Assembly (NCBI RefSeq): GCF_001194135.2
Contig: NC_068984.1
Span: 111,525,893 to 111,589,892, forward strand
Reading direction: 5' to 3'
DNA length: 64,000 bases
Source of the DNA: Octopus bimaculoides
Taxonomy: Eukaryota
Shown here: in pieces, positions 1 through 64,000 of the stretch
Position numbering within the stretch: position 1 is the stretch's first letter
Layout of the letters: each line of letters begins with the position of its first letter
The notes under the pieces: model-generated
Databases searched by the model: none
What the model was told of the DNA's origin: nothing
The model's input: only the letters and a program-made list of their open reading frames with translations
Translations under genes and position numbers: made by a program

Positions 1-11930: not shown

Positions 11931-12384
11931 CATCATCATCATCGATTCTATCATCATTTTTTTTTTCCCATTCTTGCGTAAAGGTTTATTTCGTGCAGAA
12001 CATTCCAGGGCTTTACCTAATGAAAAGCTTCATACAGACAATTAAATCATTGCTTCAAGATTTTGGTCATTGTTCTTTGAAATTATGACAAATTTTTTTT
12101 TTTCTTTTCTGTTTTTTTTTTCTTACACCTCTCAGACAGTTTCATTTGTATTTAATTTTCTTTTATTTTTTTAAAATCTGTTTTTCCTTTTCAAATTTCA
12201 TTTCATTTTTTTTTTCCATTTCATTCTAAAATGGATAAAATCATTGTAAAAGTTATTGTATTGATGCATAATTTGGTTGATTGGTTTCGTATTTTAATTC
12301 TGTTGCCCTTCTACTTGAAAGACATTCCATATTGAGGTCTAGAGTTCAGATCATAGCACAACAGACATTCTTTTATCCTTTTAT

Positions 12385-12785
12385 TCTTTTACTTGTTTCA
12401 GTCATTTGACTCCAGCAATACTGGAGCACCACCTTAAAGGGGTTTTCAATTGAAGAACTCGACCCCAGGACTTATTTTTTGTAAGCGTAGTACTTATTCT
12501 ATTGCTCTATTTTGCCAAACTGCTAAGTTACAGAGATGTGAGCACACAAACATCGGTTGTCAAGGAATGGTGTGGACAAACATTGACACAAAGACATACA
12601 CGCACATAAATATATACATATCTATATACGATGGGCTTCTTTCAGTTTCCATCTCGCAAATCCACTCACAAAACTTTAATCAGTCTGAAGCTATAGTAGA
12701 AGATACTTACCCAAGGTGCCATGCAGTGGGACTGAACCCAGAATCATGTGGTTGAGAAACAAGCTTCTTACTACACAACCATGCT
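12385..12785 (-). mobile_element. SINE family S2
   Basis: Same head and tail modules as 7120-7505. Confidence 0.9.
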
Positions 12786-12829
12786 GTGATACATCTAGAC
12801 ACATCATCATTGATGTTTTCTGCAGCCAT

Positions 12830-14280
12830 TGGCTGTTTAAGGCCTTTCAGTCATCAGACATCCTCACCAAGGTGATGCAAACAGTTATGACCAAGCCTTT
12901 TCTTGTGTCTAGTTTGTACAAACCCTAGTAGCTCTACTCTTTTCAAAGGTCACACTTTTTGATTTAAAGCCATTTTAAAGCAAACACTGCTGTTTCCCGC
13001 AACAACTTAATAGCCTTCCACCTACAGGTCCCTGACATGCCCAAAATGTTCTTGGTTCTGCAGAAGGGACTGACCTGCAAAATCTCTGCATGTCACATTA
13101 ATGAGATCACATCTTGCTTGCCACCCATTGTTTCAGCATAACTCCACCACCTCAGTATATTTCATTCTCTTTCTCTCATTCACCTCCTCAGTGCAGTCCT
13201 CCCAAGAAATGGAAAGTTTTAACAAAACCATGCTGTTGGATACTTCCAAGATGAACACCATGTCTGGCTTTCATAATGTTGCAGTGATAGTTTCTTGGAA
13301 TTTCAGTTGCTTTTCTAGGTTGACTCTTAGCTCCCAGCCTTGTGCTGTTGCTCATAAATTGATGTTAACTGATACCAAGATTGAAAAAAAAGTGATAATC
13401 TTCTTCATTTGGTGGAGGTGTCAGCAATAGCTAATCCCACTGCAGATGGAGTTTGTTATAGTCTTTAAAACCTAGTCATACCACTGGTGCTAGTATCTCT
13501 TCATCTGGGGCATTTGGACAGCTACCTAGGGTATACAGACGTGCTTCAAGTCCTTCTCAGATATAGGGCAAAGTTGGTGACTCCACCTCCCATACAAGGA
13601 CAAACACCATCTATTGATCTTTTCACAAATCAGATTTGCAACACAAAATAATCCTGATGAGTGCAATCCATGACACTCCATCATCGACATAATCCTCTCC
13701 CACACCACAATAAGTCCTGTCCTTAATTCTGCCAATATAAATTTTCCCTAGCAAAAAACGCTGGACAGGTCATCAGCTTATCATTAAACTACTTGAAACA
13801 AAAATTTTCTCTCATGAGGCTCCACTTGGTAAAGCTCAGACATTGAGATTTTGCACACAACTACTTACTTCGCTGTTGTAGTGTGACTCCCTAGTGCCAC
13901 ATCCCAACACTCTTCTTGGCTCCCTGATCCTCAATCAATGCTCACATGTCTTTCTACATCAGCAGCTTCCTGCTTTATTCCTTGCACTCTGTCATAGTAA
14001 GACATTGTACTGATATCCAGGCCAACCCTTCCATGAAGTATAATACCTGCCAACACACTATGACTGTAATACAGCTCTGCAGCCTCAAAAGCTTCCATTG
14101 ATTCTGTTTCATCTTTATGTCAATACAACCTTCAGAGATTTCTGGGTAATCCTTCGAATTTCTCTATCCATATTAGAAATGGTAACAACATAGAAATCTC
14201 ATTGGTAAGAATGAAATTTCTGAAATGAGCAGAGTACTTCAAAGGATTGATTTGGCCCACTGCTAGACCATCTGTCAAGT
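12830..14280 (-). pseudogene. Degraded 3' part of an RLE-type non-LTR retrotransposon, HERO-like clade
   Basis: Frameshifted minus-strand translation gives GRVGL (cf. GRAGLG), LCPISEKDLKHV (CCHC region), HQWYD*VLKTI (cf. RWRHDQVLKAI), and KPDMVFILEVSNSMVLLKLSISWEDCTEEVNERKRMKY...GWQARCDLINVTCRDFAGQS (cf. RPDMV...LELTVPWEDRMEEANERKRAKY...GWRARCEPVEVGCRGFAGQS). Confidence 0.8.
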
Positions 14281-15654
14281 CTACAGGAAGTATATATATA
14301 TATATATTATATGTGTGTGTGTGTATATATGTATGTATGTATGTATGTATGTTTTAAAGTAATTATTTGTCAGGTAACCTAAACTGTGCCACTGCTTTAC
14401 TGATCATCTATTTATACATTTTGTGTAATTTATTCCATGATATATATATATATTACATGGAAAAATGCGAACATGAAAAGTAATATTCTTAAGATTATAA
14501 ACCTGGAAAAGTACAGGACAAGCTATTACTTCTAGTAAAGTAAAGAATAAGAAACTTCTTACTTAAAATATTGCAGTAAAGAATGCCAGTTCTTCTAATT
14601 TATCACTCTTTACAGTTCTCATCTTTTAAATTTATTGTACAGAACTGTTCAGCTAATTTGTAAGTTTGTCTAATTAGTCACTTTTTCTGTATTTAAGGTA
14701 ATAAATTAGCCAAATTCTACTTAAATAAGTGTAGTGTTATTTGTAAACTATCATAAAATAATTTTCAATATTCAAATTTAATTTCAGCTGCAATATTTTA
14801 AATAAAAAATTTCTTATTCTTTACTTTACTAGAAGTAATAGCTTGTCCTATACTTTTCCAGGTGTAATAAATTGTCCTGTACTTTTCCAGGTTTATAATC
14901 TTAAGAATATTACTTTTCATGCTTGCATTACTCTCCATGTAATCCATGACTTTTCCAGGCATTGCTGTTATAAAATAATAAATAATGTGCCAATTAATAA
15001 TTTAAGATTTTACCTTATAAAATACTGAAAGATAATATTTCAATTTTTCCATGTAAGTGATGATAATATTTTAATTATTTTTATGTTTAATTTAAATACA
15101 TGTTGTGATTGAATTATTTGGCATTACCCATCCACACCAAATTAATGGCAGGGATCTTTACCATGTTGTTGGTTGCACCATGGCTCACCAAAAGTTACAA
15201 ACAACAACGTCCGGAAACCATCAGTTACCAGGCTCACCTAGATTTTGAGTTGGTGATAACAGCACTGACTGCTGCTAATATATATCTATCAATAATTATT
15301 CAATACAGCAGTAATTATAAAAGCATATCAGATATACACAAGTTAAAATTATCTACATCCCATTAATATAAATTTGATTTATGAAAAATCCCATTTGATT
15401 AATTTTGAAATTCAAAAAATAAACTTAGAATATAAGCACTTTTAACCAATGCCTTTTCTGGACAGCCTTACTACATGCCTTCAGGTATGCCCATAGAGAC
15501 ACAGCCAAAACTGCCTGTATTCCTGCCCCATAAGGAACTAGCCTGATTAAATAGTTAACTAAAAAGAAAAGGAAAGCAACTAAAAAGGAAAAGCAAAAAA
15601 AGCAGAAAGTAAGTTAATTAAAGCTGAAAGAGAAAATAAATAAAAAAAGTTAAA

Positions 15655-16100
15655 GTTAACCTAATTCAGCAGCATATTAAAAATAACTTTATTAAATATT
15701 TAATTAAAGAAATAAAATATAAAAAAGGGAAAGTCGACCTCAGCAGAATTTGAACTCAGAACATAAAGATAATGAAATACCACTAAGCATTTCCCCCAGC
15801 ATGCTAGCATTTCTGTCAGCATACCACCTTAGAATGTAAGCATTCATTTTAGAAATATATTCTTAATTAATAACAAAAGATAAACTTACCCTAATTCAAC
15901 AACATATTAAAAATAACTATTAAATATTTAATTAAAAAAATAAAATATACAAAAGGCAAATTCGACCTCAGCAGAATTTGAACTCAGAATGTAAAGACAG
16001 ACAAAGTACCACTAAGCATATCACCCAGTGTGCTAACGTTTCTACCAGATTGTTGCTTTGCAATGTAAATATTCATTTTAGAAATATATTCTTAAAATTA
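15655..16100. repeat. Local tandem duplication, two units of about 230 bp, each with an S1 SINE head (minus) and AT-rich flank
   Basis: CCTAATTCA.CA.CATATTAAAAATAAC...CGACCTCAGCAGAATTTGAACTCAGAA...TTCATTTTAGAAATATATTCTTAA occurs twice, starting at about 15659 and 15890. Confidence 0.85.
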
Positions 16101-16684
16101 TTGCTTGGGCGTTACTCCCTTAATTACTTCCTCACTTATTTTCCATTTCATGACATTTTACCTCATAACTCTTTTTCTACTATTTTTTGTTGAATGCGAC
16201 TAACGATTCTGAATTCCTCACGCATTTTTTTTATCATTTAAGCCTGCAAATGTATACTTTTATTTTAAAATTAAAAAATTTATGTTAATTGAAGATGAAC
16301 ATCTGACTTACTGCCCACTTTGAGGTCTCACATATTTTGATGTAACTGTTTTTTTTACTGAACCAAATCTCAAAGTATTTATGCTAAAGTGTAGCTGAGG
16401 AGGTGTGCTCTTTAAAACTGTTAACAGTTTCTAATCTAGCTGAGAACTGAATTAGCGGTGAAGCTTGGAAGCTGCTGCGATTGACAAAATGGTGGAATAT
16501 AATCAACCGCTACTGTGGTTGAATGATAAATATATATACACATATATATATATATATATATATACAGGGCAATTCCATGCAAAAGGAGACAAAAACAGAA
16601 AAATTATGATAAAATTGTGCTACCATAATTTATGTACTTTTATGTTCCCATAAGCTAAAGGATTTAAAAACAAAATTTCTGCAG

Positions 16685-16751
16685 GACTATTGTCATGTGA
16701 CCAGGGCAACCATCTTGGATTCAGTCTGGTAGATGACTGCAAGGGCAAAAG
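16685..16751 (+). other. Candidate 67-bp spliced exon
   Basis: Acceptor AATTTCTGCAG|G and donor AAAAG|GTAGGT. One open frame: LLSCDQGNHLGFSLVDDCKGK. Confidence 0.3.
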
Positions 16752-17759
16752 GTAGGTATTCAGTTCCATCCTAGAAAACAATTAACTTTCCATTTTGCAA
16801 ATAGGTACTTACAGGAAGAACTTGAGTAAATCTACAGTTTGGCAGTGTTATTTTTTGGAACATCATCCTGCTTGTTAGCAAAAGCAGAATTTACTGTGGC
16901 TGTTTCAGTTTGTTGTGTCAGTTACATTTTGGCATTATAACTTTAGTCTACAGAATCCTGACAAATAATTACTTTAAACCAATGCAACCATTATGAAATG
17001 CTGTAAAAGGGGATTTTATTCTTATACATCGTACTTTATATTTTCACTTACATATATCTGTTTGTGCCCCGTTCACAGAAATTTCAGCCACATTATGATC
17101 AGTGACATGCTGTATTATAGGGCTCCCACAGTTACCTGCAATGCATGTAAAATGTTTAGATTAAATTGTCTTAGACATTATGCATGTGCTGCAATAAACT
17201 TCAAGAAATGTTATTTAGAACTTAGCATTCAAGTCCAGCATACATTTTGAATACATAGTGTGTTTTTACCTTTTCATCAATTCCTGATTTTCCTGACTGA
17301 TTAAAATGAAAATATGTAATATTAATTGGTATCTGAGTTTCAGTGTTGTATCAGTTACACAATGCTAGGTGGAAATGTTGCACCGATACCTGTTGCATTA
17401 GTTACATTTTACCAAAGGCATTACATGTTTTAAATAATAGTGTCGTATATGAAAGCATGCATAACATCTTTACCACTTCAGGTTTCTTTTATTTGCACAT
17501 GTGAATTTTCTGCATAGGATTTCCAGCATAAGTACCACTAAGTCAAGTATTATGTCTTTTTTTCCATTGTATCAGTTATGCAAGAATTTGTTCTCTCCAA
17601 GACAAGCTAGTTCAAACATAGAATCACAATACATATGTAACGATATTTATGGGCCACAGCAGTTAAAACATTCATGGTCATTATATCCCAGTTAACTTAA
17701 GTAACATACCAGAACATGTTTAGTATTAAAAATTTATTGCACCAGTTACAATGGAATTG

Positions 17760-17803
<44 letters not shown>

Positions 17804-17874
17804 NNNNNNNNNNTATATATATAATAAATGAGTATATGCATATATACGTACATGTATGTACATACTTACATCTA

Positions 17875-18000
17875 CTTGTATATATAGATGCATATCTGGT
17901 TACAGGACATTGCAAACAAAACGTAGACAAAACGATAAACAAGTACAAAAAATACACAGGCCACATAGAGAACATTTCCTTCATCAGCTGCCACCATTCA
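17875..18000 (-). mobile_element. Interspersed repeat shared with 32055-32235, with a CTGATGAAGGA half-motif on minus; PLE-like
   Basis: TATATAGATGCATATC.GG.TACAGGAC and TCCTTC(A/G)TCAGCTGCC occur at both loci. Confidence 0.55.
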
Positions 18001-18700
18001 ACACTGGCGTTTAGCACACACGCAAACACAAACACATTTATGTACATAAAGGTATACCTATATATATATATACAATACTTATATATGTATATTATATATA
18101 TATATGTGTGTGTATGTGTATTATATATATATATATATAGTATCATATATATAAATATATATATACACATACATGAATATATACACACATATAGAAATAT
18201 ACACATGTAGACCCATTGGTATATTTGTTAATTTCCTTCGTACAATTATTTTAAACATCAAAATTATTTTGTTAGTTTGTTTCTAACTCAAAATTTCATT
18301 ATATTTTAATTTATTTTATTATACCTCACATCAATATCACTGATCAAACCAACATGATAATGATAAGAGATACACTAGGTTTTCTCAGACTGGCGCCAGA
18401 TCAGATGGTTTGATATTGTTATGCCATACACTGCTCAGTGGTGCTCTGAAATGGCTCAGTGAAGAATGACAAAGCAGACCATCTGAATAAATATCAAGAG
18501 AAAAAGTGAAAATGTAACAAATATAAAAACGATGTGGGTAACAAAATTAATGACAAAATATAACATAAACAGGCAGATGCATGCACATGCGAACACATTC
18601 ACACACATGCTTATATGCAGACGCATTTATTTATGCATGTGGGAGTATATATGTTTGCACCTATGTGCTACGTATGTCTATCTCACTCTCTCTCTCTCCA

Positions 18701-18748
<48 letters not shown>

Positions 18749-19094
18749 AGAGAGAGCGAGAGACAGACTGTCTACTTTACCATGCTTGCAAGGGCTGGAT
18801 GGAGTTTTAAAAAAGCACGTGTAGATTTTCTTTGACCAGATGCCCTCCCAGTTATCAGCTCTTGCCTGTTTCCGAGTAAAGTAATGTTTCTCCATGGCCA
18901 GACATTTTCTTGCAGAATATTGAAAACGACTGGCACTGCTTGTATGACAGGGACATTCACTTACAATTATTAAGCTATGTCAAGTCAAAATGACAAATAT
19001 ACACACACTCACACACATGCCAAAATTGATCAAAAGTCCCCCCACCAAGCCACAGACTTATAAGGCTGCTTCCCTAGATTCTGTGGCATCATCA

Positions 19095-19390
19095 TTATCA
19101 TCATCGTTTTTGTTTATCGTCCACTTTCCATGCTGGAATGGGTTGGATGGTTTGACTGAGGACTGCCAACCCAGAAGGCTGTACCAGGCTCCAGTCTGAT
19201 CTGGCAAGTTTTCTACAGCTCAATGCCCTTTCTAACACCAACCACTCCAAGAGTGTACTGGGTGCTTTTTATGTGATACCAGTACGAGGGCTAGTCAGGT
19301 GGTACTGGCATTAACCACGCTTGAATGGTGCTTTTTATGTGCCACTGGCACAGGAGCCAGTCAGGCGGCCCTGAGGGGTACTGGCATTGT
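19095..19390 (-). mobile_element. SINE family S3 with internal repeat units of about 60 bp
   Basis: Matches 6550-6805. Confidence 0.8.
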
Positions 19391-19434
19391 CCAACAAATT
19401 CTCAGCTCATTCCATGCTTTCAAATACATGTGAA

Positions 19435-19798
19435 ACAAGAGCACTTAGAGAGTTCAAACCCCCACCAAGACAATACCAACGTCCTCTCAACAATTAGCCA
19501 GAGATGTTTTTTTTTAAATGAGAATATCTGAAATAAACTCAACTGCTCTCACAAACGAGGATACTAAAAATGAACCTGACTGCTCTCAAAAATTAAGTAA
19601 AAAAAAAAATGGAAAAATAATCCAGAATCCTTGTCCGGTACCAGATCGATCCCAAAATCTAGTAAGTTTGTGCCAGTCACAAAGCCAAACATCTCTGAAA
19701 GTTCCATCCAGCAGTTCTTGAGATATCTTGTCCATGGACAAACAAACATGACTGAAAACAATATCTCCGCCTTCGCTAAGGCAGAGGTAATAAAAGTT
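19435..19798 (+). mobile_element. Non-autonomous repeat with a terminal GC-rich hairpin (Helitron/Helentron-like); also 41200-41465 (-) and 46028-46360 (+)
   Basis: Three copies share AACAAGAGCAC...GAGAATATCTGAAATAAA...CCAGAATCCTTGTCC. Two end in the hairpin (A)CCTCCGCCTT-CG(C/T)T-AAGGCAGAGGTAATAA. The class assignment is inference. Confidence 0.6.
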
Positions 19799-20204
19799 CT
19801 CTTGCTTGAAAACAGAAAAGTATATGTGACAGAAAGGGCATCTTTGTCTCAATATTACTCATGCCAACATCTCGTACTAAGACAGACGTAAAATGAACAA
19901 ATGTATGTGGAAAAGCAATGAATACAAGAAACGCACCCAGAAACTTGACTATACAACATTGTCAAGGTTATAGAATTGTAATGTCACAAGGTGGTGTTAA
20001 CTGTTGTCATGATAGACATAGGATGACAGGTATGAGATACTGGTGGTAGGGTTGAGTTCAGGCTGCATATAATTAATGCACAACCCTTATGAACAATTAA
20101 CAGAATTTTATTTCACTGCACAAATATTTTCTATGTTGGTTAAGAATTAAAGATGTGACAAAGTTTATACACTGGAAGGACAATTCTGTAGCTGTTACAT
20201 GTAG

Positions 20205-20540
20205 AAGGTGCATGGCTCAGCGGTTAGAGCATTGGGTTCACAGTCATGAAGTAGTGAGTTCGATTCCAGGACCAGGCTGTCTGTTGTATTCTTGAGCATG
20301 ACACTTTATTTCACGTTGCTCCAGTTCGCTCAGCTGTAGAAATGAGTTGCAACATCACTGGTGCCAAGCTGTATCAGCCTTTGCTTTTCCCTTGGATAAA
20401 ATCAGTGGCATAGGTAGAGGAGGGTGGTATGCATGGGTGACTGCTGGTCTTACATAAACAACCTTGCCTGGACTTGTGCCACAAAGTGGAAATTTCTAGG
20501 TGCAATTCCAAGGTCATTAATGACTGAAAAGAGTCTTCAC
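20205..20540 (+). mobile_element. tRNA-derived SINE (family S4)
   Basis: GGTGCATGGCTCAGCGGTTAGAGC (A box), then GAGTTCGATTCC (B box), then TTCTTGAGCATGACACTTTATTTCACGTTGCTCCAGT. Confidence 0.85.
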
Positions 20541-21165
20541 CCTCTTGTTTTTTGTTTTTTTTACAAATAGTTAATTGATCCTTCAGTATTCAGATTACTC
20601 TCTCAAATGCAATGCTTATTTACTCACATTCTTTTGAATTAATCATGCATCATCTTGCCTTGCAACTTTGAGATATCAGTGATGATTATTTTTTTTTTTT
20701 TAATGACATTTTAGAGCAGCTGTGAGAGGCCAGACGTGATCAGTTTGTTTGCTCATGAAACATGTTGAATATTAGCACCAGATATGACCGGATTAAATGT
20801 TAAAGGGTTAGGAAAGCTTTGTAATTAAGTTGCTGAGACAGGAGAAAGTATCTCCACTGGGTTCATGTCAACGAAATATAGCTGCTGTCCTGGTTGCATA
20901 AACAACTATTAAAACAACTATTAAAAGCAGCAAAATGAGGATGTGGTTCGCTTAGTTGAGGGTGATCACAAACTGAAGTTTGGCACTCAAAACGCGCCTA
21001 TCTATTAGATTTGTAAAGAGACATTCTAGCAGTTTCTAGAACGATGCATCTTGTGATGGCTCAATGCTGGTTGGCCCATAAATCAGCCGATCACATGGAA
21101 AAACTGTTGCTAAGCCGTGATTTTAACTTGGCAATTTGTCAGCTTGGTTTCATATTTTGCTACAG

Positions 21166-21280
21166 TAGAAAAAGATTTAAGGATGAACACATTCAGAAAA
21201 TGTGTGCCAGAAGACAGAGGAGAAATGCATTCAGAATGTATCTAAGAGAACTCCATTTATCACAAAAAATAACAAAAAAA
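21166..21280 (+). other. Candidate exon start (NAGNAG acceptor), running into an A-tract and gap
   Basis: TTTCATATTTTGCTACAG|TAG; reads RKRFKDEHIQKMCARRQRRNAFRMYLRELHLSQ or EKDLRMNTFRKCVPEDRGEMHSECI*. Confidence 0.2.
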
Positions 21281-21524
21281 AAAAAAAAAAAAAAANNNNN
21301 NNNNNNNNNNNNNNNNNNNNNNNNNNNNNNNNNNNNNNNNNNNNNNNNNNNNNNNNNNNNNNNNNNNNNNNNNNNNNNNNNNNNNNNNNNNNNNNNNNNN
21401 NNNNNNNNNNNNNNNNNNNNNNNNNNNNNNNNNNNNNNNNNNNNNNNNNNNNNNNNNNNNNNNNNNNNNNNNNNNNNNNNNNNNNNNNNNNNNNNNNNNN
21501 NNNNNNNNNNNNNNNNNNNNNNNN

Positions 21525-21563
<39 letters not shown>

Positions 21564-21942
21564 GTAAACACATACATGAAATCACAGATACAAAGAAACA
21601 CTTGAGCATGCAAAAATTCATACACTTATACACATAATCATATCAGTACATACATACATGCTTACACATATTCATACATACATTCACACATATTCATACA
21701 TACATACATATGTGTGTGTGCATGACTGTGCAAGCATGTATGCCTATGTACATATATTCAGGGATACATGCAAGCATGTACGAACTCACCTATATGCACA
21801 TGTATAAACACGTAAAATTCTACACACCAACACATAGAAATATGTAGAACAAGCATAAAATACATAATCCCACATACACACACACTCTCACACACACACA
21901 CACACATACATATATGTACATATGTGTATATATGTAGCTATG

Positions 21943-22005
<63 letters not shown>

Positions 22006-22859
22006 ATATATATACACACACACATACATATGTATATATGCAAATATATATATGCAAAAAAATAAAACTATGTATGTGCATGTGTGTAGGCATGTGTGTG
22101 TGTGCGTATATATATATATATATATAAATCAATAGATAGATACATACATACATACATGCATACACAAAGGCAGGCATGCATGTATGGCTTGGCAATAAAG
22201 GCTGCAGTAATTAGGAATCATGCAAGATTGCGTGTAAGAGTCTGTGCAAAGGACTAGGGTTATTGAGGTAATATAACACTTGTGCGGTTTGACTGTCTCT
22301 TAAGATAATGCTCTGATTAGGGCCAACAGTTCATTATAATACAGCAAGTATTTCACTTCACTACTGATGTTTCTGACAGGCAAGGGGTGTAGACTGGCGA
22401 ATGAGGGTGTGAAGAAAAAGACATATGGGAAGATATACGCATTTATACAGACATGCGTATATATTTGTGTGTGTACATGTGTATACATATAGCTATGTAA
22501 GTAGTATATGTATGTGTGTGCGCGTACATATATATATATACACACACATATATGTGCATACACTTGTATATGCATGTATATGTGTATATATATATAGGTA
22601 TGTATACATGCACACATACTTACAGATATATATGTAAGTATATATGTGTGTGTACACACACAAACACATAAACACACAACACACACATATACAAAGAGGG
22701 AAAGAGAGACAGAAAGAGCAGAAGGGAGTAAGAAAATAGACAGATGGAGATACATCTGTATATGTATGTATGTGTGTGTGTGTGTGTACATGAATGCTTG
22801 TTCGTATATCTATGTCTGTGTGCCTTTGTATGCATATATATATATATGTGTGTGCATGC

Positions 22860-22894
<35 letters not shown>

Positions 22895-23454
22895 TATGTA
22901 TGTATCTATGTATATGTATCCTTATTTGTGGATGTGTGTGTTAGTTATGTGTCTCGGGTTTGTTTCAAAGGCGTGTTTAAGGGCAGGTGGTTAGGGTATT
23001 CTTAGGTCTGGTGCAGTGTTGTCTGGTCATGCAGTGTAGCCATTATGCAGTGTACTCTAGTGTCATGTGGTATGTTATTAGAGGTGAGCAATTTGGTTCA
23101 ATGGGGAGTGGGATGGTATGATATGCTGTAATAATGTGGCATATGGTATGGTACGGCATGGTGCTAAGTTATTTCAATGTGAAGATGTGAGCTGGAGGTA
23201 GGGGGGGGTGCAGCAGCAATGGCGGTGGTGGTAGTAGTGGTGGCGGTGGTGATAGGCTGTGCGATGCAGAATAAGACTGTGAGTGATGTTATGTAAAGCA
23301 GTATTTGGGTGCGTTGCTGTGTTACTGTGTGGTACTGTGGAAGTGCTTTGCTTTGTATGTACACGATTAGAATTTAGATAGACTTAACCTGTAAAGATTT
23401 ATATGTGCGTGTGTTATATATGTATGTATATATACATATATATATTGAGGGTAT

Positions 23455-23710
23455 GAGAGGTATTGGTGTCAAGAAGACCCAAAGGTGTCGGATGATGCTG
23501 AGTAAGATCTGTGGATAGATTATAGTTAAGCTCCAGGTTCAATGACTATACGAATGAGGAGTCCAACGTAGGTCATATATTAGCATGCATATATATAAAA
23601 AAAATCAACAGAATGAGATAAAAATCCAAGGCAATGAAAGTTTTCAGGGCATTTATAAATGTTCTGCAACCTTTCACTGCCTTGGATTTTTTTATCTCAT
23701 TCTGTTAATT

Positions 23711-23711
<1 letters not shown>
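23455..23711. mobile_element. Composite repeat (module of about 140 bp plus a collapsed fold-back); paralog of 29714-30090
   Basis: GAGAGGTA.TGGTGTCAAGAAGACCCAAAGGTGTC...GAATGAGGAGTCCAACGTAG at both loci. Inverted arms at 23602-23647 and 23664-23711. Confidence 0.8.
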
Positions 23712-23756
<45 letters not shown>

Positions 23757-24130
23757 GAGGCGCAATGGCCCAGTGGTTAGGGCAGTGGACTCACAGTCAT
23801 AGGATCGTGGTTTCGATTCCCAGATCGGGCGTTGTGAGTGTTTATTGAGCGAAAACACCTAACGCTCCACGATACTCCGGCAGGGGATGGTGGTGAACCC
23901 TGTTGTACTCTTTCACCACAAATTTCTCTCACTCTATCTTCCTGTTTCTGTTGTGCCTGTAATTCAAAGGGTCAGCCTTGTTACACTGTGTCACGCTGAA
24001 TATCCACAGGAACTACGTTAAGGGTACACGTGTCTGTGGAGTGCTCAACAACTTACATGTTAATTTCACGAGCAGGCTGTTCTGTTGATCGGATCAACTG
24101 GAACCCTCGACACTGTAAGCGACGGAGTGC

Positions 24131-24140
<10 letters not shown>
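23757..24140 (+). mobile_element. tRNA-derived SINE (family S5), apparently full length
   Basis: GGAGGCGCAATGGCCCAGTGGTTAGGGC (A box), then GGTTTCGATTCC (B box); ends CCAACAACAAA. Confidence 0.8.
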
Positions 24141-24198
<58 letters not shown>

Positions 24199-24488
24199 TA
24201 TATAGAGAGAGAGAGAGAAACAGACAGATACATATACACACGTACGTACACATACATGTAAAGAAATAGATAGATAGATAAATATAGATGAATATTTGTT
24301 ATTTTATTTCCGTTTTCTTCTCGCCTATATAATTTAAACTACGGTTACCCGCTAAATTACCTGCTGCTGTTTACCTTTTACCAAGGAATATACCTACTGA
24401 AGTAATTACCAGAAGTGCCTTTGGATATATCTATCCCTAGAAGCTTTAAACACCTCTAACGTATACCTATGTATATATATATATATAA

Positions 24489-24890
24489 TATAATAATAAT
24501 AACAATAGTCCTTGGATGGAATTTATAAACATTTAGTGCATCACTACATGCATTTCTAGAGACCACATGCCTCTTAAGATCATAGTCCATATTCCTGGGA
24601 TGATTACAGTGCAGTTTGTAGTATACTTGGGCATCAGGTTGATCATCTTCATCGGTGCATTTCTTCAGGCAATAAACATCCCTCTGTTGTACATCCATTA
24701 ATGTGATATTGCCTGAAGAAATGAATCCATGAAGATGATCTGACCTGATGCCCATGGATACTATGGACTGCACTGTAATCATCTCAGGAATATGGACTAT
24801 GATCTTAAGAGACATGTAATTTGTGGAAACATGCGTACCGATGCATTAAATGTTTATAAACTCCATCCAAGGATTATTGTTATTATTATA
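24489..24890. mobile_element. About 400-bp fold-back element (arms of about 185 bp, 32-bp spacer)
   Basis: 24489-24674 is the reverse complement of 24707-24890, e.g. CTCTTAAGATCATAGTCCATATTCCTG with CAGGAATATGGACTATGATCTTAAGAG. Confidence 0.9.
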
Positions 24891-25048
24891 ATAGTTATCC
24901 TACATTATATTGGGACAGCTTGAGGCAATCCCAAGAAGCCGGTTCACCAGTCAGCATCATTAGGCTGTGGGTGGCATAATAGAATAGCAGCTTTATTTGC
25001 ATATTCCAAACGTTTCCCATAAACAAATTTAAAAGGTATTATACAGAG

Positions 25049-25332
25049 TGTGATGGTGTTGTGGCAAGAGTACAACACTCCCTGACAGGAGTAGATGGGA
25101 CCACTACACATAAATAGCATTAGTCTGACATAGTCAGCAGTTCATAGTTTGGTCTTCAAAGTCCAGGTACAGCTTCAATTAGTGTGTTGGAAATATTGAT
25201 TGTTGGTTTGTTACATGTCTGTTACTGCCGCTGTTTCGATTTTGTATTGTTATAACACTGTTACAGTGTATTCTTTATCTATCGTCAACAATATCAACCG
25301 TGCTACGATATTGGAGGCATAAAGATACAACA
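25049..25332 (+). repeat. Probable 5' LTR of the Gypsy remnant
   Basis: Starts TG and ends CATAAAGATACAACA. Immediately followed by ACTGACGACAAAG (degenerate TGGCGACGAG-type PBS) and, about 60 bp later, the gag ATG. Confidence 0.55.
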
Positions 25333-25404
25333 ACTGACGACAAAGATTTTTTGAAGTTCATGTCGGTTATTTGACAATTTGTGCGTCATACAAATTACTA
25401 AATT

Positions 25405-27231
25405 ATGGAGAACCTATTAGCTGCAGTAATACAGCTTCAAGAGAAGCAACAAAAACAACTACAGAAGCTGCAGAAGCAAATATTACAACAACAACAACAG
25501 TTAATTGAGTTACAGTCAAAGAAGTCCAAAAATTCAGTAAGTTCATTTACGCCAGACAGCATGACGAACTTGATTTCTGAATTCATTTATAATCTGGAGG
25601 ATGGTATTATGTTACCTGCATACTATAGAAGGTACAAGGAAATTTTAACAATGATTGCAAACCATGGTTGGATAAGGAGAAAGTGATGCTATTACTATGC
25701 AACGTAGCTCCAGCTGAGCATGAATGCTGCTGTAACTTTATATTTCCCCAAAAGTCAAGTGAGAATGGTTTCCAAGAAACTATTGAATTACTATCAAAGA
25801 CTTTTTTGTGACAAAAGTTCATTATATAACACTTGAATGGCGTGCTGGAACTTAAATAAAAAAATGATGATGATGACTTTATTACATACGCTGGACAAGT
25901 CAACTGTATGTGTGGAAACTTTAAACTCCAGGAACTCACTAGGGATATGTTTAAATCCCTTATATTCATACAATGCCTTATGGCAACCATAGATAGAGAG
26001 AAATTCGAGCAAGGATTCTCTCAAAAATGGAGTAAGTGAACCCTACAGACCATTGCAGAAGAATGTTAAACAATGGTAAACTGGAGCACAAGGAGAAAAA
26101 AATTCAAGAGGAAGATTCCGCAAAAATATAGATTTATTGACCTGGAAAGTACAACCAAAAGAGAGTGCCAGACTCCAATCTATGTTACAGATGTGGAGGC
26201 CTATACTTCAGAAAAGAGTGTCCATTTAAAAACCGAAAATGCTATAGTTGTCAGAAACTTGGTCACAAGAGCCAACACTGCAGGACAAGATTATGAGGGT
26301 TGAAGGCAAAAAGTTCGAAGGTGCTTTCAGCAGAAAGTGAATATGACACAAAAACAAGAAAATTCATATGCGTAAAAATAAATGGTGTAAATAATAAACT
26401 ACAGTTGGCTATGGGTAGTGATATTTCAATCATAAATGCAAATACATGGAGAAAAATCAGGAAATCGAGGTTACATAAAACAGCAAAAATTGTGCATAGT
26501 GTGACAGGCAATAAATTACATTTCATGGGTGAAATGAGCACAAGCATCTCATTTCAAGGAGAAACATGCAAAGCAAAAATATTCTTTATGGAAAATACAA
26601 TCAGTCTGTTTGATGCAGATTGGTTGGAGTTATTTAACTTATGGCACCACTCCATAAGTCTCTACTGCAAAAACATAAATGGTTATCATGTTAAAAATAA
26701 ATCATCAGAGGAATTGAAGAGAAAATTGAGAAAGATGTTTCCTCAAGTACTATCAGAGGACTTAGGTCTTTGTAAAAAAAAAAACTGAGGCCTGCTTTCA
26801 AGTAAGGGAAAACGCTTTGCCTGTATTTAAATCTAACAGAAAAGTACTGTTCACAGCAATTGGAATTGTAAATGAAGAGTTGGACAAACTGGAAAAGGGT
26901 GGAATCATCAAAAAGGTGGATTACTTTAAGTGGGCAGCCCACGGTGTGCATTAAAAAGAAAAATGATAAGATCAAGCTGTGTGCCGATTTCTCTGCAAGA
27001 GTGAACTACTACTTAAAGACATGTCACCATCTACTCCAGACTTCAGAGGACGTTAACGCAAAATAAAATGGTGGAAAAATTTTCTCCAAATTGGATCTGT
27101 CTGACGCTTATTTACAGATTAAAGTAAATGACAGACACACAAAGTAGCTGACAATAAATACACATAGAGGATTGTACAGATATACCCAGTTGCCTTTTGG
27201 ATTAAAGGTTTCGCTGGTAATATTTCAGCAA
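25405..27231 (+). pseudogene. Ty3/Gypsy gag-pol pseudogene (K02A2.6-like): gag, double CCHC knuckle, aspartic protease, N-terminal RT; 3'-truncated
   Basis: SFTPDSMTNLISEFIYNLEDG; DDFITYAGQVN; LCYRCGGLYFRKECPFKNRKCYSCQKLGHKSQHC; LQLAMGSDISII (cf. LDTGSDISII); KLCADFS; GGKIFSKLDLSDAYLQI; TINTHRGLYRYTQLPFG. Many stops and frameshifts; ends before YxDD. Confidence 0.95.
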
Positions 27232-27365
27232 AACAACTCACTGCCTTACACACATGAATATATAATATACCGTACTGCAATAACCTCAGGCCAACCAAAA
27301 ATTTGTGAGAGGATTAGGTAGACAGAAACTGAAAGAAGCCCATCGTGTGTGCATGTGCATATAAA

Positions 27366-27413
<48 letters not shown>

Positions 27414-27608
27414 TGGTGCAGGTGATGATGGTGATGATAATAATGATGATGACGATGTCTATGATGACTCTCAACAGGCAGATAGAGTGGTTGAAATAAG
27501 TATTAAGTTTAAATAGAGTCCTGGGGTCAATTCATTTGACTGAAATTCTTCAAGGTGGTACTCCAGCATGCCCACAGTCTACAGACTGAAGCATATAATA
27601 GATAAAAG

Positions 27609-27644
<36 letters not shown>

Positions 27645-27648
<4 letters not shown>

Positions 27649-28018
27649 TTTTATGCTTTTACTCGTTTCAATCATCTGATTGCGGCCATGCTGGAGCACT
27701 GCCTTGAAGGATTTTGATCAAACAAATCAACCCTCAGGACTTATTTTAANNNNNNNNNNNNNNNNNNNNNNNNNNNNNNNNNNNNNNNNNNNNNNNNNNN
27801 NNNNNNNNNNNNNNNNNNNNNNNNNNNNNNNNNNNNNNNNNNNNNNNNNNNNNNNNNNNNNNNNNNNNNNNNNNNNNNNNNNNNNNNNNNNNNNNNNNNN
27901 NNNNNNNNNNNNNNNNNNNNNNNNNNNNNNNNNNNNNNNNNNNNNNNNNNNNNNNNNNNNNNNNNNNNNNNNNNNNNNNNNNNNNNNNNNNNNNNNNNNN
28001 NNNNNNNNNNNNNNNNNN

Positions 28019-28058
<40 letters not shown>

Positions 28059-28205
28059 CGACAGGCTTCTTTCATTTTCTGTCAACCAAATCCACTCACA
28101 AGGATTTGGTTAGCCTGAGGGCTATAGTAGAAGACACTTGCTCCAACAGGCCACACAATGGGACTGAACCCAGAATCACGTAGTTGGGAAGCAAACCTCT
28201 TGCAA
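27645..28205 (-). mobile_element. SINE family S2 spanning an assembly gap
   Basis: Tail module to the left of the gap, head to the right. Confidence 0.75.
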
Positions 28206-28880
28206 CACTCAACATGTATACATGTTTATGCATGTGTTAGAGCTTGGTGTGCTTGTGGAAACACATTCACTCATAGATGAAACACAATTTAAAACCTCAT
28301 AAAAGAAGTTTTGTCTTTCCATAAACCACCAACGTAGATTTCAATATATTCTGGCATAAGGAGAACAGCAACGAAAACATAAACAATGACAGCTGGAAGT
28401 CCAGATGATTTGTCAATTTAAAGGACTCATAATTCCTGATTTTAACACTAGCCATCTTTATATCTAGCAGCCTTGCTTGTCTATCAAAGGAAACGTGAAG
28501 GAAAAAAATAAGAAAAAAGAAAGAAATTAAAAAAAAACAGGAAAGTATCACCCATTCACTCCAAGACAATGGAGAAGTTATATCAGTATTTTCCGGGTAC
28601 TTCAGATCAAATGGGACACACCCTTTCTTCTAGTCTACTACAAGAATACATACATACACACACACACACACATACTTATATAAAACACTTCCCTTACCCC
28701 ATATATATATATATGCATACATACACGCAATCACACATAAATATACATTAGCTTATGTATGACTGGATACATAGACATACACACCCACACATATATAGAT
28801 GATATATATGCATATAAACATATATATGGATATATATGTAAATATATATACATACATACAAATATATACATGTATGTATA

Positions 28881-28942
<62 letters not shown>

Positions 28943-29038
28943 GCACACATACATTATATTTATACATAAATATACCTATATATACACAGATGTATATATA
29001 TATGTATGTGCGTGCACATCTATGTATGAGGTTAAAAC

Positions 29039-29070
<32 letters not shown>

Positions 29071-29632
29071 TTCAAACCCTCTGACACTATCTACCCACTG
29101 ACTGAATTCTGAATTCCGTTACACAATGTCTAATTTCCCCTGTGTGTGTCTTGATTGCTAGCCTGATTGTGTGTTTATCTATATGTCTATCAATTTATGT
29201 CTGAGTGTTTGTTTGTCTAACTGTATATCTATATGCATGCAACAAAAACAAGCTCCATATGTGCTCCTACATATGTATCCCCTTCCAGAGATTTTATATT
29301 AATCATATAAACTTTTAACTACACCATCATCATTGCTACATCAACCATCAACAAGGCTCCTTTATTGGAATTTTGATAATATCAACTAGGTATTCATGTA
29401 TATATGGTTGTAATTGTATATGAGGGGGTGCCAAAGAGTTTCTGGCTTTGGGTAAAAGAAAATACAGGAGGATCACTTGATTATGATTTTATTCAACATT
29501 TTCCCCTCTCTGATTCGCGCATTTACTGCAGCAATTCTTCATATTTCTTAAGTTTGGACCTCCAGCCCGGTCTTTCATGGTATCCTTAAAGCGAGGAACT
29601 TTTTAGTACCTCCTTTTGTGTGTATGTATGTA

Positions 29633-29685
<53 letters not shown>

Positions 29686-29695
29686 NNNNNNNNNN

Positions 29696-29713
<18 letters not shown>

Positions 29714-29731
<18 letters not shown>

Positions 29732-30090
29732 ATGAGAGGTAATGGTGTCAAGAAGACCCAAAGGTGTCAGGTAATGTTGAGTAAGTGCTATGGACAGACT
29801 ATAGTTAAGCTCCAGGTTTGGTGATTATGCGAATGAGGAGTCCAACGTAGTTCATATATCAGCATGCGTATATATATAAAAAAATTAACAGAATGAGATA
29901 AAAATCCAAGGCTGTGAAAGATTTCACTCTCTATTTCATATCTCATCTAGAATAACTATTGCTTAACCATTTTCTCACACTGTCTCTAATGAAGGGATAT
30001 ATAAAATATCCCGGAAACAGCTGTCAGACCTATTTATAAATGTTCTGAAATCTTTCACAGCCTTGGATTTTTATCTCATTCTGTTAATTT
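29714..30090 (+). mobile_element. Composite repeat ending in an HHR-bearing fold-back
   Basis: Perfect 45-bp inverted repeat, 29882-29926 with 30046-30090, enclosing the HHR. The upstream module is shared with 23455. Confidence 0.85.
29982..30029 (+). ncRNA. Near-canonical type I minimal hammerhead, probably inactivated (G5>A)
   Basis: GTCT-CTAATGA-A-GGGATAT(ATAAA)ATATCCC-G-GAAA-CAGCTG-TC-AGAC. 4-bp stem I, 7-bp stem II, palindromic stem III ACAGCTGT, GUC site. Confidence 0.75.
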
Positions 30091-30105
30091 ATACATATAC
30101 ATATA

Positions 30106-30276
30106 TATAGTTTAAAGTAAAAAGGAAAAAGCAAACCGTTTGGCATAGAGCGTATAAATATATACGTATTATCTATATATTATCTCTCTATATTGTACTG
30201 CATTATTTATCAAAATTAAATGTTCTTTTCAAATGATGCCAAACGTTTTTCTTTTCCAACTCTACTTTAATCTATA
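30106..30276. repeat. Small degraded fold-back (arms of about 40 bp)
   Basis: TATAGTTTAAAGTA...AAACCGTTTGGCAT with ATGCCAAACGTTT...TACTTTAATCTATA. Confidence 0.55.
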
Positions 30277-30521
30277 GCTATCTGCTCAAGGAGAAACTAC
30301 TTCTAGTCACCTGTGATAGGTAATCTCAACACTTTCAGTAGCAGTTCAAGCCGGAGTTTTAGTGGTAATCAAAACTGAGCACACACAATACCTACCTATT
30401 ACTTAATGCCAGTTGACAAACACTCCTGATATAATTGTGTATATATAAGTCTGCATTTATATATCTATGTCGGTAGGCTTGTACTTTTGTACATATGTAT
30501 GTATGTTCTTTGATATGTATT

Positions 30522-30560
<39 letters not shown>

Positions 30561-31194
30561 GTATGCCTGTACATATGTGTACATATCTATATGTATGTGT
30601 TTGTGTATGCATGGACGTATGTATGTGTTTATGCATGTATGTATGCATGCATTTATTTATGCAAGTAAGTGTGTGTGCATATGCATGTATTTATTTGATG
30701 ATAAATAATACAAATAATTAACACTCTAATGATGATGGATTATTATCATCACAGCCATGTATTAGAGAATTAGGAAATGAAAATTGCCATAATTAAAATA
30801 ACGACAGCAACGAAAATAACAAAAACAACAGCAGCAAGAATAAGGAAAACCACAAGGAAACCAATTTACCAAACAAGTGACAGCGTTGGTGATGTAAAGA
30901 CATAATGCTTTCAATAAGGAAAAGAATAATGATTAAGGAGGAGGAGGAGGGGTAGGTGAGGAAGAGGGGTAGGTGAGGAGAAGGGGTAGGTGAGGAGGAG
31001 GAGGAAGAGGAGGTGGTAGTGGTGGTAGTGGTGGTGGTGGTGGTGGTTGAGATGAGGATTATAGTGGTTGTAGAGGCGGTGATGATGATGGTAGCAGTGG
31101 TGGTTGTGGTCATGGTGATGGTGGTGTTAGGGATGGTGTTGATGGTGGTCATGGTGGTGTTAGGGGTGGTGGTGGTGGTGGTAGTTATTACAGC

Positions 31195-31850
31195 AATGAG
31201 GATGACAAACAACAATTTCATTGACCCCAGCAACACTAGCAACAAGAAAACAAATACGCCTCCAAATGGTCAATTTGTAGTTGATGGTTTTGCATACCTC
31301 GGTCCTGAGATAGCCTCAACTGAAAAGGCTGTAAAAATTCAGATAGCCCAAGCATAGTCACTCCTAAACAAACTGAACATTGTCTGGGAATCAGCCCCGT
31401 CAGACAACCTTAAGAGGAATTTTTTCATGCAAAGATAGAGTCAGTCCTTTAATTTTATTGAGCAACAGTTTGGACGCTTACCAAAAAAGCGGAATCCAAG
31501 ATTGGTGGAGCCTACACCCAAATGTAAAGAGCAGTCTTAAACATATCTCATCTTTCCAAGAAACAGCTGAATGGACATCTCTTGCCAATTTCCACCATAA
31601 TAAGAGAATGGTGCTTATGTTTTGCAGGACATTGCTGGCAGGTTATGCAAGAGTTGGCAAGGGACCTACTACTATGGATGCCAAAATCATGGCCGTACAC
31701 AAACAGGTCATCCAAACACAACGTTTATTGTTCAATTCCTAGCAGACCCTCAATGCCACCCTGAAGATCTCCCTCAACTAATACAGGACCAAGATGGAAT
31801 GCCTACGTAGGTCAAAAATGTCCAAGCCAATTCCATCAGATGAGGGTGAG
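31195..31850 (+). pseudogene. RTE-clade LINE 3' fragment (RT C-terminus)
   Basis: VVDGFAYLGPEIASTEKAVKIQIAQA...LNKLNIVW...NLKRNFF; ISTIIREWCLCFAGHCW...ELARDLLLW.PK; GRTQTGHPNTTF...CHPEDLPQLIQDQDG. Confidence 0.85.
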
Positions 31851-32303
31851 ATACATGTAAAAAAGTTGGAATAATCATAGATGGAATGTCTTTAATTATA
31901 ATCAGTTTAATCAAGTTGAAGCTGGAACTGTATATATATATATATATAAGGAGTCAAAACTTACTTGCAAATGGACGCATAACGTTCGATGATATAATAA
32001 TACAAAGAATATGTATGCATGCATACCCACATATATGTACATACCCACATCTGCATGTGTATATAGATGCATATCAGGGTACAGGACGTTAGAAAAATGA
32101 TCTACAGACAATGGAACGAACACATAGGAAAACAGGTAGCCACTTGGAATTAATCCTTCGTCAGCTGCCTCTATTCTAATTAGACGTTTCGAAGATAAGG
32201 CAGAACATATTCTAGAATAGTCTCTTCCTGAGTATACATATATATATGTGCGTGTGTGTGTGTGTATATAAGTGTATATATATATGTATATATATAAGTA
32301 GAA

Positions 32304-32354
<51 letters not shown>

Positions 32355-32894
32355 TCTAGCCCACATCTAAAACCTTTTTCAGCGCAAATTATAATTATCA
32401 TTTCATTTCATTATTATAAACGCCTGAATGTGAATCTCCTTAAGGATAAAACAGTTAGAGTAGAATTTTAGCAGAAAATCGAAAATTTGTATTGGTAAAA
32501 TGAGTGGATGAACTTCAGAGGACAACTATACAATTTAAGTAAAGAAGTTTTAGGAATAAAGAAGAAACATCAAGATTGGTTTGATGAAAGTGGTGGAAAT
32601 ATTCCACATTTGTTGGAAGGAAAACGAAAGTGACTGCATTCATTACTAGCAAATGATTCTGACTAAAATATAGNNNNNNNNNNNNNNNNNNNNNNNNNNN
32701 NNNNNNNNNNNNNNNNNNNNNNNNNNNNNNNNNNNNNNNNNNNNNNNNNNNNNNNNNNNNNNNNNNNNNNNNNNNNNNNNNNNNNNNNNNNNNNNNNNNN
32801 NNNNNNNNNNNNNNNNNNNNNNNNNNNNNNNNNNNNNNNNNNNNNNNNNNNNNNNNNNNNNNNNNNNNNNNNNNNACATATATATACATATATA

Positions 32895-33055
32895 TGACGG
32901 GCTTCTTTCAGTTTCCCTCTACCAAATCCACTCACAAGGCTTTGGTCGGCCTGAGACTATAGTAGAAGACACTTGCCCAAGGTGCCACACAGTGGGAATG
33001 AACCCAGAACCAAGTGGTTGGTAAGCAAGCTACTTACCACACAGCCACTCCTGCT
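32895..33055 (-). mobile_element. SINE family S2 head
   Basis: Near-consensus reverse complement of 35420-35580. Confidence 0.9.
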
Positions 33056-33163
33056 TGTTGATGAAAGCATTATATTTGTTTTAAGTGCTTATGATACACA
33101 ATCCAGCTTTCACAAGCAGGTTACGATACACAGAGCTTACGATACATAGTCCAGGTTTCACAC

Positions 33164-33212
<49 letters not shown>

Positions 33213-34057
33213 GGCTGACGTACCCAGTAATTCCCGGGAAAGCGGGGCTTATCCCTTGGTTCCATTCTCATAATTGATCAGAATGTCTGTCTGAAGAGGG
33301 CTGGCTTGGGACTAAACAACATCAGTATAATAAATAGCTAACTAAATAAATACATAAATAAATAAGTAAATAAATAAATAAATGGGCCAGTGAGAATGCC
33401 TCTATACCTCTACATCATGCTAGAAATGGCAGCTAAATCTTCCTCACATTACTAACTTGAAAGTGAAAGGTCATTAGGAGATATCGTATAGACGTCTTTA
33501 TCATAGGGCTAATCCTTCAAAGCCGACCGGGAATAAACAACTACTACTACTACAAGGACAGAACAAAAATAAAAAGCAACAGCTAAGCAATATGAATTAT
33601 AATAATCCCAAGCAAAATAAGAGAGAAGTAGGGTCCTACAATACTAAAATGAGTAAAAGGAGGATAAAAAGAAAATGCAAGGTATTTTTTTATATATATA
33701 TATATGTATTTTTAATTTACTTCTTTATTTCATATATCTATGTGAAGTGGGTACTTAGAAAGGAGACCTCCCACATTTTTCGAACAGATACCCAGATAGC
33801 CCATTTAATCTCCACCCCTTTTATGAGTTCTATGAAAAAAATTTGGCAGGCTTAACATGGCAGAAACAGCTGTTATCATTTTCAACATTTTTCGCACCCT
33901 GCTCTCATTTGGCTGCATGTATATGCTTATTTGCATCTATCTATCTATCCGTCTGTCTGTCTGTCTGTCTGTCAGTCTGTCTGTCTTTATCTATCTATCT
34001 ATTTAATATAAATAATATATATTATAGATAGATAAAATGTATATATATATATATATA

Positions 34058-34290
34058 TCATCATCATCATTGTTTAACGTCCGCTTTCCATGTTAGCATG
34101 GGTTGGACTGGTGAGCCAGATGGCTGCACCAGGCTCTAATCTGATCTCGCAGAGTTTCTACAGCTGGATGCCCTTCCTAACGCCAACCATTCCGAGAGTG
34201 TAGTGGATCCTTTTACGTGCCACCGGCACGAGGGCCAGTCACACGGTACTGGCAACTGCCACGTTCAAAAAGGTGTTTTTTATGTGCCAC
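34058..34290 (-). mobile_element. SINE family S3
   Basis: Matches 6550-6805. Confidence 0.85.
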
Positions 34291-34524
34291 CATATATATA
34301 TCAAAATAAGCAACAAGGATATCCAGAGGTAATGCAGAAAAATATGGAACACTTCACAAATTTGTGTGTCATGGATGATATGCAAATTCGTGATGCATTC
34401 CTTATTTTTCTGCATTACCTCTGGATATCCTTCTTGTTTATTTTGATTTTAATCACATTACTTTGAAATTGTATGGATAATACCATACTAAATTCTGGTA
34501 CCTCAACTTAAGTACCCTATTCAT

Positions 34525-34910
34525 AGGTGCAGGAATGGCTGTGTGGTAAGAAGCTTGCTTCCCAACCACATGGTACTGGATTCAATCTCACTGCGCGGCC
34601 CCTTGGGTGAGTGTCTTCTACTATAGCCTTGGGCTAACCAATGCCTTGTGAGTGGATTTGGTAGATGGAAACTGAAAGAAGTATATATATGTTTGTGTGT
34701 CTGTGCTTGTGTTTGTCCCCCCACCATCGCTTGACAACCAATGCTGGTATATTTATGTCCCCCGTAACTTAGCGGTTCAGCAAAAGAGACAGATAGAATA
34801 AGTACTAGGCTTGCAAAGAATAAGTCCTGGAGTCAATTTGTTCGGCTAAAGGTGGTGCTCCAGCATGGCCACAGTCAAATGACTGAAACAAGTCAAAGAA
34901 TAAAAGAATA
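34525..34910 (+). mobile_element. SINE family S2
   Basis: GCAGGAATGGCTGTGTGGTAAG head through GACTGAAACAAGT tail. Confidence 0.9.
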
Positions 34911-34940
34911 TGTATATATGCATGTGTATGTTTGTGTATG

Positions 34941-35015
<75 letters not shown>

Positions 35016-35179
35016 TCATCATCATCGTTTAACATCAACTTTCCATGCTGGCATGGGTTGGACGGTTTGACTGAGGACTGGCAAGTCAGGTGGCTGCATT
35101 AGAGTAACTGCTGTATTTGTTGAGCATATAAACAGTTTGGCTGCTTGTTTCTCTGGAGACTGTCAGAATGGTGTAGACG

Positions 35180-35221
35180 CCTCTGATGAGAACCCAAATA
35201 AGGTTCAAAAATCGAGTAAGG
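35180..35221 (+). ncRNA. Type I minimal hammerhead, degraded (G12>A)
   Basis: CCT-CTGATGA-GAACC(CAAATAA)GGTTC-AAAA-ATCGAG-TA-AGG. Perfect 5-bp stem II; stem III one change from the palindrome ACTCGAGT. Confidence 0.65.
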
Positions 35222-35291
35222 GTGCTCGTTTTTTTCAGTCTGTGAAGATATGGGTAAAATTTGCCCTGTTTATAATTATACCTCATGTTAT

Positions 35292-35323
<32 letters not shown>

Positions 35324-35419
35324 GATGATGACAAATTTGTTAATTTAATTAAACAGCTTTCATCTAGCAAAACCCAAATGAAATTTTATAAAAATTCATT
35401 TTTAATTCCAGAATAGGTG

Positions 35420-35815
35420 TAAGAGTGGCTGTGTGGTAAGTAGCTTGCTTACCAACCACATGGTTCCAGGTTCAGTCCCACTGTGTGGCACCTTGGGCAA
35501 GTGTCCTCTACTATAGCCTCGGGCCGACCAAAGACTTGTGAGTGTATTTGGTAGATGGAAACTGAAAGAAGCCCATCGTATATATGTATATGTATATATA
35601 TGTATGTGTGTATATGTTTGTGTGTTTGTGTTTGTCCTCCCAACATCGATTGACAACCGATACTGGTGTGTTTGTCACCGTAACTTAGCAGTTCGGCAAA
35701 AGAAACCAATAGAATAAGTACTAGGCTTACAAAGAATAAGTCCTGGGGTCAATTTACTCGACTAAAGGCAGTGCTCCAGCATGCCCACAGTCAAATGACT
35801 GAAACAAGTAAAAGA
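35420..35815 (+). mobile_element. SINE family S2, full length
   Basis: A-box-like TGGCTGTGTGGTAAG, B-box-like GGTTCAGTCC, microsatellite middle, tail ending GAAACAAGTAAAAGA. Confidence 0.9.
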
Positions 35816-35834
35816 GCACATTGTTAATAAACTT

Positions 35835-37420
35835 TCTGATAAGAATACACTCTGAATCTGCCTTCACTTTCAATGACTGCTTCAATGTGGGTCCGGAAAC
35901 ATTGAAATGCCTGCACTAAACGGTCTTTGTTTATTTAAAACATCACCTGGACAATGGCAGCCTTCAGTGATGCTATGGTATTGCGAGGATGTTGATTACT
36001 CACCTTTTCAACAACTACCTAAATGTAGTAGTTCAGGAGATTTAAATCTGGTAAGCTCAGAGGTCATGAGTTTAGTGTTACATGATCATAAGGATTGTCT
36101 GACACCGATTTTTTGCATTATATGGATCTTGTGAGAATGTACTGAGTTTTGTTAAAACGTGTGTAACCTTCCACTGCATATCTCATCCATTCAGAGCTTA
36201 GCAACTGTCTCCAACATCTCAATGTAACCAGTAGCATTAATTTTAAGAATCCATGGAAAGATGTGAGGTAACATGGTATGACTTTTGCTGCTAAACTCTC
36301 CTAAAACCATCACAGTTTCTGGGAACTTAGTGTACATCACTCTGGGGACATCAGAAGCTCTACACATAATCATCTATCATTTCTTCTGTTAGACTTTTAG
36401 TCTTGGTCAAACTTTTTCTCATCTAAGAAAGAACCAAAGCATACCATGTTAGTGAGGGCTTTTAACCTTGTTAAGCCAAGCCAAGTGAGACCTAAATTCA
36501 AGGCCTCTGCCAGGGGTGTAGCCAGTCCACTTATGCGTACCTTCCTTCATTGGACACTAAACTCCGCTTGCGAAGACCTGTTGAGGCAAGTGAAATCGAA
36601 ATCGAACTAAATTCAATGACTGGCACCCATGCCAGCGTCGTCTCCTTCATTGGATACGAAACTTGGCTTGCAAAGACCTGTTGGGGCAAGCGAAAGCGAA
36701 ATCGTGATAGCACCTGTGCCCAGCGTTGCCTTCCTGGCACGTGTAAAGACATTTGAGCGAGATTGTTGACAGTGCTGCCGGACTGGCTCGTGTGCAGGTG
36801 GCACATAAAATACACCATTTTGAGCGTGGCCATTGCCAGTACCGCCTGACTGGCCTTCGTGCCAGTGGCACATAAAAGCACCCACTACACACTTGGAGTG
36901 GTTGGCGCTAGGAAGCACATCCAGCAGTAGAAACTCAGCCAAATCAGATTGGAACTTGGTGCAGCCATCTGGTTCACCAGTCCTCAGTCAAATCGTCCAA
37001 CCCATGCTAGCATGGAGGGCAGATGTTAAACGATAATGGTGATGATGATGAAGTAACCGCTTGGTAATGGTCAAATAGTTTTCCTGTGTTTTTGCAGACA
37101 TAATTTGGCCCCATCTCAGTACATACAATGTGTATGAGATATCCCTGTGTGTGTACAGTGCTAATAACTCACTCTGTCACCTGCAGTCCATTGATTTCTC
37201 AGAATCATCATCAATGATGTTTTAAACCTATTGGATGAATTGAAGTGTCCTTGTAGTGTTCAAATGTTAGAACATGCTTTGCTCTTTAATGTAGTTGAAA
37301 CATTCCAATCAGAAGCTTTCAGTTCCAACCCAAACTTTGTGTACAAAAGATCATGTGACATTTTGAAAGTATGCAAGGATCACATGTCTTTTCATTTCTC
37401 CTGTTATCATTTTATCTGCC
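35835..37420 (-). pseudogene. Tc1/mariner-superfamily (maT/DD37D-like) transposase remnant interrupted by an S3 SINE
   Basis: Minus strand: EMKRHVILAY...SFVHKVW...TRTLQFIQ*V*NIIDDD (about 37400-37200); GQIMSAKTQEN (about 37100); DEKKFDQD*KSNRRNDR (about 36420-36370); DVPRVMYTKFPETVMVLG; PDLNLLNYY-like segment; HPRNTIASLKAAI...FRTHIEAVIE. Confidence 0.85.
36520..37050 (+). mobile_element. Long S3 SINE copy with expanded internal repeats, inserted in the transposase
   Basis: Ends CCCATGCTAGCATGGAGGGCAGATGTTAAACGATAATGGTGATGATGATG. Internal GTGGCAC...ACTGGC units. Confidence 0.85.
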
Positions 37421-37768
37421 ATGAAAGATCTCATAGAAATAAAAATCTTTTAAAAGGGCTCAGAAGAGCAATACACTGGCAATTAAACATCCTCAAATAC
37501 ACCTCACAGGTTTTGTATACATATATACACTCATTCATATACTGAGATAGGTTTACTTATTCAGAAAAATAACCATGGATTAAAAAAGAACTCAATACTG
37601 ATAATTAAGAACTGAGTATGATATAAAATCTTTTTTTTTTTATTTTAGTGTAAATCTAAATAACATTTTTTAAAAATCAATCTTTTCATCTTACGAATTG
37701 TCATTTTATTCTAGCAATTCATAAATCTTTCATAAGTAATTTACTTTTAAGCAAACTATAAACTCGTG

Positions 37769-37816
<48 letters not shown>

Positions 37817-38614
37817 CTGTATGCGTGCTTGCTTCTTAGTGTGCTAGTATGTATGTCTGTGATATATGTTAAATATATTTGCAGACATACTTCATTAAAT
37901 ACTCAAGTGAAATAGATTTATGTATTTATAAGTTTTACATGTTTAAGTGTACATGTATGTATGTACTTATATATATATGTGTGTGTGTGTATGTGTGTGT
38001 ATATATGTATATAAATATATATGTATATTTATATAGATATATATATATATATATGTACATGTATATATTTGCATGGTGGTATATATACATGTGTGTGTAT
38101 GTATGCATGTATATATAAGTATATACATATATACACACACATACATACATGCAATAAAATTAAATTTAGATATGAAAGAGCTAATGGAATGGAGGAAGTG
38201 GCCAGGGTTAGTTATTAATATGTCTATATGACAATCTTTGACTGCATATGTAGATGTCTAAAAATAGGTATGTGTATATGTATGTATGTATGTATGTATG
38301 TGTATGTATATATACATATATAGAGAAAGAGATAGACCTATGTGTTGGTGTACTACATATCTGTGTGTGCAAATATATATGGCGTATGTAACTATTTCAT
38401 AACTATCTATATTCATATACATATACATACAGTGTGTATATGTGTGCATTAGTGTGTGTGTGTGTGTGTATGTACATATGCTCTTTGTTTCATGATAGGT
38501 GCAGCATTTGAAATAATGGTTTTTATATTTTTTCATATCAACTCACGTTTCATGTTCAAGCGAAGATATCTAAATTTGTTTAGGATAAAAGCAAAGTCTA
38601 ATCATCTTGTTCAG

Positions 38615-38694
38615 TCAACAAACAGTGTCAGTGAGTACCAGGAATGTGACTGACAGTAATTTATGAGATATCATGAGAAATGCCATATCTGAAA
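38615..38694 (+). other. Candidate 80-bp non-coding exon
   Basis: AATCATCTTGTTCAG|T acceptor and GAAA|GTAAGT donor; stops in all three frames. Confidence 0.2.
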
Positions 38695-39811
38695 GTAAGT
38701 ATAAATTTTTGGTAGGTGAGGTAACTAAGATTTAGAGTAAGCTATGTCCTTTTGGAAAATCTATAAAGATTGATATTAAAATTATATCTAAATTTCAATG
38801 TTGATGTATTTGTAAGGTTTTGGGGATGTGGAGACAAAAACAGGGGAATTTTGTAAACAGTTATATGAATTTTTTAAACTATTTTGTATAACTCCAGAAA
38901 TAATAGTGTTACTGTATAATGATATTGGGATGATACTGATTTTTGTTTGATGTCTAAGTGCTGAAGATTTTAAGACAAGAAAGTAAAAAGTGCAGGCTGT
39001 TTCCTTCCAGATCTATGGTGTGTGTGGTACTGCTAATTTGGTGGGGAAAGGGTAGGATTTACCAGATGGATAGAAATAATTCATCTGCATAAATACACCT
39101 GATGAATATCTCTGTTTTGTAATGTAGACAATTCCCATTCCTCTTTGAATTAAGTAGGAAGTGTATTCTTTCTATTTTGCAACGACCAACTTTTCTTGCT
39201 TTGTTTACATATGACTTCGATTTTCAATGACGTTTTTAATACTTTACTCAACGTTCCAGTTTAGCATTTATCAAATTTTATTTACTAGTGATTGGAATTT
39301 GTTTTATTTGTGTCTAAAAGTGATTCATGGTTATAAAGTCTTTCTTTGAACACTCCCTTGTACATGCCAATGTATATCTTTTACTTGATTTCAACCAGCT
39401 TTGTTTGAGGTATCTTCATTTTCGCATTTTGAATGCTTGGTCAGATAAAATAGACAATAAATATGATCACAAATTTTCATACGATATAAAATTTTTAATA
39501 CTATAAACTTTATATGAAAAATCTTAAAATAGTATAACAAAACTGTTTGTTTATATACATGTATGAGAGTGAAGCTCATTTACAACCATTACATGATGTC
39601 AGAACATGAGTACACAGATACACGCAGTCACACACATGCACACACACACACACACACAAACATTTATATATGATGGCCTTCTTTTAGTTTCTGTCCCACT
39701 AAACTCACTCAGAAATAAGACACTTGACTAAAGTTCCCATGGTAGAATTGATTTTGAGGCAACATGGATGGGTAACAAGCATTTTAGCCACACATCCATT
39801 CCTTCACCTAC

Positions 39812-39852
<41 letters not shown>

Positions 39853-39854
<2 letters not shown>

Positions 39855-40452
39855 ACGTTGTAGTATATTGTCAACTTAATGTGACAATCCCAAGAAGGGA
39901 ATATACTACTGCCGTTTAGCCCTAGGAAGCTGGACCGCTTCCTGTCAGCCTTGACACAATTACTATGTCCTTAAGTTTGCGAGGGGGAGACAAACTCCTC
40001 CACCCAGCCTAGCCAGCATTCAGGGACATGTTTCTGAGCCTTTGTTCGTCATCAGCCTGAAGTAGCCTGCCAACTGGTTGAAGAAGTTTGTCTAGCTCTT
40101 GCAACTTATATAATCATAGTGAAGTTTATTCACTGATTAGCAAAATTAGAAATATTATATTTCTAAATCTCTCAGAGAGATTTAAGCAGTAGTGGTGCGA
40201 TAACGATGTAGTATATTGTCAACTTAATGTCAACTGAATGCTGGCTAGGCTGGGTGAAGGAGTTTGTCTCCCCCTCGCAAACTTAAGGACACAGTAATTG
40301 TGTCAAGGCCGACAGGAAGCGGTCCAGCTTCCTAAGGCTAAACGGCAGTAGTGTATTCCCTTCTTGGGATTGTCACATTAAGTTGACAATATACTACAAC
40401 GTTATCGCACCACTACTGCTTAAATCTCTCTGAGAGATTTAGAAATATAATA

Positions 40453-40460
<8 letters not shown>
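39853..40460 (-). mobile_element. Retrozyme/PLE-pLTR-like element: 348-nt terminally redundant monomer with one HHR, fused to an inverted 227-nt copy
   Basis: Direct repeat TAACG(T/A)TGTAGTATATTGTCAACTTAATGT at 39853 and 40201. Inverted repeats 39853-40023 with 40234-40404 (about 5 mismatches in 171) and 40145-40230 with 40375-40460 (about 1 mismatch in 86). (TA)n on both flanks. Confidence 0.85.
40019..40061 (-). ncRNA. Type I minimal hammerhead ribozyme motif (core boxes intact, weak stem II)
   Basis: Minus strand: TTCAGG-CTGATGA-CGAACAAAGGCTCA-GAAA-CATG-TC-CCTGAA. Perfect 6-bp stem I, palindromic ACATGT stem III, GUC site between 40025 and 40024. Confidence 0.8.
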
Positions 40461-40485
<25 letters not shown>

Positions 40486-40833
40486 NNNNNNNNNNNNNNN
40501 NNNNNNNNNNNNNNNNNNNNNNNNNNNNNNNNNNNNNNNNNNNNNNNNNNNNNNNNNNNNNNNNNNNNNTTTTCACCTTGTTTCAAATTGTTTCAAAAAC
40601 AATTTGAAAAACCTACACGACTAGGTGAAAAGCGCTTCATTTAATATGTGACATTAATAAAAATCTGTAAATGTACAAACATCCAGGTTTCTGAGTACCT
40701 TAATTAAAAATTTTTTTCTATATAATTTCTGTACATCACCTCCAAACCTTCAAATATATATATATATATCTATATATATATATCTATATATATATAGATA
40801 TTGGCTAAACTGGCAATATGACCATCCCCAAGT

Positions 40834-40870
<37 letters not shown>

Positions 40871-41000
40871 CTAGCAACTAAACCCGGTTTCACCCGGTCG
40901 GTTTGGATGATGTGACTGTAAAACCCTGCTCTGTGTAAGGCATGCTTACATTAAAAAACAATTTTAGAATAACTTTTTCTGTCAAAATGCTAAAAACAAC
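40871..41000 (+). mobile_element. Probable Helitron/Helentron-like element end
   Basis: ACTAGCAACTAAACCCGGTTTCACCCGGTCGG directly after (TA)n resembles ACTAG...CCCG..TTC..CCCG termini (recalled pattern). Confidence 0.35.
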
Positions 41001-41593
41001 TGATCAACAGAAAAAAAAACAACCAAGATTCAACCAAATCAAAAAATAAACCCAAATACTAAGCGAACAAAGATGAACTATCCCACTTCCATTGCATGTG
41101 CACTCACACACACACATTCACATACCCCCCTTTTACATACACACACATATATTCACACAGAGTTGAAACGCTGTATGATTTATTTTTTCAGCATACAATT
41201 TTCATCATCCTACTACCAAGTATGACATCACCCCTTCCTTTCTTATTCATCGATCTAGTATTGGACAAGGATTCAGGATTATTTTTCTTGCTTTTTTTAA
41301 CTTAATTTTTGAGAGCGGTGAGGTTCATTTTTAGTATTCTTAATTGTGAGAACAGTCAAGTTTATATCAGATATTCTCATTTTAAAAATCATCTCTGAAT
41401 AATTGTTGAGAGGAGTTGGTGTTGCCTTGGTGGAGGTTTGCCCTCTCTGAGTGCTCGTTATTATTATTATTATCACATTTTTCATTTATTCTTTTACTTT
41501 TTTTAAATCCTCTACTTCAAACACTCATATATCAAAATCAATCAGTGACCACCATCATCATTCTCCTCCTCCTCCTCCTCCTCCTCCTCCTCC

Positions 41594-41624
<31 letters not shown>

Positions 41625-41637
41625 TATTGTTGTTGTA

Positions 41638-41673
<36 letters not shown>

Positions 41674-41844
41674 GTTATTATTGTTATTATTATTATAGTT
41701 GTTATTATTGTTATTATTATTATTATTATTATTATAGTTATTATTATTGTTATTATTATTATTATTATTATAATTGTTATTACTATTATTGTTATTATTA
41801 TTATTGTTGTTATTATTATTATTATTCTCATCGTTATTAAGGTG

Positions 41845-41960
41845 GTGAGCTGGCAGAATTGTTAACATGCCAGGCAAAATGCTTTGAGGCATTTCGTCTG
41901 TCTTTACGTTCTGAGTTCAAACCCCACTGAAGTCAACTTTACTTTTCATCCTTTTGGATA
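41845..41960 (+). mobile_element. SINE family S1 head
   Basis: AAGGTGGTGAGCTGGCAGAATTGTTAAC...GAGTTCAAACCCC. Confidence 0.8.
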
Positions 41961-41999
41961 AGATTTAGTCTCTGGAGGAGAGACACTGCTCATAAACTT

Positions 42000-42360
42000 T
42001 ACAAAAGCCCGTCTCCAAGATTGGTGACGAAACAGAGGAAGTACAAATCTTTGGTTGCTTCTAATCACTGCATTGATGGTAAAAAAATTAGCCTTGATAA
42101 AACTCAGCAGCTATGGATGGGCCTGGTAGCATATGAAACAGTCTACAGAGGAGAAATTCTGGGAATAAAATCCTTGTCATATCTATTAGTGGACTCCCAC
42201 AGGAACAAAATGAAAAGGGAGAATTAATGAAAATAATCAGAGCTCCATGCAGGGAAGATGCAATGGGAAGCAAAGCCTCAAGATATCTATCATTCTTGAA
42301 TAAAGAACAGATCTCAAACATTGTATGGATTCTTGAGTGGGTATTTCTAAAGGCATTCAA
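42000..42360 (+). pseudogene. Possible highly degraded LINE (RTE-like) 3' fragment
   Basis: WTPTGTK*KGR resembles the WxPxGxRxRGR motif near RTE C-termini; otherwise heavily decayed. Confidence 0.3.
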
Positions 42361-43199
42361 GATTTAGATGGTGATGGTGGTGGTGGTGATCATATTGGTG
42401 GTGATTGTGTTGGTGGTCCTGGTAGCAATGCTGGTCATGCGGATGGTCGTGGTGGTGGTCATGACGGTCCTTATGGTCATCATGATGTTAGTGGTGGTGA
42501 GGTGATGACAGTCATTATGGTTGTCATGGTGTTGGTGTGGTTGTGGTGTTGGTGGTGGTGGTGGTGGTGGCGTCAGCGTCGGTGATGGTGGTGGTGGCAG
42601 CGNNNNNNNNNNNNNNNNNNNNNNNNNNNNNNNNNNNNNNNNNNNNNNNNNNNNNNNNNNNNNNNNNNNNNNNNNNNNNNNNNNNNNNNNNNNNNNNNNN
42701 NNNNNNNNNNNNNNNNNNNNNNNNNNNNNNNNNNNNNTGGTGGTGGTGTCAGCGTCGGTGATGGTGGTGGTGGTAGCAGCGGCGATGGTGGCGGCAGCGG
42801 TGGTAGTGGTGGCAGCAGAGGTGGTGGTGGTGGTGGTCATGCTTGTGATAGTGTTGAGGGATGATGATGAAGTGGTAGCAGTCATTGAGGTTGTGTTGGT
42901 GTTGCTGTTCTTGGTGGTAGTGGTGGTGGTCGTGGTGGTAGTGGTGAAGTGGTCTTCACAGTGGTGTTGATTGTAGTAGTCATGGTGGTTGTGGTCATGA
43001 TTATAATCATCACAATCATCATGGTTGTGGTAGTGGTGGTTGCAGTGGTGATGGTGGTAATGGTGATGGTCATTGCATTGGTGTTAGTGGTGATGTTAAA
43101 CTAAGAATCAGAGTAAAAGCTCATTAGCATCATTCCTTATAACATCCTCTTAACGAATTGCCTTCTCTCTAATTGAGCTTTCTAATTTATAAGTGTAAA

Positions 43200-43490
43200 G
43201 CTGGTAATTTAGAAGGGTGGGGCTTAGTTAATACTATCAACCCTAGTAAATGACTGGTACTTTATTCTGGTATCTAAATTAGACACAAGACAAGAAATAT
43301 TATGCCGCTGGGGCACAACCAAGGGCTCATTGATTACATTGGTTAACTGGTACCTTATTTTTTTGACCCTTGGAAGGATGGAAGGCAAGGTTTATCCCTG
43401 CGGGATTTGAACTCAGAATGTAGAGAGGCAGAAAAAATACCACAATGCACTTTTACTGTTTCTCTAATAATTCTGCAACTCATTGCCATG
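43200..43490 (-). mobile_element. Degraded SINE family S1 copies
   Basis: GACCCTTGGAAGGATGGAAGGCAAGG...GGATTTGAACTCAGAATG. Confidence 0.7.
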
Positions 43491-44705
43491 TAGTGTTCTT
43501 CTAATGACATTGATATGATTAATTACTTTATTACAAACCCTGCTCAAATCAGATGTGTCTGCAGCTAGCCATGTGATGACCTCACTTGTTCTTAGAGGTC
43601 ACCTAAAAGTCCTGCAAAGACCTCAAAAAACTCAAACAAAAAAAAAATAATAATATAATGATAATAAACAAAAGAAAGGAAGTTCCGGGAAGGATATCCA
43701 GCAAGAACTTAGCACACCTTATTGTTAGAAATAAGGAATGATTAAGTCCTAAAAGAGACAATCATTGGTTGCATGTTAATCTCAACCAAAATGGAAAATT
43801 GTAATTGATTCTTGCCAACTTTGACCATTAATGAATCTCCGTGAATTCTTCTGATTATTATCTTCGGTTGTACGCATAAATATAGTATAAGCAAAGTAGA
43901 TAAATATATAAATAAATAAATAAATAAATAAATAAATACATAAACAATCTCTTTACTCCTATGCTTTACACATTCATCTCAGCCTCTGCTCTGCCGTCTC
44001 AGCCACCACCTTAAGCGTTACTCCCACCAATCCATTCTATCACAGTTATTACCACTGTTGCTTCCTTTCACCACCACCACTACTACCACCACCATCACCA
44101 TTGCATCGCCTCTGCTACCACCATTGTTACCAACAGCTCTGCTGCCACTGCCACCACCACTGCCAGCGCCTCTGTCACCACCACTACCTCTACTGCAACA
44201 ATGCACTGCTATCTCCTAGGACATTCCTGCCGGAATAACTGAGCTAAGCCAGACTATCAACAACAACAAAAACAACAACAACAATGAAAACAAACAATGG
44301 CAAGAACAAAACGGTGGCAAAGGAGGGTGGTTGGAGGGAATGGGCGGCTCGAAAATCAGAAGTTAGCAAAAATAAAAAAAAAATAAAAAATAAAAATAAT
44401 GATAAAAATAAATGCAATAAGCAGAAAAAAGAGAAAAAGATAAAGATAGCGGAAAGTAAAACTGAGAAGGCTACTTGGAGAAGTAGGTCAATAATCATAA
44501 CAACATCCCAGAAACTGGACAGACAGGAGAACGTTGTTCTATGGATCGTATTGATCCAGGCTGGTACCACTACTGCTGCTGCTACTACTACTACTACTGC
44601 TATTCCTGCTACTACTACTACTACTAATAATAATGATAATAATAATAATAATAATAATAATAGTAATGATAATAATAATAATGATAATAATTTCTACTAT
44701 AAGCA

Positions 44706-44901
44706 CAAGGCCTGAAATTTGGGGGGAGGGGGCTAGTCGATTAGATTGACCCCAGTACACAAACTGGTTCTTAATTTATCGACCCTGAAAGGATGAAAGG
44801 CAAAGTCAACCCCGGCAGAATTTGAACTCAGAGTGTAGCGACGGGCAAAATACCGCTAAGCATTTCGTCCAGCATGCTAATGATTCTGCCACCTCACAGC
44901 C

Positions 44902-44905
<4 letters not shown>
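44706..44905 (-). mobile_element. SINE family S1, flanked by (AAT)n
   Basis: Near-consensus reverse complement of the S1 copy at about 46690-46870. Confidence 0.9.
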
Positions 44906-44939
<34 letters not shown>

Positions 44940-44943
<4 letters not shown>

Positions 44944-45479
44944 GCCCTGATGCAGTACCAGGCAGTGACTCTCATGGCTTCTGATCTTAATTGTTTGGAA
45001 GTGTTATCTTGTACATTGTTTTGTCTTGGTATAAAAAATGGGCTACAACAAATATTCAGCTCAATACCACAGATAAACAGTGCATGACCTCACAGGTGGG
45101 GCCCAATTAGAATTTTCTCCAGGTCGAGTAGCCCATCCCACTCAAAAGGTCCCTGAGTAAGGTTTGTTTAGGGATGTTGAATGAAACACCCATGTTTCCA
45201 GAGGTGAATTATTGAAATCTCATAGAATTCCTCTGAATATATGACTATGATGCTCCCCCACTACTTCTGCTCTTGATCAAAGATGCACATATTGTCAGCC
45301 ACCAAGGGACATGCTCAACCAGTTAAGGTCAAACAACTGACAAGCAAATCTCTGGTATTGAGCAGAATATTTGCTGCAGCCCATCTTTTTATACCAAGAC
45401 AAAACAATGTACATGATAACACTTCCAATCAATTAAGATCAGAAGCCATGAAAGCCACTGCCTGGTACTGCATCCGGGC

Positions 45480-45483
<4 letters not shown>
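44940..45483. mobile_element. (AAT)n-flanked repeat of about 550 bp whose 5' end is replaced by an inverted copy of its 3' end; non-inverted copies at 48315-48780 and 49262-49820
   Basis: 44940-45073 pairs with 45348-45483 (AAATGCCCTGATGCAGTACCAGGCAGTG with CACTGCCTGGTACTGCATCCGGGCATTT). Confidence 0.85.
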
Positions 45484-45516
<33 letters not shown>

Positions 45517-45519
45517 TAA

Positions 45520-46000
45520 AGTTTATGCCACAAGCGCTGCTTGGGGGAGATGGGGATGTGTCAATTACATCGACCCCAGTGTTCCACTGGTACTTATTTT
45601 ATTGATTCTGAAAGGATGAAAGGTAAAGTCTACCTCAGTGGAATTTGAACTCAGAATGTAGCAATGGACAAAATACCACAAAGCATTTCATCCAGCATAC
45701 TAATGATATTATTATCCTATAGTAGAAAGGATAATAATAATAATCCTTTCTACTATAGGCACAAGGCCTGAGATTTTGGGAGAGTGGGTGAGTCGATTAC
45801 ATCGACCCCAGTATTTCACTGGTACTTATTCTATCAACCCTGAAAGGATGAAAGGCAAAGTGAATTTGAACTCAGAAGTGAATTTGAACTCAGAAGTGAA
45901 TTTGAACTCAGAAGTGAATTTGAACTCAGAATGTTCTGACAGGCAAAATACCACTTAACATTTCGTTTAGTGTACTAATGATTCTGCTGGCTCACCACCT
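45520..46000 (-). mobile_element. Two tandem S1 SINE copies; the second has a 4x amplified B-box segment
   Basis: (AGTGAATTTGAACTCAGA)x4 at 45859-45930. Confidence 0.9.
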
Positions 46001-46384
46001 AATAATAATAATAATGTTGATAATAATAACAAGAGCACTCAGAAAGTGCAAATCTCTGCCAACATCCTCTTAATGATTAGCCAGAGATGATTTTTAAAAC
46101 AAGAATATCTGAAATAAAAACTCGACTGCTCTCACAAACGAGAATACTAAAAATGAACCTGACTGCTCTCAAAAATTGATTAGAAAAAAACAGAAAAATA
46201 ATCCAGAATCTTTGTCCGGTACTGGATCGATCCCAAAATCTAATCAGTTCATGCCAGTCATGAATCCATTCAGTGGTTCTTGAGATATCTTGTCCACGGA
46301 CAAGCAAACAAATGTGACTGAAAAACAATACCTCCGCCTTCGTTAAGGCAGAGGTAATAATCATGATGATAATAATATAGTTAT

Positions 46385-47070
46385 TAAGGTGGCAAAATGG
46401 TGTAATATTTAGCGCACTGGACAAAATACCTAGCAGTATTTCATCAGTCTTCACATTCTAAATTTCAATCGTTCTGAGGTTGACTTATCCTTAGTATTTT
46501 GTCTGCCATTATGTTCTGAGTTCAAATTCCGCCGAGGTCGACTTTGTCTTTCGTTCTTTCGGGGTCGATAAATTAAGTACCAATTACGCACTGGGGTCAA
46601 TGTAATCGATTTAATCCCTTTGTTTGTCCTTGTTTGTCCCCTCTACGTTTAGCCCCTTGTGGGCAATAAAGAAATAAGAAATTTTAGCATGCTGGATGAA
46701 ATGCTTAGCGATATTTTGCCCGTCACTACGTTCTGAGTTCAAATTCCACCGAGGTCAACTTTGCCTTTCATCCTTTCAGGTCGATACATTAAGTACCAGT
46801 TGCGTACTGGGGTCGATCTAATCAACTGGCCTTCTCCTCCAAAATTTTGGGCCTTGCTCCTAGAGTAGAAAAGAATCGTGAGCATGTTGGACGAAATGCT
46901 TAGAGGTATTCTGCCTGTCACTACATTCCGAGTCCAAATTCCACCGAGGTCAACTTTACCTTTCATCCTTTTGGGGTCGATAAAATAAGTACCAGTGAAA
47001 CACTGGGGTTGATGCAATCGACTAGCCCTGCTCCCCCAAAATCTCAGGCCTTGTGCCTTTAGTAGAAAGG
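46385..47070 (+). mobile_element. Head-to-tail array of about four S1 SINE units
   Basis: TTCTGAGTTCAAATTCC...GAGGTC.ACTTTG recurs at about 46513, 46732 and 46926, with a degraded unit at about 46390. Confidence 0.9.
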
Positions 47071-47773
47071 ATCATCATATCATTTACTTTTATAACAGTT
47101 ATTACTACTACCACCACCACCACCACTGCTACTTAATACGATTCCTACTTCTACAACTACTACAATCACCAACAAGTCACTGCCACTGCCACCATCACCA
47201 CCAACACCACCACCAACAACACCATTACTACTACTTCTACTGCTACTACTACTGCTGCTACTACTATTACTGCTGCCACTGTTATTGCTACTACTACTAC
47301 TACTACTACTACTCACCATTGGTTCTGTTGCTACTACTGTTATTGCTACTACTACTACTACTACTACTACTCACCATTGGTGCTGCTGCTGCTGCTACTA
47401 CTACTACTACTACTACTTACCATTGCTGCTGCTGCTGCTACTACTACTCACCATTGCTAAAAGATCCTCAGATGGAGTGGCTGGATTTTATAGACAATTT
47501 TCTAATTTTCCTATATATTTATCTATTTTTGTTTTTTATAATTTTTCTTTCAATCAGTATTTTTGTTGTTGTTATTGCTGCTGCTGTTATTGGTGGTGGT
47601 GGTGGTGGCGGTGGTAATGGTGCTAATGTGCTTTTATTTTTTTAGTTTTGTTATCGTTTCGCTAAAAAACAGATTTAGTGAAGATAGAATGATTTTGTTG
47701 CTAGGTTGTAATCATCATCATCATCCTCAGCACAACACCACCATTAATAATTAATTATTATTATTATTACTTT

Positions 47774-47911
47774 TTTTATCGACCTCAAAAGGATGATAGA
47801 CAAAGTCAACCTCGGTGGAATTTGAACTCAGAAAGTAAAGATGGATGAACATTCTGAGTTCAAATTCCACCAAGGTTGACTTTGCCTTTCATCCTTTCAG
47901 GATCAATAAAA
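47774..47911. repeat. Head-to-head S1 SINE fragments forming a hairpin with arms of about 60 bp
   Basis: 47774-47833 pairs with 47852-47911; 18-nt loop. Confidence 0.85.
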
Positions 47912-48019
47912 TAAGTACCATTTGAACACTGGGGTCAATGTAATTGAGTGTCATCCCACCCTTAAATTTAAGGCCTTATGCCTTCAATAGACAGGATTGT
48001 TATTATTATTATTATTATT

Positions 48020-48240
48020 ATTTGATGAAAACTCTCAGCTTATTTTCCTGGATATGATGGAAAGTGTCAGCTGTCCACAGTGAACAGACTAAGGGGACAC
48101 TTGTTTATGGTTATACTTTAAGAACCTTGCAAAGAATTCTTGCAATTCCAAACAATGTTGATTTTTGCAGGTCTTCTATCTTTATATTTGTACCAATCGT
48201 TTTGAATCATGTTGGTAGTTGAGTGCTGATTCCTTGCCAG
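48020..48240 (-). pseudogene. 3' end of an R4/Dong-like RLE non-LTR element with (TAA)n tail
   Basis: Minus strand: GTNIKIEDLQKSTLFGIARILCKVLKV* (cf. LQKxALLGTARILRKVL), short UTR, then (AAT)n. Confidence 0.7.
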
Positions 48241-48275
48241 CCTCCTCCTCCTCCTTCTTCTTCTTCTTCTTCTTC

Positions 48276-48314
<39 letters not shown>

Positions 48315-48316
<2 letters not shown>

Positions 48317-48780
48317 GAGTGAGTGAGTTGTGCATGCCATCAAAGAGACAATGGGTAAAATATACGAAGCCCAATATACCCATTATGACTATCCGTCTGA
48401 TAAGGATACACCAGGCACATGCATCACAACCATATGTGTGCGACATGGTGATCTTATATCAAGATAACCAGCACATGACCTTGCAGGTGGGGCCCAGTTA
48501 GAATTTTCTTCAGGTCATGTAGCCCATCTCACTCAAATGGTCCTTCAATAAGGGTTGCTTAAGGATGTTTATCAAAACACCCATGTTTCCAAACGTGATT
48601 TATTGAAACTCCAAAGGATTCCTCTCCATACATGGCTATGATGCTTCTCTACAACTTCTGTTTGTGATCAGAGATGCACATATTGTCAGCCACTAAGAGA
48701 CATGCCCATCTGGTTAAGGTCAAACAACTGACAAGCAAATCTGTGGTGTTGAGCAGAATATTTACTGTAGCCCATATTGT
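48315..48780 (+). mobile_element. ATT-flanked repeat family (as at 44940 and 49262), 3'-truncated
   Basis: GAGTGAG...TGCATGCCATCAAAG...CACCAGGCACATGCATCACAACCATATGTG. Confidence 0.85.
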
Positions 48781-48996
48781 AATTATATTTCACTTCTTAG
48801 AGTTCTCGGTCTTACTTGCTCTGATCGATTCTGTGAGAACAGACAGCAACCTGTTGTCAGATGTCTCACAGTGTTTTCTTTCCACAAATTATAAGACTTG
48901 GCACTTGTATGTTAACTATCATGGAAGATGTTCAATACCCAATCACCAATCTCGAGTTATTATTATTATTATTATTATCATTATTATTATCATTTA

Positions 48997-49240
48997 TGGT
49001 TTCCTTTCATTATAGCTTTATTTCAGCTACCTTAGTACCGGGAATCCTCCAGAGGCCAAGAGTAGCAAGGGCATTTTTGTTTTGCTATGCATGCTAAAAT
49101 TGTCACCACATTTATTCCATTTTAGATGGAGAGTGCTTTCCATATTATATGGGTTCTTCCCATTAAGGTTATCATTTTGTAGTTTACAGAGATTAGAGTT
49201 ACCAGGGAGTTGCTTAATATTTTTCCCTATTATTATTATT
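48997..49240 (-). mobile_element. Module of about 240 bp also at 50667-50875; possible 5' end of the Dong-like element
   Basis: TTTATGGTTTC.TTTCATTATA.CTTTATTTCAGCT.CCTTAGTACC...CCAGAGGCCAAGAGTAGCAAGGGCA occurs twice, each time between ATT tracts. Confidence 0.6.
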
Positions 49241-49261
49241 GTTATTATTATTATTATTACT

Positions 49262-49820
49262 ATTGAGTGAGACAGTAGTGCATGCCATCAAAGTGACACT
49301 GGGGTAAAATATTCGAAGCCCATTATCCCCATCATGACGACCCGTCTGATAAGGGTACACCAGGCACCTGCATCACAACCATATGTGAGCGACATGGTGA
49401 TCTCATATCAAGATAAACAGGGCATGACCTCGCAAGTGGGTGCCCACTTAGAATTTTCTTCTGGTCGAGTAGCCCATCCCGCTCAAAAAGGTCCCTGAAT
49501 AAGGTCTGTTTAAGGATGTTGAGCGAAACACCCATGTTTCCAAAGGTGAATTTTTCAAACCCCAAAGAATTCCTCTCCATACATGGCTATTATGCTCCCC
49601 CACTACTTCTGCTCATGATCAGAGATGCACATATCATCAGCCACCAAAAACATGCTCAACTGGTTAAGGTCAAACAACTCACAAGCAAATCTGTGGTATT
49701 GAGCAGAATATTTGCTGTAGCCCATCTTTTATACCAAGACAAAGCAATGTACATGATAACACTTCCAATTAATTAAGATCAGAAGCCATGAGAGTCACTG
49801 CCTGGTACTACATCTGGGCT
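49262..49820 (+). mobile_element. ATT-flanked repeat family, full-length copy
   Basis: Runs from ATTGAGTGAGACAG to CCTGGTACTACATCTGGGCTATTATT. Confidence 0.85.
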
Positions 49821-49821
49821 A

Positions 49822-50590
49822 TTATTATTATTATTCAGTATTTTTATTTTTATGACATGCTTTCACTTCACTACTGAGCGCAGCTCTGTGTGCCTTGAGT
49901 ATGTGCTGTGGTTTGCTGTGATGCTCTTATGTTTACTGTATTGAAAGTGTTTTGCGTGTTTTGTGTGCAGTGCCCAGTAGTGCAATTTTCTGTATGTTAT
50001 ATATATTTGTAAGTCCTGGTGTTTTTGTTATGTATTTGTCTGAATATTTTTTATTATACCTAAGGCACCTACTATGATAGGAATTGTTTCTGTTTTTAGA
50101 TTCCACATTCGAATTACCTCTATTTCCAGGTCTTTGTATTTTGAAAGTTTTTCCATTTCTTTTAGGGAAACGTTGTCATCTGCTGGTATTGATACATCAA
50201 TTAGAAAGCATTTTTTTTATTCATGTTCTCTGACAACTATATTTGGCCTATTGGCCTTAATTTCTCTATCTGTGTGTATTGGTATATCCCAGAGTATGGT
50301 TGCTTTCTTGTTTTCTGTGACCTTTTCTGGCATGTGCTTATACCATCTTTTTTCTGTTATTACATAGTGTTGGCATAACTTCCAGTGTATGTAGGTCCCA
50401 GCTCTGTCGTGTCTGTGAATATATTCCTTCTTAGCCAGGACTGGGCAACCAGAGATAATATGATTTATTGCTTCTTGTCCATTGCCACATTGGTCTTGTG
50501 CAGCAATTAAAAATCCTTCAGTCTCTGCTTTGAGTCCTGAGCTTCTCAACCATTGCTGGGATTTTTCTCTGTCTATTTCTTTTGCAGGTT
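49822..50590 (-). pseudogene. R4/Dong-clade non-LTR retrotransposon 3' fragment (CCHC remnant, RLE endonuclease, 3' UTR, (TAA)n tail)
   Basis: LKAETEGFLIAAQDQ...EAINHIISGCPVLAKKEYIHRHDR...ILWDIPIHTDREIKANRPNIVV; [30 protein letters not shown]; IQKIALLGTAH. Internal deletion in the CCHC finger. Confidence 0.92.
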
Positions 50591-50625
50591 TATTATTATT
50601 ATTAATATTACTATTATTATTATTA

Positions 50626-50662
<37 letters not shown>

Positions 50663-50871
50663 CATTTATGGTTTCTTTTCATTATATCTTTATTTCAGCT
50701 GCCTTAGTACCAGGCATTCTCCAGAGGCCAAGAGTAGCAAGGGCACACATTAATTCCATATTATATTAGATGGAGAGTGCTTTCTGTAGTATATGGGCTG
50801 TTCCCATCAAGGTTATCATTTTGTAGTTCACGGAGAGTGGAGTTACTCGGGAGTTGCTTAATATTTTTCTC

Positions 50872-50907
<36 letters not shown>

Positions 50908-50969
50908 CATTAAGGTGACAAGCTAGCACCTTGATGATTATTATTATTATTGTTGCTGTTGTTGTTAAG

Positions 50970-51080
50970 GTGACAAGTTTGCACATTGGATAGAATGCTT
51001 AGCAGCATTTTGTCCATCTATATTCTGAGTTCAACTGCCACTGAGGTCGGCTTTGTCTTTCATTCTTTCTCAGATGAAAA
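50970..51080 (+). mobile_element. Degraded S1 SINE head
   Basis: GAATGCTTAGCAGCATTTTGTCC...CTGAGTTCAACTGCCACTGAGGTCGGCTTTG. Confidence 0.7.
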
Positions 51081-51975
51081 TGTTAGTCTTTATGCCGATA
51101 ACAGAAAGAATTATTACTATTATTATTATCATCATCATCATCATCATCATCATTATCGCTATTACTATTACCATTATTATTATTACTACTAATATTTTTA
51201 TTACTCTTATTATTATAAATATTATTACTATTATTATTCTTAAATCAAGTGAAAAATGAAAATCCAATAATACAAAAAAAAATGACAACGAAAAAAGTCA
51301 TTTAAAAATCAGAAATAAATATATAAAAATCATTATTATTATTATTGTTTTCGTCAGTCTTTTCTTTTCTATATTCTTTGTATTTTTTTCCCCCTTATTT
51401 TCTTTGTCTTTTTTATTTTTTTGCTTCTTAATCGATCGCTGACAATTCTTCTTTATCTTTGACTGAAGAATAAATGTAGTGCTTTCATATAGAATATAAT
51501 TCTGAAAGTCCTTAACACACACCGATTGCTTCCCGAACAATAGATATCAGAAAGGCAGAGACCAATTGTCTTGTAAAATCATTTCTTTTGTGAAAGCTTT
51601 CCAGCAGTATATGCATGTGAGTATATGTATGTATGTATATATATATATGTGTATGTGTGTATGTATGGGATTATATGTGTAAGAATATGTTTAAAATATG
51701 TCTGCATTTTGTTTTTTTTTTTTTTTGTAAATTTAAAACTTTGTACTGCAGCAGTTAATCATGAGGTTGTTATAACTATTCTTTTTTCTTCTTCTTCGCT
51801 CTTCAACGCCATGACCATAATTCGCCTCTCCCTCCACCTCCTCCTCCTCCTTCTTCATTATCATTCTCATTGTCACCATCATCATTATCCTCATCATCAT
51901 CATCATCAGCCTTTTCTTTTATCATTCTCATTCTCTTCCTCATCTCTTCACCACTGTATTTTTTGCCAACATTAC

Positions 51976-52030
<55 letters not shown>

Positions 52031-52175
52031 TACACACACATATATATACATATATATATATATATGCACACTCACAAGTTTGTGTATATGTATACATATA
52101 TATATATGTGTGTATATATATGCATATATAGGTATATACACACACATATATATGTATATATATATACACACATAT

Positions 52176-52223
<48 letters not shown>

Positions 52224-52919
52224 GTATGTATTTATGTAGGCATATCTATGCATATACCTACGTATATACTCTTTTTGCACCTTTGTTGTTGTTGTTGTTC
52301 TGCATCATCCTCACCTCCTCCTTTTTCTCCTCATGCCTTTCTACTTTTTTCTATGCATACTAAAATATTTCAGATTTTATCCAATCAACCAACCTCTCAG
52401 CAACCAACCCGCACACAGAGACGTCTGTACTGAATTATGGTTTGGTTATTATATGTAAATCGAGAGCAAATAAATATTTATACTTCAACCACACACACAC
52501 ACACATACACCAACAATAAACTCTAAACATAAATATTAAACAACAATAAACAATACTTCAGACTCTTTTCCTATGGACATTCATTCAACCTTAAATACAA
52601 GTGGCACCTGCATTCTGGTAGGTCAAACAAGAAATGAAACCTACTGTGCCTTGCTCAGTCAATGCAGTACACATGATGTAACAAAGCTTAAGTTTATAAT
52701 ATTGTAGTAAGTATATAAACCAGCATGTTAACCTCATAGTCATGCGATGAATCCCTTCTATTAGCCATTGTGTCTGGAGATTGTTTGGTTTTTAGTCAAA
52801 TATAGAAAATAAATAATGATATCATTATGCATGTAAAAAGCAAAACTAAACAAAGTTGATGTGATATTAAAATGTTCGATTACTAGCTAATGAGATAATA
52901 ACTTGAACATTCAGTCAGG

Positions 52920-52950
<31 letters not shown>

Positions 52951-53239
52951 GTTTCATTTCTTGGAAAACTTTCACATAATTAAGTGCAGTGAATCATAGT
53001 GAAACTTCAAGTAATGTTGGACTAAGTTAAAATGTGTGTGAGTATATATTTATACTGGTTGTACTAGCAAAATTGTCCAGGTTTTAGATATGGCTTCAAA
53101 CCTTTGTATCTCTGGAATGCCTAAAGATAACTTAATGGAATTATCAGAGGGTTCTTTAATGCTATTGGGTTGTATTTTGAACAAGAAAAAAATGTGGATT
53201 ACTCTCCATTCTCTGCAGAAGAATCAAGCTGAAGTTGAT

Positions 53240-53700
53240 CATGGGTGCCAATTACTTTTTCGTAAGTAATTAACCATAGCTCAGGATTCGGAGCTTATAA
53301 AGGATTGAAATAAAGTTCACATAGAAGCTTAAAGTTTTATTTCAAAGTGCCAAAGACAATCCTGGCAGAAATTCTAAATTCTAGGCATCAAAAGTTGCTC
53401 CTCTTTTGGCAATGATTTCCTCAACCGTCTTCCTGACTGCACTACAAGCTTTCTTAATGAATTCTTCATCAATGTCCTTCTCCCACATCTGACAGATGGA
53501 GTTTTTGAGAGTTTGCAGGTTATTGTGTGACTTCTCACAAGCTTTTCTAATCAGTTGCTGAAGTCTAAATGTTTCAAATCAGGTGATGAAAGGGGCCAAG
53601 TGTCCTTATCCCAAAACCTGTTCCCAAACTCATCCCTGAAATAGTTTTGAGCCACTGCACTTGTGTGACAAGTATCTTACTAGAATGTAAACTTGCAATT
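53240..53700 (-). pseudogene. Tc1/mariner-superfamily transposase C-terminal remnant with a probable terminal repeat
   Basis: Minus strand: FWDKDTWPLSSPDL; RKACEKSHNNLQTLKNSICQMWEKDIDEEFIKKACSAVRKTVEEIIAKRGATFD. GGGTGCCAATTACTTTTT at about 53243 resembles a TIR. Confidence 0.75.
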
Positions 53701-53751
53701 CTTAGCGATCTTATTGGGGTTTCCTATGTCTGTAGCCTCAGGATATTCAGA

Positions 53752-53987
53752 AAGGCGGCGAGCTGGCAGAATCGTTAGCACGCCGGGCGAAATGCTTATC
53801 GGTATTTCGTCTGCCGTTACGTTCTGAGTTCAAATTCCGCTGAGGTCGACTTTGCCTTTCATCCTTTCGGGTTTGATAAATTAAGTACCAGTTACGCACT
53901 GGGGTCGATGTAATCGACTTAATCCGTTTGTCTGTCCTTGTTTGTCCCCTCTATGTTTAGCCCCTTGTGGGCAATAAAGAAATAAGA
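53752..53987 (+). mobile_element. SINE family S1, near-consensus (CpG-rich, young)
   Basis: AAGGCGGCGAGCTGGCAGAATCGTTAGCACGCCGGGCGAAATGC...GAGTTCAAATTCCGCTGAGGTCGAC. Confidence 0.92.
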
Positions 53988-54104
53988 AAGAATCCAGGTC
54001 TTCAAATCTTTCAAAACCTTACTATAACAAATTCCTGTTAGTTTCACAGCCTTCTCAAACATGATGGATGGCTTCTTACACCCCCCCCCCACACACACAC
54101 ATAA

Positions 54105-54260
54105 TGGGCTTCTTTGCAGTTTCTGTCTGCCAAATCCACTCAAGAGGTTTTGGTTGGCCAGAGGCTATAGTATAAGATACGTACCCAAGGTGCAACACAG
54201 TGGGACTGAAACTGGAACCATGTAGTTGGAAAGTAAACATCTTACCACACAGTCATATAC
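54105..54260 (-). mobile_element. SINE family S2 head
   Basis: Reverse complement of the S2 head. Confidence 0.8.
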
Positions 54261-54527
54261 AGACTGTAAACAAAATCTTTGCTATTTATGCAAATGGTGT
54301 CATTTGCTCAAAGTCCACCATGAAAGTACGTCCAGGCTGTTCATGTTCAGTACAATGGAGTAGTATTACTATCTGCTTGGAAACCAGTGGAAAGGGTAAC
54401 CAGCCATAGAAAAAAAAAAATCTATATCAATGCAAACCTGGAAATGCAGTTATTAAAACTATTATAAGTTTACATTATTTACATTATTTACATTTCACGG
54501 ATATTTGTCCTCATGTTGTTTGTTGTT

Positions 54528-54573
54528 AACATAACGTTTCAGCTGATATACCCTCCAGCCTTCGTCAGGTGTC
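54528..54573 (-). ncRNA. Hammerhead motif, left arm (weakened stems)
   Basis: Minus strand: GACAC-CTGACGA-A-GGCTG(GAGGGTATAT)CAGCT-GAAA-CG-TT-ATGTT. C.A mismatch at the base of stem I. Confidence 0.65.
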
Positions 54574-54733
54574 GTTGGGAAATTTTAAACCTGAGTTCTC
54601 ATTCCTTGGCTACTAACCCCAAGATTCCGAGTTCGATTCACGGCAGCGACCTGATTAATAATAGTAATAATAATAATAATATAATAATAGTAACATCGTT
54701 AGGAATGAGAACCCAGGTTCAAAATTTCCCCAA

Positions 54734-54779
54734 GGCACCTGACGAAGGCTGGAGGGTATATCAGCCGAAACGTTGTGTT
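54734..54779 (+). ncRNA. Type I minimal hammerhead ribozyme, all core nucleotides intact
   Basis: GGCAC-CTGACGA-A-GGCTG(GAGGGTATAT)CAGCC-GAAA-CG-TT-GTGTT. Stem I has 3 Watson-Crick and 2 G.U pairs, stem II 5 bp, stem III is the palindrome ACGT, site GUU after 54774. Confidence 0.8.
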
Positions 54780-55193
54780 AACAACAATAAAGATGAGGAT
54801 AAATATCCGTCAAATGTAAATAATGTAAATAATTCCTCATCTCTTAAATATAGAACTGTATTATAATAAGGATACATATGGCTGAATATGTGTGCAAGTG
54901 TGTATGTGTCTACATATGTGTGTGTGTGTGTGTGACTGTCCATAGAGGTTTATTTCTAGCCAAGTATTACTCTTGTAGTTGTCTCACTCAGAAGAGGACA
55001 TCAGTTGTTCCTCTTCCAGGTACAAAACTAAACTGCATCTCATCAGGGCTAATCCTGTTCCTATTCAATTTTGCAATAATTCTTTGAGTAAATTTTCATG
55101 ACCTGGTTTGACCTTATAACCCCTCTGATGTTTCCTCCCTTTGGTGCCTTTGTAACAGTTTACAATGTTGCTGCTCCACCAGCCATACACACA

Positions 55194-55244
<51 letters not shown>

Positions 55245-55254
55245 ATATATACAG

Positions 55255-56091
55255 AGAATATTTGTTTTTCATCTATAAACTTTTTTAATCTAAAATATAC
55301 TCTCCTTCATTTTCTACAATTCTCTTCCATCTATCTGGTTGACTTGCAAGATCTCTCTTCCAAAACTCACTTTTCCATGATGAAAAGTACTTCTCCAGTA
55401 CCGTTCTGACCTCATGATTTTTCCATTCAAATGATTTTGAAGACTGCAGAATAAATGGTAATCAGATGAAGCAATGTCCAGTGAATATGGTGGATGGGGC
55501 ATTGTTTCCTATTCAAACTGCTCCGGCCTATGGAATGTCATTTTCAGTGAATGTGGCCAAGCATTATCCTCATGGAAGAACACTTTTCGTTTTTAACCAA
55601 AGATTGTCATTTTTCTTCTAGCACAGTTGCTGAATGGCTGAATGACCAAATCCAAGCCTCTCTGCTATTTCCTCAACAGTTATGATGGGATTTTGCTCCA
55701 CTAGGGTTTTCAGGATGTCCTCATCGAGCTCTGTAGATTTTCTAGGATGAGGCTCATCTAGGCTGCAGTTTCTGGCTTGGAATTTCTGGAACCACTGTTG
55801 ACACTGGCTTACACTTATTGTCTGATCCCCATATACTGCCTTAATATTCCTCTCTCTTTTCATTGCATTGTTGCCTTTATTGAACTCATAAAGCAAAATA
55901 TGCCAAATATGCTCCTTTGTCACTTCTATTACAGCTTTGGAAAAATAACTGTTAAAATCAAACTGCACTCTTCAAACTTTGCACTAAGAATACCTGTTTA
56001 TATAGCAAGTTGATGAAGGTAGTTTATCCCCTTCTGACTTTTAGTTCATGCAAGTGAAAAAAACCCACATTATTTATGGGATGATCCAATA
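55255..56091 (-). pseudogene. Internally deleted mariner (SETMAR/Mos1-like) element with one TIR
   Basis: KEHIWHILLYEFNKG...KAVYGDQTISVSQCQQWFQKF...LVEQNPIITVEEIAERLG (HTH) and HPPYSLDIASSDYHLFCSLQNHL (YSPDL motif). TIR TATTGGATCATCCCATAAATAATG ends at 56091; most of the catalytic core is missing. Confidence 0.9.
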
Positions 56092-56093
56092 TG

Positions 56094-56139
<46 letters not shown>

Positions 56140-56225
56140 AGAATTTACGAAAAAACAACAGACGAAGGCAGGTGGTGTAAACAACAAATGGTTGCATTAG
56201 TATAACGCTCGGGAATAGAGAAAGT

Positions 56226-56261
56226 CTTTAATGTTTCAAGCCTACGCTCTTCAACAGAACG
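56226..56261 (-). ncRNA. Variant hammerhead-like motif
   Basis: Minus strand: CGTT-CTGTTGA-A-GAGC(GTAG)GCTT-GAAA-CA-TT-AAAG. A6>U in the core; imperfect stems. Confidence 0.3.
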
Positions 56262-56479
56262 TAACACAGAAAGAAACAAGGAGAGAAAAATATATAAATG
56301 TAGTGGTCAGTGATCTATCATGTCGAATTCTGGACAGAAGGATCACACAGGAGAGCAGACATTATATATAATGATGGACTCTCCCATCGTTAGACAATGT
56401 ATGAGGGTTTGACAATTTCTTACTGAACAACCTCACAGCTTATTTGTTTATAGTGATTAAATGTTTGTGTACACATCAT

Positions 56480-56612
56480 CGAAATGATCACAGAGCAATG
56501 TAAAATGAAGTGCTTTGCTCAAGAACACAATGCAATGCCTGGTTTGGGAATCAAACCAATGATCTCGCAATCATGAGTGTAACACTCTAACTACTAATCC
56601 ATGTGCTTTCAC
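56480..56612 (-). mobile_element. SINE family S4 fragment
   Basis: Minus strand: GTGAAAGCACATGGATTAGTAGTTAGAG...GGTTTGATTCC...TTCTTGAGCAAAGCACTT. Confidence 0.7.
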
Positions 56613-56647
<35 letters not shown>

Positions 56648-57153
56648 ACGCGCATGTGTGTGTGTATGTATGTGTGCATTCACAGATGGGTGAAATAAAG
56701 AAATCTCTTTCAGTAGACGTTTGCAACTGGAAGGACATCTGGCCGTAAAATCCTGCTTCAGACAACTCTTTGTCCTAACCCATGCAAACATTGGAAAATA
56801 GATGTTAAAAGTATGAATAAACAAACGAACAAGACATAGTCCTGAAAAAAAAAAAATATAAGATTGATGGTAGGTTATGATACAAAAGATAGGATTGGTA
56901 AATTATAGATAAACAATCAAACAAGGAAGAGATGAAAAACAAGGTTGAACCTGGAAGGATTTGAACCCCTAACTAGTTACAGTACAGTAAGAACAACAAC
57001 CCTAAGTATTTCAGCCTGTCTTCATCAGCCTTTATAAAACAATAACAAAAAACAAATTTCACCATGCAGATCCTTTTTTTTACATAGTGAGAGAAGTATA
57101 TGTTTTTTTACGGGTGGGACATGTGTGTTTATTTGAGTGTTTGTAAATGAATG

Positions 57154-57212
<59 letters not shown>

Positions 57213-57230
57213 ATATGTATGAGTGTAACC

Positions 57231-57261
<31 letters not shown>

Positions 57262-57347
57262 TTATAATAGAAAATGAAATTTAAACACAATCTTAGTTGC
57301 TAGCGATAAAAACACAACAAAGTAACAACAATAGATGTACAACCTGT

Positions 57348-57379
<32 letters not shown>

Positions 57380-57610
57380 AATAATAATGGTAACTGTTGT
57401 AGCAGTAGCAGTAGTAGTAACAATAATGTTTTGTTATTTTTATATATTATTCTTCATCATTTATTATTTGGCCTATGAAAGTTTACAACCAGATTTTCCT
57501 ATAATGGCTTTGTGTGTATTTGCCATTTTTTTTTTTTTTTTTTTTTGGAGGGGTGATAATTGTGTATATTTCTTTGACGAAGTATCTGTTTGTTACATTA
57601 CATAGACATA

Positions 57611-57657
<47 letters not shown>

Positions 57658-58782
57658 ATATGTATGTATATATATATGTATGTATGTATATGTATGTATG
57701 TATATATATGCATGTATGTATGTATTAACATTTACATTTATCTATGTACATATAAATGCATGTGTATCTATATACATGTGTGGGTGGATGTATACAGGAA
57801 ACATTTACATATGTGTGTGTATATTTATATATATATATATATACACTTATGTTTATACAGATATATGAATATACATNNNNNNNNNNNNNNNNNNNNNNNN
57901 NNNNNNNNNNNNNNNNNNNNNNNNNNNNNNNNNNNNNNNNNNNNNNNNNNNNNNNNNNNNNNNNNNNNNNNNNNNNNNNNNNNNNNNNNNNNNNNNNNNN
58001 NNNNNNNNNNNNNNNNNNNNNNNNNNNNNNNNNNNNNNNNNNNNNNNNNNNNNNNNNNNNNTATGTATGTGTATATAAATAAATATTTATATATATATGT
58101 ATATATATATATGTACATGCACACCTAAACATATGTATATATCATGTATGTATATATGTGTATTTAAATTCTTCTGGGGGAGTTCTTTTTATGTTTAATT
58201 TCAAACATTAAGCTTCGTTGCTTGGCGATATAATGTTGTTTATTTCATTACTGTTGTTGTTGTTGTTTTATGAAGGGGTGTGTGTTACTTAACGTTTTGT
58301 TTAAAATTTCTTTTATTTATATTTGCTTCTTTTTACTGTTTTTCTCTACAATTTTTTTCTTTTTCCAGTCTTCATTTTTTTCGTCATTTTTTTGTTTTTG
58401 TGTTTAGTTTATAGCTAAGATCTCTTTCTCTTAGATGTGGAAAACTGGTAAACATTAACTGTCTACAAATTTTTTTTTCTTTCATTTGAAATACTGCCAC
58501 ATTATCACCCCTTGTGTTATTTTTTTTTATGCGTTTTATTAATTTTTTTTTTACCATTTTTTTAATATTACTTCTTTTGTTTGTTTGGTTACTTGTTTTA
58601 CTTAGTAATGGTAGAACTTTGTCTATGAGAAGAAGAAAGACCACTCTGGGACAAGAGAGATAGATAGAAAGAAAGAGAGAGAGAGAGAGAATGAGGAAGA
58701 GACAGGGGAGACAGAAAAGGGATACATCAGCTTAAAGCCTGATGGACAAAGTGACTGACTTGTTAGTGACAGAGGGCTTAAG

Positions 58783-58830
<48 letters not shown>

Positions 58831-59925
58831 GTGTGTGGGGGGTATACATACACATGTATACACATACACACATATATATGTATATGCATATATATTCTAT
58901 ATGCATGTGTAAGCATACACATTTATCTCTTCTCTCTCTCTCTCTCTCTCACTCCATATATATATATATTCTATAAGCATAGTATATAGATTATATATGT
59001 ATGTCTAAACATGTGGATTATTTTATATATTGTGCATGTATGTGGTGTGCATGGTACAATCAACAAATAATTTGACAAAGGGAAATATAAAAATTTAAAA
59101 AATTAAAGAATTTAAAGAATAGGTAATAACCGTTTCGCTTTCTATAAAAGACTTTCCAACGTAGATTATTGGCAAGTAGACTTGCATGTTCTCAAAAATT
59201 AAAGCTTGATGACGATGATGATGATGACAACGACAGTAATAAGAATAATGAACATCAGAGCATATCTTGCAGGTAAAATAGCCACTGCAATCATCAGTAA
59301 AAACCACAAGAACCATGATATGCTTCTGCGCATAACGCAAGCATATATACACATACGCATAGATACACACATACATGTATACACATAAGCATATACATAC
59401 ATACATATATACATACATACATGTATAATGCATACATACATTAATACATATATACATATATACATGCTATATCAAAGTCCCTTAGAACATCATGTAAAAC
59501 AGATCAAAAAAATGAACAACTAGAAGGGAAAAGTAATATATTTATGTACGTATGTGTGTGTTTGTATATATGTGTGAGCATGTGCACATATACATACATG
59601 CACACACACTCACACACATACACACGCAAATATAGTTATGTGTGTGTGTGTGTGTGTATGAAGAACGGGAACATGAAGGAAATGATAGAATTCAAAAAAG
59701 AGTAACAAAACGGGGAAAGAAATAGGGTTCTTAGTGAAAATGAAATTTGACTTTGTTTCACGTTAACCAATGATAGGAATGAGAAAATTTACGCATACAT
59801 ATGATATACACTTGCACATACACACTTATACATATATACACACACATGCACATATTCCAATTCATGCACATTTATACTTATCTATAGATATACACATATA
59901 CGCTTAACAATCACATATACTCACT

Positions 59926-60037
59926 CATGCTGATGAAGTGAAAATGTGTATAAGATTACGTGAAGGACTTATGAAGTTTTACACATAATATATTGGTGCT
60001 TCACTAAATTTCATGCAAGAACACTGAAACGTTTATT
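59926..60037 (+). ncRNA. Hammerhead-like motif with an insertion of about 80 nt in stem II
   Basis: CATG-CTGATGA-AGTG(59937-40)...CACT(60022-25)-GAAA-CG-TT-TATT. The insert can form its own ATGTGTA/TACACAT helix. Confidence 0.45.
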
Positions 60038-60122
60038 ATTATTATTGTTATGCATATATACAAGCTTGCTTACATATATACATGCTTATATCAGTGTTTA
60101 TGTATAAAATTAAGTAAATATG

Positions 60123-60162
<40 letters not shown>

Positions 60163-60226
60163 TTATAGGAGACAAGCACTTTCACAGATATGTATACACA
60201 TGACAGAAACTTCCACTTACCAAATT

Positions 60227-60261
<35 letters not shown>

Positions 60262-60509
60262 TAGATAGATAGATAGATAGATATATATATTATATATTTA
60301 ATATATATTATATATATGTATATACATACACATACATGCTTATAGGTATATATATATGTGTGTGTGTGTGTGTATATATGTACATACACACACATACACA
60401 CACACACACGCACACACACATATATATGTATATACTCTCATATATATTTATAGTATATAGATATATAAATATGCATGTGTGTGTATATAAATACACACAT
60501 AAATATATA

Positions 60510-60606
<97 letters not shown>

Positions 60607-61100
60607 GCACACACACATAAATATATATATATACATGCATACATTCATACATATATCTGTAGATGCGAGGTCTCATAATAGCTTTAATGTTGACTTGGAC
60701 TCATTCTTCTTTAATGTGAAAGCTCCCGAAACTTAGATACAAAATGGTAAGAGGCAGAGATGTGGTGGACGACAAGAGGCAAAGACTGAGATAAGGTCTG
60801 GGTGAGGGAAATGCAGTGCTTTCATTCAGCATAGCAAAGAAGAAAAACAAAACAAAGCTAAACAGAGAAGGAAACAAATAAGCCCCATGATCTTGTGTAG
60901 GATAAACCAAAACAAAAAGTAATAAAAAATCATCATCATTGGCCCACCCCGAGAGGTGGTTGTAGTAATAGTCATAGCAATAACGGTGGTGGTAATGGTG
61001 GATGGTGGTGGTGATGGTTTTGGTAGAGGAGGTAGGAAGAGATATGACTGACAAGTGATCAAACATTGGAATTTAAGAAATAATACATTTACACACATAC

Positions 61101-61167
<67 letters not shown>

Positions 61168-61402
61168 AATATATATAGATAGATAGACATACACATACTA
61201 TGTGCTGTGTTCGAAATTTACTTTCTTGTCAGTTAAACACACACACATATTTTTATGTGTATGTGTGTGTGTATGCATGTATGTATATATGTATGTATAT
61301 GTATAAAGAATATAATGGACAAAGAGAACTAAACCTGAATATCCTAACATAGATACACAAACAAATTTGCATATATATATGTATATAAATATACACACAT
61401 TG

Positions 61403-61433
<31 letters not shown>

Positions 61434-62135
61434 GCGTTTGTAGATATGTGTATATATATGTATATGCGTTTGTAGATATGTGTATATATGTACATAAATA
61501 CATACATATATATATGTTTGCAAGTATGTATATAAAATGATTTAAATGCAAAAAATAAAAATAACAGAATCCAAACAATAATGAAATGAATCTTAAAAAG
61601 ACCTAATAAAACAAGCATATAATATGAAAAAAAAAAATGAAAACACAAACAAAAAAAATATTAAAAGTGATATTAACTCCCTAGAGATCAGACATTTAAG
61701 ACCCTTATGTTGATCAAGATGTCAAGCAAAAATAATTAATTGAAGTTCATAATGAACCAGTAACGAGGAGGTGGAAAGGCTTTTATTTTGTGTTTCAAGT
61801 GTGCATCATGGTTTATGTATATGTGTATGCAGATATGTGTGTGTATATATATATATATGTGTGTGTTTTTGCAAATATATGTGCATAGGTGCATTTATTA
61901 GTGTGCTCATTTATGTATGTGTGTGAATGTGTATATTAGTGTGTGTATCTGTATGTATATATGAGTGGAGTCAAGTTGAGTGAGTCTGTGCAAAATGTGT
62001 GTGTGCCATACTCCAAATAGTTTTATTTATATATTTATTTTTGTTGCTCAACTTTCCTTGATAACTTGCCAAATATATGCCAAAATATTCACTCTTTACC
62101 TTAAAAGAAGGTAATACATGTGTATATGTATGTAC

Positions 62136-62197
<62 letters not shown>

Positions 62198-62258
62198 NNN
62201 NNNNNNNNNNTGTATATATATATATATATATATATATATGTGCGCATAGATATATGTG

Positions 62259-62289
<31 letters not shown>

Positions 62290-63469
62290 ACACACACATA
62301 TATATTTACACACGTACTGATGTATACATATATTTATATACATATACACACATACATAGATATATGTAAAATATATGTAACTTTTATATCAATAAATAAG
62401 TTTACTAAAACAAAGGTAACAAAAAATTAAAACAAAATTAACAATAAACATGCATACACACATACACACACAGATACACAGACGATTACACACACACACA
62501 CACACAAGCTACTATACAATACATACATAGAAATTTCACAATAAAAATGAAAAATAAATCTATGAAAATTTATGGATATTAAAAATTAATTAACTCATGT
62601 ATTATTGTTGTTGTTGTTGTTGTTATCATTATTGTTTTTTTTTTTTGTTGATTTTGTTTCATTTCTCCAATATATTTATTTTACATCTCATTTTAATGGC
62701 TTATAAGAGTAATAAATTTGTTAAGTTTAAAATGTTATTTGGCTTTTAACATTAAATGTTAAATGCTTGTTTAACTGAAAGAAATCTANNNNNNNNNNNN
62801 NNNNNNNNNNNNNNNNNNNNNNNNNNNNNNNNNNNNNNNNNNNNNNNNNNNNNNNNNNNNNNNNNNNNNNNNNNNNNNNNNNNNNNNNNNNNNNNNNNNN
62901 NNNNNNNNNNNNNNNNNNNNNNNNNNNNNNNNNNNNNNNNNNNNNNNNNNNNNNNNNNNNNNNNNNNNNNNNNNNNNNNNNNNNNNNNNNNNNNNNNNNN
63001 NNNNNNNNNNNNNNNNNNNNNNNNNNNNNNNNNNNNNNNNNNNNNNNNNNNNNNNNNNNNNNNNNNNNNNNNNNNNNNNNNNNNNNNNNNNNNNNNNNNN
63101 NNNNNNNNNNNNNNNNNNNNNNNNNNNNNNNNNNNNNNNNNNNNNNNNNNNNNNNNNNNNNNNNNNNNNNNNNNNNNNNNNNNNNNNNNNNNNNNNNNNN
63201 NNNNNNNNNNNNNNNNNNNNNNNNNNNNNNNNNNNNNNNNNNNNNNNNNNNNNNNNNNNNNNNNNNNNNNNNNNNNNNNNNNNNNNNNNNNNNNNNNNNN
63301 NNNNNNNNNNNNNNNNNNNNNNNNNNNNNNNNNNNNNNNNNNNNNNNNNNNNNNNNNNNNNNNNNNNNNNNNNNNNNNNNNNNNNNNNNNNNNNNNNNNN
63401 NNNNNNNNNNNNNNNNNNNNNNNNNNNNNNNNNNNNNNNNNNNNNNNNNNNNNNNNNNNNNNNNNNNNN

Positions 63470-64000
63470 TGAATGTTTTTTAACATGTTACCTGCACAAG
63501 TGCCAGTAAGGTGACGCTGGTAACGATCACGCTTAAATGGTGCTATTTACATGCCACTGGCATGGAAGCCAGTCAGCTGCTCTGGCAATGATCATGCTCG
63601 GACAGTGCTGTTAGTGCTCCAGTGGCACGAGTGCCAGTCATCGAATATGGTTCAATTACGATTTCGATTTCACTTGCCTCNNNNNNNNNNACGCCAACCA
63701 CTCCAAGAGTGTAGTGGGTGCTTTTACGTGCCACTAGCACGAGGGCCAGTCAGGTGGTACTGGCGATGGCCATGCTCAAAATGGTGTTTTTTTACGTGCT
63801 GCCTGCACAGGAGCCAGTCCAGCGGCACTGGCAATGACCTCGCTTGAATGTTTTTTAACATGTTACCTGCACAAGTGCCAGTAAGGTGACGCTGGTAACG
63901 ATCACGCTTAAATGGTGCTATTTACATGCCACTGGCATGGAAGCCAGTCAGCTGCTCTGGCAATGATCATGCTCGGACAGTGCTGTTAGTGCTCCAGTGG
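63470..64000 (-). mobile_element. S3 SINE internal minisatellite region, with a 156-bp identical duplication across a 10-N gap
   Basis: Hairpin-forming units of about 60 bp. 63470-63625 equals 63845-64000 as read by eye. Confidence 0.8.

What the first reader, a model, noticed from the sequence alone, without database searches (positions are those of the whole stretch)
39853..40460. Retrozyme-like 348-nt circularly permuted monomer whose inverted copy starts at the hammerhead cleavage site
Seen: on the minus strand, 40230 to 39853 begins and ends with the same 30 nt (period 348 nt) and contains one HHR. That HHR has intact CUGAUGA and GAAA boxes, a 6-bp stem I, palindromic stem III and a GUC site, giving a 3' product that starts CCUGAAUGCUGG. 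The adjoining inverted copy (40234-40460) starts CTGAATGCTGG, 1 nt after that site, and follows monomer order for 227 nt. Known: Penelope-like elements carry minimal type I HHRs with palindromic stem III that act as dimers, and metazoan non-LTR retrozymes are HHR-containing monomers of roughly 170-400 nt that give circular RNAs. Inference: this locus records reverse transcription of a self-cleaved circular or multimeric RNA, with a strand inversion at the cleaved 5' end. It may be an undescribed cephalopod retrozyme family.
Basis: partly seen in the sequence, partly recalled or inferred. Interest (0 to 1): 0.85.

Follow-up and report, generated by a model that had tools for sequence, protein, structure and literature searches.

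The report
Hammerhead-bearing repeat inserted tandem-plus-inverted
This is a retrotransposed copy of a small non-coding repeat that carries a decayed self-cleaving hammerhead motif, inserted into a TA microsatellite in the tandem-plus-inverted layout typical of Penelope-like elements. It is a new example of a known kind, with one suggestive but unreplicated detail: the inverted copy starts at the ribozyme cut site.

Summary
Minus strand 40230-39853 holds 1.09 units of a 348-nt repeat. Plus strand 40234-40460 holds an inverted 227-nt copy (97.4% identical) that starts 1 nt 3' of the predicted hammerhead scissile bond.

The motif has intact CUGAUGA and GAAA boxes, a 6-bp helix I, a palindromic ACAUGU helix III and a GUC site. 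Helix II cannot pair properly in this copy. Rfam gives no hammerhead hit even at E<=10.

- Both outer ends abut (TA)n.
- An assembly gap follows on the right.
- The inverted copy has 56 nt more at its 3' end than the direct copy.

A partial tandem, a head-to-head inverted 5'-truncated copy, an AT-rich target and a one-sided extension are the published signature of integration by Penelope-like elements (PLEs). A PLE protein has been shown to cut and extend both DNA strands in vitro. The unit is 348 nt, 42% GC, non-coding and strongly self-paired (z = -5.6), so it fits metazoan non-LTR retrozymes, which are already known in molluscs.

The match between breakpoint and cleavage site (p about 0.01-0.03) fits run-off reverse transcription on self-cleaved RNA, but it is a single case. 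No other copy could be found, and the source taxon could not be verified.

Verdict: new member of a known kind, moderate interest.

The parts
39821..39852 (.). Left flank: a (TA)16 microsatellite plus one G. It abuts the 3' end of the direct copy and is the presumed target tract.
39853..40230 (-). Direct copy, 378 nt = 1.09 units of the 348-nt repeat (m1-m348 plus m1-m30). Its 3' end (m30) faces the left flank.
   Evidence: D3: 30-nt terminal repeat, 29/30, spacing 348.
40019..40061 (-). Type I hammerhead-like motif: UUCAGG / CUGAUGA / CGAACAAAGGCUCA / GAAA / CAUG / UC | CCUGAA. The predicted cut lies between 40025 and 40024. Helix II is defective.
   Evidence: No Rfam hit.
39969..40109 (-). 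Long interrupted helix that extends helix I (m122-175 pairs with m207-262), with the hammerhead core at its tip.
   Evidence: Predicted folds. Direct-repeat family D4 reflects this complementarity.
40231..40233 (.). 3-nt filler (CAA on the + strand) at the head-to-head junction. With its neighbours it makes a second TGTCAAC 11 nt after the first (40217-40223 and 40228-40234).
40234..40460 (+). Inverted 5'-truncated copy, 227 nt = m208-m348 plus m1-m86. Its 5' end is 1 nt 3' of the predicted cleavage site, and its 3' end (m86) faces the right flank.
   Evidence: I1, I2; 97.4% identity; 5 transitions in 171 nt against the direct copy.
40405..40460 (+). 56-nt 3' extension (m31-m86) present on the inverted copy but absent from the 3' end of the direct copy. 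It holds an AC-rich stretch and two perfect hairpins, and is a candidate PLE-type 'tail' between two reverse-transcription start sites.
   Evidence: Comparison with PMC11167929. This is an inference.
40461..40485 (.). Right flank: a (TA)n microsatellite that abuts the 3' end of the inverted copy.
40486..40569 (.). 84-N assembly gap. Gaps in this window mostly sit at microsatellites.

Best explanation
The locus is one retrotransposition event of a 348-nt non-coding RNA repeat that bears a hammerhead. The repeat is a metazoan 'non-LTR retrozyme', that is, a non-autonomous derivative of a Penelope-like element (PLE), and it inserted into a (TA)n microsatellite.

Shown:
- The layout is flank-(TA)n | 3'...5' inverted copy | 3-nt filler | 5'...3' direct copy of 1.09 units | (TA)n-flank. 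Both 3' ends point outward.
- The two copies are not derivable from one another.
- The unit is non-coding, AT-rich and strongly self-paired.
- It carries the hammerhead core boxes, helix I and a palindromic helix III.

Inferred mechanism:
- A PLE-type RT/GIY-YIG enzyme supplied in trans cut both strands of the AT-rich target.
- It primed a cDNA from each 3'-OH at two internal sites of the RNA, m30 and m86.
- One cDNA copied more than one unit of a multimeric or circular template, through an uncleaved hammerhead site.
- The other cDNA ran off at, or 1 nt short of, a 5' end made by hammerhead self-cleavage.
- The two cDNA ends were then joined with a 3-nt filler.

The hammerhead recorded in this copy is probably inactive because helix II has decayed.
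For: Repeat anatomy. The inverted copy extends to m86 while the direct copy stops at m30, so neither is a DNA duplicate of the other. The arms differ by 5 transitions in 171 nt.

Motif. There are 2 descriptor hits against 0.115 expected. Helix I is 6 bp. Helix III is 1-2 bp with a palindromic loop, which matches the 'canonical metazoan type I' description in PMC4209133. Cofolding two copies forms the intermolecular ACAUGU helix.

RNA properties: the longest stop-free stretch is 48 codons. GC is 41.7%. The fold z-score is -5.4 for the linear form and -5.6 for the circular form, with 68% of bases paired. These fit the retrozyme features in PMC7229834.

Insertion signature:
- Partial tandems, an adjacent inverted 5'-truncated copy, a one-sided tail and (TA)n target bias are described for PLEs in PMC8557442.
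- A PLE protein cleaves and extends both strands at AT-rich DNA and starts reverse transcription at two internal sites (PMC11167929).
- Retrozymes have been proposed as non-autonomous PLE derivatives (10.64898/2026.07.22.740005).
- (TA)n tracts cover only about 3% of the window, so a landing inside one is unlikely by chance.

Breakpoint: it lies within 1 nt of the scissile bond, out of 348 possible positions.
Against: - Helix II does not pair in this copy, and Rfam hammerhead models give no hit even at E<=10.
- Only 1.09 + 0.65 units are present, with no other copy in the window. None was found in any searchable collection, so neither family status nor a consensus hammerhead could be shown.
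- The window has no PLE RT/GIY-YIG ORF.
- The difference between the two 3' ends is 56 nt, against the published 30-40 bp tail.
- In the one PLE studied in vitro, HHR cleavage was not needed for insertion, and no RNA-seq reads ended at the HHR site.
- The breakpoint coincidence is a single case, noticed post hoc.
- A second HHR-like inverted pair in this window reads through its cleavage site in both arms.
Confidence: 0.62

Rival explanations
1. This is the same PLE-type insertion, but the inner end of the inverted copy is an ordinary random 5' truncation or an RT stall at the three-way junction. Its position next to the GUC site is a coincidence, and hammerhead cleavage played no part.
For: [quoted passage not shown] HHR cleavage was dispensable in vitro, and no RNA ends were seen at the HHR site in Anolis. 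Helix II of the only recorded HHR here is defective. The other HHR-like inverted pair at 54470-54837 reads through its site in both arms. This is a single case found post hoc.
Against: The chance of landing within +/-1 nt of one given bond in a 348-nt unit is about 0.009, or about 0.02-0.035 after allowing for the 2-4 ends that could have been compared. The HHR that would have cut the template lies on the lost 5' fragment, so its state is not recorded.
Confidence: 0.3
2. This is a fragment of a 348-bp satellite DNA array that was rearranged at the DNA level, by fork-stalling and template switching or by a recombinational inversion. No retrotransposition event is recorded here.
For: HHR-bearing units occur as tandem satellite-like arrays such as newt satellite DNA. 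Microsatellite-rich DNA is prone to replication errors. The junction has a short duplicated TGTCAAC.
Against: Fewer than two units lie between two (TA)n tracts, which is not an array. The head-to-head arrangement with both 3' ends outward at an AT-rich target, and with different 3' end points, matches two-strand target-primed synthesis. It does not match a local inversion, which would keep a single set of end points.
Confidence: 0.06
3. This is an assembly artefact: two different genomic copies of the repeat were mis-joined, or gap filling near the N run created the inversion.
For: The assembly is a gapped short-read scaffold with 15 N runs in 64 kb, one of them 26 bp from the element. PLE tandem/inverted structures are known to trouble short-read assemblies.
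Against: The junction lies about 250 bp from the gap. There is no shared k-mer at the junction that a graph assembler could mis-join. The arms are 2.6% divergent, so this is not a fold-back of one molecule. Gaps here sit at microsatellites generally.
Confidence: 0.04
4. The hammerhead-like motif is a chance resemblance. The element is an unrelated structured SINE or satellite with no ribozyme ancestry.
For: There is no Rfam hit at E<=10, no pairable helix II, and no family alignment to show conservation or covariation.
Against: The expected number of such motifs is 0.05-0.115 per window, even without requiring the palindromic helix III or the placement at the tip of a 40-bp helix in a tandem unit of retrozyme size. 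Helix II is one or two transitions from pairing, one of them a CpG-type change (sequence).
Confidence: 0.08

Closest known systems
Metazoan non-LTR retrozymes (Cervera & de la Pena 2020, PMC7229834), for example the 350-390-bp Mytilus galloprovincialis repeats
   Same: The unit size (348 nt) falls in the range. It also shares GC below 50%, no coding capacity, a type I hammerhead with a weak palindromic helix III, a highly self-paired predicted RNA, and evidence for a template longer than one unit.
   Different: Only 1.09 direct plus 0.65 inverted units are present, rather than a tandem array. Helix II is defective and there is no Rfam match. Expression as circular RNA and family copy number are unknown. 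No sequence similarity to described families could be tested.
Penelope-like element insertion architecture (Evgen'ev & Arkhipova 2005, as cited in PMC8557442; Craig et al. 2021, PMC8557442; Frangieh et al. 2024, PMC11167929)
   Same: Partial tandem (as in a pLTR), an inverted 5'-truncated copy directly at the 5' end, an extra 3' extension on one side only, insertion in a (TA)n / AT-rich target, and a hammerhead motif.
   Different: There is no RT/GIY-YIG ORF, so the unit is non-autonomous. The one-sided extension is 56 nt rather than 30-40 bp. The inverted copy ends at the hammerhead cleavage site, a relation I did not find described in the papers read.
PLE minimal and canonical metazoan type I hammerheads that act as dimers (Cervera & de la Pena 2014, PMC4209133)
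   Same: CUGAUGA and GAAA boxes, a 6-bp helix I, A15.1-U16.1 and C15.2-G16.2 with a palindromic ACAUGU, a GUC site, and a predicted intermolecular helix III in a dimer.
   Different: The conserved G10.1-C11.1 closure is not in register, because an extra A lies before G12. Helix II has an A.C mismatch. Activity is untested and probably lost in this copy.
L1 twin priming (Ostertag & Kazazian 2001; from my own knowledge)
   Same: Two target-primed cDNAs made on opposite strands give an inverted 5' segment joined head-to-head to a direct 3' segment.
   Different: Here the template is a repeat or circle, so the two segments overlap instead of being adjacent. There is no poly(A). The enzyme class is presumably a PLE rather than a LINE.

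Membership tests
Hammerhead ribozyme, type I (metazoan canonical / PLE-type) | Conserved core: C3U4G5A6N7G8A9 ... G12A13A14 ... U16.1 H17 | tested here: met
   CUGAUGA at 40055-40049, GAAA at 40034-40031, U and C17 at 40026-40025.
Hammerhead ribozyme, type I (metazoan canonical / PLE-type) | Helix I (about 6 bp) formed by the sequences 5' of the core and 3' of the cleavage site | tested here: met
   UUCAGG pairs with CCUGAA (6 bp) and continues as a roughly 40-bp interrupted helix.
Hammerhead ribozyme, type I (metazoan canonical / PLE-type) | Short helix III (1-2 bp) with a small palindromic loop that allows dimeric action | tested here: met
   A-CAUG-U is the palindrome ACAUGU. Cofolding two copies forms the 6-bp intermolecular helix. 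The feature is as defined in PMC4209133.
Hammerhead ribozyme, type I (metazoan canonical / PLE-type) | Helix II of at least 4 bp closed by G10.1-C11.1 | tested here: not met
   In CGAACAAAGGCUCA only G-C, A-U and C-G can pair, around an A.C mismatch and with unpaired end nucleotides. The minimum-energy fold pairs the core CUGA with UCAG instead.
Hammerhead ribozyme, type I (metazoan canonical / PLE-type) | Match to the Rfam hammerhead covariance models | tested here: not met
   No hit at gathering score and none at E<=10 on 39800-40500.
Hammerhead ribozyme, type I (metazoan canonical / PLE-type) | Self-cleavage at the predicted site | not testable with these tools
   This needs in vitro transcription of monomer and dimer constructs.
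Metazoan non-LTR retrozyme | Unit of 150-450 bp that contains a type I HHR | tested here: met
   The period is 348 nt with one HHR-like motif per unit. The range is from PMC7229834.
Metazoan non-LTR retrozyme | Head-to-tail tandem copies | tested here: inconclusive
   Only 1.09 units are present. The m348/m1 junction is, however, recorded twice in non-identical copies. 'Solo' monomers are accepted in 10.64898/2026.07.22.740005.
Metazoan non-LTR retrozyme | GC below 50% and non-coding | tested here: met
   GC is 41.7%. The longest stop-free stretch across the circular unit is 48 codons. A six-frame pseudo-protein search found nothing. LTR, PBS and PPT motifs were not searched for specifically.
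Metazoan non-LTR retrozyme | RNA predicted to be highly self-paired | tested here: met
   z = -5.4 for the linear form. z = -5.6 with 68% of bases paired for the circular form.
Metazoan non-LTR retrozyme | Many genomic copies; expression as linear and circular RNA | not testable with these tools
   There is no second copy in the window and no match in the viral, metagenome or prokaryotic collections.
PLE-mediated insertion | Partial tandem plus an inverted 5'-truncated copy adjacent to the 5' end | tested here: met
   The definition is in PMC8557442.
PLE-mediated insertion | AT-rich / (TA)n target | tested here: met
   Both outer ends abut (TA)n. (TA)n covers about 3% of the window. The target bias is described in PMC8557442 and PMC11167929.
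PLE-mediated insertion | A 30-40-bp 'tail' on one side, reflecting two internal RT start sites | tested here: inconclusive
   The two 3' ends differ by 56 nt (m30 against m86). The segment starts with an AC-rich stretch followed by hairpins. Its length falls outside the published range.
PLE-mediated insertion | A PLE RT / GIY-YIG enzyme present in the genome | not testable with these tools
   None is present in this 64-kb window.

The most novel reading that the evidence does not exclude
The inverted copy is a full-length run-off cDNA of a hammerhead-cleaved RNA. [quoted passage not shown] A genome-wide pile-up of inverted or truncated copy ends at the GUC site would be the first in vivo evidence for what the hammerhead does in retrozyme/PLE mobilisation. 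Reviews call that role a mystery, and in vitro work found cleavage dispensable.
Probability: 0.3. Interest if true: 0.65.

Novelty: new member of a known kind. Interest (0 to 1): 0.38.

Why it matters
Retrozymes and hammerheads associated with Penelope-like elements (PLEs) are widespread, but the in vivo role of the ribozyme in mobilisation is unresolved. The one biochemical study found cleavage unnecessary and saw no RNA ends at the site.

A family whose insertions end at the scissile bond would turn that question into a simple genome-wide count. It would also tie retrozyme integration to the two-strand priming seen for a PLE enzyme in vitro.

As a single decayed copy, the locus mainly adds one more example of known biology. 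If the source is indeed a cephalopod, it also adds a taxon for which no retrozyme description turned up in the literature searched.

Tried and rejected
Searches for relatives all came back empty:
- Exact-pattern scans with the HHR region, two other monomer segments and the second HHR motif, against viral contigs, JGI metagenomes and GTDB genomes.
- A concatenated six-frame pseudo-protein of the circular monomer against the 5.8-billion-protein set, in the hope of spurious ORF calls on Logan or ENA contigs.
- Exact look-ups of two window ORFs that overlap the element.

Taxon identification failed. A LINE RT fragment gave named hits only at 54% identity (a coral and a sea cucumber). Two 77-83% identical hits were on anonymous ENA metagenome contigs.

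Pfam on ten window ORFs gave only a Mos1 HTH and no PLE enzyme. ARAGORN found no tRNA or tRNA-like gene.

Explanations rejected:
- Snap-back (hairpin) cDNA synthesis. It would give a symmetric palindrome joining m208 to m208, whereas the junction joins m208 to m1.
- A MITE or foldback with terminal inverted repeats. The arms are circularly permuted relative to each other.
- A fold-back sequencing artefact. The arms differ at 6 of 227 positions.
- A-to-I editing as the source of the differences between arms. The five transitions go in both directions on both strands, so this is uninformative.

Full report
**1. Observation**

- On the minus strand, 40230 to 39853 is 378 nt. Its first and last 30 nt match 29/30 at a spacing of 348 nt (family D3).
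- I number the unit m1-m348, with m1 = window 40230.
- Plus strand 40234-40460 is an inverted copy of 227 nt. It equals m208-m348 followed by m1-m86, at 97.4% identity and E = 1e-108.
- Three nucleotides (40231-40233) separate the two copies.

The hammerhead-like motif on the minus strand reads UUCAGG / CUGAUGA (40055-40049) / CGAACAAAGGCUCA / GAAA (40034-40031) / CAUG / U C17 (40025) | CCUGAA. The 3' cleavage product would begin at m207 (40024). The inverted copy begins at m208.

A descriptor of my own required helix I, both core boxes, a short helix III and UH, but no helix II. It finds two hits in the window against 0.115 expected per 64 kb in shuffles.

**2.

- Helix II is not pairable in this copy. 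Only G-C, A-U and C-G can form, around an A.C mismatch and with unpaired flanking nucleotides. The minimum-energy fold pairs the core CUGA with UCAG.
- Rfam gives no hammerhead match at gathering thresholds, nor at E<=10 on the 700-nt region.
- Both outer ends of the structure abut (TA)n: 39821-39851 and 40461-40485. An 84-N gap follows the right tract.
- Pure (TA)n tracts of at least 6 repeats cover about 3% of the window. Most of the 15 gaps sit at microsatellites, so the gap is ordinary for this assembly.
- The two copies end at different 3' positions, m30 for the direct copy and m86 for the inverted one. The inverted copy therefore cannot be a DNA duplicate of the present direct copy.
- The arms differ by five transitions in 171 nt. 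There is also one transversion in the 5' terminal repeat of the direct copy.

**3. Properties of the unit**

- GC is 41.7%.
- The longest stop-free stretch across the circularised unit, in any frame, is 48 codons.
- The RNA is predicted to be unusually stable. The z-score is -5.4 for the linear form and -5.6 for the circular form, with 68% of bases paired.
- Helix I continues as an interrupted helix of roughly 40 bp (m122-175 with m207-262), so the hammerhead core sits at the tip of a rod.
- Cofolding two copies forms the intermolecular ACAUGU/ACAUGU helix III expected of hammerheads that act as dimers.

**4. Surroundings and relatives**

- There is no second copy of the unit in the window.
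- No PLE reverse transcriptase or GIY-YIG ORF is visible. Pfam on ten candidate ORFs gives only a Mos1 transposase HTH at 55621-55971.
- Every attempt to find relatives elsewhere failed: pattern scans of viral, metagenome and prokaryotic genome collections, a six-frame pseudo-protein search and exact ORF look-ups.
- The source taxon could not be established. A LINE RT fragment has named relatives only at 54% identity, in a coral and a sea cucumber.

**5. Mechanism**

The layout is head-to-head: (TA)n, then the inverted copy with its 3' end outward, then a 3-nt filler, then the direct copy with its 3' end outward, then (TA)n.

This is the published architecture of Penelope-like element (PLE) insertions:
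- Partial tandems that form pseudo-LTRs.
- A 30-40-bp 'tail' at one end only.
- A (TA)n target bias.
- Trouble in short-read assemblies (PMC8557442).

Biochemistry gives a cause. A purified PLE protein cleaves and extends both strands of AT-rich DNA. It starts reverse transcription at two adjacent internal sites of the RNA, in an AC-rich stem-loop, and the tail is the segment between those sites (PMC11167929).

Applied here, one cDNA was primed at m30 and copied 378 nt. That is more than one unit and passes through an uncleaved hammerhead site, so its template was multimeric or circular. The other cDNA was primed at m86 and stopped at m208, one nucleotide short of the 5' end that self-cleavage would create. 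The 56-nt difference between the two 3' ends (m31-m86) begins with an AC-rich stretch followed by two perfect hairpins. This resembles the tail but is longer than the published range.

A single dimeric RNA, cleaved at its ends but not at its internal site, could have templated both cDNAs. These steps are inference; only the anatomy is shown.

**6. How much weight the breakpoint carries**

- Landing within +/-1 nt of one given bond in a 348-nt unit has a probability of about 0.009. Allowing for the two to four ends that could have been compared gives about 0.02-0.035.
- It is a single observation, noticed post hoc.
- In the Anolis PLE, hammerhead cleavage was not required for insertion in vitro, and no RNA-seq reads ended at the site.
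- A second hammerhead-like motif in this window lies on the + strand: CUGACGA at 54739, a good 5-bp helix II with a bulged A, G10.1-C11.1 and an ACGU helix III. It sits in both arms of a 370-bp inverted repeat (about 54470-54606 and 54701-54837, 92% identical). Both arms read through their cleavage site.
- That second element shows that hammerhead-bearing inverted pairs recur in this genome. Such pairs were also noted in Schistosoma, where dual HHRs lie 100-700 bp apart on opposite strands. In that element, cleavage did not set the ends.

**7. Rivals**

- Coincidental truncation in an otherwise PLE-type insertion is the main rival (confidence about 0.3).
- DNA-level rearrangement of a satellite fragment is unlikely, given the two different 3' end points and the microsatellite target.
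- An assembly artefact is unlikely. The junction lies about 250 bp from the gap, no shared k-mer sits there, and the arms are 2.6% divergent.
- Snap-back cDNA synthesis is excluded, because the junction joins m208 to m1 and not m208 to m208.
- A chance motif is unlikely on the descriptor statistics and on its placement in the unit. It cannot be excluded without a family alignment.

**8. Comparison with what is known**

The unit meets most of the tested criteria for metazoan non-LTR retrozymes: unit size, GC below 50%, no coding capacity and a highly self-paired RNA (PMC7229834). Tandem copy number was inconclusive.
- These elements are already described in a mollusc, the mussel, with 350-390-bp units.
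- A 2026 preprint argues that they are non-autonomous derivatives of PLE pseudo-LTRs.
- Literature searches found no description of cephalopod retrozymes. They found only a count of 235 Rfam Hammerhead_1 hits in the giant squid genome.

As a hammerhead, this copy meets the core, helix I and helix III criteria. It fails the helix II and Rfam criteria. I therefore call it a hammerhead-derived motif that is probably inactive, not a demonstrated ribozyme.

**9. Verdict**

The locus is a new member of a known kind: a PLE-type insertion of a retrozyme-like repeat. The one detail that could matter is the inverted copy ending at the scissile bond. It is worth a genome-wide count but is unproven. Interest 0.38.

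Noticed in passing
window 54470-54837 (motif on the + strand, 54734-54779; mirror copy on the - strand in the left arm): A second, different hammerhead-like motif: GGCAC CUGACGA A-GGCUG-GAGGGUAUAU-CAGCC GAAA CG UU|GUGUU. It has a bulged A, G10.1-C11.1, a 5-bp helix II and a palindromic ACGU helix III. It lies in both arms of a roughly 370-bp inverted repeat (arms 92% identical) with an (AAT)n tract in the centre. Rfam scores the element only as a long hairpin (MIR7533-like, below gathering) and finds no hammerhead. Both arms read through the predicted cleavage site.
   Followed up: partly
window 40145-40184 and 40421-40460 (m47-m86 of the unit): Two adjacent near-perfect hairpins, AAAUCUCUC-UGA-GAGAGAUUU and UAGAAAUAU-A-AUAUUUCUA, follow an AC-rich stretch (UCGCACCACUACUGC). 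This block is the part present at the 3' end of the inverted copy but not of the direct copy. It may mark where reverse transcription starts.
   Followed up: partly
window 40217-40234: The head-to-head junction carries TGTCAAC twice, 11 nt apart. The 3-nt filler CAA could therefore be a re-copy after slippage of the cDNA end on the hairpin loop, rather than untemplated addition.
   Followed up: no
whole window: Microsatellite density is extreme. There are 74 pure (TA)n tracts of at least 6 repeats (3% of bases), plus many (CA)n and trinucleotide runs. Most of the 15 N gaps are bordered by microsatellites. The window is a gapped short-read scaffold.
   Followed up: partly
window 55621-55971 (-): A mariner/Mos1-type transposase N-terminal HTH fragment (Pfam HTH_48, E = 1.4e-16).
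   Followed up: partly
window 50220-50678 (-): A C-terminal fragment of a non-LTR retrotransposon RT ORF. The best named relatives are 51-54% identical proteins from a coral (uncharacterized) and a sea cucumber (UniRef: 'reverse transcriptase zinc-b…'). Two anonymous ENA metagenome contigs carry 77-83% identical fragments.
   Followed up: partly
window 6608-6844 (+), 34140-34463 (+), 36616-36987 (-): The same translated stretch (…SDLAEFLQLDALPNANHSESVV…) recurs at three places. This indicates a dispersed repeat family of a few hundred bp, possibly a SINE.
   Followed up: no
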